Shown here in pieces: positions 1-64,000 of a DNA stretch of 64,000 nt. Both the position numbers and the translations under genes were made by a program. This stretch comes from Isurus oxyrinchus (lineage: Eukaryota): contig JANJGN010000041.1 in assembly GCA_026770705.1 (NCBI GenBank), positions 4,774,001 to 4,838,000 of the forward strand, read 5' to 3'. Numbering within the stretch: position 1 is the first letter of the stretch; each line of letters starts with the position of its first letter. The notes under the pieces were generated by a model. That model did no database searches and had not been told where the DNA came from. It saw nothing but the letters and a program-made list of their open reading frames with translations.

Positions 1-188
1 GCAGCAAGGTAGCCAAAATATGAACTATGCCCAGACCCGCCTCTCATTTCTGTTATATTGGACAAATCTGCAGGCGCCTCCCAAATCATCACAATCTATG
101 CATTGTCCTGGGAAACAGAAAGGAAGAATTCAAAGTTACCAACTTTCATAGCACTGCTGCACCCAGGTGCCATGTAACCAAATTATCT

Positions 189-615
189 GGAGACCAGAAC
201 TGAGCACAGGCCTCCATGGCTGTGCTAAAACAATTACATGGAGAACAGTATTGTGCACAGTTCTCCAGCTGTGATCTAACCGAGGGATATGGAGACTTAA
301 CTGTGCACAGTTTTCTAAGTGTCGTCCATCCGAGGTCGAAAGAGTCCAGAACTGTGCACAGTTCTCCAGGTGAGGCATAACCGATTGATATGGCGGATAG
401 AAAAGTGCACAGTGATCCAATTGTTGTCTAACAGAGTGCTATGGAGACCAGAACTGTGCCCATGGGTCTTGTTGAGGTCTAACCAAGGGACACGGAGGTT
501 TGAACTGTGTACAGTTATCCAGGTGTGGTCAAACCGAGGGATTTGAAGATCAGAACTGTGCACACTGCTCCACGTCTGGTCTAACCGGGGGTTACGGAGA
601 TGGGTCTGTGCACAA
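189..615 (-). repeat. 51-bp minisatellite, ~8 copies, derived from CR1 ORF2 C-terminal motif (array 1)
   Basis: Unit starts at 189, 240, 291, 341, 392, 443, 494, 545, 596. Consensus GGAGACCAGAACTGTGCACAGTGCTCCAAGTGTGGTCTAACCGAGGGATAT; the reverse strand reads SVRPHLEHCAQFWSPYP. Confidence 0.9.
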
Positions 616-1084
616 GGGAATTGCCGCAGCTTCTACATAAAGGGGGTGGGGCAACAGAGGGTTTTGAAACACAGACCAGGGTTAGAGGTAGCATCCCACC
701 TTGTAGGTCATTACTGTCCCAGCAAAGTGAATGAGTATTAAAATGTCTCCCCGCATCCGCCAGGGGAACACACAATGCGGCAGGGGCATAGAACCCTGAA
801 CAAAGTTTATAGGCAATGCAGGATCTCACCGACGGTCAGCACATAGATGGGAGGCAAAAGGCAACGAGGATAGTTGCTTTGGTTATTATCGAGAATTAGG
901 ATTTTTTTTTAAAGGCGATTTATGGAGGGGAATAGCACTGATATGGAAAGCTTTCTGTTTAGGAAAACTTTTAAGGGTTGTGGAACAAAGATGGGCGAAT
1001 GAGGTTAAGAGTCAAATTGATTGGTCGCATAGGCTGAAGAGGCTGCTTAGCCCCCACTTTATTCCCTGAATATCTCTGCTGTGT

Positions 1085-1960
1085 CATTCCTGGGAGATTT
1101 ATAAGCACGGCGCCTTCCTGCAATCATTTCTCCACCCTCAGCGATGGGCTGTAACAGTTTTGCAGGGACTCCTTGATGCCACATTCAGTCAAATGCAGCC
1201 TTGACCTCTCACCTCACCTTGGGAGTTCAGTTTTTACGGTGAATAAGGCTGCAATGTTGTCAGGAGCTGAGTGGCCCTGGCAGAAGCCAAACTGTGCATC
1301 CATGAGCAGGTTATTGCTCAGTAATAACATTGTCGGCGGCACTTTCTCTCATATTGCTGTTGATTTAGAGGGGATTAAAGGGCCTATATTGGCTGGGCTG
1401 CTCCTGTCCCGCTTAATGTCGGCTGAACATAACTGGGCATGATTACACTTTTCTGGGTTGATGCCTGTGTTGCAGCTGTAGTGGAAGAGCTCGGCTTGGG
1501 GCACAGCTCGTTCTGCCATGATATTGCTGGAAATGAGGTCAGAGCCTTAGGCCTTTCCAGTATCCAATGCATTCAGCACTTCATGACCTCACATGCAGTG
1601 AATCGAACTGGCTGAAGACAAGCATTTCTGGTGCAGGAGATCTCAGCCTTACCTCTTGCACTGATGTGGTGAACACGCCCATCATTGCTGGTGGGGATTT
1701 TTGTATAGACTCCTCTCCCTTTCAGTTACTTAATTTCCCACCAACATTGACAACTGAATGTGACAGGGCAGCAAAAGATAGATCTGATTCGTCGGTTGCA
1801 GGTGTACGTAACTTCTTCCTTTGCTCGCTGCTCTCGCTCTTTGACATGCAATTATTCCTGCGTTATGGCTTCACCAGGTTGACCCCTGATTCTTATGTCC
1901 CACTCCTGGGATGCGCTCCTGAAACCTTCAATGAGCCAGGCTTAATTATTTTCCCCATCC
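1085..1960 (-). mobile_element. CR1-group LINE RT fragment (degraded, internally deleted)
   Basis: Minus strand gives KAAFD*MWHQ near 1173-1204 and a QFGF..GHSAP-like motif near 1260-1300. Confidence 0.75.
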
Positions 1961-2024
1961 CTGCTGTTTTCATGATACTGGTGGACAGGGTCTATTTGAA
2001 GTCTATGTGGTTACTGTTGTTGCA

Positions 2025-2487
2025 ATGAAGATTTGCCTGTGGCTGATTAATTTGGGAATTTGTTGAAGTATATTATCGTCATGATGTGGAGCAATATGTA
2101 TGTCTTTAATTTGTTGTTAAGTTAATAAATGGTTAATTAATTTTTATTTATAAATCGCAAGAATTGGTGGTCTTGTTCCTATTAAATTCAAAGTCTGCAT
2201 TTCGAAATGACAAACTGCACAATTGGTTCATGACAGTTGTTTCAGGTTTTCCGCTGAGATTTGAATAACACAGACTTTACAATTGCCTTTGTCAGACTAG
2301 ATTAGGTTTTCTTTTTAGTTAATGAATAAACATCTTTTTAACGTTAAATACCCCAAACATATGACTATACTTGTTGCTGCTGATATCAATAGGTTTTCAT
2401 CTAATTACCAGAACACAGCAATAAGGTAAGCCAAGTTTCCGCCTGGGATTTGGATTGAATAACAATTAACCTGCTCTGGTCACGACA
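2025..2487 (+). mobile_element. Two tandem LTR 3'-end fragments preceding a Gypsy internal region
   Basis: 2025-2300 resembles 5000-5263 (gaagattt...gaatttgtt...AATAAA...cagttgtt). The second piece ends ...GGTCACGACA at 2487, followed by TGGGGG at 2492, a degenerate tRNA-Pro-type PBS. Confidence 0.55.
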
Positions 2488-2489
2488 AA

Positions 2490-5400
2490 TTTGGGGGATA
2501 TCTGTGGCATTATTTACATTCGTTCTTTGGGATGGGTGTTATGAATCCAAGGAATACGAGTCCATGAAGAACACTGAGCTCAGGAGTTTTGTGCCGAGGC
2601 ACCTTTAAGTTTGGAGAAAAAAAAAGGCTTTGGCAGTAGCTATGCCTTTTCTGGGAGTGAAAATGTTACTGTGAAGCATTGAAATCACTGACTAAAACTC
2701 AGCTGATTGTGTTATCTGAAAAGTGCAGGTAGAGATAAAAGTGGAATTTCATCGGGATGATATGATTAAAACTCTTAAAGTTGTAGGAAGGGGCAAGTGA
2801 GACTAATGTGCCTCAGATAGAAGTGGAAAGACTTCAATTGCAAATTCGGAAGCTTGATCGAGAAAGAGAAAGCAAAGACAAAGGCATAAATTGTCAGAAA
2901 GAGAAAAATGTGAGAGAATAAAAAATAATTCAAATTACAAAAAAATGTGAAAAACAATAAATAAAACTTTAATAAGAAAAGGACAGGTTAAAATAAGTAG
3001 CCATTAAAAACCTTGTATGGAGAAAGGGGAGCTGGAAAAAGGAAAATAACGTAAAACAAGAGTTAGAACTGCAAAAGTTAAATTTCAACTTCAGAGAGAG
3101 AAGTTATCAATTGGTAAAAGGAATAAGAAAGAGATAGAGCGCTTCAGAGAGGCAGATGGCCTACAGTGTGAATTGTTGAATGTATAACTTAGAAAAAAAA
3201 AGATAGTGATTCCTTTGAAAAATTTACTTTAATAAACATCTTCGGTTAGTGTCTAAATTAAGGGAGGATGGTTTCGAAACATATTTTGCCTAAGTTGTAA
3301 AGGTCGCAATGGAATTGAATTGTGTAATAAATGTTCGGACTGTAAAGAAATAATTTGTTTGCTAGGTACAAGCTTATCAGAGGAACAATCTGCATATAAC
3401 GAGATAATAAAGAATGCACTACTACATGCTGATGAGAGTGTTCTATCAGTAGTTGGGAAGTACAATAAAAAAGATTCCTAATCAGACGTGCTGAGTTGGC
3501 AAAAGAAAACAGAAATGACCTGGGATCAATGGTTCAGGGCATTGAAATTAGACAAGACTTTTGAAAAAGTAAAAGACGTTATGATTATGGAAATATCTAA
3601 AAATAGCATTCCTGTAAATACTGAGGCGCAGGTAAAAGAAAAACAAAGCCATAAAGAACAGCCAAGCTGCTGTTTTAGCTTGTGTGACCCATATTACAGA
3701 TTATCAGTTGAATGCAGGAAAAATGCAAGATGGAAATCAGCAGGGAAATTGGAGATGAAGCAAAGCAAGTCATGATGAAAGCGTTGGGAAAAGATTCAAG
3801 CTGAAGGGCGTCAGCCTATAAAATATCGAACGGTGGAAAGTAGCATTGAAGGGAGGAAACTGGTAAGTTAACACTATTGAAGTTGAACATATGAGATCAA
3901 AATGTTGGAGGTTCAACGGGAGACCAATTTCACTGACAGGAACGCAGATCAGTTTTGCAATAAGCCTATGGTGAGCTCCGAGGACGTTTTGCAAGATAGA
4001 CCAATATATTATTTTTTGAACAGTTGGAACAGGCAGAATCAGTGGTAGCTAGAGAAGTGGGAATGCGTTCTCAACTTACCCAAGGGAGTCTTGAAGGGCA
4101 GGTTACAGAGAAGTTTAGAGATTTTACCTGGAAAGGAAAGGAATATCCATGTTAATTAGGGGGAAGCAGGAAACAATGCCAAAATGTCAAGGGACAAGAG
4201 TGCTAGACATTCCAAAATATTCTGGAAGAGTGTCATTTGTTTTACAGGAGGTTAATTGCTGGAGCGTGTTAATTCGTGGGATCATTGGAGGAGTCAAATC
4301 TGTTTCATTGTATCAAGTAATTTTAAAAACAATGAATTGCTATCAAGGGAAGTGTTTGAGGGGGTCATAGAGGAATGGCTCATGCAGCGTTAATTTTAGT
4401 CTGCGGAATGATATTTCCGGCTCACAGGTAATGACAATTACTTGACATTAAGAGATTAATGTCGACAATGTTATAGGAAATTGTTTAAAAACTGGAATTG
4501 TTGTAGTGTCTGTGTCTATGTTTGTGACTGTGTCTCTTAACTGGATGAAGGCCACCTCGGCTGGGTGATATGATGCATTGTAGCTTGGGGTTTTCATTAG
4601 ATAAATGGGAGCAGTAAAAGGTAAAATGGAATGCACATTTGTTGAATAAACCATTCAAAGGAATGGAGAAAACCTTGCACCAAGCTAGGTGACTCAAAAC
4701 AATATTGCTAATAAAATTGGTGGAATGAAACGATTACTGTTAGGAGAAGAAAAGTAAAATAATAAAAACTTGTAATGCAATTGGAAATTTGCATTCAAAG
4801 GGAAAGCTAGATTTAAATAGAAATGCGTTTGTCTGTACGAGTCACAGACAGCTAAGGTCAAACCAGCCTGTTCGCCTGGAACTGTTTCTGCAAAATAAAC
4901 AAATTGAAATGAGCCGCATTTTGAATTTGTAAGGTCAGATTTGCTTGGCCTGGTGTCGATTCAAAGTCTATCAGTTATTGGTGCCTTGGCCTTGCTGAAG
5001 ATTTATCTGGGAGCAATTACTTTGAGAATTTGTTTAAAATGTATTACGTTAATAATTTTTAGACATGTGTAGATGTTAAAATTTGTTGTTAAAGTAATAA
5101 ATGTTTACATTAGTTTGATATTAAAAAAACTTCTGATTATTGTTGGTTTTATTTCTGAATTCAGACTTGCATCTAAATCATGCCAGTAAGGCCTATGGCA
5201 GTTGTTCAATTTTCCATCTTGAATTTAAACAACTGAGTATTTATCAACTGCTGCGTCTTAATAGCCAATTGTAGTGGGACAGCCTTTTGAGACACAATCA
5301 GTAGAGTTTGTACAGACAGAGAATCCTGGTTTGTTTCCAAATTGTCTGGTGACTAAACCATAGGTGTGCACGTTTACGCATGAAGAGGAATAACCTAACA

Positions 5401-7365
5401 GAAGGGCAGACAATGCTGAAATTCAGTGGCTGGATAAATCTTTGAAAATATTGCTCAGGAGGAGAGGGTTGAAAAGGATGAGAGTGAAGTATTGAGTTCA
5501 TTAGTGGAGCTACATTTGCAGTGTCCAGTCGTAATGCAGAAAAAAACAGACAGTTTATTCTGCAGCAGAAACACAATGCATTACAGATTTTAATTACATT
5601 CAGAACAATGTGTTAATGAAGAAATGGAGGCAGCATCTTGCCCGTGCAGACGGAAAGTGGGAGTAAAACACGAAGTAGTGATACCATCTGTGTACTGGAA
5701 TTAAATTTTGAGAGTGCCACATAAAATGCAAATCGCTGTACTTGTGGGAATTACGAAAAGCCAAACTAATTACAACGGAAAATTAGGCTATTGGACTTGA
5801 CTACATAGAGATGTAGCCTAATTCTGTCAAAAAAATCGCACATGTCTGGTGAAAGGAAACACATAATGCATCAGTTAAACCTCCACATATAATTCAAATG
5901 CCACCGTTTGTGAAACCATTTAACATTGTTCATATTGATTGTATAGGACAGCTACCCAGGCTAAAAGTGGGAATCAGTACTTACTGACAATCATATATGT
6001 GTCCACAAGATTTCCAGAAACTTAATTTTAAGCTAAAGTGCAGCAAAGTTGATTGTAGTGGCGTAAATTATTACATGATAAGGATTACCAAAAGAAATAC
6101 AGTCTGAGCAGGGATCGAATTTCATGTCACAACTGTTTAGATAAGATATGGATAGCCTAGGAATAAAACAATTTATGACGTCACAGTGTGTCTTAGAAAG
6201 TTGATAACAGTTCATAAGCACTATAATGAGCGTCAGTGATCAAGAATATCCACATGGTTGTTTACGAGGGATTCCATTCTTGTTGTTTTCCATTACGGAA
6301 ATCCTTAATGTGTCAACAGGATTCAGTCCTTTTGAGTTAATTTATGGTCATGAACTGAGGGAAAAGTTCAACCTGATTCAGAAGAAATTAATGGGTCAAA
6401 ATTCAGGAAGTATTTTCTTGGAATATATGGCAATGTTCAGAGAAAGTTTAAGGAAGCCACGTGAGCTAACAAGGAAACAATTAATTATACCTCAGCAAGT
6501 GACAAAGTCAAATTCAGCTGAAAGGGCGGAGGCTCTTAGTTTCTTGGCTGTTGGCAGAGTAATAGTTTTGTTGCTAGTGATAGGTGAACATTTGAAGGCA
6601 ATGTTTAGTGGGCCTTGCCAGATTGAAAAGGTACTGATTGTGGTAACTATGTGGTAAATAAACTCATGTAGAAGGAAATGCCGGCGACTGTACCATGTAA
6701 AAGTGCTTAAAGATATTTTAACCGACATGATAAACAGAAAGAGTTACAGCTATTTGTAAGTAAAGGAACAGAGGTAAAGCATAAGCGTTCTGAAACTGAC
6801 CTACCTCGGATTTAATTGAATATTGAGGAAGGACTTACGAACATAAATGTGTGGTTAGGTTCCCTTCCACCAAAGCGTCAGAATGATAGAAAAGAACGAT
6901 TGCAGTCATGCAAAGCTATTATTGGTAATAAATTGTAGAAAGCATCTTTGGTTGTACATAACACTGAGGCGGGGAATTGAGCTTCAATAAGGCAACACGG
7001 ATATAGATGAAATCCTATAAAATTACCTAAAGTGCGTGAGGAAATTGAATTCCTGCTTCAGAATAACATGAAAGGGCCTAGTCACAGTAATTGGAGTTCA
7101 GCCATTGTTATGGTGTGGAAAACAGATGGGATAAAAGCACAATGTATTAGTTACCGAAAAATGAACGCGATAAGAAAGGCAGATTCATATCACAGGCGAC
7201 GATCAGATGAGCATATCAAGAAAGTCGGACAGTCAACACCTACCACAAAAAAATCCTTGCTGCGAGGGTATTGACAAGTACTCTTAACTGAAAGTGCATC
7301 ATAATTTCAGATGCTGGATGGTCCACATCAATGCAAGTTATTGAACGCCCTTTGGCATGAAAAAT
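2490..7365 (+). mobile_element. Degraded Ty3/Gypsy internal region, order gag-(PR)-IN-RT (Gmr1-like), 3' truncated
   Basis: E/K-rich gag, then WDQWFRALKLDKTFEKVKDVMIME (~3520). Integrase: PFNIVHIDCIGQLP (~5916), GLPKEIQSEQGSNFMS (6082), STGFSPFELIYGHELR (~6313), FSGPCQI (~6604). RT: SNWSSAIVMVWKTDG..CISYRKMNAIRKADSY (~7085-7190), LLRGY*QV, PFGMKN (~7350). Many stops and frameshifts. Confidence 0.9.
4469..5263 (+). mobile_element. Solo LTR nested in the Gypsy pol region
   Basis: Begins TGTTATAG and ends GTCTTAATA (degenerate TG...CA inverted termini), with AATAAA near 5096. It splits host peptide NDISGSQVM (to ~4433) from PIVVGQP..GLFPNCLVT (from ~5265). Confidence 0.65.
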
Positions 7366-9239
7366 AAAGACACCAGCATTGCTTCCTGGAAGAATTATGG
7401 AAGTTGGTGCAATTGATGAAATGATTGATTTAGAAAATAAAATTCGGAGCTATGGAAAATGACGATATATGCAGTTGCTCTGCCAAAGCGCCAAGAGAGG
7501 CTCAATAGCCAAACTGGACTTATTTGGTGCAACATGATTTTTACTTCTTACACAGTGACGTTTTGTATTAAACCTTCGCCAGTTCAATCATTACAGAGAC
7601 CTGTCGCCCTGTTAATTGCCACAAATCTTGCTTGGGACAGTTAGTGCTTCGTCATCACTCTTAAAGTGGAGCCAGTCCCTATTGTGTGCGTGTTATTACT
7701 AACTAGTGAACAGTCGCTCAATTCCTATTGAAAACATTGGTTCTCCGGTTATCTCCTTGTGGCTCTCAGTAGCTCAGGTGAAGATGTCAAAAACTCTCTT
7801 CTTGGTACTTGGATTCCTGTTGCTGGGAGAGACTCTCTCTATCTTGCTCCATGAGATTGTGAAACTGGGAGGAGAGTGCCTCTCTCAATAGGTTTTTCTT
7901 GAGCAATAATAATTGGAACAGGAGTCCATTCAACCACTCAATTCTGTACTGTCACTAAATTGGTACAGGGCTGATATATTCTTAACTCCATCAGTTTAGA
8001 ACCATAAAAATGATTTCCAAATGCAAATCTACCAATTTTAGAGTTGTGCATTTGCACACTATTCCACTAAATTGATGTTTTTTGTCTTTAGATTAACAGC
8101 AGCGAGGCTTATCATCGAAACAGTTCTTTTCCCATCATATTTTTCATTTGCATTCGGCCCCTCGGTGATGTATTCCATGCACACAATACCGCGTGGGCAA
8201 ATCCTTCCCTACACCCCCTCTCCCGTTTGTTTTCACCATCTCCATCCCTAGAAAGTCCTGCAGTCTCACAACCCTGAGGGGATAGCCGCACTCCTCAGAT
8301 ACTGGCAGAATGTGCATCCAGCATTGGAGGCTGTGTCTTCAGATGCCACTGTATTCCCTCCCTCTCTTAATGAGGCTTGATATAAGTTGCTTTTCATCTT
8401 GTTTCTGTTAGGATGACTGATATTTTATATTGTATTTAAGGTGCAACACAAGTTGCTTCCATTCCGGCTGTGTAAAGCCGAAACCATCATATTCCTCTTT
8501 GAGGTGATCTCTTGATTACAATGCAGAGATAAAGTGGCTCTGATATATCACACTTGGGGAGCAGTGCACATTTTCCCTGGTTCGGACACACTTGACTTTC
8601 TTGGCCCATGGCATCAATAACCTCCGCCTTTCTCTTCATCAGGTAGTTGACTGGGATATCCCAGCCTTCGTGGGAAATGCAGACATCGCCATTGTACGGG
8701 AGGTGAGAACTGCTTCAAAAATTGTTTTCCTTTCTTTGAGTGCTGCATGAAGGATTGACTCACTAAAAGTAAACATGTACCATTGTGAGTCCCATCTGCA
8801 TCTCCGACTGCAGCTGACTGTCATTTCAGTAAGTCCCGCTCTGCCACTTCCTCGAGATGCAGCGCCCCGTGGTCCAGTGCTTTCTGCTTCATGTGAATAA
8901 AACCTGCTGCATTGCGCAGTGCTCCTTGTCCATGCTCATTTCATATTTGCATCACCACGCACTGAAAGGGGATCGGGATGGAGGTTGGGAAATGGTATGG
9001 CCACATTGACATGCAATTATGCCACAACTGATCTGGTCGCAGACACAAACAATTTGCCGCCAAAGTCCAAGGCTCGTCCAGCACAATCCACGATATGCCC
9101 TGCAACACAAGAAGGGCAGAGGCATCCTGGGTAACGGCAGAGTGGCAGACAGTCCAGTGGGGCAATAATGCCGAGCTCCCAACATTTACTGCAGACACTA
9201 TGGTGCCTCTCAGCGCAGCAGGGCAAAGACAGCAAACGG

Positions 9240-9382
9240 GGAGAAATATAAAATACTGTGGATGCTGCTAATCTGAAAAAAAACCCTTAAAATATTGGAA
9301 AAGTTCAGCAACTTCAACAGCATCTGGGCAGAAGAAAGAAACTGACAAACATTTAGGGTCTGTGTGACTCTTCCTAAGAGCC
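9240..9382 (-). mobile_element. Old Penelope-like pLTR fragment with eroded hammerhead motif
   Basis: Diverged homolog of 42741-42880 (actgtggatgctg..aatc...cagcatc). The minus strand reads CTTAGGA-A-GAGTC-acaca-GACCC-TAAA. Confidence 0.6.
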
Positions 9383-9559
9383 TTGCATCAGAGGAAGACT
9401 CATAGGGACACAGGAAAGAAAGACTCCTGCTGCTTCCCAAATATCACCTCCCATCAGCTGATGGATATTTTAACCTCTGTGCTGAACACCACTTTAAAGG
9501 AGTAATGGCAGCGCAGATTTCACTCTGATTGCGAGTCCGAGATGTTCCTTACCAGGAAT

Positions 9560-10060
9560 GAATCAGTAGTGGTACGGCTCACGAGTTGGCTGAGTCATGA
9601 AGGAGCTGGAATGTGAGGATTCAAGAACAGGGTTCCTGCTCACCTTCACGAGTGCAACTTACAGTGGGAAGTAACAATGTGGCCTATCCACATACACCTC
9701 CTGCCGAAGGAATAATAATAGACCATATCTGTCAGGATTGCTCTGTGTCAGCTGGTGAAAGAAACAGCATCAGGCAAATAAAAAGCATGTCAATATTGTC
9801 CTCACCAACTATCGCTGTTACATGTGCCAATGGTGATCTTAGTTGGAGTGATATCTACACAAAGCTTTGGAGCTGAACTGTTGCCTTCACATTAAGAAAT
9901 CATTCCATCGTCCTGAAGTCACTCCCACTGTGTTAGATGTGTTACATTCAGAACGGAGCTAGCAGCGCTAAACTGGGCGTATGTGAGGCAATGTATGCTT
10001 GATCTGAAATAACACGTTCAATGTCCGGTTGTTCAACGTTCTGCTCTAGAACACCATCTT
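9560..10060 (+). mobile_element. CR1-group LINE endonuclease-region fragment
   Basis: Degenerate ..LTN...SDH-like stretch near 9795-9860; resembles the fragment at ~57950-58500. Confidence 0.45.
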
Positions 10061-10249
10061 GCAAATGTTGTAAGAATTCATTCCCCCAAAACGTTAGAAG
10101 GAATTAGTTTACTCACTCTGTAATTAGGGTGAAATCACCCACGATTAGAGTTCTGCGCTTCATACAAGAATCTCCAATGTAATGATATATTCAAAGATTT
10201 ACATTACCACTGCAGTTTGGACGACTGTAAACGACTTGCTGCAATGTTT

Positions 10250-11700
10250 ACTGTCCCCTGCTGTCCCTTAGTTGCACCCAAATTGATTCTATATTTTGAT
10301 CTTTCCAACACCGATCATTTCTCAGCACTGTACCAATGCCATCTTTGATCACCAGGTTTACACCAATAACATTCCCCACCTCCTTGTCCTTCCAGAATGT
10401 CACATGCCTAGGATATTAAGATCCCAGCAATAGTTTGCTTGTAGATACGTCTGTGCAATGTCTAGCAGATCAGACATAACAATTTCTATTCGAGATTAAA
10501 ATTCACGTGTTTTCCTGCGAATGCTGTAGGCATTCACAATCAGTGCCCTTAATTCATTGTTTTATTACCGTTTTTGCAAACACTGCCCATGCCTGCTAGC
10601 ACACTCCTAATCTTGCAATTTCTTCTCCTTCCTTCCATGACCTGATTACCTTCGTCATTAAGCCTTCACTCAAAAATTATCTTGCCGTTTCCATTTTATT
10701 TATTCCAACTCACTGAGATGATCTCTTCACCATTTGGTTATTTTAAAACCATCTCTACTTCCTTTGCACCATATCCTGAACGAAAACTGGGCCCAGCACG
10801 GTTAAAGTCCAGACTTCCCTAACGGTAGATTTCCCACTTTCCCAGTTGTAGTGCCAGTGCGACTGCATCGACACCCATTTCTCCTACACTATTTTTCAGA
10901 CACATATTAATGCTCATAATTTAATTCACCTGACACCGTTTTTTAACATCACACCGGTCATAGTTATAGATTCTTATCGTTTCTTTTCTGCTGTTTTACC
11001 TCGTGCCTATCTCCCCAGAATCGCTATGCAGAATTTTTTTCCTAGCTTTTCCAAAGTTTTTTGTACTTACATGGAGAACGACCCAGGTAATCCACTCCCT
11101 CCAACTTGAAACCTCTCCAGCCTGAGCAAGTGTCGCAAAAGCTAGAAGCCTGGAGGTAACCCAGCAGCCTGGATTCATAGCAGCGAACACAACATGACTT
11201 AACAGTCGCCTATCACTATTATAATCCTCATTGCCCCACCCATTGACAAGACATTGTTCAGCATTGGGACATGATCATTCCGCTTGTCTACCTTGCAGTC
11301 CTCCTCATTCACAATGGTTCCATCACTTCATACCTACTGAAAAGCTCATGGAGCGAGGCTGCTTGAAGTGTTTGTTCCGGGTGGCCTTATTCCCCAGACA
11401 TGCTCTCACCCTCCTGCTCGTGACCATTGAACAATCTGATTTTCTCTCTAAGCTAAGGGGAATGACTGCCTTCTGGGGCAAAGTGCCCAAGCAACATTTG
11501 CCCCCCCATTGTCTCCGGACAAATGCCTCACAATTTCCGCAGCTCATAATCCAGCTCAATGTATTCAATGTACTCCATCGAAATGTACATGCTGCTGTAA
11601 TGGCACATCGCCAGCCCGCATCTGCTGACAAACTTACTCATTTAACTGGCCAATTAGTTAATAATTTACAGAGATACAGAATGATGTGCTCAGCTATTTT
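10250..11700 (-). mobile_element. CR1 LINE 5' portion: ORF1 (coiled coil + SGNH-esterase remnant) and start of ORF2 endonuclease
   Basis: Minus strand: IELDYELRKL (~11560), VVLHVSTKNFGK (GxND block, ~11070), HWHYNWESGKSTV...LNRAG-like block (DGLHLN-type, ~10790-10860). Confidence 0.7.
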
Positions 11701-12614
11701 GGAGACGAAGAGGAAAGCTGTCCAATGACCGGATGCTGAAAAAAGTAGGGAAAGAAACAAGTCTTGACCTCACTTTCACAAATTCCCATCTGATCCAAAT
11801 TCCCATCTCCTCACTCAGTCCACATCTGTCTCAGATGTAGCCGTGAGTCCATGCCTCCCTTTTGACATGCACTTTGAACAACCCAGTGTTTTTATAAAAC
11901 ACCTAATGAATCCCCAGCTAGCTCAGCATTCTCTGACGATAATTAACATCTATTAAGTGGAACTACTTAAAGTGACATGGTGCCTATTTGCTGTTCTGAT
12001 GCTCCAGTGCGTAGGATTGGGACAGTACGAGCAGATGATGTTTTAATGCTGAGTAAAGGGTAGTGGTGTCGCTTCTGCACCAGTTCTTCAGCTGGCTCTT
12101 AAATGTTTGAGGCTTCTACACTTCTCAATAAAATCTTCAAAGGAGAAACCACGCTGTAACCATGTTGTGTTCTGATTTTCAACGTGAACACACCAAACAT
12201 AGAACAAGGATTGGTAAAATGAATGTTAACATTTTTAAACTTGAAAATACACAGAATTTTGTGAAAGGTGACCAAGGAAAATTACCTCTGATTAATGTCT
12301 AGCGCCATCAAACAACGGTTGGATCACTTGTGTGCCATGTTAACGTCAAGTGAAGATGCACTGAAGGTGTGAAGGACAAAAGGTAGATTTGCTTGAGAAG
12401 TATGAAAGCATCAACCCTTGCAGATCTGTGCGTCTGTAGTCGGTTTCACTTTGGTCTTCACTGTGGCAACATCTGAGTGATTTGAAAAGCGATTTCTGAG
12501 CTTAATTTAAGACTTAAGAACGCTGTGGGTCCGCAGTCAAATGCAGGTTAGACCGGGTTAAGATGGCAGTTGTCCTTACTAAGTGTACAAGATGGGCCGT
12601 CCATACAGTCTTTG

Positions 12615-13430
12615 AATCTCTTGCCGGCCGCAACTGATCATTGTTATTTTTTATATAGTAGGTTCAGAACAGAACCCCCTTCCTTAAACCCTGCATTGAG
12701 CTTGCCGCTGGTGACATACAAAATTTCCGGGCTGCCATCCCCTTGGACAGCTTTGAAAGTTGTGAACTGAACCCGTTTTTTATTGTCAGTGGGTAAATCA
12801 GAGATTCCGGAGACACTTTTGTTTTCCTCTGGAGTTACTGATTACTGGCGGGTACATCCTGCAGCTGCACCTACATCAGTGACATTGTCTAACACTCTGT
12901 CACAACTGTACAGCCCAATTTTCCTCCCACACCGGTCTGCCCATCGAAAGCCCCTCCCCCCTCACAACCACAACCCCCAACTTTCTGTCTCCCCTGCTCC
13001 CCACTATCAACCCCTTCTCCCAACGACCGCTCTCCCCATTGGTCCCACACTGCATTGGAGCTGTGAGAACTCGATGGGCCGAATGGCCTGCTAGACCTTA
13101 CTGTCTCAAACTTTTGTTGGAATTAATTGTATTCCAAAGGTGGGCATTGGCTGCAGTCTAATATGATTTCATGTATGTGAAAGCGAGGAAAAATGCTGGT
13201 CGTGTGTGCTCTATGCAGTTCGTGTGCACAGTGCTCAATACCATTCAGCTGAGTTGGAATACATACAGGTCGTGTTCGGAAGCTTATGAGTCTGTTAAAT
13301 ATTTGCCGGGGTACAGGGTAGACCAACGGCCATTTGCCATCCAGCCTGATTGTTTGGCACAAGGGCGTGAGGATGGGAAAATAATGAATCAAAACAGGAT
13401 AAGATCCAACAGCCCATTGCTGGTCAGTTT
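12615..13430 (+). pseudogene. Putative gamma-crystallin-like pseudogene, copy A (3' part of exon 2, intron, exon 3)
   Basis: Exon-2-like ELAAGDIQNFRAAIPLDSFESCELNP (cf. [26 protein letters not shown]), donor GTGGGT at 12789. Exon-3-like YSKGGHWL..GKML..CSS..GIHTGRV, then frameshifted KYLPGYRVDQ..IQPD..IRS. Homologous to ~21790-22400. Confidence 0.5.
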
Positions 13431-14279
13431 GGACAAGACAAAAGCTGTCCATTGCCAAACGTCCACAAAGTTAAACGTTCATTTCACTTGATAAACACTG
13501 AAGGGTGCGCTTCAGTTTGAGGTTTCAAAAGGGCCCTGAAAGGTTTTTTTTTTTATTTTTGTTCCCGGTTGGCAATTAAATTAATTTAACATTGTTGATT
13601 GAGGTTAACACGGAAACAGCTGGGCTCAGTGTCACCCAATTCCAGATTGAGCACAATATTCTTCTCGCATTACCTGTGGGCACCTTGCAAGATCTCTGGG
13701 TCTTGTGGACTGGCTGGCATACAGTCTCACCCTTCCTGGAGACTCTGCTGCAAAGGGTGAGGGAGCACAGTTTGTTATAACAGCTCACAGGACATTTGAA
13801 TGAAACAGAGGAAGAAAGATTCTCACTTCAGCAATGGTGAATGATGCCAGTTCACCCTCCTCTCGCTTTCTCCCTAAAATAGATCCTGCTTCCTACCCTC
13901 CATTTGTCCTCTAAGGGGACAGCTAGCAAGATTCCAATAACCAAGAGCTCCCCTCCCCGTGGTGAAACCTAGAAAAGTACCAGTTTGACCAAGGAGCACA
14001 GGACTCACCATTTTTAGTTGATATCTGTAGGAGGCACTGTGTTAAACTACCTGACCCACAATGTCGCCTCAGGCAAAACGAGAGTTGATGGCAAGTTTTG
14101 CTTAAGATGAATTTGGACAAGGGGTGTGCATCATCATTAACAAAACGCACTGACCGAATTTTATTAATTAGTCACTGGTGAAAGCCACTAACACTCAGGC
14201 TCGCACCCCTGCACACCATCATTCACACATGAATCGACTGCGCTACGTGTTGTAAAACATGTGAAAGAAATAAAGATAC

Positions 14280-14580
14280 AAGGAGGAAGACTGGAAAGGC
14301 TGGATGAACAGAGTGGAACACATATCAAAATATTTAAGATCATGAAAGATTTTAACATACTGGATGCAGAGCAAAGGTTTGCACTAACGACAATGCTTAT
14401 AAAAAGAGCTCTTAAATAAAAAAGAATCGTCAAGAAAACTCCCAGGGAATTCAAGAATACTTATTTCCCCAGAGAGTGGTGAGAATGTGTGAGTCACTAC
14501 CAAACGGAATGCTCTGTTGTATACATTCGCACCATTTAAGTGGAAGCTATGCAGTCACATTCCAGGGACAGAAATAGACG
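14280..14580 (+). mobile_element. CR1 LINE 3' fragment
   Basis: tttaagatcatgaaag...cagagagtggtgagaatgtg..tcactacca, typical of the CR1 ORF2 end. Confidence 0.65.
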
Positions 14581-14799
14581 GACATCCTAACTACTTATGA
14601 ATTGAATGGTCAGGCCCTTTCGGTCGGGCGTCTAACTGTTCAGGGGTCTCTGCCAAAGGGGAAGTGGTGGAGGGGAGTGAAGGCACCACTTCACCCTGCT
14701 GCTCCTCTCTCCAGCTACAGCTGGTGCTGTTTGGCCTCACCCCATTTTCCTGTTCACCAAAACGAAGAACGAGTAATCTCTGCAGCCCCCGTCCCCCAC

Positions 14800-15400
14800 T
14801 CAAGCAGGATGCCCCTGACTAGGAATTTCCGTTACCCCCGGTCCAACATAATCCATTATTTTAGAATTGCCTCTGCCTTGGGTGATGTATTTTTGAGACA
14901 GTGGCTTCATCACCGTTAGAAAAGGACTGTGTGTCACGCTAAACTACCATTCCGTTTCAAAGTTCAGCCTTGTCTACAGTGCAGCATCATCAGCGTCCAC
15001 CACCCAGCCAGTTTGAGTTCTACCAAACTACCTGATCTCTCCCCACCAGGAAATTGCTCCCAGTTCTGTGCGAAGCAATCAATTCGGTTTGGATGGTGCC
15101 TCCTGCCCAGGCCTTCTTCAACACATTTATCGTACGACCAATAACTCCTCATGTGACTGGTTTGATTTTATTCATTCATGGGTTGGAAAGCTCGCTGGCT
15201 GTGGGAAATGTATTGCCCATCCCAAGTTGCCACGGTGAATGTGGTGATGAGCTGCCTTTTGAACGGTTGCGGTATCTGTGCTATACCTACACCAACAGGG
15301 CTGTTAGGATGTGGTGCAGGGTGGTGTTGGTCGTACCAAAGGATACTACCCCAGCGACAGTTAGGTAACACTGATGTATTTCCAAAATGGATGGACGTGT
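14800..15400 (+). mobile_element. Possible Tx1/L1-like ORF2 3' remnant
   Basis: LAVGNVLPIPSCHGECGDELPFERLRYLCYTY..VRMW resembles the C-terminal Cys/His region; very degenerate. Confidence 0.35.
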
Positions 15401-15419
15401 CTTGGGGAGGGGATTGAAG

Positions 15420-16442
15420 ATTGTCTTCCTCCCATCTATCTCCTAACCTTCTCCATCAAGGGGCAATGGCCGTGAGCTGGAAGGTGCAGTCGAAGGAGTC
15501 TTGTTGTTTCTTTGCAGTGCATCTTACAGACAGTACGCAGGAGGAGGGAGTGAATGATTAGTTTGGTATCATAATCAAGTGGGCTGCTTTTCCTGGATGG
15601 TGATGAAATTCTGTAGTGTTTTGGAGCTGCGTTCATCCTTAAAAGTGGAGACTATTCTGTCAAACTCCCGACTTGTGCCTGATAGGCAGTGGACAGCCTT
15701 TGGGGAGTAAGGAAGTGTGCAACTCCCCTGGCAATTCTTGGCAGCTGAACTGCTTTTTTAGCCACGTTACCTAGGTGACTAGTCTAGATCAGTTTCTGGT
15801 CAATGGCGCCCGCCTGAAAGAAGATAGTGGGGGGATTCAGTGATGGTGATGCCATTGATTGCCGAGGGGAATGGTTAGATTGTCTCTTGCTGGAGATGGT
15901 CATTGTCTGGCACTTTTCTGGCTTGATTGTTACTTGCAACTCTTCAGCAACGTGCTGGATATTTTCCAGGGCCTGTATTTATTTTTCCTGACACGTTGTT
16001 TCTCAGTACCAACCATCCCACCCTCACCCCATGCCCACCACCAGCCTCCTCGGAGGATGAGATGAGCTATGTTATTCACAATCAGTTCGGCAGGAACTTA
16101 ATACCCTGCATGGCCGGAGGGGCCACAACATCCTGACCAGGTCATGCTGCATTTGAACCTGGGCTGCTTCATTTTCTGAGGAATCGCGAATGCTCCTGAA
16201 CATTGTGCAAACGTCAGTGAACATCCCCACTTCCGACCATATGATAGATGGACACACATTCAAGAGGCAACTGACGCCGTTTGGCACTTGGGAATTACCC
16301 TGAGGAAATCCTAAAGTGTGTTGTCTTCCTTTGCCCCTAAGGCGAGCTACCAACTGTCAACAATTTTATTCCGGCTCATTGAGGCCACCCACGGTCAAAT
16401 GCTGCCTTTCTGTCAATGGCTGTCACTCTCCTCTCGCCTCTG
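15420..16442 (-). mobile_element. CR1-group LINE RT and 3' region
   Basis: Minus strand KAAFDRG (~16390-16410) and SEVGMFTDVCTMFRSIRDSSENEA (F/YADD block). Confidence 0.8.
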
Positions 16443-18769
16443 CAAATATCACTTTTCTTCAGTTTTTTCCATACTTTGTTTTATAATGATTAACCAAAAC
16501 ACCTCGAAAGGTTATGACTTGTGGCTGTTTTTGAAGTGCACACGAGGCCTGAAGAGATCATGGAGAGATAAAGAATGTTCGTGGCTCGTACCTTGCGTTG
16601 CTGGTAACGGTGAAACCCCTGAATGTCATCTCTATGGAGCGTGCAATGACGCAGATATTCTCTGGAGCTCACCTAAGGGAAAAGGCCAGAAGTTGTAACA
16701 TATCCAAGTCAAATCTCCACCAAAAACTTTGCATCAAGATGTATAGCTGAATGCTCAGCACTTATGTACAATCATAATTTGTTTTATTGCGGCTGGTTCC
16801 TATCATGTTGAGTGGCTGCTCAGTAGAACAGAACTTTAAACTATCTCTCTGCCAACATCTCTGCTTGTCGCACTCCCCTTCCATCCTGCACTCAGACAAC
16901 ATTAGCTCTTCTCCCCCATGTCACACCACCTTATCGTCAATCAGTCACCCCATTACAACTCGTGACCCAAAACTCCAACGGCACACTAGCCCCTGGTAAC
17001 ACTTCCCTTCAAATCATCAACACTAATTTCCCCATTCCCAATGATGTCTCATCGCACGCAATTTTCCTCCTTCAATCCTGCTACTGTTGTATCCACACCG
17101 CTATTCCAAGGCTGCCTGCCATCATGCCTGGATATCCCTATCAACCCATATCTTCATTCGTGACAAATGTTACCTCAATAGCCTCCGCTTCCCCATGAAC
17201 ATTAGCTCCTCCCTCACCTCTCACTCCTCCAACATCCCTGCTTACCCCATAACCTCCGATTTCCACTCTCAAACCGTCTTTTCTTCTCCAATAACTTTAA
17301 TTTAATTGTCCTGGCCTTCCAGCATATCAACAACACTTGATCAATAAGGTGGAATGATTCCAAAATGTTCAGAAAATCCTTAGGCAACTTGTACGTTTTG
17401 TACTGTACATTTCTCTTTCGCTCAGCTAACATAGTGATGATTGTGTCACTTTTGCAGATAGTGTGGTCTCTCCAAATGTGACACTCGGCAAATGCTGACT
17501 ATGGCAGTAGCAAAAATGATTTCCTCAGCCTGATATTTCGACTCTTTCTGATAGTTTTAGAAAAAGAGTTTCGTTTCTTCAACTCCACCCCTGTGCGTAA
17601 TGCCAACACTATCAGAAACTGACTGTTCTCAATGGTTCACAGTCACTCACACCATTGAAATCTCTGTAGCCATTTTTTAGCAAAATCTGAAGTGTAAATA
17701 TGATGTTGGAGGAACAGCGGCTGAGCTTCGGGTAATAGTGACCTTTGTGGGGTGTTTAAGGAAAATTTTCCGATATTTATTGTAAGCAAATGAGTATTGG
17801 CTAACGATAAACACCCGTTCTGTTATGTGACAATAAATGACCTGCATTCTCAGTCCTGGAGAAAAATCGAGTTCCTTGATCACATTCTAACGCCGGAGAG
17901 GCTATTTGCCCCGCTTCTGCTGTTGAATGGTTTCACTGTCAGGCACAGGTTAATGACCAGCAGAAACTGCAGGACACTCTGGGTAATCAGAAACATGGAA
18001 GATCGAAGGGAACCCAACAATTTGCTTTTGTCCTCTCAACCAATTGCATCAAGTTATGGTCAGCGTTTACGGTTTAGTCATTGTGGTGGCAGATGTTGGA
18101 TATGTTGTCCAGTTTTATGCATCCAGAAACCTTACACAATTATTTGATTCATTCTGCAGCACCTGAGATGATCCAAAATCATTTGTGTTTATAGTATGAC
18201 GCAGAATATGTTGCGATTGCATTTGGAGAACGTGCTCGGATATTAAAATAACTGAAACACTGTTCGTGTGCAGCATTGTCCACTGCTCCTTCAGGTTTTC
18301 AGCGTCTGGAGGGGCTTGCCAGAAAGGCAAATGAGGAATCTTGGGGCTGGTCGCAAATGCTAACATTGTCTGTTGAACAATTGACTTTTACAACATGAAG
18401 GTTCCTCGCTCTGATTAGTAATCATAGTACCAAGAATAACAGAACTCACATTGGGCAATCCACTGGTCCACGTTTCTTTTCTTTCACACCAATTCTACAA
18501 GGCTCCCTCCCAGCAGCATCACCCACATAACCCAGCACCCCCACCCACCACCCCCTAACCTTCATTTGGCCAGCCCATTTGTCCATCATACCGCATTCCA
18601 CAATTTTCAATTGCAGATGTTGCACCTATTTTGGGGATTGATGAGGTGAGTTAGAAAGTGTTGCCAGACCCCGGCCTGTTATTTTTTAGCAAAAATATCA
18701 ATCGCTTTACTGATGAACATGAAAAATATATGTCACAATGATTTTGCCAAAAGGGACTTTGTCTTTGTT

Positions 18770-19400
18770 AAAAGTCTCCATGAGCCTCCATGCATCTTGA
18801 CTCATCCATGTCCACCATTGTTACCCTCCATGTCACTCTCTCTCAGCTGCTTTCCTGGTTTGGCCTTGAAGAGTTTCATTATGTTTACCTGAACCATCCT
18901 ATCTCGTAGCGAGTTCCACATTCTCACCAATCTCTGGACATGAGGTCTCTCCTGAATTCCCGATTGGATAATTTGCTGATTTTCATATATTCATGACCAT
19001 ATAGTTGCGTCCCTCCCCATAAGAGGAAACATTCTCTCTGTATCCAATCACTCAAAAAGCCTGCATTTTAAACACCTCTATTGTGCGATCCCAGAGACGT
19101 GTTTGCACTTTTCCAGAGAGAAGAGTCACAGCCTGAAAAGTCCTCCTGATATGTATACCCGTACATTCCTGCATCATCCTTATCAATCCTACCTGCACTA
19201 GTGCCTCCATATGGCTTTCATAACCATGCATGTTGACCATGAGTGTAATTGCCTAACTTTGGTCAACCAATGTTTTAATCGGGTTCAGCATATCCTACTG
19301 ACTTTTCAAATCTATCCGCTAAGGCATGAAGCCAAGTGTGTGGTTCGGATTTTTTTAACGCCCTGTTAACATATCGGTAAACGTTCAATGATGGAGTTAT
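18770..19400 (-). mobile_element. CR1 LINE 3' fragment
   Basis: Minus strand IEVFKM..; gagttccacattctcacc is the reverse of the CR1 VVRMWNSL motif. Confidence 0.65.
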
Positions 19401-20919
19401 TTTTAATCTCAAATCGCGAAGTACCTCCTCCCCTTCGAGAGGAAAGAGGAAAGAAGAAGAGATTCGTTTTCTTCTGCAACTGGGATCAGTTCTGTAAAGC
19501 AGGCACATTTAATGCTACATGGGTTGAACTGGGGGCCACTATCATCGGTAGTGATAGGTGTTTTGGCGGTGACGGTGCGGCATGGGAATAGGGACACATG
19601 TACAAGCTAATTCGCTTTGCTGTGAGGCGGGCTTCATGACCGTCTGCTGTAGCCAATGTGAAAGCTTGAACTTAAGCGCCAGCTGAGAACTCATTTAGAC
19701 TCAGGCGCCATCTTGGTAATAGGTTTTTTTCCAGATCCTCAAAATGACATCATCTAAAAATAGCGAGTGTTTGTGCGGCTGGGCGATATTGGACGCTTTG
19801 TAGAATTTTAATAGAGTATATTAGTGGAGGCTGGGTAAATCAACCTTAACTAAAATGCTATTAATTGTTGTTTATTTAAAGTTCCTGATCTGAAGTGATG
19901 GGTTTGTATTTGGAAATTGTTTTAATGTTTATGGGAGAAAATAAGGGTGATGGTGTTCAGCGTACATCAGACAGCTGTTAGTTGAACGGATGGACATGCT
20001 CGAAGTGCGAAATAGATACGACTTGTTCCAATCCATATCGATAATAGGTAGCTCCTGTGAAATATGTTCACCTCCATTATGCTCAGTTCCAATAAAGAAG
20101 ATGTGTGCTCCAGTTATCTCATTGTGTCTCTGAGGTGCTCAAGAGAGTATTTGGAAATCTTTGTTTTTGGTACATGGATTTCTGGTGCTCTATCAGCTCA
20201 GATGCTGTTTATTAGAACAGAGCAAGTATTATGTATTTACTAATAACATGCACGCAATGAAGATTGTCTCCACTTTCAGCATGCTAAAGACGGAGTCACC
20301 CAAGCTAGGTACTTGTTAATCAACAGAGAGAACGATCTGTGTAATGATTGAACTGGTGAAAGTTTAAAATAATTGTTAATGACTTATAAGTTAAGAGCCA
20401 ATCTGCAGAGAATAGGGTCTTTTAGCCCATTGAGCACCTCCTGGATCTTTGAAATTGCTGCTGAATACTCCCCACTCGATCTCTCCACATTCTCCATTGC
20501 TCTGCCATCGCTCTTTTTTTAGTTGAATTACCTCCACAACGCCTCATTTGTGATTCAACATTGCACCTTCCTCCATTACCCTTTCAGGAATCACCTTACA
20601 GGTCACATGGACAGATTGTGTATAGATAATTTTTCCGCAGCTCCCATCGGGTTATCTGCCATTTACCTTCAATCTGTTTCACCCGATGTTCCAAAATCCC
20701 ACACTGATTGCCACTATTGAAAGAAATGTCGATTTCTCCCTTGGGGCAGATATTGGTCATTTGACCAGCATCAGCAAAACAGATTTCCTGATTATTAATT
20801 TTGTTGCTTGAAGGATTAACGACAGTAAGTCATTGTATCTTCAGAGCTCAGGGGCAGCCCAAGGACTGGAATGGTCCAAAGGAATTTACGCAGTTCACAT
20901 GCTAATTTTCTGAATTTTG

Positions 20920-21230
20920 CGTCATCTCTGTCTCTCTTTCTATTTCTCACTCTCTTTCTGTCGCTATCCTTTGCTTTCCCTATGCCCTTCTAGCTCAGCC
21001 TCTCTGCCTTTCTGCTCCTCTCTCTCTCACATTCTCGATCTGCATCTTCCTCGCTGCGCTCTCTCCCTCCCCCTTCACTCACTCTCTATTTCTCTTTCAT
21101 TCGATGATTCTATTTTGCTCTGTCTCGCTCCTTGTATGTTCCGCCGTTTATTTTTTCTTTCTCGTTGCTCCATCTTATTCTCCAGCTTCCTTTCACGCTG
21201 TATCTCAGTGTCTCTCTGTCCCTTTATTAT
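20920..21230. repeat. Degenerate (CT)n low-complexity tract
   Basis: Pyrimidine-rich tctctc/ctct run seen directly. Confidence 0.85.
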
Positions 21231-21360
21231 CACGTGGACCGGATAGGTAAATATTTCTAATTTTAACAGGTTTTGTGTTTGTTAAATATTTGCCTCCAAA
21301 CGGGACTGAGCTGTCACAAGTAGCTATCCTCCCTGGCACCGTTCAATATGGTCCGGGGAA

Positions 21361-21410
21361 TGAGCTGCCCCTGAGTATAAAGGAGCAGCTCACTCACACT
21401 CTGAGGGGGC
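21361..21410 (+). promoter_or_regulatory. TATA-box core promoter candidate (relic of crystallin-like copy B)
   Basis: TATAAA at 21376-21381, flanked by the inverted repeat TGAGCTGC (21361-21368) / GCAGCTCA (21385-21392); an ATG lies ~60 nt downstream. Confidence 0.4.
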
Positions 21411-22395
21411 AAAGCACAAACTACCAGTGCTGACTATCATGTTCAATCATTTTAATTATTCAATTACATATGGACGTTCTCTGAGTCGAATAATTATAAG
21501 CAGATGAATATACGAACTCAAAAATGTGATAATTTTAACGAGGCTATGAACGCTTTTTTCATTCAGGGGTCAGGAGTGACGCTGCATCTGCCATCAGATT
21601 TTATTGTCCAACACTATTTACCATTGAGAGTCTGTTGGTCAGCCTCCGTCCTGACCACTGCAATCCATATTATTTGCGTACAACGAACGTGCTGATCAGG
21701 AATTTGTATTCAAGGACCTGAAAATTGTCCCTGGTGTTCAGCATCAGAAACTGTTTTATTCATCGGGTCCCATTCTCTTTAACTAGGCCCAGTGAGTTAT
21801 TCACAATTTTATGACTTCACGCAGAGATGCAGCCTCCTCAACCCCTCTATGTACACATGTCGCTATGTACACTTCCCTCCACCAGCACAGCGCCCCCATA
21901 TACCCCAATTTTCTTACGCACACTGGTGCCTCATGTCCTACCGACACTGTTCCCCATTTCCTTTCCAAACTGCACCTCTTTTCATTTCCTCTTCCCAGAC
22001 CCTCGACCGAAATGATCTCTCACTGCTTCAGGTTGCATGGGCTAGGTGGACCGAATGGCCTGTTGTGACGAAATCACTACGAATATCCCTATTACAATGT
22101 ACTCCAGTGGTGGGCATTGGCTGGAGACTAAAGTCAACTGATTTTTAAAGGAGAGGGTAAGATGTTGAAGTTGTCCAAAATGCACTGTGTCTACAATTCT
22201 TTGCATGTTGACCAGCTGAGCTTTGGTTACCATGGATATTTGGAGCACTTTGCCAATTTGTTAAAAATTTGCTTGTAACACGGATCTGACCAGTTTAGGC
22301 AGTTGCCATCCTGTCTGACTGTATTGAACAAGTTGTGAAGATCTGGAATTAATGACAAACCCCAGGATGATATCTAGCTGCTCACTGCCAGTGTG
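21376..22395 (+). pseudogene. Putative gamma-crystallin-like pseudogene, copy B (promoter, exons 1-3)
   Basis: Layout: TATA, short ATG exon, ~90-nt intron, ~260-nt exon starting ataattttaacgaggctatgaac (cf. IIFYEDRN) and containing cctgaccactgcaatccat (cf. LSRCNSI, ~21650-21668). Donor GTGAGT at 21792, then YSSGGHWL..EGKML from ~22100. Confidence 0.5.
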
Positions 22396-22419
22396 TGTTG
22401 TCAATACACAGACCACCCA

Positions 22420-23129
22420 CTCTTGAGTCTCCTAATTTTGCTCGTCGCAATCGAGACACACGGCGGGCTGGTGCTATGCTAACTTTGACCAATGGACGAC
22501 AGGCGGCTCAGGTACAAGTCACGATCATTTATTCGAGCAATTGCAAGGACAGAAGCATCTCAAGGCATCATTGAATAACATACAGTCAAACTGCAATCAT
22601 GCAGCGTATTTTATACATTGCTGATGCCGTACAAGAACAATATTGAAATCCCCTTCTTGTCAGAATATGTGTTATGTCATACATGCTCTTTAACACCGGC
22701 AGACAACTCATCCCTAACCTGGCTGGGACCAACTTTCATTTCCTTTTTGGTTGAAATGATCACTTCATCTATGTTATTGTCATCTTCTGCCTCCAATCAG
22801 AATCCCAAGACCTGACTGCTTTTTGCAGGCTCTAAGGCTTTGCAATGTTCATCTGCTAACTTTAACTGTTAATGTGCTAGATAGCACCGGCTGCATGAAG
22901 TATTTAAATAATGATTCAATTTCAGCACATTCTTCCTGTATGACCACTAAGAATGACCAATTTTGGCCCTTTGCCTAGCCCGGATTCGCCAAATACAGGT
23001 GTACAGTCCGTTCCTTGTTGTACCAACAGACATTGATACTGGCCAGTTATACAGCTTTGCATTTAAAACTGCCATGGTCAGCTCGGCTGTATCATCTTGT
23101 CCTTCATTTGAGGCCTCAGAATTGTTAGA
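22420..23129 (-). mobile_element. Putative 3' LTR of an env-bearing endogenous retroelement
   Basis: On the minus strand it follows the polypurine tract AAAAGGGGGAGAAGAAG (23146-23130) and contains TATAAAA (22615-22609) then AATAAA (22533-22528). Distal boundary uncertain. Confidence 0.55.
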
Positions 23130-23149
23130 CTTCTTCTCCCCCTTTTACA

Positions 23150-24250
23150 TGCCTCCAGCTCCTCTTCTGTGACGCTCAGTCATGATGAATCAGGTAGGTG
23201 AAACATATAACAGTTATCAGCTGGATCAGAACCAGGGCATGGGAAATAATCCGAATCCACGGTTGCATTTGTACATTGGAGCCTCAATTCCACCGTCACC
23301 GTGAGGAGGAATCGACGTGCCATACCAGGTTATCGTTATGGCTTTCCATGACCTGGGTATTAATCCTTCCTCTCTTGTATGTTTAGAGCAGTTGTACATT
23401 TCCCAGGCTTGCTGGCACCTGCGGGTATAGGGACAACAATTGATTATGGATGGATCACATCGAGTTGCCCCAATGCTGGATCGTTTGCTGCCAAGCAGTG
23501 ACAAAATATCTCCTAATCCCCATGTAAGCAACATGGGTCGGTTTTTTTGCAGCACATGCAGTTTTCATTATACAACTTGCTGCTGCTTTAGATCCACACT
23601 TCGTTTCTTCCATCTCTGATATTGGGTGTGTGCATACAAATGCTTGGTCTCGAAACCGTACCCTTCTAATATTGTGCAAACTACATTCCATTGTATGTCA
23701 ACTGCTTATGGCAGAATGCCATGTTGCCTAACATAATAGTTTCCCCGCATCACCCCAACATTTTCGGCTCAATAAAATGTTCTGCTGGGTGTTGACGTAG
23801 GTATAACAGGTATCACTAAGTAAATGCCAATTAGCATGTTACAATTCACAATGCATTCAACATTCTTTCTACATACACGTGTTAAACCTCTGAGCTGGCA
23901 CGCAGCCAAGTCATGATTTTTATGTCGTGGACGGTGAAAAAAAAGTTCATTGGTTGCCCATGAAGCAACTGCATCTTTATTAATATCTTAAATTCACTCG
24001 GGCTTGTTCCAGTGTAAAGGGTCCATTGGTCCTGCAGACATAACTGCTGTTTGCGTAACCTGAAATATGTTTTGCTATACTGTTAAATTTATTGATAGAC
24101 TGCGCATGACCTTCGAGCACGTTCGCCATGTTATGAATTAACTGTTTCATGTCATGGCCTGTATTAAATTGGATGTCGTGAAATCCATGTCCCCGCTTAA
24201 AATTTCCTTAAACTGGGAGATCAAGGATTGGACAATTTTGTCAACAGTTT
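23150..24250 (-). pseudogene. Decayed viral envelope / class I fusion glycoprotein gene fragment
   Basis: Joined frames give: heptad-like DMKQLIHNMANVLEGHAQSINKF; CQLRGL..GIYLVIPVIP..FY*AENVGVMRGNYY; Cys-rich FVCTHP..KCGSKAAASCIM..THVAYMG.RRYFVT; TM segment PWIRIISHALVLIQLITVICFTYLI; then PPT and LTR. Confidence 0.65.
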
Positions 24251-24259
24251 ACAGGTCAG

Positions 24260-25680
24260 TGGACTTAACACAGAAGCTTCCCCACTGAAGCATTCTGAAG
24301 TGTCTCTCCATTTGAACAATAAGGCGATATTTTTCTTCCAACCAAAATACATAACCTCACAATTCTCCATGTTAAACAACATCTGGCAAATGTTGTCCCA
24401 TTCACCTTACTTGTCCATATCCATTTGTAAATATCTTATATCTTCATTACAACTTATTTTCCCACCTATTTTGGAATTATCTGTAATTTCAGCTATTGTA
24501 CATTCTATCCCACAACCAAAGTCATTCATAACGATTATATGTAGTTGGGCCCTAGGACCGAACCCATTAGAAACCCAATAATTACAGCTGGCCATCGGGG
24601 AAAAAAGAACCATTTACCCAGACTCCTTTCTTTCTGTTGGTTAGCCAATTCTCTCTCCAATCTAATATAATACCCCTGACTCCATGTGATGTACCTTGTG
24701 AATTAATCTTTTGTGCAGCTTCTTTTCAAAGGCCTTCTGCAGTGCAGAAATACAACATCCACAGTATCTCCATTATCCACTTTATTTGTCACATGTTCCA
24801 TAAACACTAGCAAATTACCGAAACACGAGTTATTTTCATAAAAAAATGCTGACTCTGTTGGATTTTATTTCGACGTTCCAAATGCCCCGTTAGTAATTCA
24901 TTAATAACGGTTTCCAACAATTTCTAAACGATAGATATTAAACTGGTTTAGAGTTTCCTAATTTCTGCCTCCACCAACCCTTCTGAATAAAGTCATTATA
25001 TTAATGTTGTTCCAATCCACTGTATCCTTTTTGGAATCCAGGGAATTTTGGAACGTAATAACCAACGCATTCACTATTTCTGCTGCCACATCCTTTACAA
25101 ACATGGGATTTAGGTCAACAGGTCCTGGGGACTTGTCACCCTTTAATCCAAAATGTTTGCTCAGTACGTTTTCTCTAGTTATGGTTATTGTTCTAGGTTC
25201 CTCCATCTCTATACCCTCTGCTCTGCCTGTTACGACTGGTGTGACAGTAGTTTCCTCCGCCGTGAAAATTGAGGCAATATATTGAGACTAAGCATATAGT
25301 GCCATTTCTATGTTCCCCACTGTTAACTCTCCAGTCCTACCATCCAAGTGACCAACATTTGCGTTTGCTACACTATTTATTTTTATATACTTTTGGAAGA
25401 ATTTGATATCACTTTTTTAATTTTGCGCTAGTTTACTTTCATAATTTTCCTTTGTTATTTTTATTAACTCTTTGTTCGTCTTTATAATGTTCCAAATCTT
25501 CCTGCTTGTCACTGACCTTTTCCATTTGGGATGCCTTAATTTTGGATTTTGTGTTGCCTTTAACCTCCTTGCTTAGCCCTGAAGATTTTTTCCCGCTCTT
25601 ACCATTATTCTTCCTCATTGGAACGATTGTTCTCTTTATTTTTGCGATTTGGCCAAGGCATTTTTGATAAGGTATTTGCA
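24260..25680 (-). mobile_element. CR1 LINE ORF2 (RT) fragment truncating the env gene
   Basis: GLKGDKSPGPVDLNPMFVKDVAAEIVNALVITFQNSLD and MNDFGCGIECTIAEITDNSKIGG (FADDTK block). Confidence 0.9.
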
Positions 25681-26124
25681 CACATTTTTGTGACTGAATG
25701 TGCTGTCCAGGTTGGTTATTGTTTTACATAATTAGTCTGATCGTTTTAAACCGAGGAGGGATGAAATGTACCCTTGGCTCCTGCTATGCTGAATCAGTTT
25801 TGATTTTTTTTCCCCAATGTTTTTCTCTTCCCGGTAAATTAGTGATGCTTTTGTTCCTGACACGAAGAAATTGTTATCCCTCCAATTGTATTATTTGCTA
25901 CCAGAATTGAATGGCAGATACCGAATTCCTGGACGTCATATATGTTCCGAAATTAAGGGGAAATTGTCAGGCGAAATTCCCAGATTTATTTGTGTGCAAT
26001 ATTGGCATTTATTGTGTTTCTCTCTTTCTGGTTAAATAACAATCGCATTTTTTTGCATCACGGTCGCATTTATCAATGATCCGTCAGCGGATATTTGTTG
26101 CAAGAAGCATTTCTATCCTTCATG

Positions 26125-26430
26125 TTCTTATCTTTCTATCTATCTATCTATCCATCCACTCATCTATCTATCTATCCATGTATCTATCTATCGATGTATT
26201 TATCTATCTATCTATCTTCTCCATATCTATCAACCTATCCATCCATTTCACTCTCATACTCTCTTGATCTTTCATTCACACGCTCCATTTCTGGCTCGTT
26301 CTGTCTCGCTCTCTCTCTCTCTCTCCCGTGTACAACTCTCTTTTCTAATCAGTGTATCCAGTTGGATATCTGTCTATCTGTGCCTCTATATGTCTGCCTG
26401 TCTGTCTGTCGGTCTGCCTGTCTAACTATC
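26125..26430. repeat. Compound microsatellite (TCTA)n / (CT)n / (TGTC)n
   Basis: tatctatcta runs at 26135-26240, ctctctct near 26310, tctgtctgtc near 26400. Confidence 0.9.
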
Positions 26431-26874
26431 ATGATGATTGATTCTCCCGGGGCTTCACCATGTGAGTACGTGGCAAAAAAAAAAGTGGCAGTCTGTTATC
26501 AATTGTGACATTAGATCGAGTCAATATTTGCACAATCGATTGCCAAATGCTGCATACAATGCCCGTTCAGGTGGAATAAATTAACTTTGCCCTCGCTTCC
26601 TTGTCTTTAGGTCGCTTGACCCAGTTCTCCACAAATGCCTAAATCATTGGATGATTCCTCTATTTGGTTGTGCCAAAGGTTTTCTTATTTCGTTCAGAAT
26701 CATGTTTTCAAATATATCCTTTCCTGTGGCGGGGATGTTGTTAGATGGACCACATGTTATTGCCAGATCCAAATTGCCCTTGAAAAGGCGGAGGTGCCCT
26801 ACATTCCAGAAATTGCATATTTCATCTGATTGACGTCAGTGGCATTCCCTCAGTACCTAGAAAAAAGTTCGTCA

Positions 26875-28450
26875 GGCTCAGTGTGAATTCAGATGACTGA
26901 AGAGTCCCATTCTGGAGCTACATGTTCTTGATAAAGACGGGCACGTGTTTTTTTGTGCTGAAGAGTTGAAATCAAAGGCCAAGGTTGGTTCACTTCTCCA
27001 TGCTGTGCCTTGGCCGTTCCACCACGCTTGAGCCGCTGAGACTCGAAGCGGTTTTCGATTTGATGCACTGGATGATTCAGGCCGAGTGATCTGCAGCATT
27101 CTCCTCCCGCCCCCTGGTTTTAAGACATCCGTGCATTAGGAAAAAGTGGAGATTATACAAACAACGTTCTCTTTGGTCGCCCTTTGGACGAGGACTGCTA
27201 AGTGGTAGATGCAGGTATGGAAACGCAACCCTTTCCTGAAACATGTGCCCTACAACCGCCAGATGTCTGCTGCATTTGTAAAGGATTTTGGCTTGGTGCC
27301 TATAGGCATCAGAGCCTTGTCAAGTCCCCAATCCTCCATGCCTACAGGGCTTTTCACCTGAAGCATGGTTGTAAACCCATATGTTAGTACCAGGATTCCC
27401 GTGTGCCATGTCTATGCTTCAAACGATGCAGGCACACCGGGATGCTTTTAGCAATGTAGTGTCAGGGTCCCATGTACTGGGATCGAACTTGCAATCTCTG
27501 AGCTTAGTTTTCAGATTTCAGACATCCTCTAGTGGAGCTTCCTGTGCTCACCGAGTGTGGCGTGTTTGTACGTACGCATTTTCCAGATGAACAGCATGAC
27601 CTAGCCAGGGAACCGGGGCTCTAATGAACATACACTTTGATGTCAGGCTTGCTGCACTTTGCAAGTGCATTGGTTTTGCGGATTTTCTCCTGCCAGGAAC
27701 CGTTGGAAATTCTTCACAGACAGTGATGTTTGAAAGTTTTCATTAGCTTTGTATGTGGCCGAAAGGTTATGCAAGTCTCGCAATAATATAGAAGTGATAT
27801 AATAAAAACTGCCTTGAAGGGCTTGATCTTCCATCTGAGTGAAGATTCCATGTTCTCATTGCCGAAGTCAGTGAGTGAATCCTGTCAAGTGCCGAACTTG
27901 TTTTTGTCAGTTGGTGTGTAATTTGCCCATCCAGTTAGTGGCCTTGGAGTCCATGTGGCCAAGTGAGCAAAATGTGCGTAATGAACAAAGTGGTGCATTG
28001 TTCAAAGCGGCTGTGGTATCTTGGAGCACGTGACCAGCAACAATTTAATGCAGCATCTCTATCCTTAGTTATATTGTCAAACGAAAACTTTCTGTGTTTC
28101 CCGCAAAGCCCTGAGCACGCAGCTGAATGTCTCCGGATACTGACGTATGAGAGCGCATTTTTCCACGAATACGACTTCCCTCTGTAGCTGCCCAGCAGCC
28201 TCTGTGCAAGGTTTTATTCTTGGCTCATTCAAAAGGCTGCCGGTGGTGCTGAAATGAATCGATAATACTTTGTCAAGTTGTTTGAGTGCATGCTTGGACA
28301 AAGACCTACAAATATATGACAAACAGAGCTGGAGATATTAAACAGCATTATTTGGCACTGCAGGTGATATCCAAAGGGTTCACACAGACCAAACAGTTTG
28401 TATCCCTCTTATCATGACGTCTTCATTTTATAGCGAATGACACTGACCAT
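26875..28450 (-). mobile_element. RTE-clade LINE 3' fragments
   Basis: C-terminal TCPSLSRTCSSRMGLFSHLNSH* (RTE-type zinc finger), PKGRPKR near 27180, SWQEKI near 27690. Confidence 0.65.
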
Positions 28451-30398
28451 CTGTTCAGTGCTGTCGCATATTCCTGGCTGTATTGGATAGTTTATTGACC
28501 AAGAAGGGAGTCTAGGTTGTGTTTTGTGAGGGAGTTGGACGAGGGGGCGGATATACGGCGTTGGTTGGGGAAGAACAGGCAGGAGAGCGGGTCTGAGGAC
28601 ACAATCAGAAAAACCATGATCTTTCCGAATTACAGGACAGGCTCAAGGGGCTAAATGACCTACTGAACTTTACTATTCAGTTTTTGGTGTTTGGTTGAAA
28701 TGCAGCCCACACCAAAGGTGGAGGAGCCATCGATTTTGGTTCATTGTAATCAGTGTATCTATCTTCTAATGATTGTCTGCAGACTAGATTTGAGGGCCAA
28801 GACTAAAATGTTCAGCGCGGAATGCCGTCCCAGCGATGCACTCTAGATATGCGATTGTTTTATTCAAGTAATTGTTTTTCATTCAGTTGAATCATCACTC
28901 TGGTTGGACTATGTGAGTGGGTGAGCAGGAGGATTGGATGACTCGGTGAATTGTTACTGGGGCTGTATGGGGTCGGAATGTCTTGAAAGCATTATGTTGA
29001 AATATTTTGTTTGAGAAAACAAAGGCCTTCTCCATACAGTATTTAATGAACATCAAGTCACCACCAACACCAACCTTCCAGGTTGAACGTTTGCGGTTAT
29101 AATTTCCAGGCAGAATGGTGTAAAGTTATGTGCACTGGAAAAGAATGTCGGTCAAGTCACCGATGGAAGTGTCAGTGCTAGAGGAATCCATGGAAAGATC
29201 TGGGACGCGTATGAGTTCCCTCTGGAAGCTTAAATGTCAAAGACAAACATCACACATGTGCCCTGTTGGAACATAAAACGTGTCCCGAAAAACATGACAG
29301 TGGTGAACATTTGAAATTTCCTGCACTACCTCTCCTGACAGTTGAGGCCGATTGAGTTTCCTCGAATCATTTTGAGCTACATTAGAAAAGATTAGATTTC
29401 CAACATCCCTCCGTGGGTCAAGCATTTCCCACCGTGATTATCCACTATGGGATCTACCAGCTGCTCGTTAAAATATAGCCCCTTCAATTGTATTGACCAA
29501 AAACATCATTTGAATGTTCGATGTTTCATTTCGAAACGGTTCCTTTCAGAAACAGAGCGACTGATGTAACCTGTTTGTTCAATGACTAAAACTAATTGAT
29601 TTCTTTAGGGGTCATGAATGCTCTAATGGGGACTGATCTGCTGCTTATATAACAATTTCTCTGAATGTAAAATTTCATGTTTTGCAACAGGCTCGGTGTA
29701 TCGGTTTCAACGTGAGTTAGCTCCTCTCACAGTGAATATAATTTGTTGTACTTCATAAGATACGATCCATTTTCAAACCCGTACTGGAAGCTGTCATTTT
29801 CCGATGTACGTTTACGAACATGCTCTCGGACAAACAATATCAATTTCTGTCCTTCTTTCGATTCATGGATGAGGGAAATGCAGGCATGGCGAGCATTTAT
29901 TGCCCATCTTTAATTCAACTTGTGAAGTGGGTGGTCAGCTGCTGCAATCTTTGTGGTGTAGTTACATCCACAGTATTATTAGGGGGAAATCCATTAATTT
30001 GACAAAGAGACAATGAAGGAACGGAGATATTTTCCCGAATCAGGATGATGAGTGGCTTGGAGAGGAACATTCAGCGACAGGCGTCCGCATGACCATGCTG
30101 ACTTTGTCTTTCTAAATGGTAGCGGCCATGGGTTTGATTAGTTAACTAAAGGGCTTCATATTGAGTAAAGGTAACAGCTGTTCTCTGTCCCCTGCCAGGA
30201 ATGATGTCATGCTAGTTTTTCCCTGATGCTCTAGAATAATTAAGGTGACATCTCCTTCCGATGCTCCTATGATTTTAAACTGTTTCTCCTGTTTTCCTGA
30301 GATAAAACTTAAAGAAGAATAGGATTTTTACGTTTCAGCTCACACGTTTATTTCTTCTTGTGCACCCATCTCTGTAGGAAAGACATCTCCTTAAAAAG

Positions 30399-30468
30399 AT
30401 GGGTGAACTGATACTTCACCAGCTAGAAGCCATTTATAATCCTCTTCTCGCGGCTATTGGAGTTCCTG
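30399..30468 (+). CDS. GPR139/GPR142-like GPCR, coding exon 1
   Basis: ATG at 30399, MGELILHQLEAIYNPLLAAIGVP plus 1 nt, donor GTAAG at 30469. Phase 1 matches exon 2 and completes TM1 (GVPVNL). An upstream polypyrimidine/AG at 30376-30377 suggests a 5' non-coding exon. Confidence 0.85.
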
Positions 30469-31634
30469 GTAAGAGCTTTAATGCAATCATTACCCGTATA
30501 AATGGATGTTAACGTTCTTCTTAAGTGCTGGTTCTGATAACATGGAATCGTTTCTTTACAGTTGGGAAGTCATGAAAGCAGGGATGTAAGTTTAACAATA
30601 ACATTAAAAGATTTCTTACTGTTGCTGCATCTTTCACTCAGGCGTCTCCACTGCCAACACCTTATTCATGCTTTACGGAATGTCTTGTAACAGAGTGGGC
30701 CCTACAATAGATATCATAATCAAGTGCAAACCGAGTTTGAACTAGTAGAAAACCCAATCTGTGAAAATCTGTGCAGAGGCAATTTATCATTCTGCAAGTT
30801 CCTGCTCGAAATACTTGAATGCTTTGCTAATGCTATTCATCCATTTCCCAATAGTAAAAGGAACAGGAACACTGTCAAATCGCATACTTATTGCCACAGC
30901 GATACGTTTTCAAACCTGGATGCAGAGAGGATATCTGAATGTCTGGGTGAAATAGATTCCGTTTGTGCAGAAGACATTTGGTTGTTTTATTAACCTGTCT
31001 ATTGAAATGCATGTATTTCTAGAACCTTCTTTATCAAACTTAATGAATGTATATGAAGTGCAGTCAACGAAGTGACGCAAAAGGTGACAGGCAATTTCTG
31101 GTGGAGAAGCTTCTACAGGCAGCAAGTTTACAAGGAGCTGATTATCCGTTTTGTGGGCTTTGGCCGAGGTTCAAATAGTGCTCAGGACACAAGGGGCTAC
31201 AACAATGCTGTTCTTCGAAATAGGGGCATGGAAACTTTGAAAATAACTGCGAATCGATTAGTCATGTGTTACGAAAGTTATTATAACCCATAGTGCAGAA
31301 TTACTTCACTACAGCAATGGAGCATTAGCCGAGAATTTTGTTCCCAAGTACAGATGCCGGAGGTAAGTAGTCAAACATCTATCTCAGCAGTGAGGGTGCT
31401 AACTGAGACATAATTGGTCAGATTTTGGAAACCCTATGCACCCTGAGTAGTAATCTGGTTATCATTAATATGCTCATTTCAATTTCTAGCCCTCCACTTC
31501 CTGTTGTTGAAAACCCTGCTTCCAAATCTAACTGATTTACATTGAGGATTAGTGTAAATTGATATTAAGCATTGCCGGAATCCCCTGTGGCTTTGGCAAA
31601 CTCACATTGCCATGTTACATGGTGGCGCTGACAG

Positions 31635-32110
31635 AGGGACATTGGAGCATAGGAAATACGAGTATGAGTTGACCATTTGGCCGCACGACGGTGCTCCACT
31701 ACTCAATTATATCAGCGCTGAAATTATGCCTCCACGAGATTCCTCGCACTATCTCATATCTTTGGAGGCATTTACTATTGAGAAATCAGTTCATTGACAC
31801 ATTCAACATACTCAATGACTGCCAATCCACGGATGTTGCATTACATAATTTCGAAAATTTACCCCTCCCTGAGTAATGAATTCTTCCTAAGATCAGTTCT
31901 AAATGCAGACCTCTTATTGTGATATTGTTTTTCATGTTTTTAGGCACCCCCAACAGGGGAACAATCCATGCAAATCTACACCAACGAAATTTATAAGAAC
32001 GATGAATGCTTCAGTGAGATCAATTCTCATGTGCCAATGCTCCAGAAAGCAGAAGATGAGTCTCGTCAATGTCTCCACATAGGACAATCCCAGCGACCTT
32101 AATGTAATCC
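31635..32110 (-). mobile_element. CR1 3' end inside the GPCR intron
   Basis: Reverse of a CR1 tail (cataggaa..ccatttggcc; accctc..gagtaatgaattcttcct). Confidence 0.6.
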
Positions 32111-32999
32111 AAGAGGTAATGTGTTGAACATTCCTTGTCGCAGAGCTACAACAGCACCTAATGAAATCCACACAAAAGGGGAAAAGTAGATGCTTTACTG
32201 GAAGCACGAACATCACCATAAACATAAATATTGCAGATTTGGGGAATTCCTGGCTTGGGGTTACAAATTATTCTTGTGCACAAATCAGCCAACGCTGATG
32301 GTCCACAGTGCCTCGTGAATGCCCTGTTTTGAGCGGTTTATCAAGGTGAATTGTACGCCATTTAGCACAATGATTGCCTCACAAAATACAATCGAGAGCA
32401 GCCCCGATGTGAAGGCGGAATTCTTCTGAACAAGTACCGTGCAGCGGTTATTCCTATTAATCCTTTAATGAACAGATGCACCTGTGGTGGGTAGGTTGGT
32501 GGACCGAATTTACATAGAGTTTTGCACCTGCTTGGTTCCCTGAACACCTGCCAAAGACCCAGTCTAGCAGTTATATTTATGGACCGGCCAGCTCGGCCAT
32601 TAATGGCTCAACCGATCCTCTCTTGCTCACAGACATCGAGGTCCCCATTGTGAAGCATTATTCTTTCCCTGTCATTCCCCAAAAGATCATCGATACATCC
32701 ACTGAGGGGAAAGGGAGGTGGTCAGCAGGAGGGGGCATTCTTTGCCCATGTGTTTCATGATGTCTTGAGGTTTCGTTTAAGTACCACGTGCTCTCAAGGA
32801 TATGAAAAGTGATGCCCACTGAAAGTGTTGCAAAATGGTATTTAGGAATCAGTAATACAATTGAGCAATACTGAGCAATTCAAATGATATTTCACCTTTT
32901 AGATCAGAAAATTTCACTCAGATGTTTGCTGATGATTCAGCTGAACTTTAAAAGCTTTAAGAGGAATTATTCAGATTAGGATAAACATCTTGACCCATT

Positions 33000-34560
33000 A
33001 AATTAACGGAATGATTGCAAATCAAGTTGTCTGCTTTGTCCTGGAATAAGTCAATATTGTTGAATTATATTAGAGCGTAAATCATCCCGGCAGGTGTAGC
33101 GTATCCCATCATACTCCTGATCTGAGTATTTAAATGGAAGAAAGGTTTTGGAGAGTCAGGGGTTGCGTTGCTCACAACAGCATTCTCAGATTCTGACCTG
33201 CCCTTCTAGTCACAGTTTCTTGTCAATGGTTTGTTCAAGGATGGTGAAAATGGAGGCTTAAGCTATGGTGATGTCATTAAAACTCAAGGGCATTTTGTTG
33301 GATACCCCTTCGGATCAGTGTTCATTGCCTGTCAGTTTTGTGGGATGCAAATTACCTGTCGAATTTCAGCATAACTATGGCTATTTCCCCGGTATGGATA
33401 CACATGGGCATGGATGTTATCAGCATAAGTTGTGTCACGAATGGTGCTGAACTTTGAACAATCCTCAGCGGACACAACCTTCTCCCAGTAGCCCACACCC
33501 TACCCATCAGACCAAACCTCTTTCTGTGTTTTAAATGGAAATAATTTCATTGATGCAGCAGCTTAAGATGGCTGTGCTCTGGGCACTGCCCTCAGGCTCT
33601 CATCAAGTTATGTCATGGGAAACAAAGAATAAAGAAAAAAAATTCTTTTCGCTTGATATGACTTCAAGCACTGGGGAATTTGCTCCTTTTTCTTATTGAC
33701 TAAAATTCTGATAGCCCTCCTTGTCACCATAGTTTGATAGCTGTTGTCTTGATATGAAACACATCTCCTCTCTCCTCACCTTATGAGTACAGCACTTTTG
33801 AACATGTTTGGAACAATGTTGAACCGAGAGTTGGAGCTCACACGAAGCAAGAAGAGAGCGTCAGTGAGCAGTTTACTGCGATTACCTGGCGATTGAAAGC
33901 ATTGTCCATGATACTTTTCATCACTTTGATCATGATGAAGTGTAGGCAGACGGTGCTGTAATTAGATTGCTTGGATTTGGCGTGTGTTTTTGTGGATAGG
34001 CATATCTGTGAAAATGCTGACATTTTTGTATCGATGCCAGTATTTTAGATGCACCATACGAGCTTCGATAGTTAGTCTTATTCAGGAGCACTGATCTCCC
34101 ATACTATTGGCATTGTCTAAAATTACCCTTAGCCTCTGCATCATCCTTCTGTTATTCCTTAAATTCGAGTGCTGAGAATCAAATTGTATTACGCCTGGCA
34201 TCTGTATTGCTTTTTATTCACTGGAGGAGGCTGGGATGTTTCATCCACCCGTCACTTCAGGGTGAATGTGGCTGCAAATTCTTCAGCCATGTATATGCAC
34301 TGGTGCACAGTGATACACAGTCATTTCCGATAGGGATATCGGTGGAGATCCGTCCACCAGTGAGTTGCAGAATTTTCCATCGCCATTCAAGGCGACTGTG
34401 ACATGACTTCAGAGCAAGCTATCGTTACTTGTTAGGGCGATCAATGAGCCCTGCTTTTCTGATGCTGAATACGCTGTTTTGCCTGCAAGTAGCCTTGTCT
34501 TCAAATTCAACAGGTGAAGCCGTGTTGTTAGGTATGGTCACTGCTGCTGTGGACATATGA
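33000..34560 (-). mobile_element. CR1-group LINE fragments inside the GPCR intron
   Basis: Collinear similarity to 15600-16440 and 1085-1960; minus-strand IKVMKSIMDNAFNRQ (SKVME.I motif). Confidence 0.7.
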
Positions 34561-37500
34561 CATATGTTGGCAAAGTTCCTTGATTTGTTCACTTGACCTC
34601 GAAAGCATGGAAGGACAACAGCAGAAGAGGCATGGGAACACTCTTAATTACAAAGTCCTTTCCAAGTCTCGCACCAAGTGGACTTGGAGATGTATCACCA
34701 TTCCTTGACTGTCACTGGATCAAAAACCTGGAAATCCATCACTCGTAGCATTTTGTCTGCACCTGCTTCACATGACTCCAAAGCTAGAAACACCTTATTT
34801 TCAAGAAGAATAAGTGAAAACAGAAATAAAATTACTAATCCTGTCAATATATCCAAAGAAAAAAAATTCCATGATGAACGAGTTATGAATAGTGGTATTC
34901 TTTTTGTATTGAAATGACGGCCCTGGCTTTTGCTTTTGTTCGATCTCAACAAAGAATAACTACAATATCCATGTTTAACTGTAAATTATTTCTGACAATA
35001 CTGGTCCCAAACTGAGAATGTATATTTTGAATTCACTCCTGAATATCCAAAATCTTTAACCAAAAGGATTGGCTGAAATTTTCGTCTACAAATCACACCA
35101 CTCCCCCACCCTCTAAAGACCCCACTCCCCATCACCCACCCACCTCAAAAATGCCGAATCCGCACGCAGATCAATGACATGCATCGGGTCTAATGATGTC
35201 AGTTACATGAATCTCCCCGGTTTCAGATGGAGAACAGTTACAAGTCACTAATTAGCAAGTTATTGAGTTTCTGAACGACACAACCGAATGTTTTCTTGAT
35301 TCGTGCGTTGCACTTGCCGTGGCCCAGACGAGAGAGAAAATATATTTCTGTGCAGCTACCATCAGACCAGAATCGCGTGGAAGAGAGGTTCTGCGTCCGG
35401 GTCCATGATTAAATGCAGCAACAGATGGTGCTGGGGAAGGTGGCAGCGGTTTCAGGATTACTTTTCACTTTTCTTGTTTATTGCCTGAGCTTTCAACAAA
35501 AAATATTTTTGGCAAAACAGTTTCTGAGAGCAAGTGGTCTTGAGCTTGCAGCCATACCGACTTCCTGTTCACAGCATTACATTCTGTCGCAGGATGTTCA
35601 GGCTTTCACTGCCGATTGGACGCATACCCCATTTTGCATCACTCATTGCCTCTTCACTTTGGGAATTTAATTAATTGTGGAGCTGGACATGGTCTATGGG
35701 AGAGTGTGGAGGAAAAGGGCTAATTTTACATTTCTCCAATCTCACCTGCCGCAAAAAGTAAAATCCAGGCCACTGAGTACTTATTATAATGAATCTGTAT
35801 GATTTTAAATCACGATTAGCGTTTTGCACCTGCACCGGAGGATCTGTGTCACTTCTCTAGTGTAACTGCTACTGACTGTATACTTAATTTGCTAGGTAAA
35901 TAGTGGATAATCGTTTGGATAGGTCACTATTTAATTAGGTAGATAATTGGGTGCTTCATTCCTGCGCAACTTCAATGTTTAATTCGGAAAGAAATCTGGA
36001 AATATACTGATAATTTATTGGATAACAGTTTGGATAATTAATTTGTTCAAACATTGGCTGCTTCGTTATATATTTTTTTTCAATTATTCTATTTTTGAAA
36101 CTGTTTCCTTATTTAGAGTGTGGCCAGTACAGTTTCAAGTGATGATAATTTGGCGAACAATCTTTGTATATTTCACAATAGCGCACAGATAATTATGTCT
36201 CTCAGTTTAAATGCATGTCATTGTCGGAATATAAATATTCGGTTTGCTCAAATAATAATCGGTATTGGGTAAATGAAGGTAAATTTTCATTTTTGACATT
36301 TATTTCAGCTGCAACTGTGTCAAAATAGCTCTGATTAATAATGCTTCCACCTTTTCCAGTTCAACGTACATTGCTAACAGAAACCCAAAATTTAATTTTG
36401 ATCTATTGCCTGGCGTTTTCAAGGCTGTCAAGACCTTTGACATCTCCATTAAGTCCATTAATATTTTATACTTGCATTCGAGTTAGAGAATTGTGAATTG
36501 GGGGCTGCCAGCTGGGCTGTGTATGTAATGCAATTAGATACTTGTTTTTTTTTTGTGTGGTCAATTTGCAATCTGATCCAAAAATGTAAAAAAACTATTT
36601 ATCTTTATCCGACTATTTCGCATTACTTCATTCAAAGTTCATCTGAATCATTAACCAACAACTTATTGAAATAACATGATCCAAAATGTTAATTAACCAC
36701 CCGTTTATAGACCATCAATGCATTGTTATTTCCCTACATTCAAGTTTGCGAAAAATCTACGCTGAGTCTGGACCATGTTGCACATCTTGGAAAACAGTTG
36801 ATACTTGAAATAACTCTCTGTCTACTCATCCCATTATGTTGTGCATGTGCATTATCCATTCATTAATCAGTGCCTTCCAAATCTGACCGCGGATTTCGGT
36901 CGGAAAGCTATTCTGCACCCTTGAAGGAGCCATGACATCCTCTCCTATAGCAGCGCCAGCAGAACTACAAACAAAATTTCGGCAGCGAGCCGATTACCCA
37001 CTTTCGATAATAATTCAAGCTAGAGTTACTTAATTTGATTTTAAATGCCGAAAATAATCTAGTAAACGTGTGCATCAAGTTATTACATATCTAGCAGCTA
37101 CAAATTAGTTCAGAAATATTCACTTAGAAAATATAATCTTCAAAATTCAAATGGACATTGACTATCTAAAGAACAGAAAGCATAATGCAACCGTGATTAT
37201 CTGAGGCTCACGTCAATTTCGCTTAACCTATATAGATGATTGGGTTTCATCAGTAATCAGTATAAATGTCTGAAGTTAATCTTGTGGAAAATAATGCAGC
37301 ATTTAATAACGGCGTTAATTCTCGAAAAATGTTCCTGCATTTTGAAAAAAAAATATGCATTTTAACAAATAATGCTAAGATTCACGTGTTTCATGAACCT
37401 GGCCAATCTGAAATGAAATAAGCTGTAGAGGATGTTAATTTAAACATGGGTGTGATAGGTGTAATGTCTTTATGGTCAGGTTATCGACAATTCGGAATTT

Positions 37501-38785
37501 CACTTTTCTGAACATATATTAGTTTAAAGATTCAAATTGATTTCCCCATCACCTTCAATCTTTATCACGACCTTCCGCACTTGATATCCAGCAGAAATCA
37601 ATTTTCAGCTTCATATTTAAAATCACTTCGCACGGATGCTGTGCTTGAGATGCCCTTTCTGCCCTTTCGGCAATAAAGTGAATGGTTTTGCTGCCGATCA
37701 ATTAATGGGAACTCTGTCCTGTCTACTAGGAAGTAAAACGCTAGTTATGACCACAACACAATCACATCATCGAATTGGTCATTAACTTTGCTTTGCAAGA
37801 AATGTGCCCCTATGGCCAATAAACATTGCCCACTCAATCTGATAGCAATATCACCGTTCCCAGTCCGCCATTAAACTGCCCTCTTGATCAGCACTGACTC
37901 CACCCATTCTGCATAGCAATGTTGCTTCACACTTTCTGCAATGAATTAGCGATGCATTCACCTGAAATAATCCTGCACAATGCCCAGCCAGCATATCAAT
38001 CTAACATTACTCATTCTGACTTAAAACACATGACTGATCAGCTCTCATTCATGAATAAAACCACTCACTGTGAACCTGCATAAGAATGTCACTTTGTACT
38101 GAATGTCATTGTACCGCCACCGTGATAACTGCTGTGTAAACTTGCATTCGGCCTTGTCTATGCTGTCTTTTATGTAGCTCAGTGACCATTTTCTGGTCGT
38201 ATGTTTTTGCCATTCCATCTTTCATCCTCTCAAGCGTTCAGAGTAGGTTCGTGCTACTGGATAATATTTTACCTTCAAGCTGAAAGTCCTGTAGCACAGT
38301 AATGCTTCCCAGTACTTATCACAACTGTAGAACACCCAGCATGCATTGCACCAATACCTCTTCCAGAGTATAACTCAACTTGGCACAGATACTATTTTGC
38401 GTATTAATTTCCCATTTCACATTGTACAACACACATGAATTGCGACTTTGCACCTCCCATTTACCTTTTAATATTCACGATGCCCAGCCGTTTGTGTACT
38501 TTCAAATTTTCCAGGTCACATTCGCCCTCAGTAATCTCAATCATTATTAAACAATACTTGCCCAGTATACGTTGAATATGGTCATTTCAAATTACGAATT
38601 ATCAACTGAGGTTTTCCTTCCCTATCCATTTTGATTCGGTCCAGTTTAAATTTAGAACATGCTCGCCTCGGAATGTAGACTGTGCATATTTGGGATGAAT
38701 GCATAATCCTTTGCTGCAACAGGAACAAAATTAGTAATGTTTATCTGTGTCGTCTATCTCCTGCTCTCTTTATCCTCTCTTACAG

Positions 38786-39682
38786 TTAATCTTGTTGCGA
38801 TTGTGATTCTTTCCCGAGGAAACTGTGGCCTTTCCAAATGTATTACCCACTATATGATCGCCGTGGCCGTGGCAGATCTCCTGGTTGTTTGTGCTGAAGT
38901 CATACTGAAAAATACGCTAGATATTTATTTCCCTGTTTTATTCTTGACCACGAGCACGGTGTGCCCTCTAAAAGCGACTGTGACTTACGCAGTCATATCA
39001 GCCTCTGTCTGGTTAACAGTGGTGTTCACCTTCGATCGTTTTGTGGTCATATGTTGTCAGAAGCTGCGAAAAAAATATTGCACGGAGACAACAGCGGCAG
39101 CTGTCATATCAGTGGTGAGTGTGTTGAGTTGTTTGATAAACATTCCCTGGTACTTTGCGTTTGAAACTGCATATATAATGGACAATGTAAATCGTGGTTG
39201 TGTCCTAACACAGAATTTTTTCAATTCTGCTGAATGGGCTGCATTTGACTTGTTTACCATTATCCTGACGCCATGTGTTCCATTCATCCTAATTTTGTTG
39301 CTAAATGCTTTGACGGCTAGACGTATTTTGGCAGCCAGTAAAGTTCGCAGGTGTCTCCGTGTTTGCAGCAAGGATTCTGAAATAGAAAGCCGAAGAACGT
39401 CCATTATTTTACTCTTCAGTATAACCGGGAGCTTTATATTGCTCTGGACAACTCCGGTTATATATATTATCTCTTTGCATGTAACAGTCACATCGAATTC
39501 TGGCGCAAATGTGCTTCATGTCAGTTGGATCCATGCTTGGGATCCTCAGTTGCTGCACAAATACATTCATTTATGTGCTGACACAGGCTAAGTTTAGGGA
39601 GGAGCTGAAGAGCAGAATGCAGTACCTTGTGAAATTGTGCATAAAATTAGGCAAATTACAGTGGAATACCCGTTCACCTTAA
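38786..39682 (+). pseudogene. GPR139/GPR142-like class A GPCR, coding exon 2, frameshifted before TM7
   Basis: Acceptor ctctcttacAG ends at 38785. Peptide NLVAIVILSRGNCGLSKC, AVADLLVV, SVWLTVVFTFDRFVVICC, IPWYF, PCVPFILILLLNALT, ITGSFILLW. TM7 and helix 8 (VGSMLGILSCCTNTFIYVLTQAKFREELK) lie in the +1 frame from 39524, with stop at 39680-39682. Confidence 0.92.
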
Positions 39683-41744
39683 CAGTAGGACATGAGGTTT
39701 GTGCCCTGAATGATTTCATGTTAGGAAAATGCTTGTAACAACGTTTAAGCATTCTGCATAAAATAATATCCTACTAAAAATGTTCATTTATACTATAATG
39801 TCAAACTGAACTCCTTTTCACAGTATACTGTATTCAATGTGATTTGTAAGTTGCGATAATAATAATAAATGATAATAAAACGTACTGAACCTCCACTGTT
39901 AGCGTTGCAGAGTTTGAAAGGGTGAATTGTGATGCCAGCTTCTGACAGCCTGGTGTTCATTGGAACTGCTGTTCTTATCAACATAAGAACACCCCAAGCA
40001 TCAGCAGCTGCATCAAAATAACTCGACAAATGTAACATAGACAAACGTCACGAATTTCCCACGATCTATTCTGGGCCAATTAGTACATAGGGGGAAATTT
40101 CAGAACATGTTACATGAAGTCTGGCACCCTGCAAATATCGGACAGTTGCACAATGAGCTGCTTCTCCAAGTTCCATATACGTCACACGATTGAAACAAGG
40201 ACGGCCTGGTCATCACGTGTTTTGTTAAAGGTCGGGTATTGACGCAATTGATCACACATTCCCACGATCCATGGTGCACAGAGACGACACCATATAATGG
40301 ATTCAAAACTTTTAAATGCGATTTCCCCCGATTCATTTGAAAGCACAAATGAAATCATACTTGTTTTTTGCACTATTAATGGGACTACCTCCTCCCCACA
40401 TGCTCATTCACAACACTCTCTGTCACATGTTATCTGTTCCTTTCACACATACAGCCTTCAAGTGGCTGTTATCATATTCTCGAATGTTTTAATAATTTGA
40501 CTTTATAGTCACTCATCAATATAGTGTATGACACTTCGACCAGGTATCAGCACGAATTCCCAGCCAGAAACCTCTGATCACACGTGGCCCTACCACCAAC
40601 TTACGTCTTTGTATACCTGTGCATATTGAATGTGAAAAATGTAATACAATTGTTCTGGTCGCATATTCTTATCATTTACCTAACTTAAATGCCGTTCGTA
40701 GAATGCAACTGTAGACGGGCTACAGCTCAGAAGCAGCCTACGTGACTCGTCCTTTCCTTATTGTATCCCTGCAGGAAGCTGCAAGCGGCAGCCACTCTTC
40801 CAGCCCTTCCCTATTATCTGGGTCATGCGCTTTTCTCAGATATTAATTCAAAAGCCCCTTGATCATTGTTAGTTAACCACTCCACACACCGGGTATAATG
40901 ATTGACCAGAACAACTGCCAGTTAAAGCAGCATTAAATAGAAAACCACAACCGCTGTCCTTGAATAAATGAACAGTAAAAACAAGACAGATTCGGTCATG
41001 GCATGAGGGGCATCGCTGGCACGAAGAGCAATTATTGCCATCTTTAATTGCTCTTGCAGCCAGGAATATGTGCTCCATCCTTCTGAGCAGCTGCAGTGTT
41101 TCTTCGCCCTGGCTGCTTAGGGCCTGAATTACTAATTGCCCAGACCACCGGCTCAGCTAGCACTCTTTTCTAAATGTTTACTCTGGCTTTTCGGTAACAG
41201 GACTTTCTAAATATACACCCCGACTTCTCAGCTTCCAGTCCTTTCTGTTCCTGAGGGAACCTAAGTTCCACAAAGTAATGCCATGACTCAACACTGTTTA
41301 GGTCCTTCATCAATGACCTTCTCTCCAGCTTATGGTCGGAAATGGGGATGTTCGCTGATAATTCCTCAATGTTCAACACAATTCATGATTCCTGAGATAA
41401 TGAAGTTGTCTATTGCCAGATGCAGCATGTTCAGGCTTTGGCTCACAAGTGGCAAAGGACATTTACAGCATACAAGTACCAGGCAATGACTATCTCCAAA
41501 TTAGAAAATCAAACCATTGCCCGTCAACATTCAATGGCATTACCTTAGCCGAAAATCATTCTAGCAGCATTGTAGTGGATATCATTGACCAGAAACAACA
41601 TAACTGGATTGGCCAATAAACACAACGTCTACAAATGCGGTTGAGATGCAACGAATTCTGCAGCAAATAACACAAGTGCTGATACAAAAACAGAATTACC
41701 TGGAAAAACTCAGCAGGTCTGGCAGCATCGGCGAAGAAGAAAAG

Positions 41745-41783
41745 AGTTGACGTTTCGAGTCTTCATGACCCTTCGACAGAACT
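41745..41783 (-). ncRNA. Minimal type I hammerhead-ribozyme fold (variant core), copy 1
   Basis: Minus strand AGUU-CUGUCGA-A-GGGUC-AUGAA-GACUC-GAAA-CG-UC-AACU. Confidence 0.7.
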
Positions 41784-42839
41784 GAGTGCAGTAAGTTCAG
41801 AGAGAGACAGGTTAGAATTGGTGAGAGGAGCAGAGAAATTGAGACGACTAATGTCGCGCCAACAGTTCTCAATGAAAAGATCAAGAGAAGGTAAGAATCC
41901 AGAGGGAGGGGTCCAGGTGGAGGGAGAATATTGGAGATGGGTAAAAGGATCCGTTGAACTGGGAGAGGACTCCTGCCCAAAGAAGTGAGCCCGGAGACGA
42001 AGACGGCGAAAGAAGAGTTCAGTATCATGCCGAGCCCGAAATTCATTGAGGTGAGGGTGTAAGGGTATGAAACTAAGTCCTTTGCTGAGCACTGAACGTT
42101 CAGCATCGGAGAGGGGAAGGTCAGGGGGTATAGTGAATACACGGCTGGGGCTGGGATTGGAAGATGAGGTGGGGACGGAGGGACAGACTGGGGTGGAGGG
42201 TCCTAGATGGGTGTTGGTGTCGATGAGTTGTTGGAGCTTGCGTTCCTTAGCAGTTGAGAGAAAGAGAAAAAGTTTCTTGTTGAGGCGTCAGATGAGCCGA
42301 AGGATAAAATGAAACTGGGGGCACGCGCAGCTTTGAAAAAGGGTACGGCGGTGCTGCTGGAGGGAGAGGTCGAGTGTGTTCATATGGCGGCGCATGGCAC
42401 TGAGTGTGGATTTCAGAATGTGACGGGAACAGCAGTCTGAGAAACGTTTTATGTCCCGGAGATACCGGTAATCCTGGGTGGGTTCGAAAGATGAGGGGTG
42501 GAATTTCAGTTGAAATCCACGTGGGGTAAGTCGGAGACGGAGGCAGTCACTGAGAAAGGAGATATGGCTGTGAAAGCGGGTTTTAGTAAACTGCTTGTCA
42601 AACACTAGGAGGGAAATGGAAAGCAAAGAAGGTGAACAAGGCAACAGAGAGATATGGAAATCTTGTCGCAGAGAGGAACAAAACTTCTTCAAGGAGGTAG
42701 GCGTTTCTTGAAGAGCAGTGGCAGTCAATTAAACACAGAGATAAAAACAAAGAAAACTGCGGATGCTGGAAATCCAAAACAAAAACAGAATTACCTGGAA
42801 AAACTCAGCAGGTCTGGCAGCATCGGTGGAGAAGAAAAG

Positions 42840-42878
42840 AGTTGACGTTTCGAGTCCTCATGACCCTTCGACAGAACT
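42840..42878 (-). ncRNA. Minimal type I hammerhead-ribozyme fold (variant core), copy 2
   Basis: Minus strand AGUU-CUGUCGA-A-GGGUC-AUGAG-GACUC-GAAA-CG-UC-AACU. Confidence 0.7.
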
Positions 42879-43449
42879 GAGCAGTTTTCTTTGTTTTTAT
42901 ACAAGTGCTGATACCCCATTTCCTTTCCACCATTTACAAGAGAGGAATTTCATGGTATACTCTCTAGTTGCTGGGATGCATGCAGCTCCAATATTAGTCA
43001 AGAAGAATGATAGCATCTTGGATAAATCAGCCATTGATTGACACCACATCAATGAACGTTGACACTGTCCACCACTGATGAACAGCGGCAGCAGTGTTTA
43101 CTATCTGCAAGGTGCGGGGCAGGAATTCTGGAAATCAACTTGGAGAATACAGTCCAAACCCACGAAAGATAATGGGCAGCAGGTTTATGGGAACACGATG
43201 ATTTGGAAGTTCCCCTCCAAGCTACTCACCAGCTTGATTTGAAATTATATCCCTGTCCCTTCCTTGTCATCGTGTCAAATTCCAGAAACTCCATCCCCAA
43301 GGGCACTATGCATGCAGAGTGGCCAGCGGGACTGCTGCGGTTCAATAAGGCAACTCCACACCATTTTCTCTAGGGTACCTATGTCTGGGCATTAAACGCT
43401 TTGCCAATGACTGGCACCAACATCCTCTTAACGAATAATGATAAAATAT

Positions 43450-43880
43450 AATTGTCCCTCTGGCTGCACAGCTACTGCACTTCCCATTTCTGCAGTCTGT
43501 CCGCTCTGTTCTACTATAACCAAATCACTTTCCTAGCTAATACTTCCTGCTTCTTATAAAACTATGCCCTAGCTATTTAGCTCCCGCACTTTTATAAATC
43601 TCTGCTCTGGGGGAAGACTGCCTTTTACCTTCCAATCTGTGTTTAGATTATCTACGTCCCGCTTTCTTATCTCTGTTATGGGGGTGTAGCCCCTTTCTAA
43701 TCTGTGCTTTTAGTATTTCTCTCTCGCTCTTTTTAAATCGCTCCTCTGGCAACTCAGCTTCCGCTCTTTTTATATATCTGCCCTAGTGCCTCAACTACTC
43801 CTCTTTTTAAGAAATATCACCTGTTCGTGCACAGCTCCCAGCTGGCTCTAAATCTCTGTTCTCACTGTTCAGCTGCAGCA
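43450..43880. repeat. Degenerate pyrimidine-rich minisatellite, period roughly 35-40 bp
   Basis: Recurrent aaatctctgctct...cagctccc..ctttt motifs. Confidence 0.5.
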
Positions 43881-44149
43881 GTAAAAGAATAATTAAACCT
43901 GCCCTGACTGCCAAGTGTCTAGCCCGGAATTGGAGACTGTTGAGTTTAATTAAGAATGATCACTGGTTTGTAGCACCACCGTGTCGAAGGAAGTGGGCAA
44001 AATCTACAAAGGCTGAAAATAGCGAATTCTTCTGACGCACTTCCCACTGAAGATTTAACATATGGTCCAGCAAATTCGCTAGATGTATTCAAAAAAAAAG
44101 ACGTTAGATATTACAGTAAGGAGGGAGCTTGTGAAAATCATCGGAAGTG

Positions 44150-45150
44150 CCTATGTCTTTCCAAATGATGATGAGAACGAAACTTTTTATCAGACTTAAA
44201 AGCACTGGAAATGTTAAACGGAGAAAGGGTTGAAACAAATTGCCTGGTTTACACGAAAAATCGCTGATGAAACCTTTTCATTCTGCTGCAAATTATACGT
44301 CACAGAAACCACACGCAGATTATGCAAGGAATGCGGCAGTGTCTGGAATCATCTCAATGATAGATTGCAATGTCATCGAATTATGTAAGGACAATATTCA
44401 AAACGCAATAAAATGAATTGAAAGTAAGCGAATGATCCCAGAAAAGGAGGCACTGGATGACGAAGCACAGAGATAAATATACAAGGTGAGGATAAATGAC
44501 TAGCAACGTTGACAGGCATTATTGCAGCCGTTCAGTTCTAGATGAGCAGAACTCAGAGTTTTTTCGAACACCTGCAAGGCTTTATGAACACATCAATGAA
44601 TCATTTCTGGGATTAATTGCCATTGGAGCTAACCTCAACCCTCCGATGCAAGGATATGCCCCATGCAGCATAAAGTAACTGTACTTCTGACCATTTTCTT
44701 GGACCTCGTATTCAAAATGAGCTAATTTCGATGATGGCATTGCTGGTGAAGAAATTGAACGTTATTGTAAACGTGAAGGCTGTAATTCACAATGTGCTTC
44801 TTCTTGCCATTACCCCTGGTATGACTGATGAAGACAAGGTATTCCTTGTGCTTCGTTAGCTTGATCTGTTTTCTGAAGATCTGAATCGAAGGGAGGATTT
44901 GATTCATTTTCTGATGATTCAAGGCAAAATTTTGTAAGGCCTGTCTATTTCTCTCAAGGATGCGCCAGATGGGCTTGGCCTTCGCATCACTGTGAGAGGC
45001 AGGGAGTCAAAAATCTGGTAAGTATTAAAGATCAGAATTAAGGCGTACAGGCCTGCCCCCTTCAACACAACCGTTGAAGCTTTTTAACCCCATGAGGCTG
45101 CCACATCTTATCTCTGGTATTGGAAGAAACGGCAAATCGTAGTTCTAAAC
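44150..45150 (+). mobile_element. hAT (Tip100/ZMYM1-like) transposase relic
   Basis: NGERV..NCLVY..TFSFCCKLY (TTF-type finger, ~44215-44300), FLGLI, GPRIQNELISMMALLVK (44701), ITPGMTDEDK..VLR, GVQA..P*GCHIL (CxxH, ~45090). Confidence 0.8.
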
Positions 45151-45559
45151 AATGAAATTGTTATGGAGCTGTGCAGCGAAATTAAAGAATTATTACAGTT
45201 TGAAATAACAAATGACATATATTGACAGCGGAAGCTTCCTGCGTAATGTTAAAGTCGTTGTCAGACTGTTGGTGGAATGTCTAGTGTAGAGTGGAAATGC
45301 AATATGTTACCAAACAGCTGATATCAGGAAGGCATTCATTACAGTTCCTGAAGAATGCAGCAACACAGCATTAAAATAGAGACTTAGTCCATGATCAACT
45401 ACGAAGTTAAAGGTTTCGAATTTTGCTTTGCAATGGTTGAGTGGCACAACAACATATTCGCCACAAGCATTGTGACCCAGAATATACAATCCTTCGATAT
45501 GCAGCTTTGTGGGGCTTTAGCATTTCAGACGGATGGCGAAAATTAAAAGCAGGCTCCGT

Positions 45560-46940
45560 AGCATTCTTAATAAGCTAAGATATTACTGGTAATAGCGGAC
45601 CTTCCATCAAACGATGATGGGACAATTTATGAGGAGCTGGGAAACATCAAGGGGATCAGGTATTTGTGGGAGTTTTGTATAGCCCAGCAAACCACGGCTC
45701 TAAATTGTGGCGTGGTATACATCAGGAAATTAAAGCTGAATGTAACATGGTTAAAGCAGGAAAGTTAGAAACTTCAGTTTGCAACTTGGCCATCGTTAAG
45801 CAAATCAGCACTAATTCATTGAATGTATACAAGATTGGTTTCAGCACTAGTAAGTTGAGGAGCCAACTAGGAATCGAGCTAGACAGGACTTAGTGCTCGA
45901 TCATGCGAAAGACTCAATGCATTTCCATGCTCTCAATTAGTTTTGGGAAATAATCACAATAAAGTGATTGAATTTTGCAAAATGTATGACAGCGATATGC
46001 TGAATCCTAAAACTTGGTTGTTAAATCTGAAGAAAAGAAATTGTGAATGTAAGAGAGGCAAGTTGGCTATAATAGATTACGAAAGTATAGGAAAAGGTTT
46101 GTTAGTGGAGAGGGAATGGCGAGTATTTAAGGAAATAATGCACTGTCTACATCAGACAAGCATTCATCGAAAGCTCAACACAGAGACAGAAAGAAAACTC
46201 AACCGTTGTTTCCAAACGAAGTTAGATATCGCACTCCATGAAATGAAATGATTTATCATGGTGCAAGAGAAAAATTGGTAAATCTGAGGTTAGGGGGAAC
46301 TTTAGAACCCAGCAAAGGAGGACAAAGAAACTGATTTATAAATGGGAAGAGAATGTAATGCAATCCAGCGAGGAACATAAAGCGTAAGTCAGTACACTTT
46401 ACATGTAGGTACGGGAATATTTATCATGGAGAACAGGGAAACATCAGCGTAACGAAACAATAACTTTTCGCCTGTCGTCACAGAAGAACATATAGAATAT
46501 TTCCAAGATAAGCTGGTCAACCAATGCAGTTGTGAAACAGGGAAGCGAAAAGGAATAAATAGTTTTACAGGAAACAGTAGTGATTGAAATGTGAACTGGA
46601 TTGAAGGTTAAATAATTTGCGGGTCTAGAATTTCTTCATCTCAAGAGTGCTGAAGGAGGAGACTGAAGAAACAATGGTTGCATTGGTTGTTTTGTTTCAA
46701 AATTCTTTACTTTCTGCAAAAACCCCAGCGAATTTTAAAGTATCAGATGTTGCATCACAATTCAAGAATGTAATAAGATGGTCGAGGGAGAACTGCAGAC
46801 ATGTTAGTTTGACATAGGAATTCTGGGAAAAGTTATAATCTATTAGTACGGAGGTGATAACTGGGTATGTACTAAGGAAAGGTAACATTGCACAGTGTGA
46901 ACAAGGATATATGAAACGGAAATCATGTTAGAAATACAAT
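45560..46940 (+). mobile_element. CR1 LINE ORF2 fragment (endonuclease to RT)
   Basis: GVLYSPANH, GNNHNKVIEF, LNLKKRN, FQNSLLS, ENCRHVSLT. Confidence 0.75.
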
Positions 46941-47129
46941 TAAACAATTCACTGCATAAAGAGTCTCCACACATATCAAGATTTGCAATGCTGCGAGGGC
47001 ACAGCACATCAGTGGAAAATGTAAAGCTGAAGCACTTTCAACGGTACCAAATGGATGAGGCAACTTCGCCTCCTCCGTAGGTTCCCAAAATTACAGATGT
47101 TAGTCTTCAGTCAAGTGTATTCACTCTCT

Positions 47130-48545
47130 GTTATATCAGGAAGCCGCTGAACCTCTGGATACTGCAAGACGGTGGACACCGAGAATATTTCGGCAATTGT
47201 ACTGAATGCTTGTGGACTCGATAGTGCCCTATGGCATAGCCATGCTGCTGCAGTACAGATTCAACACTGGAATCTACCCGAATATGAGAAAAACCGCCCA
47301 GGTACGAGGTACAGAAAAATGCAGCACAAGCCAAACCTGTTCAATAACAGTCACGTGACGCTCCATTTGATAATCGGGAAAGTAATGGAGGGTTCATCAA
47401 GCAGCATCTGATCAGCAGTACTCTGCTCATTGAGGCTCAGTTCGGTTCCACAAGATTCACTCTGTTCCCAATAGCATCACTGCCATGGTCAAAATATGGG
47501 GTAAGAGCTTAACTCCAGATTTTACGTGATAGTGATCACACTTAATATAAAGGCAGCATATGATCCCGTGTGGCATCAAGGCGCCCTCAAATAAATTGAA
47601 TCATGGTGAATTAATGGGAAAACTCTTCGTTGGATGGAGTCATATCTGGGAGACATGAATATTGTTCTGGTAGTTGCAGAACGTTCATCTCAGTTCAAAG
47701 ATGTCACTGCAGGAGAAGCTCAGGAATTTGGCTAGTCCTCAGCACCTTCAGCTGCTCCATCTATCACCATTTTTCCACCATAAGCTCATAATTGGGGATT
47801 TTCGATGACGATTGCTCAATGGACAAAACAATTTTTATCTCCAAAAAATAAACAAACCATCGTCACTTGGCAACAATAATATTATAATTTCCGAAACTGC
47901 GGCTAGCATCACCTTAAGAACAACTGTTGACTAGTAACTGAACTGGCCAAACCATACAAATACTGTGGCTACAAGAACAGGCCAGTGGATAGGGAATCTG
48001 CCGCGAGCAGCTCACGAACTGACTCCCCACTGCTGGGCCAACACCTACAATGCACAATTCAGGAGATCCCGGAACAATGCTCCTCCAACAGCGCTCAGCA
48101 TCCTCCAAACCATCCATGACAAAGCTGGATTGGCAGCCCTTCAATAAGCGTGCACTCCCTCCACCAGCAACGAACAATGATGGCAGTGTGCACCAGCTGG
48201 AATATTTTCCTCAGGAGTACAGCACTCTGCCTTAGACAGAACATCAAAAATCCAGAACAGCTGCCATCTAGAAGGTCGAGAACAGCAGGCACATGGGAAC
48301 ACCAGCACTAGCAAGTTTTCCTCCCTGCTACTCAAAATCCTGGCTTGGGACGATCTGTGTTCCTTCACTGTCATTGGGTCAGACCCTGGAGCTAAATCCT
48401 TTTACTGAACTGTTGTTTATCTGCAACAAACGGACAACCATGGCTCAAGCATTTAGCTCCCCACCAGCTTAGCTTGTCAACGGTACTTAGGACGGGCAGT
48501 CAATGGCTGCCTGGACAGCGATGCCAACATCCCGTAAAAGATAAT
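47130..48545 (+). mobile_element. CR1-group LINE RT and 3' tail
   Basis: NIKAAYDPVWHQG near 47544-47582, GIFDDDC near 47795, 3' tail near 48490-48540. Confidence 0.8.
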
Positions 48546-49837
48546 GAAGAATATAGACATGTTAATGAGTTGGGAATGTTTCCAACTTTTCGTCACTATG
48601 TGGCATTCTGTTCGTAAGCAATGAATGCAATAACATGGAATTTATTCAACGTAGATTTAGAAAGTTTTTTGGTAGAGCAAGGAGTTATTGGTTGTGGACC
48701 ATGTCGGAAGTTCGAGTACAGAGAGCTTGCAGGTCAGTTCTGACCTTAATGAATAGACGAGCAGGATAGGAGTGTCGATTGATCTGCTTCAGCCGCTCAG
48801 CGGTATAATCAAATCTTAACCTTCCCCTAATTGTAAACAATATATATACTTATTTACTGCTGTACTCCAATCCTCTTACAAATAATACCAACGTGTCATC
48901 TGCCCTCTTAATCGATTTCTTTACACACAAGCCCCATGTGTTTCAAACTTTTTAAAATACTGTACTCTGCTTTAATAATATTAGGGCGGAAGTCAGTGAC
49001 TTCACACTTCGACACATGACACTTCATGTAACATCATATTGACAGCGCAATTCACCATTCTATATATCTAACAACCTTTCTTTTCTGCCCCTCAGCTTAC
49101 CTTTCTCCATAGGTCTGTATGGTCTGCAAGGTTTGATACATAACTCTTTGTCCCTACTCTCGAGTCATTAAGATTGATTTTAGGAGCAATTTAGCAACTT
49201 TCAGGCTTTTCCATAGGAACAAGGTAATGTAATTCTGAGCGGCGGGCATTTTAGAATAGGTATAGAATGCCTCGAGCCAGTTCCGCAGAAATAGAAGAAT
49301 GCTGTTTCGTCCTTCTTGTGTTTTTTCCAGAGGAGTTGGGGGAAGGCACTCAGACTCTCACAATTTTGTTACACAGGGAATGGGGAGAACACAATTCATT
49401 CTGTTTTCTACCCTGTAACACAGGAGCTGGGGGATGTCATTTAGTACCCAGAGCCTGTTGCCATGGAACTCTGCGGTATTACTGTACGGGAGCAATAAGC
49501 ACGTCGTTGGAATGCTCCATACAGGCCCTAACAGATGACACAAATTTGAAAAATTACGCTCCTCTTGTAGAATTGCATATGCAGCGGGATATCAATCTTA
49601 ATGATTTTTTTGTTGTTGTTAGTTTTCATGAAATGACAGTAACCGAGAGGAAGCTGTAGTGCATGTCTCTGGCGCATGCAACCCTCAGGAATGGGGGACA
49701 CATGTTGGTGAATTGAAGTTGTCAGATGATAACAGGGATTTCATTTAGCTCTCCCCGACATCCGTTTGTGTAATTATAATTTATGACAAGATTCACAAGA
49801 AGAAACTTCGGGCGTTTATGGTCAAGGAACGGATAAT

Positions 49838-50006
49838 NNNNNNNNNNNNNNNNNNNNNNNNNNNNNNNNNNNNNNNNNNNNNNNNNNNNNNNNNNNNNNN
49901 NNNNNNNNNNNNNNNNNNNNNNNNNNNNNNNNNNNNNNNNNNNNNNNNNNNNNNNNNNNNNNNNNNNNNNNNNNNNNNNNNNNNNNNNNNNNNNNNNNNN
50001 NNNNNN
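49838..50006. other. Assembly gap (169 N)
   Basis: Run of N. Confidence 1.
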
Positions 50007-52080
50007 AGCGAGCACAATATGATTGAAAGTTTCCTCCACCTTCAAATGGAGAAGAGAGTGCCTGAGTCAAGTATTTAAACGTAAATATGGGCATCCATAT
50101 GGGCATGAAAACTAAGTGAGCTGATGCGAATGGGAATATTAGGCTCGGTGATAGATCAAAGGAGAAGCAGTGGCTGCTAGTTAATGAGGCATTTCAAAAG
50201 ACTCAGAGTAGGTATATCTCTGCAGTAAAGGAAGATTCTGAAAGGAGGACGCACCATCCGCGGATAACTAAAAAAGTTAATGAAGGCAGCCAGGTGATGG
50301 AAAACAAAATAAACCATCCAAAGTTTGCTGCCAGGTCAGGTGATTGGTCAGTTTAAAAGAAACATCAAGGAATGGACTAAATGGTTACCTAGAATAAAAA
50401 TTTACAGTCTGAGGTGAAAAAATAAAACTAGAAATGTAAAACGTATAGAAACAGTTTCATCAGAGTTTTTTTTCGAAAGGAAAAGACTAAGTAAAGGGAT
50501 TGATATTCCCATTCCACATTAAGAAGGGAGTCAATATTAGCTAATAAGGGAATGGGGAAATAAATGAAGGCCTGTTTTGCTTATGTATTCAGCACACAAG
50601 TAACACAAATGTTCCACTAATAGCTGGAAAGCAAGACAGGAAAGGGAGAGGGATCTTGGTGAAATTACAATCACTAGGAAAGAGATCGCGAACAAACTGA
50701 TGGAGCTGCAGGCAGACACGTCTCAGGGCCCTCTGGAACATCATTCTCGGATCTTAAAAGAGGTGGCTAATGAATTGATAGATGCGTTTTTGTTGAAATT
50801 CCAATATTACCTAGTTTTGGGAAACATTCCATTCCAATGGGAGCATGAAACGAACCTCACTATTTAGGAAGGATTTGATATGGAAAACAAGACACTATGG
50901 GCCAGTTAGCTTGACATGTGTCCTGGGGACGTTGCTAGAAATGATCAGGCGGGAGTTTATAGCTGGGCACTGAGAGATAATCAAGATAATTGGGAAGAGT
51001 ATCCATGGTATTGTGACAGGGAAGTATTTTTTAACCAATATTTGAAGTTGCTTGAATTATTGACATGCATTGTGGATAAAGGGCTGATTTTGTATGTGCT
51101 GTATTTCGGATTCTCGGAAGGCATTTGATAAGATGCTACATCAAAGTTTATTTTAGATGAAAAATGTTCATGGCCAATGGGTTAACTTATTAGCATTGAT
51201 AGAAGATTGGGTAGCTGGCAGATAACAGAGACCATGGAGCGTAATATGGGATAATGAGAAGTTTTCACTTTGGCAGTGTGAATGGAAATAAAACTGGGTA
51301 ATAATTAATCTGAGAATGGCTGCAGGATTCCGAACTGCAGGGGAATCAAGCTGGCCAAGTGCATGTGTTGGAAAAAGTGGCCATGCAGGGAGAGCTTGTA
51401 GTTCAGAAGGGTAATGAAATGCAATGCTTTTTTTGTGAGGAGAATTGAAACTAAAAATAAGGTTGTTATGCTTCACTTAAACAGATCATTGCTGAAATCT
51501 GGAATATTGTGCGTAGTTTTGATTGCCCTGTTTATGCAAGGATGTGGATGCCTGGGGGCACTTCAGAGAAGACTTACTAGGTTGTCACCTGGAATGAATG
51601 GAATGTGTTGTGAGGAAAGGTTAGGAAGATCGGATTTGCCTGCACAGCATCTTACAGGAGGGGGATAAATAATTGAATTCCATGCGAACCTGCAAGCTTC
51701 GTAGAAGGCTGTGGGAAACCATCGTTGATGTATTGGTTGAGCAGCTAATTAGGAGTCATTTCTTTTTTAAAATATGCTTTGCCCTTGTAGCACACAGTTT
51801 TTCTATTTGTGTGTGCGTGTTTTTGTTTGTTTCACCTCGAGGTTTATCTGACTTTTTAATTCCCTGCATTAGAACGCTGTGGAGGCCCGATCACAGAATA
51901 TTGTTAAGATGGAGGTCAATATATTTTAGCAAGGCAGATTAATCAAAGTTTATGGGTTTGTTTGGGATTTTGGAAATCGAAATAATCTGATTCTCCATGA
52001 ACTTAATGAAAGGTGGAGAAGGCTCGATGTTCCAAAAAGCCTACGTCTGCTCAAATCTTCTGTGTTTGTATGTTCGTAAT
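50007..52080 (+). mobile_element. CR1 LINE ORF2 fragments and 3' tail
   Basis: ADTSQGPLEHHSRILKEVA (KSPGPDG block, ~50712), AFDKMLHQ (~51120), ALQRRLTRLSPGM (~51560). Confidence 0.8.
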
Positions 52081-52929
52081 CGTGACAATATGGACGAATT
52101 TGATCACATCAATATAAACTTAAAATTTAAGTTCTTGTCAGAGCGGAAGAGTTCAGTGTGCACAAAGGCGATGGTTGAATGAGGTTTCGTGAGATTTTGA
52201 TAATAGGCAGCAGAGTTCGAGATGCGCTTTCATCATACAGATTTGTAAATGGGTGTTGCCAGGAAAATAATTAGAAAAGTTGAGCCTGTATTTCTCAAAA
52301 GGACAGCTGAGGCCTTGAGCAGCAGGTGATCTGGAGTACATGTTCTGATATAATGTTGGGGATCGAGTGATAAGCACTGGTTGAGTGTGATAATATGGAG
52401 GCGCTTGTCATTTAGTGTCAAGTAGATGGCAAAGGTTCTGATCTGTCTGTTTCAGCATCAGATATTGGCCAGACACTGTTTCAGGAACGCATATTGATTA
52501 GAAATGAGGAAAATGTCTGCCATCTTCACAATCTTGAGCATCACACATGTTAATGCCATGAATCATGGATTTCAGGAATAGCTTCTGGATATAATGATAT
52601 AACAGGAAGTCTGCCAAAGCAATGATAGGAGAATGAGTTAACAAAATCATCAGTAAGTTAAGAATGGGTTGCCGAGTTAATAACTGGACGCCGAGATTCA
52701 AAAAATAAATACAAAGCAGGGCACATTAAATAGCTAGAATAACAGCACAAACATCGTCCGTAGAATTACTCACGGAGTAGAGGTTCTTATTGGAGCACAA
52801 ACAATAGCCACGATAACTAAGAAATATATTAAAGCACTAGTCCTAAATGGATCAGTTCGGCTTAGTTATCCACTAATCATTTGCAGAAATCACATTGAAA
52901 CTGTAAGATAATCCGCTGCTCCTTGTTTG

Positions 52930-53125
52930 CACATTCCATTCTGTTGTTCCCACATTGACTGCATTGTGGTAACATTCGAAACAATTGATCTCAGATGCAG
53001 ATTCAGTTTTCCAACAGTCAATTCGATTATTCTGATTCAAATGCATTCTGGAACATTTCATTCTGTTGTTCTCAGATTTAAAATTCATTGTTGTACCATC
53101 CTAATCTATTGTTCTCAGATTCAGA
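52930..53125. repeat. Short degenerate tandem repeat, period ~40 bp
   Basis: Recurrent acatt(c/t)cattctgttgttctcagatt...cattgt, about 4-5 copies. Confidence 0.6.
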
Positions 53126-53214
53126 ACTGTGTAGGCAAACTGGGTCAATGTTGCTAGAAAATGGAAGTCCAACGGTAAAATGGAGTCTCTTTGATTGCCG
53201 CAGCATCAGGCCTG

Positions 53215-53286
53215 TTTTCCTTAGTATAGTGGTGAATATCCCCACCTTCCACACGGGTCATCGCGATTCTTTTCACCAATAGGGAG
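53215..53286 (+). pseudogene. tRNA-Asp-derived pseudogene (heavily mutated)
   Basis: TTAGTATAGTGGTGAATATCCCC matches the vertebrate tRNA-Asp(GTC) 5' half; 72-nt span; anticodon and B box eroded. Confidence 0.75.
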
Positions 53287-54689
53287 AAAAGTCATTATTT
53301 GAATTGTGCGCTGTGGAATATGTGGTCATGCTTCTAATTAGCAAAACGGTTTTCATCTCCCCATGATGATTTACCTAAAGAGCAGTTCCTCATCAATTGG
53401 GACAGAAGGCAGATTCGCAAGTATACATTGCGTGTAAAGCTTTTGGAAAGATCTGGATATCAAAATCCCCTGTGGGTAACGGCACTTCAATCCATCATGT
53501 TGCCTGCTGCCATCTTGGAGACATCGCAATGTTTACACAAAATTACGCATCCCAATGATTATCCAGGGCACTTCATTCAGAAAAAAAAACATGCTTTTGA
53601 ATCGACAATGGTGAAAGTCATACCAGACTTTACGATAACCGATTAGGTAAACATAATTCACATCCAGACCACGATTGAGCATCCGGGGCGAACTGACGAC
53701 AACCTGCTCCAGGTAATATCACAGCTCCACGTCACCCATAACCGAAGCCGTTGAAGCCTGAAGTAAGGTTGCTATGGCCAGAGTGCCAACTGAAATGTAC
53801 TCAATGTATTTTTTCTAAGCACCAAACTGACAAACTCAGAAAAGAAAGAGCATTTGAAATCATGAAAATGTCCATTACGCATTCCACACTTTAACACAAT
53901 TCTTGAATTTGGACATTACTTGTGTTATGTGATCACTTCCCTTCAGCATATATAAATTCAAGCCAAAAGAAATAACAACCTTGCATGCAGTCGTCTCAAA
54001 AGACCAAGATAATCTTGCGTGAAAACAAAGTTTCGCCAAGAATCCCCTGGTTCTGTCAGCAACACATCAAATTTTTGCCGCCTGGTAACTCACTGCACTT
54101 CAACTAAACCTCTGACTGCCAAAGGAGTCTGTATTTTGAACCACACACAATAAACACTTCAGAACACACGGTGCTTAAAAGTGAGATAAACTATTCGATT
54201 TCAGCTTTGCATGCAGCCCGAGTTATGCATGGCTTGTTTCTCACACCTAACAGGTTCTCTGCCAACTGAGATACGCAGGTGACAAAAATGTCCACTGGGC
54301 GAGAAAACCAGTTATTTTAATAGACACCTAAATTATTTGAAAAAGTCAGCAGACCTGAAAAAAATCTGTGGAAAGTAAGTCTCTGTTTACTTTACGAGTC
54401 TGTGTGGCACTTCCGAAAAACGGTAATTTTTAAACTATGTTTGGACGTATTTGTATATATTGCTCTACGCAGGCTATCCTCACCACAATACTCCACTCCT
54501 CTTTAGGCAGTTAACATTCAGTCTGAAATGAAAACAGCCTTGTGGATATCCTATCCAGTCGCCTCATAAACGAATAAATCAAAACACGCTCTCCCCATGT
54601 AGCCTCTGCTCCTCTGACCTCAACTCCCTCCGCTGGTCCTCACTTCTGCATCGACAGCGTTCCAGAAATTGTGTGATTTTTAACCCTTC

Positions 54690-55220
54690 GATAGAACACC
54701 TTATTTTATTTCTGTGCTGAAAGCTGATCATGAGTTTTCAAGCTTTTTGTTATCCACTTTTCATGGCGCCCCTTGCGTACATGGATCCTTTTGCTGCACT
54801 AATGCTTTATCTCTGAAGATGGACCAAGAAGGACAGAAAATAGAGAGAGCCAAAACCCACGATTTGGAAACGTTGCTTCTGTCAATATTGTTTATGTTGC
54901 TGAATATAAAAGAAGAAATTAGCGTCTTTCTATAACGTTTACATGTCATGTTTTGCATCTGACACATTGACATGGTTTTTGGGGATAATGGAAATAGAGC
55001 AGGGTTTTGTCACTGCAGCAGAAAAGCATCTGTAGCATATGGCCGACTTGAATTCCTTGCGAATTCTTTGCGAGAGTTTGAGAGTGAAAAAACTGAGTGA
55101 AATAACTGAGGAAGGAGCAGCTTTGCTGCAGCACAACGGACAAAACCGATGCCTTGCATCGATTTTTAAGAAAGAATATTTATCCCGTATAAACCGATGG
55201 AAGGTAAGTTTCTGCATTGA
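54690..55220 (-). pseudogene. V1R/ORA-like chemoreceptor pseudogene fragment (TM2 to TM6)
   Basis: Joined frames: CRNLPSIGLYG..RCK..SVISLSFFHSQTLAK (cf. TLxLSxFHxxTL), NPALF, two-Cys loop, EATFP..LSFLVHLQR*S, SG*QKA*KLMI (cf. ERKAxxVI). Multiple frameshifts. Confidence 0.5.
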
Positions 55221-55311
55221 GCAGGCAAAGTGTGTAGCTATTGCTGCAAAATGAAAATCTCACCGCAAACTGGAACCTCAATGGCTTCCTGGGAAAGCAG
55301 AAGCAGGCCCC

Positions 55312-55383
55312 TCCTAGTTCGTATACTGGTGAGTATCCCCGCCTGTCACGCAGGAGACTGGGGTTTAAATTCCCGACGGGGAG
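55312..55383 (+). tRNA. tRNA-Asp(GTC), probable pseudogene
   Basis: 63/72 match by eye to the vertebrate tRNA-Asp(GTC) consensus; anticodon loop CTGTCAC intact; T-loop/B box GTTCGA changed to GTTTAA. Confidence 0.9.
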
Positions 55384-56419
55384 ACAAGTCCACGATCATA
55401 TATTGCGAGGTCGAAAGCGCGCTCACGCTTTTGATTCGCAAACTGGTTTTAATTTCCACAATGTGACTGACAGAATGGGTATCTACAGGAGAGAAGGCAG
55501 ATTTGCAAAAATCTAAAATGACCATATTTTCTGGACAGAAGAGTTTATCAAAATCACTTGTGATCAACGGCGCTTTCCACCATCATTCTGTATTCTTACA
55601 TCTTGTAAGCGTCGAAACGTTTACCCAAAATAACACATTTCCATTTGTGTCCACTGCTTATTTTGCCTGGGTTCCAGGTGCTTGTGCAGCACATCAATGC
55701 CGATGGAGTATTGAGTGCAAGGTTTATATCCGGAGGTTAGTACATCTCTCATTACTCAAACGTATGAAGCATTAAAAGAGACAGGAGGAGGCAATTCAGC
55801 CCATGGAAGCTGCACTGCTTTTCAGTTGGAATGTAGCTGATATGTGGTGGAACTCCATCAATGCTCATTGGCTCTATGTACTTAAACAGTTTCCAAAGTG
55901 AAAGCTACCAAATGGAGTTTTTAAAATGATTCATTTGTTTTCTAAATTAACCTGGAACCACGATGCAGTTAATCCTGGTCTCCTCGTACTACCCATCTCC
56001 CTGTAGTCACTTACTGATATACTGCATCATTCATGTACAATGTTTCCAAATCCCTAGATCTGCTCATCACCTCCTTATCTCTGAAATCACCTCCTGCCCA
56101 GTACTTAATTCAGGTATTAATAGTTCTCGAATTCATACATCATTTGCTTTCCTTGGCAGCAATGCATTCTGCTGCTGGAGCCTCGAGCTCCTGTATTCCC
56201 TCTGTTAGCCTCTCCACCTCGCTCTTCCCATTTTAGATATTCCATAAAATAAAATGTTCTCATGTGAACTTCAGGTCGACTATTCTTAATACGTTTAGGG
56301 GTGGCTTTTGGTAATTTATCCCAATCTCAGACTTCTGTATGGTTCCTTGGAGCATTTCTTCACTCACCTGGAGCGCCAAAGGTTTCAACCTGCTAATTGG
56401 GCAGTGCAGACGCCTCCGT

Positions 56420-57135
56420 TCATCTCAGTTTGACACGATTGGAGCACTCTGAATATGGCTGGTCCCATATCCCTCACTTCTAACACAGTCTGGGGACCGT
56501 GTGCAGTGCTGATGTCTGTATCCCTCTGCAAGAGCACCCTTGGAGAACAGTGCACAGTTCTGGTCTCCATATCCTCGGTTAGATAACATTTGTAGCGCTG
56601 TGCACAGTTCTGGTTTCCATATCACTCGGTTAGACCACACTTGGAGCGCTGAGGACAGTTCTGGTCTCAATATTCCTCGGTTAGATAACATTTGGAGCGC
56701 TGTGCACAGTAATGGTCTCCATATCCCTCGGCTAGACCGCACTTGGAGCGTTGTGCACCGATCCGGTCTCCATATCCATTGGTTAGTCGAAGCATGGAGC
56801 ACTGCGCACAGTTCTGGTCTCATATGTGTTGGTTAGGCCACACTTGGAGTATTGTGAACAGTCCTGGTCACCATACCACTCGATTAGACCACGCCTGGAG
56901 CACAGTACACAGTTCGAGTGTCCATATCCCTCAGTTAGAATACATAAGGAGCACTGTGCACGCTTGTGGCCTCCATTAGCCTCGGTTCAGTTGGACCGCA
57001 TGCAGAGCACTGGAAGCAGCGCTGGTCTCAATATCTCATGTTTAGACAGTACATGGAGCACTGAACACAGCACTGATATTCCTATCGAGATGTTAGATCA
57101 CACTAGGTACACTGTGCGCAGCATTTGGCTCCAAG
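56420..57135 (+). repeat. 51-bp CR1-derived minisatellite, ~14 copies (array 2, opposite orientation to arrays 1 and 3)
   Basis: Unit CCCTCGGTTAGACCACACTTGGAGCACTGTGCACAGTTCTGGTCTCCATAT; translates LVRPHLEYCEQSWSPY at 56829. Confidence 0.92.
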
Positions 57136-57949
57136 TGCCGCTATGCTATCATCAAGGTCCATAGATGAGCTCTCAGTATGCACCAGCAATCAAAAGTGCG
57201 CCACACAATTCCATGGATCAATAAATCCCTTTGCAGGTATGATCTTGTGATTTTGGGACAGTGGAAGGACCTGTAATATGGGAGGATTCAATGAAGAGGA
57301 GACTTTGATGCCTTGGGAATGCCGATTCGTTTTTAAGTGCTGTGGGGCTGCATGAGGTAGAGAAAGTTGAATAAGTTCCATTGTGAGGCTAACTTGAGGA
57401 TTTGGCTGAGACTGACTCTAATACATATAATTCAGGCTATGATACTTGTTTAGATCCAAAGATTCGTGGCTTTCTCAATCATGTGAAGAAACTGTCTGTT
57501 TCGATCACTGCCTCTTTTCCCCGTGTCTCATTTCTCACTCGGATTGGCGTGTCAACATATCGACAGGGAGGGAGGAGAGGTAAGGAAATTGTAGGGGCGA
57601 ACTGGCATCTTCAAATGCCAATGTCAACATGCGTGTAGAAAATGCCAGTGTGTCATTAGCATCTTATAGCTCTTGAAAAGTCATGCTATCAGAATCAGAA
57701 CTTCACTAAATGCCAAAGATTCGCCAACCATATTCTTTGGTTTGTCATGGCCCAATGACAGGAGCAAGGTACAATGCTTCTTGGCACAGGGGCATATAAG
57801 AAGTCCGAGCTTGCACTTGCAATGCTTGCTCAGCATTGACTCCAGGCACTGTCTTGTCACAAGGCTTGAGGGCAAACAGGGCAATGGGAAACTCCTGCTG
57901 ACTCCAAGCTGCCTCTCTCCCGTAACTGATTCAATCTCTAATACTCCAT

Positions 57950-58500
57950 TTTAAACACCACATCGAAAAGCAATGAGCATAACAAAGAAACATAATGTTT
58001 TCTGCTGTGGGACCAGCATGTTCATCACCCAGAGTGGCTCAGGGTCACCGTTACAGACCCATGTGGCAAAGCCATGTGGGGTAGAATAGGACTGAAGCAG
58101 GTGAACCAACAGGAAGGAAAATTCTTCTTGGCCTCAGCATCACCAATCCACCTGCTGCAGAAGCATCTCTCGCTGACGGTGTTGCTATGAATGACCACCG
58201 CAAAGCCCTACTGACAACAGCCCTCTTTTTTTCAAACTGAGGACGCACTCCTTTGTGTTTTGTGACAAGCATTCCTTTCAACGGGGTAGTTTCAAAAGAG
58301 ATCACACAGCACAACTCGCAACATCCATGAGGTGCCATGGGCCATCAGCAGTAGCAGAATTAAATTCAGGCACAATCTGCAAGACTATGGCCCGATATGC
58401 TCCTCACCCTTCCACGACCATTACCGTTAAACAAAGAGAAAAGGCATGGTTCTCGGGCAATGCAATGAGAATTTCTGATTTTACTACAACAATCTAGCCT
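57950..58500 (+). mobile_element. CR1-group LINE endonuclease fragment
   Basis: HVHHPEWL near 58016-58040 (GDFNVHHxEWL block) and EPTGRKILLGL..DH. Confidence 0.6.
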
Positions 58501-59438
58501 TAAATTATGCCCGTTCCTTGCAATTCTATACCGCAGTCTACCCTTCTAGCCAACTGGTATTCAGTTCTGGCATCTGTTGTATGACAATTCTACACTCTCC
58601 AGAGCCCAAGAGCAAAATGTTTCCCAATTACAAACTCAGTCTAAGTGTGCATGAGATGATGTAATGATGAGCAGCAAGCAAACCTGAGGATCCAACCCTG
58701 TGGTCCGTCACCCCTTTGACGCATTGATCTACTTGCTCAGGCTGAAGTTACTAATGGCGCTTCATTTCAGCTGAGAAATATAAGATCTCAATTCCTACAC
58801 ACATTTTCTTATGTTGACCTAGAGTTGGCAGCTCTACAAATGGTAATGTGCTGTAACGTAACTTTAATGAGACAAGGCAGCACAGAATGGAAATGAGGTT
58901 GTTTTGGGAAAACATTTGTTCCTGGGATCCGGAGATTCTAGCGTTATCAGTCACCAGACCCCAACCTGGATGCCGATTGTCTGGAATGGTGGACTGAGGG
59001 CTTGAATCGTAAGGGATGGGCAGAAGTTAATTCTAGATTGTTGTTGGAGCGTCAGAGTCTGTCGCCAAACTGGTCGAGAATTGTAAACTATGTACTATGT
59101 ACGGGTGTATATTGTAGGGATGCACTCATACCATTGCTTGAGAATCGCAAAAAAAGTTGCTAAGCGAAGGCAACACATTCTTGCCTTTCTAGTGAAGATT
59201 ACATATAGCCTGACAGAATTTTAAAAATCAGACATATAAAAGAGCTAGAATAAGCAACATAACGGAAGTGGAGAAAATTTCGGGACGTTAGGATGGCAAA
59301 TCCCCAGGGTCAGATAGTTTCCATGCCAGCAATTGAAGGTAAAAGCTGAGAAATTGCGGATGTTCGGTCTTTACTATCTCGCAGTTCCATTCATCTCAGA
59401 ATTATTCATTCAGGCTGGCTAACTCTTTAAGGCACTCT

Positions 59439-59654
59439 NNNNNNNNNNNNNNNNNNNNNNNNNNNNNNNNNNNNNNNNNNNNNNNNNNNNNNNNNNNNNN
59501 NNNNNNNNNNNNNNNNNNNNNNNNNNNNNNNNNNNNNNNNNNNNNNNNNNNNNNNNNNNNNNNNNNNNNNNNNNNNNNNNNNNNNNNNNNNNNNNNNNNN
59601 NNNNNNNNNNNNNNNNNNNNNNNNNNNNNNNNNNNNNNNNNNNNNNNNNNNNNN
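59439..59654. other. Assembly gap (216 N)
   Basis: Run of N. Confidence 1.
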
Positions 59655-59963
59655 GCAGTCAAGTTACCCTAATGTGACTTGTCAGGCGTCGAAGGAATGC
59701 AGGATAGGCTTACCAGAAATGAGACCCGGGCTAGAAGGGAAAATAGAATGGGAGAAATCGCACAAATCCTGCTTGTGCTTCGTGGAATTCGGAATGTTCC
59801 TGATTAGTTGGGTTGAAATATTCAATGTGTTAAGGGGAACAGATGAGGCTGGAAAACAGAAAATATTTTCAATGGTGGAGGAGACTCACGCGAAGGGACT
59901 GCGTCTAAAATGTCAAGTCAGACTGTTCTCTGCAACATTTAGGGAACATTGCTACATACATAG

Positions 59964-60118
59964 ATAAAAACAAAGAAAACTGCCGATGCTGGAAATCCAA
60001 ATCAAAAACAGAATTACCTGGAAAATCTCAGCAGGTCTGGCAGCATCGGCGGAGAAGAAAAGAGTTGACGTTTCGAGTCCTCATGACCCTTCGACAGAAC
60101 TTGAGTTCTGCTCTTGTT
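59964..60118 (-). mobile_element. Solo Penelope-like pLTR insertion (155 bp) with 15-bp TSD, inside a CR1 fragment
   Basis: TTGCTACATACATAG at 59949-59963 and 60119-60133; the body is nearly identical to 42741-42878. Confidence 0.92.
60063..60101 (-). ncRNA. Minimal type I hammerhead-ribozyme fold (variant core), copy 3
   Basis: Identical to copy 2 over the 39 nt. Confidence 0.7.
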
Positions 60119-61429
60119 TTGCTACATACATAGGCAGGACACAACGCTAACCCCCTGCTTAAGGAAGAAAAAGATGCGAGATCTATTGCTAAAAATTAAC
60201 TGTCTCAGGTCCACACAATGGTCACAACATGGATTCAGATCACACATTTTTCACAACTTTGTGGAATTCCAGCCTGCGCATTTTTCACACAGGTGGCTGG
60301 GAAGCAGCTGGAGCCCTGTTCTGGGGCGAATCCTTCCTGCCAAATCCTGGCGCCCATGTTCAAGTCTGTCAGACAGGACGGATACTCGTGACCGGTCAGT
60401 TCTGTGATCGAAGCAAGTTTTTACCAGGCTGATAAGCAGCCCGAGACGAGCACGACGTTTTGCAAGGATGGCCAGAATGGTGTCCAAAATTGGTGCAGGT
60501 ACAAGCCAACAAACATTCTGCCCTCTTCCATCTCCTTCGACAATCCATTCTTGGATTGTGTGTCCCACTTGCGAGGCCACCATTTATTGACCATTCCTAA
60601 CAGCCCATGAGAATTTCCTGGCGGTCTACTCCCCTGTGCCGCTACAACCCATGTGTTGCCTGTGCACCCGCAGACAGTTGGAGAGTGCGGTTTGCGCCGT
60701 GACATGAGGTTACAGATTGGGCTTGCGCTCAATCCTGCCTCTGCGGCAGCTGGCCCTCAGAGCATCATGGATGCCCACTGCTGCGCTGCCCGACACGTTT
60801 GGGAGTGACACACAACACCATGGAAGGTGCCCTGAGAGTGAAGACTGGACTTTTCCCCTAAAAGACTTGGTTCCGATCAGTCCAGCTGATACCTGTCATG
60901 GACAAATTAATCTGCTCAAAGTTAGATTAGCGAGGACCGGGCCAAGCATGTTTCGCTCCTCGTGTTGGTTCTCTCACCACCTGCTACTGCAAAATGGAAG
61001 TCGAGAAAAATAGAAGGTTTTGGCTGCTGCCTGCTCACAGAGGCTTGGAAAGGCAGATGCTCTCGCACAAACACATGCTAAAGCTAGAAACAGGAGGCTA
61101 GATGTTGAAGATGTTGCTCTTCATCACGTTTTGAAGATTGTTGCCATGCTGAAACAGCCTAGAAAGGGATAAGTAGCCGGGCCCAAGCCAAGGAACGCCC
61201 CCAAGAATCGAATGGAGTGGAACAGGTGAAAGTCCCAAGCAGGCTTTTGAGTTCATTGAAGGACAGGGACCTTCCTTTCCTTCCAGCCTAACTGATAGAT
61301 CCTTCAATACACAGCCAAGACAGTAAGCAATGATGCTGCTGAGTCATTGTTACTCCTTGGCACTGACCACCCCACAAACCCAGAGTACACCCAGTGCCAT
61401 CTTTTCAATCCCAGCTGATGTTACCCCTG

Positions 61430-61800
61430 GATAAGCGTGATCCCAGTCTGAAACTGAAATTGATAGACACTAACTTTTACTTGTTTGTTTAGATACGTGG
61501 AAAGGACTATTGAAGAGTCGCTGGAGACAGCTGATGTGCTTTTAACAAAATAGCAAATCTTTTATTAGGGAAGAAACGTTGAACTATATTACAATATTTA
61601 TTTACCCAGGACAATACCTTTACAGATATATAAAGGTTTGTCAGGATAGCACATGTTACAAAAGCTATCTTACACTCTAGTACTCACTGTAAGCACAAAG
61701 TCCGATAGGCACCCTGCAGTCAGATAGACAACACTCTAAAAACACGTTACAGCTGTTACTTCAACCAGATGCAATGACTCTTTCTCTAACTCCCCCAACA
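61430..61800 (-). mobile_element. Possible solo LTR fragment
   Basis: Reverse AATAAA near 61561 in LTR-like context; boundaries unclear. Confidence 0.3.
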
Positions 61801-62399
61801 CCCTTATCGCCCTGTGAGCCAACTGGGCTCATTGATCCCCCTCCGTTTTCATCTATTGGACATGCTCTGAATCTATCCAGTTTATCACAGAGGGAATACC
61901 AAACAACATAATGTCGTGTGTCCTGATGATTTACCTTCACAGGGGCTGGGCAGTGGTCACCCCTTCCCATGCCGCCTTGAGCAGAGGCAACTGCTGCGGG
62001 TAGATTTTTGAGGCCCGGTGAAGTGAAATTTCCCCCGCTTGTTGTTTCTCTCACCTTCTGTCGCAGGCCACGTCTGACAGGTATGTCCTTCAGGGGTCGA
62101 CAACTATGGTCAGGCGTGAAACTACCGAACCACTCTTGGTGACGCGCATTAAAGATCCACCGTTCCCCCTTCATAAAGAACACATCCTGTGTCCCCTTGT
62201 CTTCTGATGCTTCCCAATTGTTGATTGACATAGAGGAGAACAGATTGATCAGGCGAGCGAGGGAGGGTAGGAATCAGAATGCGGTGTCTTTGTCCCTTTT
62301 CAGTCCTCATTTCCTTTCCTGAGTTTTTTTTTATGCTGTTTCGACACGTCATAGATGCTGTTGGGAAGGTTGTGGGCTCAATTATTACTTTTTTAAACT

Positions 62400-62730
62400 A
62401 AGAAAGGGAGGCCAGCATTTATTGTCCAAGCCTAATTGCTCTTGTTCAGAGGCCATTTTATAGAGTCAGATACATTGCTGTGCACTTGGGTTCAATTGCA
62501 GACGAGACCGGCAGAGCTCCTTTCCTAAAGAGCATTAGTGAACCAAGTGGGCTTTTATGATAATTGGTACTAGTTCCATTGGTTATTGTTAGAATTGTTA
62601 CCTCCAGAAATTAATTGAACTGAAATTCCAACCTATGCCATGGCGGGATTCGAAACTGGGTCCTCAGAGTTTTACTCTGGGTCTCTGACTTACCAACTCA
62701 GTGTCAATACAACTATGCCACTTCCCCTTC
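62400..62730 (-). mobile_element. tRNA-head SINE with a CR1-group LINE-like 3' tail
   Basis: Minus strand A box TGGCATAGTTG (~62720) and B box GTTTCGAATCC (~62656). The tail gcaattag..caataaatgctggcc resembles LINE 3' ends in this window. Confidence 0.75.
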
Positions 62731-63345
62731 CGAAGGTCTATCAGCGGGCCTCTGATTTTGAGGGTCTGTCTGGCAGAACGTACACAGGGGTGGCAACGGG
62801 TGAACCTAGGGCATTAACCATAAGGAAAAAAGACTGTGTTGGTGAATGTTTGGATCTAAAGAAAGACAGTATGGCCCGGCCATGACATCTCCTCCCCTCA
62901 CTCCCTGTCGGTAGGTTGATAGACTGATCTGAGTGAGAAATGAGACACGGATAAGAAGCGGTGATCAACACAGCCAGTTTTATGCACATGATCCAGAAAG
63001 CATTTGATCATTGGCCTTTAGACCTAGAGAATGATGCAGAGCCTGAACGACAGAAATTCCTATTTGCTTCAGTCGGAGTCTCAGGCGGGTCTTGCAGTGG
63101 GACATCCTGCCTCCGGGTTACTCAAAGAGGTTGGCAGCTCCTGAACTTGAAGCGGAGGTTGCATTTCCTGTTGGCCCTGTACGCATCACAATGCTCACAT
63201 GGGAGTCTTCTACAAAACATTCAACCCCCGTCACACGGAACGATCGGGAATGGAAAACAGAAAGGAAGAGCTCATTAGTACCGTTGGTCAGAACCGCTGG
63301 GCACCCGCATGCACCTGAAACGGTTTTGGCTTAAAGTGCATACAT

Positions 63346-63925
63346 GGAGACCCGATATGTGAACAGTGGTCCATATGTGGTCTAACCGAGGCATATGGAG
63401 ACCAGAGCAGTGCACAGTGCTTCAACTGTCGTCTAACCGAGGGATATGGAGACTGAACTGCGCACAGTACTCCGATTGTGGTCTAACCGAGAGGTGTTGA
63501 GACCAAAACTCTGCACAGTGCTCAAAGTGTGGTCTATCTGTTGAGTATGGAAACCAGAACTATGTACACTGTCCGACTGTCGTCTAACTGAGGGATCTGG
63601 CGATCAAATATATGCTCAGTGCTTCGAGTGTGTTCCAATCGAGGGGTATGAAGTCCAGAAAAATGCAGAGTGCTCCATGTGTGGTCCAAACGAGGGATAC
63701 AGAGGGCAGAACTGTGCACAGCGCTCTAAGTATGATCTTACCGAGGGATATTGAGATCAGAACTTTGCAGAGTGTTCCGAATGCGCTCTCAATGAGGTTT
63801 ATGGAGACCAGAAATTTTCACAGTGTTTAACGTTCTCTCTAAATGAAAGGATTAAAGATGGGAATTGTGCACAATGCTCTATCTGTGGTCCAACCGTGGG
63901 ATATGGAGTCCTGAACAGTGCACAA
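63346..63925 (-). repeat. 51-bp CR1-derived minisatellite, ~11 copies (array 3)
   Basis: Same unit and orientation as array 1. Confidence 0.9.
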
Positions 63926-64000
63926 TCAGAATGATGTAGCTTATGCAACAACTTCATGAAATTTCAAGCGGTGCCTCAAGACAGCATGTTAGAAAAATGA

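Follow-up and report, generated by a model that had tools for sequence, protein, structure and literature searches.

The window analyzed here, a 64,000-nucleotide stretch of the Isurus oxyrinchus genome, very probably holds a 3' fragment of a class III, SnRV-like endogenous retrovirus (ERV) with an F-fold envelope protein (Env), and an env of the same family at a second locus, C40, is most likely captured by the host. The window copy is a dead passenger, a non-functional relic; the likely domesticated C40 copy is the part worth following beyond it. On balance we favor a shark class III lineage with an F-fold Env, one Env of which the host has domesticated and uses for restriction or for cell fusion. 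Such a domesticated Env would not belong to the gamma-type class of syncytins, percomORF and the reported shark captures but would be an F-type fusogen taken over by the host.

The ancestral virus would have been a tRNA-Ser-primed gag-pro-pol-env retrovirus, its Env an F-fold class I fusogen. The window copy would be 5'-truncated and neutrally decayed, its multiplication a passive result of segmental duplication. At C40, purifying selection would have preserved env alone once the remainder of the provirus was dead, leading to host capture. The likeliest role of the C40 env, by analogy with captured envs (roles summarized in the available text of PMC8922424), would be to block a receptor against related viruses; cell fusion comes next. 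The anatomy, the copy family, the breaks, the dN/dS values and the fold match of a predicted model are observed; we infer the placement of the reverse transcriptase (RT) in an SnRV-like clade, the capture and the role.

Window relic and its duplication

Window positions 24269-22472 (minus strand) are the 3' end of an endogenous retrovirus, with an env remnant, an eroded polypurine tract and an LTR. This confirms the initial annotation in the main: its env and LTR are real, and the 5' edge is placed at 24269, where other sequence abuts. Three minus-strand frames between 22300 and 24400 hold, in the order it had given, a heptad-like stretch, an IP..Y.AENVG segment, a Cys block, a Trp-rich stretch and a hydrophobic helix. 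Frames and alignment to an unbroken env copy found elsewhere in the genome place the first heptad region (codons 304-401 of that copy) at 23981..24269, 5'-truncated at 24269; the model of the unbroken copy has long helices at 283-335 and 341-401 here. The beta-strand segment with the IP..Y..EN.G motif, assigned to F-core domain I from frames, alignment and model, lies at 23756..23834, and the cysteine-rich block at 23433..23660 would by position be F-core domain II, a name taken from the fold match. The alignment also shows that about 130 nt, the second heptad among them, are deleted at 23321..23324, a loss absent from sister copies 92-94% alike. Downstream are the tryptophan-rich membrane-proximal stretch (23268..23307, frames and alignment), the transmembrane helix (23190..23259, a hydropathy peak at 689-712 in the unbroken copy) and, again from frames and alignment, a short basic cytoplasmic tail remnant (23152..23187), all on the minus strand.

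Over 1118 nt, corresponding to codons 304-725, the remnant is 76.9% identical to the unbroken env in the DNA alignment and carries seven stops and five frameshifting indels relative to it, the deletion of about 130 nt being one of the five. The furin site, signal peptide, N-terminal domain and second heptad are missing, and the dN/dS of the window env branch, 0.87, indicates neutral decay. A 112-aa open reading frame at 23229-23564 was rejected as a gene, being an off-frame reading.

The 481-bp 3' LTR (22472..22952, minus strand) has TATAAA at 22615 and AATAAA at 22533, the two signals that the initial annotation had noted. Its claim that a polypurine tract and LTR follow env directly did not hold in full, since about 200 nt separate env from the LTR and the tract is eroded. 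Alignment with five other copies puts the tract at 22953..22969 on the minus strand, at the LTR edge, with four of its six G residues replaced; the intact form is seen elsewhere, and the window LTR starts with TC, not TG. A purine run near 23147-23129 was considered as the tract and rejected, as it belongs to the env tail. Outside the provirus, the sequence abutting the truncation (24270..25400, minus) looks by eye like a degenerate LINE ORF2, which we take to be CR1-like; its frames gave no Pfam match.

A DNA search of the animal's own genome (4.98 Gb) gave 902 first-look candidates, and all 40 places scored matched at E below 1e-168, so the window match is not due to chance. Fifteen of the 40 sit on the window's contig, C41. 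The 5' truncation junction is common to all 14 distinct contig copies tested and the 3' flank to 13 of the 14, which indicates one insertion, spread by segmental duplication to at least 14 contig places. The contig copies fall into three age tiers (100%, 92-94% and 77-78%) with common junctions. The window also has a single-frame 7tm_1 receptor at 38707-39588 on the plus strand (Pfam E 5e-16; best PDB match GPR139, E 1e-9), and this suggests that the duplicated unit with the env relic belongs to an expanded GPR139-like cluster. Tandem repeat arrays with a 51-bp period occur in both orientations, at 187-600, 56471-57085 and 63344-63909.

Provirus family across the genome

Twenty of the 40 scored places were taken as 10-kb stretches, and 16 of these are dispersed. 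The initial annotation had proposed looking for fuller copies with pol, and such LTR-flanked copies were found, including an 8.9-kb provirus in which gag, pol and env follow in order, all broken. Paired LTRs are present in 10 of the 16 dispersed copies and are 82-94% identical (K2P 0.059-0.161). They end in TG...CA, and among nine copies compared an exact 4-bp target duplication was seen in three, a 5-bp duplication with a mismatch in two and no clear one in the rest. LTR dating is not informative, giving 13-37 My or 134-366 My by the rate chosen.

The family is tRNA-Ser-primed, with the order LTR-gag-pro-pol-env-LTR and with primer-binding site (PBS) and polypurine tract in sister copies. The complement of the primer site, which follows the 5' LTR, occurs 223 times in the genome, compared to once for a control, and the clustered matches tested were tRNA-Ser(AGA) genes in four of four cases. 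The first 12 pattern loci tested had no tRNA gene and are probably proviral PBS copies. Internal frames of the copies match RT and integrase in Pfam, and the Gag frames contain two Cys-His boxes. The nearest shark Gag homolog matches PF00098; the nearest Pol homolog, P0059 (RT 60% identical), has a tether (PF17919/PF17917) and an RNase H (PF00075) and maps along the pol of the copies. Together with the fold search described below, these LTR-flanked, pol-linked copies bear out the proposal that the relic comes from an enveloped LTR retroelement with an F-like env.

Many copies lack most of gag-pol yet have env. A short form of 5.3-6 kb (L015, L018, L020, L023, L024, L026 and L031), made of the gag start, the integrase end and env, has about 2 kb of unrelated AT-rich sequence instead of most of gag-pol and is a non-autonomous sublineage. 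Six copies (L018, L022, L024, L026, L030 and L032) have in common a deletion of env codons about 79-298, which implies that copies multiplied after env was damaged. Young Penelope-like insertions lie inside two proviral copies (L032, oriented positions about 1500-5250, and L023, 5076-6609); by eye they have a GIY-YIG-type frame, and their inverted arms are 98% alike.

Envelope fold and placement among retroviruses

One copy, L027 (locus G000:C40:8928251-8930431), has an open env frame of 727 codons. The protein has an N-terminal hydrophobic stretch predicted as a signal peptide, RDKR at 284 as a predicted furin site, two heptads predicted as helices and a single predicted transmembrane helix. 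The absence of CX6CC and immunosuppressive motifs, noted earlier from the broken frames, holds in this unbroken protein, where neither CX6CC, CXXC nor immunosuppressive-domain (ISD)-like motifs were found; gamma-type or syncytin-like features are thus missing from it. A Pfam search of this env gave neither a TLV_coat-type match nor a PF00523 match, and Pfam and PDB sequence searches with the protein and its 33-row alignment returned nothing meaningful. None of the env relatives, 42 in the full HMMER search, came up in word-index protein searches. Of 15 relatives looked up, 12 carry names; their hosts are sharks of five genera, one skate and three frogs. Full-length relatives (the P0007, P0011, P0040 cluster) are annotated as uncharacterised genes of the bamboo shark and frogs, and one frog has 16 near-identical relatives, pointing to a young family. 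An Atlas search with the unbroken env gave no result; with a shark env homolog one cluster without a name came up at 0.82, which is no more than a lead.

The AlphaFold model of the L027 env, built from the 33-row alignment, has a mean pLDDT of 60.9 and a pTM of 0.44, with residues 13-199 under 50. Foldseek against the PDB placed RSV F (E 4e-11) and hPIV3 F (E 4e-10) at the top and also matched henipavirus F and Newcastle disease virus (NDV) F, in keeping with the F-like class I layout that the initial annotation had read from the relic; the TM-scores of the matches are low, 0.2-0.3 by query. In a second, independent aligner NDV F came out on top (Z 11.5, rmsd 16.8, 383 aligned), followed by measles F (Z 9.4); foamy Env reached Z 8.7, in a range (Z 8-9) where many rows are chance helical matches. 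Both methods assign the predicted model to the F core fold, and a predicted F-like fold is well supported for residues about 205-670, although the TM-scores are low. Against a library of viral structures the model also matched baculovirus F, glycoproteins of negative-strand viruses and feline foamy Env; SnRV Env was absent among the 50 fold matches listed. Env models of the walleye epsilonretroviruses WEHV1 (E 5e-11, rank 8) and WDSV (E 6e-7, rank 35) were matched as well, and the literature search found no paper stating an F-type match for them. Predicted fold is what L027 shares with these epsilonretrovirus Envs and with paramyxo- and pneumovirus F, at 10-14% identity; the latter have no extra N-terminal domain, unlike L027. 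The relic did not turn out to be a conventional gamma- or epsilon-type env or a cellular protein, and LTR-flanked, pol-linked copies do exist.

From its N-terminus, the Env would comprise a signal peptide, a variable N-terminal domain of about 180 residues, probably receptor binding, an F2-like strand and helix, and the furin site. A fusion peptide, heptad 1, a beta-rich core with the Cys block, heptad 2, the Trp-rich stretch and the transmembrane helix would follow.

We assign the family, with moderate confidence and from motifs read by eye, to the class III, SnRV-like (clade Huo) retroviruses. The family RT shares W..DGS.RLTIDY, NGFW, YTWTRLPQ.FH and GCK..QYVDD with the SnRV row in the supplement of PMC7947760. 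As in SnRV, it reads LPQGFHNSP, where the two Loki rows compared there have PFGY.NSP, and a long loop precedes QYVDD. By hand count it is about 43% identical to SnRV and 34% to Loki in those rows. In an RT tree of 33 database rows (matches, among them no named SnRV, Loki or foamy sequence, with P0082 left out for short coverage), the family and sequences from sharks and the environment form a clade, and a 100/98 branch separates the family from a database sequence that has the Loki-type motif. The motifs, the count and this separation are the grounds for the placement. The comparison proposed at the outset, with lokiretroviruses, spumaviruses and Gypsy elements, gave SnRV-like motifs instead and a best PDB score to foamy virus. 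Viral contigs searched held no RT relative. SnRV and lineage I of the elephant shark ERVs (CmiERV-I), in the available text of PMC4422223, are like the shark family in RT motifs, gag-pro-pol-env order, host class and Cys-His box, a likeness set without Env fold, of which no description for SnRV or CmiERV-I was found in the literature searched. The shark family differs from them in its many copies that kept env without most of pol, and its Gag has two Cys-His boxes rather than the one given for SnRV in the consulted part of PMC2717909.

The main rival to the SnRV-like placement would put the family with foamy-like ERVs (clade Tu) such as the FLERVs of chimaera and frog, a reading we consider unlikely. 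Foamy RT is the best PDB match of the RT of the 8.9-kb copy (137 bits, ahead of MLV at 116, HIV-2 at 79 and Ty3 at 76), in a database without an SnRV RT as competitor, with the CmiFLERV sequence outside the comparison. The foamy Env likewise has an F-like core in a retrovirus (PMC11468914, available text) and is matched by the L027 model, and the env relatives come from sharks and frogs, hosts whose FLERVs cluster in the part of PMC5512871 seen. However, the family Gag has Cys-His boxes, which spumaviruses lack according to the same part of PMC2717909, and its env starts with a short signal peptide and has a single furin site instead of the retained leader and two cleavage sites described in PMC11468914, where the receptor-binding domain is inserted before the furin site and not N-terminally as in the shark protein. 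Still less probable is a lokiretrovirus, which would be the first in cartilaginous fish, lokiretroviruses being unreported in chondrichthyans in the accessible part of PMC7947760, where six such genomes were screened and none starred. The Loki Env described there is F-like, with signal peptide, RXKR site, fusion peptide, coiled coil and transmembrane helix, and its core resembles ours by eye in GP..G(I/L)V, R.KR, G.(I/V)P..(L/V) and GI(V/I)..(L/I)P..Y....VG. Against it stand the RT motif and the 100/98 branch already given, the extra domain of about 180 residues in the shark env, the lack of a PF00523 match, and the absence of an smc gene among the genes seen.

An env-bearing Gypsy element (errantivirus), or a stray paramyxovirus-like element beside an unrelated LTR, has a negligible probability. 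The fold matches do include baculovirus F and negative-strand virus glycoproteins, but env lies inside LTR-bounded proviruses with a retroviral RT, the nearest Pol homolog has a tether and RNase H, and PMC13524379, in the text available, reports no invertebrate-type env elements in vertebrate genomes; the linked pol refutes it. The carrier is thus supported as a true retrovirus, neither lokiretrovirus nor errantivirus.

The initial annotation had suggested that the lineage might be undescribed in its host group. This stands only in part: SnRV-like ERVs with an env homolog are reported from a chimaera in the text of PMC4422223 available, which means that the host class was already known to have this lineage, and no report of the env fold or of a captured copy was found. 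SnRV-like ERVs are known in chondrichthyans and F-type Env is known from Loki and foamy viruses; their combination is a new variant. It adds an SnRV-like lineage to the lokiretroviruses and foamy viruses as carriers of F-type envelopes and, with the walleye match, favors an F-like fusogen as the old state of the retroviral Env, among the scenarios left open in PMC7947760 as far as that text was available.

Intact env at the C40 locus

The L027 env is probably captured by the host, a candidate gene by its sequence record. Fifteen other dispersed env copies have 176 breaks in 25,854 aligned nt; 14.8 would be expected in L027, which has none (P 4e-7; with the rate of the least-broken copy, 1e-3). 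Of 6368 candidate places 61 were scored, and among these no full-length match but L027 is unbroken; other intact copies may exist among the rest. Its env branch has a dN/dS of 0.14, compared to 0.38-0.82 in the others. Within the provirus, env has a dN/dS of 0.10 (0.05-0.18) and pol 0.54 (0.39-0.81) at similar dS (0.20 and 0.21), and the 2162 nt of pol contain 23 breaks (13 frameshifts, 10 stops), a rate at which an env free of breaks has P 8e-11. The env frame is thus intact and under purifying selection in a provirus that has otherwise decayed. Constraint appears stronger on the F core (dN/dS 0.14-0.15) than on the N-terminal domain (0.31-0.44). The insertion, with its host flank, is also present in a second organism (B), where long contigs cover env in part, none with a gap. 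The argument for capture rests on the zero breaks, the low dN/dS against the decayed pol of the same provirus and the shared insertion.

That the L027 env is uncaptured, and intact by chance, through recent gene conversion or with a low dN/dS inherited from viral replication, is the less probable reading. The genome offers thousands of candidate places for a chance survivor, and in another old copy an env dN/dS of 0.19 is matched by 0.24 in pol, both genes broken, which shows that a history of viral replication alone lowers the ratio. Organism B differs at 9 of 428 nt in env and 76 of 2185 outside, a contrast that is not significant (one-sided P 0.09), the histone genes about 4 kb away mean that the region may be homogenised, and no RNA run was among the sequencing runs listed as matching; in two presumed-RNA runs, the short pieces were mostly 90-95% alike and so are paralogs, uninformative on expression. 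Against this, the same provirus has 23 pol breaks and the most diverged of 10 LTR pairs (K2P 0.161), no close intact donor was found among the 61 scored places, the L027 flanks are not repeated within 50 kb, and three of the four B-specific env differences listed are silent.

Capture being the preferred reading, L027 may be likened to Ovex1 of birds (available text of PMC2717909), an SnRV-related ERV under purifying selection (dN/dS 0.16) with an env-like frame lacking ISD and CX6CC; the likeness is by description only, and Ovex1 also kept Gag-Pol, has no signal peptide and has no fold reported in that text. Syncytins, percomORF and the chondrichthyan syncytin-like envs (bioRxiv 10.64898/2026.05.06.723177, part consulted) share with it a kept env, a decayed pol and presence in related species, but they are gamma-type, whereas the L027 env has no ISD or CX6CC and has a predicted F fold. 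The screen in that preprint required ISD and CX6-7C and so would miss an env of this type, and a second (bioRxiv 10.1101/2021.11.23.469661, likewise in part) covered gamma- and beta-type env only. Since such screens used gamma-type baits, a whole class of captured genes in sharks and fish may be missed. No F-fold env in SnRV-like or shark ERVs, nor a captured one, was found in the open literature, subscription papers being outside the scope; coverage is possible in Wang and Han 2020 (on gene co-option, as cited in the seen parts of PMC8922424 and PMC12813294), in Wang, Chen and Cui 2023 and in a J Virol paper on a cartilaginous-fish foamy virus. The intact, selected C40 copy gives a natural sequence for work on orthology, expression and structure.

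Core and linker histone genes lie 4-9 kb downstream of the unbroken env (L059:2231-2653, 4638-5234 and 6520-7140). At oriented positions 6480-6580, L027 has, some 65 nt upstream of the env ATG, a branch-point, a pyrimidine tract and a CAG. Out-of-frame upstream ATGs of four other copies are absent in L027, and an overlapping frame could be an accessory exon.

Follow-up and report, generated by a model that had tools for sequence, protein, structure and literature searches.

The locus described here raises the question of whether a fragment of a Penelope-like element (PLE) enclosed by two hammerhead folds in a shark genome behaves as a retrozyme, or is a damaged copy produced by ordinary PLE insertion. 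It lies in a stretch of 64,000 nucleotides of Isurus oxyrinchus (NCBI GenBank assembly GCA_026770705.1, contig JANJGN010000041.1, positions 4,774,001 to 4,838,000), hereafter the window, whose whole length was analysed. The original prediction saw in it an RT-less PLE derivative with a hammerhead fold in each of two repeats that could excise an RNA mobilised in trans. We conclude that 41686-42900, on the minus strand, is probably a broken and rearranged Penelope-type copy and not a retrozyme. Its parts, in the direction of the element (from 42900 to 41686) and followed by a related copy in the same window, are:

42901..42914, no strand: target-site duplication, 5' side, 14 nt, exact match to 41672-41685
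42881..42900, plus strand: 20-nt inverted repeat of the PLE tail end, complementary to 42741-42760
42741..42881, minus strand: 5' pLTR (copy A), with its start, hammerhead fold, putative first priming site at about 42781, 40-nt tail and putative second priming site at 42741; 97% identical to copy B over 103 nt
42840..42878, minus strand: minimal type I hammerhead fold with A6U core CUGUCGA, 5-bp stem II and ACGU palindrome, predicted cleavage after 42844 (descriptor scan)
41784..42704, minus strand: N-terminus of the PLE ORF, 307 codons, TGA at 42288-42290, ending 15 codons before the DKG motif (homolog comparison)
41784..41786, minus strand: junction CTC, shared by the ORF, where it encodes a conserved Leu, and the pLTR, which it opens (homologs, repeat boundary)
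41686..41786, minus strand: 3' pLTR (copy B), without the 40-nt tail (repeat comparison, descriptor)
41745..41783, minus strand: second hammerhead fold, A6U core, predicted cleavage after 41749 (descriptor scan)
41672..41685, no strand: target-site duplication, 3' side, 2 nt shared with the end of the element (match to the 5' side)
59964..60118, minus strand: solo pLTR (copy C), a separate insertion with the same start and A6U core, a tail and a short inverted 5' piece (comparison copy)
59949-59963 and 60119-60133, no strand: 15-nt duplication proper to copy C (sequence match)

The priming sites of copy A are placed by analogy with Anolis Poseidon, as described in PMC11167929.

The direct repeats occupy 41684-41786 and 42779-42881; they are 103 nt long, 97% identical (3 differences) and spaced by 1095 nt. 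The duplication that flanks the unit is perfect over 14 nt, 2 of which are shared with the element end, hence a length of 12-14; about 1e-5 such matches are expected by chance. The repeats 1095 nt apart, the flanking duplication of 12-14 bp and the insertion as one unit of an RT-less PLE derivative with two hammerhead-shaped pLTRs were all part of the original prediction and are borne out. Its anatomy, correct for repeats, ORF and duplication, made no mention of solo copy C, of the start of the repeats about 37 nt upstream of the predicted cleavage site, or of the 20-nt inverted tail. The latter, at 42881-42900, is a perfect inverted repeat of the tail end, 100% complementary to its counterpart. 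The repeats are moreover unequal: copy A, on the 5' side, extends 40 nt into the tail, and copy B, on the 3' side, has none. The element is thus ordered as 5' inverted tail, pLTR, ORF N-terminus and pLTR, and the 14-nt duplication shows that it entered in one insertion event. Direct-repeat pLTRs with a hammerhead fold (the core deviating at position 6), a tail and an inverted 5' piece are PLE hallmarks. The insertion amounts to 1.09 units of 1095 nt, and there is no tandem array at the element. In the surroundings, loose 37-nt repeats in a pyrimidine-rich stretch (window 43548-43876) are an old flank repeat, and a 99-nt, 76% match between 41331-41429 and 16143-16241 also represents old repeats.

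The sequence between the two pLTRs is coding in origin. The minus-strand frame from 42728 to 41763 contains one internal stop (42288-42290) and no frameshift, and it matches the N-terminus of PLE ORFs, best that of Chiloscyllium punctatum P0001 (67% over 123 aa). The nearest named protein relatives are from sharks, i.e., Heterodontus francisci (69%) and Chiloscyllium punctatum (63-67%). Protein searches gave 13 matches among longer proteins, 6 of them with the PF00078 RT; searched against the window by tblastn, 13/13 of these homologs matched at 41607-42725 only, and by their N-terminal parts only, with no RT or endonuclease match anywhere in the 64 kb. The element is a PLE derivative and not an autonomous member, the RT and GIY-YIG domains being absent. 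The expected N-terminal ORF of about 300 codons, with one stop and neither RT nor endonuclease, is therefore confirmed, at 307 codons. This homology came from the protein searches; Pfam found 0 families in either half of the ORF. Breaking where it does, the ORF lacks a median of 610 residues, RT and GIY-YIG included, and the junction Leu is conserved in 63 of 70 homologs with DKG. At the other extremity, the codon ACG (42702-42704) would stand where relatives appear to start with Met, if a one-residue indel is allowed in the alignment; the first ATG of the frame is codon 112. The CX2-5CxxC linker, which marks Neptune and Nematis PLEs according to PMC8557442, is present in 16/16 homologs of at least 780 aa. 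These long homologs suggest a Neptune/Nematis type for the element, in which the linker region itself is missing.

The decay of this ORF gives an indication of its history. The pLTR copies differ pairwise by 3/103 (A-B), 4/138 (A-C) and 4/100 (B-C). Considering substitutions only, the probability of at most one new stop in 307 codons is 0.95 at 1.5% divergence, 0.81 at 3% and 0.13 at 10%. One stop without frameshift fits 1-3% of neutral decay, which is the same depth as the differences between pLTR copies. Opposite the stop, 13 of the 69 aligned homologs have an Arg that is one transition from TGA. With so little decay, the ORF piece would have been taken from an intact element roughly when it inserted; this speaks against a non-autonomous existence of long standing, but not against a recent one.

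The hammerheads were searched with a descriptor for minimal type I folds, with canonical and relaxed cores, and 30 simulated 64-kb windows served as background. The scan found no canonical CUGANGA fold in the window; with the relaxed core it found three folds, at copies A, B and C, against 0 matches in the 30 simulated windows. All three have a 4-bp stem I, an extra A, a 5-bp stem II, GAAA, the ACGU palindrome and GUC, and their core is CUGUCGA (A6U, 3/3) instead of CUGANGA. The hammerhead fold foreseen in each repeat, palindrome included, is thus upheld by the descriptor, but the core is not the canonical one; Rfam, at gathering and E-value thresholds, called no hammerhead family and returned three chance matches. 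As controls, we used hammerheads located beside related PLE ORFs on contaminated MAG contigs (L001-L011). The descriptor matched seven times in them; five PLE-type matches were kept, and two weak AT-rich ones were dropped (L003 at 1446, with C at position 6, and L005 at 2718). A6 is present in 5/5 of the kept controls. At the nucleotide level these contigs do not resemble the element. GTDB lists them as bacterial MAGs, and six belong to one assembly; their PLE ORFs are eukaryotic and accompanied by microsatellites and canonical minimal hammerheads, which marks them as host contamination.

What this substitution does to cleavage may be approached from other variants. A natural A6C variant cleaves slowly, below 0.1 per minute (PMC3088659), and the full mutational scan of a type III hammerhead reports low activity for changes in the CUGA turn, except for a C3-G8 swap (PMC9901934). 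In minimal PLE hammerheads, activity is low even where the core is intact (PMC4209133). Our literature search, which covered PLE hammerhead variants incompletely, found no description of an A6U core. MFE folding recovered the hammerhead for no copy, a weak result given that minimal PLE hammerheads are expected to fold poorly. In a 1196-nt transcript, ViennaRNA gives near-zero probability to stem II and to ACGU pairing. The local probability of stem II is 0-0.16, compared with 0.07-0.98 in the five controls, a weak comparison, 2/5 controls being poor as well. By analogy with the variants above, the family-level A6U change probably leaves these hammerheads weak or inactive. Moreover, its presence in 3/3 copies, all within 1-2% of their majority sequence, suggests a PLE family that spread with a crippled ribozyme, which agrees with the in vitro data according to which cleavage is dispensable for insertion.

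The ends of the insertion point to the machinery that produced it. The first bases of all three copies are CTC, immediately ahead of the stem I arm (C has in addition one extra A and a 7-bp snap-back), and in each of them 34 nt separate the start of the arm from C17. No end of the insertion is at a cleavage site. Copy B terminates 40 nt short of the end point of copy C, each sharing 2 nt with its target, and the 20-nt inverted piece starts precisely at the end point of C. For Poseidon of Anolis, PMC11167929 reports that reverse transcription begins at a pair of neighbouring internal sites, which set the 30-40 bp tail, that both target strands are extended, that ribozyme mutants insert normally in vitro and that no RNA reads end at the cut site. 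PLEs as a rule have tails and inverted 5' pieces (PMC8557442). The 40-nt offset and the inverted piece would thus be the two-site priming footprint of an ordinary PLE insertion and, since both are as in known PLEs, the unit was apparently inserted by ordinary PLE machinery. Because the start is common to the independent insertions A and C, it may represent, as far as three pLTR copies tell, the natural 5' end of the parent RNA. The Pol II initiator consensus is YYANWYY. The pLTR start fits it, a weak argument, as the consensus occurs 22 times in 1215 nt. The pLTR is where promoters and start sites of PLEs are located (PMC2377424). Among the candidates discarded, a sigma-70 promoter scan is irrelevant for a vertebrate, and cryptic splicing at the AG before the core was set aside on the reasoning that A and C begin at the same base without an ORF exon.

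The explanation that we favour, and consider on balance probable, is a single insertion event: starting inside the parent RNA's 5' end, the RT would have run off, jumped to the ORF and run off once more. The maker would be the RT/GIY-YIG protein of an autonomous Neptune/Nematis-type PLE of cartilaginous fish, whose transcript would start at the first base of the pLTR. This protein would prime one nicked strand internally, about 100 nt from the 5' end of the RNA, and copy to that end; at a short microhomology (CTC or possibly a longer match), it would then switch to codon ~307, either of that parent RNA or of a second one, and copy again as far as the RNA 5' end. The opposite strand would prime a 20-nt cDNA at the second site, 40 nt downstream, and the two products would be joined. 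That copy B shares its first base with A and C would then follow from a run-off before the jump, with priming about 100 nt from the 5' end. Ribozyme cleavage would take no part in this process, the hammerhead folds being carried passively within the pLTR, and the insertion was probably dead-on-arrival. End-of-template jumps by microhomology are reported for the R2 RT (PMC4117753); our literature search found no demonstration of template jumping by a PLE RT. The exact microhomology at the junction is 3 nt (CTC). Two changes separate the three codons that follow from the Arg-Ser-Leu of close relatives, a closeness that 11% of random 9-mers equal, and an extended microhomology was accordingly left aside as weak (p 0.11). 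Two considerations count against the run-off and jump. ACTGC precedes the pLTR both in A, where it belongs to the inverted tail end, and in B, where it belongs to the ORF, with an offset of 2 nt, and this coincidence could mean that the cDNA ran past a pre-existing junction. Furthermore, a master copy transcribed linearly would yield an identical structure.

Other routes lead to the same visible parts. A full-length pLTR-ORF-pLTR copy may have lost at least about 2 kb (RT, endonuclease and 3' UTR) by microhomology-mediated deletion, during reverse transcription or later in DNA; CTC is shared at the junction, and internally deleted PLE copies are known, such as one of 2.84 kb in Chlamys-3 (PMC8557442). 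However, the deletion must end at the exact start base of A and C, i.e., about 3 positions in 1830 (+-1 nt), ~0.2% by chance by our own arithmetic from the median of 610 missing residues, and we regard this route as rather unlikely. The unit could also belong to a young non-autonomous family, a PLE analogue of the R2 SIDEs, transcribed linearly from its 5' pLTR and mobilised by the parent protein in trans without ribozyme cleavage. It retains the pLTR and the start of the ORF, both required for RNA recognition in Poseidon (PMC11167929); PLE derivatives without autonomy are on record (PMC8557442), and the ACTGC coincidence at the 5' end also speaks for it. On the other hand, the junction occurs in one copy within the 64-kb window, and the ORF piece is free of frameshifts, so that it had no long non-coding history. 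The junction peptide was in 0/169 predicted proteins and the opposite-strand frame across the junction in 0/30 candidates, both weak results given the scarcity of shark sequences there; the exact 20-mer at the junction is absent from prokaryotic genomes and has no plasmid match, which is uninformative for a shark repeat. A literature search by title found none on non-autonomous, internally deleted Penelope-like elements. Such a family is, in our estimation, improbable. An assembly chimera joining two repeat copies deserves still less credence, practically none: gaps in the window (385 N) and the repetitive nature of the family speak for it, but the perfect 14-nt duplication brackets the whole unit.

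The alternative put forward by the original prediction, a very improbable one, is that the two hammerheads pair through ACGU and cut out a 1095-nt RNA that is circularised and reverse-transcribed in trans, as a step from PLE to retrozyme. The insertion holds two folds in tandem and measures 1.09 units; a dimer of the required topology can be modelled at -11.4 kcal/mol; animal retrozymes have been proposed to derive from PLE pLTRs (bioRxiv 10.64898/2026.07.22.740005); the A6C variant retains low activity (PMC3088659); and the PLE protein can assist cleavage (PMC11167929). Nevertheless, both cores carry A6U, in contrast to the five A6 controls, and mutations of the CUGA turn are low in activity in the type III scan (PMC9901934). 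Neither end of the insertion is at a cleavage site, and its 5' end coincides with the position of the internal junction, which a circular template would not favour, the chance that an RT on a circle stops there being about 3 in 1095 by our arithmetic. The unit is 46% paired, and its circular MFE of -197.1 compares with a mean of -201.8 for 20 shuffles (z +0.7). The decay of the ORF piece does not exceed what the time since insertion would produce. The dimer is 7 kcal/mol above the best duplex (ViennaRNA) and its pairing is near 0 in the full transcript, a weak argument, as 2/5 controls fold poorly. The excision of a circularising ~1.1-kb RNA by ACGU-paired ribozymes, the central proposal of the original prediction, is hence not supported, considering the A6U cores, the ends located off the cleavage sites and a self-pairing no different from that of shuffles. 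Its extended version, i.e., a multi-copy non-autonomous shark PLE family whose A6U hammerheads cleave as a dimer with the help of the PLE protein and release the 1095-nt circle, appears just as doubtful to us. If true, it would be the birth of a retrozyme from a PLE caught in the act, by run-off at the 5' end and a jump of template, the core variant being functional.

The rest of the window, with a vertebrate-like GC content of ~42%, presents several features of its own. At 9244-9400 (minus strand) lies an older pLTR-like remnant, ~69% identical, with a decayed hammerhead-like stretch. Three related minisatellite arrays (238-600, 56519-56987 and 63344-63825) are built of 51-nt (17-codon) units that match at 64-71%; this unit presumably resembles a conserved RT segment of CR1-type LINEs. 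A single-exon frame for a rhodopsin-family receptor at 38707-39591 (plus strand; 7tm_1, PF00001, E 5e-16), whose end looks frameshifted, resembles what we take to be GPR139-like genes expanded in sharks. Finally, a degenerate tRNA-like sequence with a GUC anticodon at 55312-55383 (plus strand; Rfam 30.5 bits), which ARAGORN does not call, is probably a pseudogene or the head of a SINE.

As a single rearranged PLE copy, the element is ordinary. Its bearing comes from the fixed pLTR start and the two-site tail seen in three young copies: if these are family-wide, solo pLTRs and partial tandems, to which Schostak et al. could assign no obvious mechanism (PMC2377424), would follow from priming within the RNA close to its 5' end, run-off and a jump of template. 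The start is fixed in 3/3 pLTRs here, whereas the upstream copies of D. virilis are described as variably 5'-truncated (PMC2377424).

Among known systems, the plant LTR retrozyme has a type III hammerhead and a 4-bp duplication; with its type I folds and its 14 nt, the element falls outside that class. Animal retrozymes are described as tandem units of 150-450 nt with canonical cores, giving highly self-paired expressed circles (PMC7229834); in bioRxiv 10.64898/2026.07.22.740005, units range from 51 to 972 nt, a PLE origin is argued, and cleavage is reported for 1/9 tested dimers. With non-LTR animal retrozymes so described, the element shares tandem type I folds, no intact protein, PLE ancestry and a target duplication longer than 4 bp (14 nt). 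It departs from them by its 1095-nt unit, present as 1.09 units and not as arrays, its ORF-derived spacer, its non-canonical core and a self-pairing that is not high, so that the conserved core, short non-coding tandem unit and high self-pairing by which such retrozymes are defined are not found in it. Like R2 SIDEs (PMC6765202), it has kept ribozyme-bearing retroelement ends and lost the catalytic ORF; SIDEs, however, are described there as multi-copy parasites of R2 with HDV-like ribozymes, and the element is one copy in a 64-kb window. Poseidon of Anolis carolinensis (PAc; PMC11167929) resembles it in its two adjacent internal priming sites and in ends located off the ribozyme cut site, and differs by its clade type, its working ribozyme core and an ORF that starts inside the ribozyme, whereas that of the element starts downstream of the tail. 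The element differs from canonical EN+ PLEs, which insert as partial tandems (Neptune/Nematis; PMC8557442, PMC4209133), in having neither RT nor endonuclease, in a 3' pLTR joined to codon ~307 and in the core CUGUCGA. It is like them, as they are described, in its N-terminal ORF homology, its 40-nt tail, its inverted 5' piece, its long target duplication, and a pLTR carrying a minimal type I hammerhead with an extra base before stem II.
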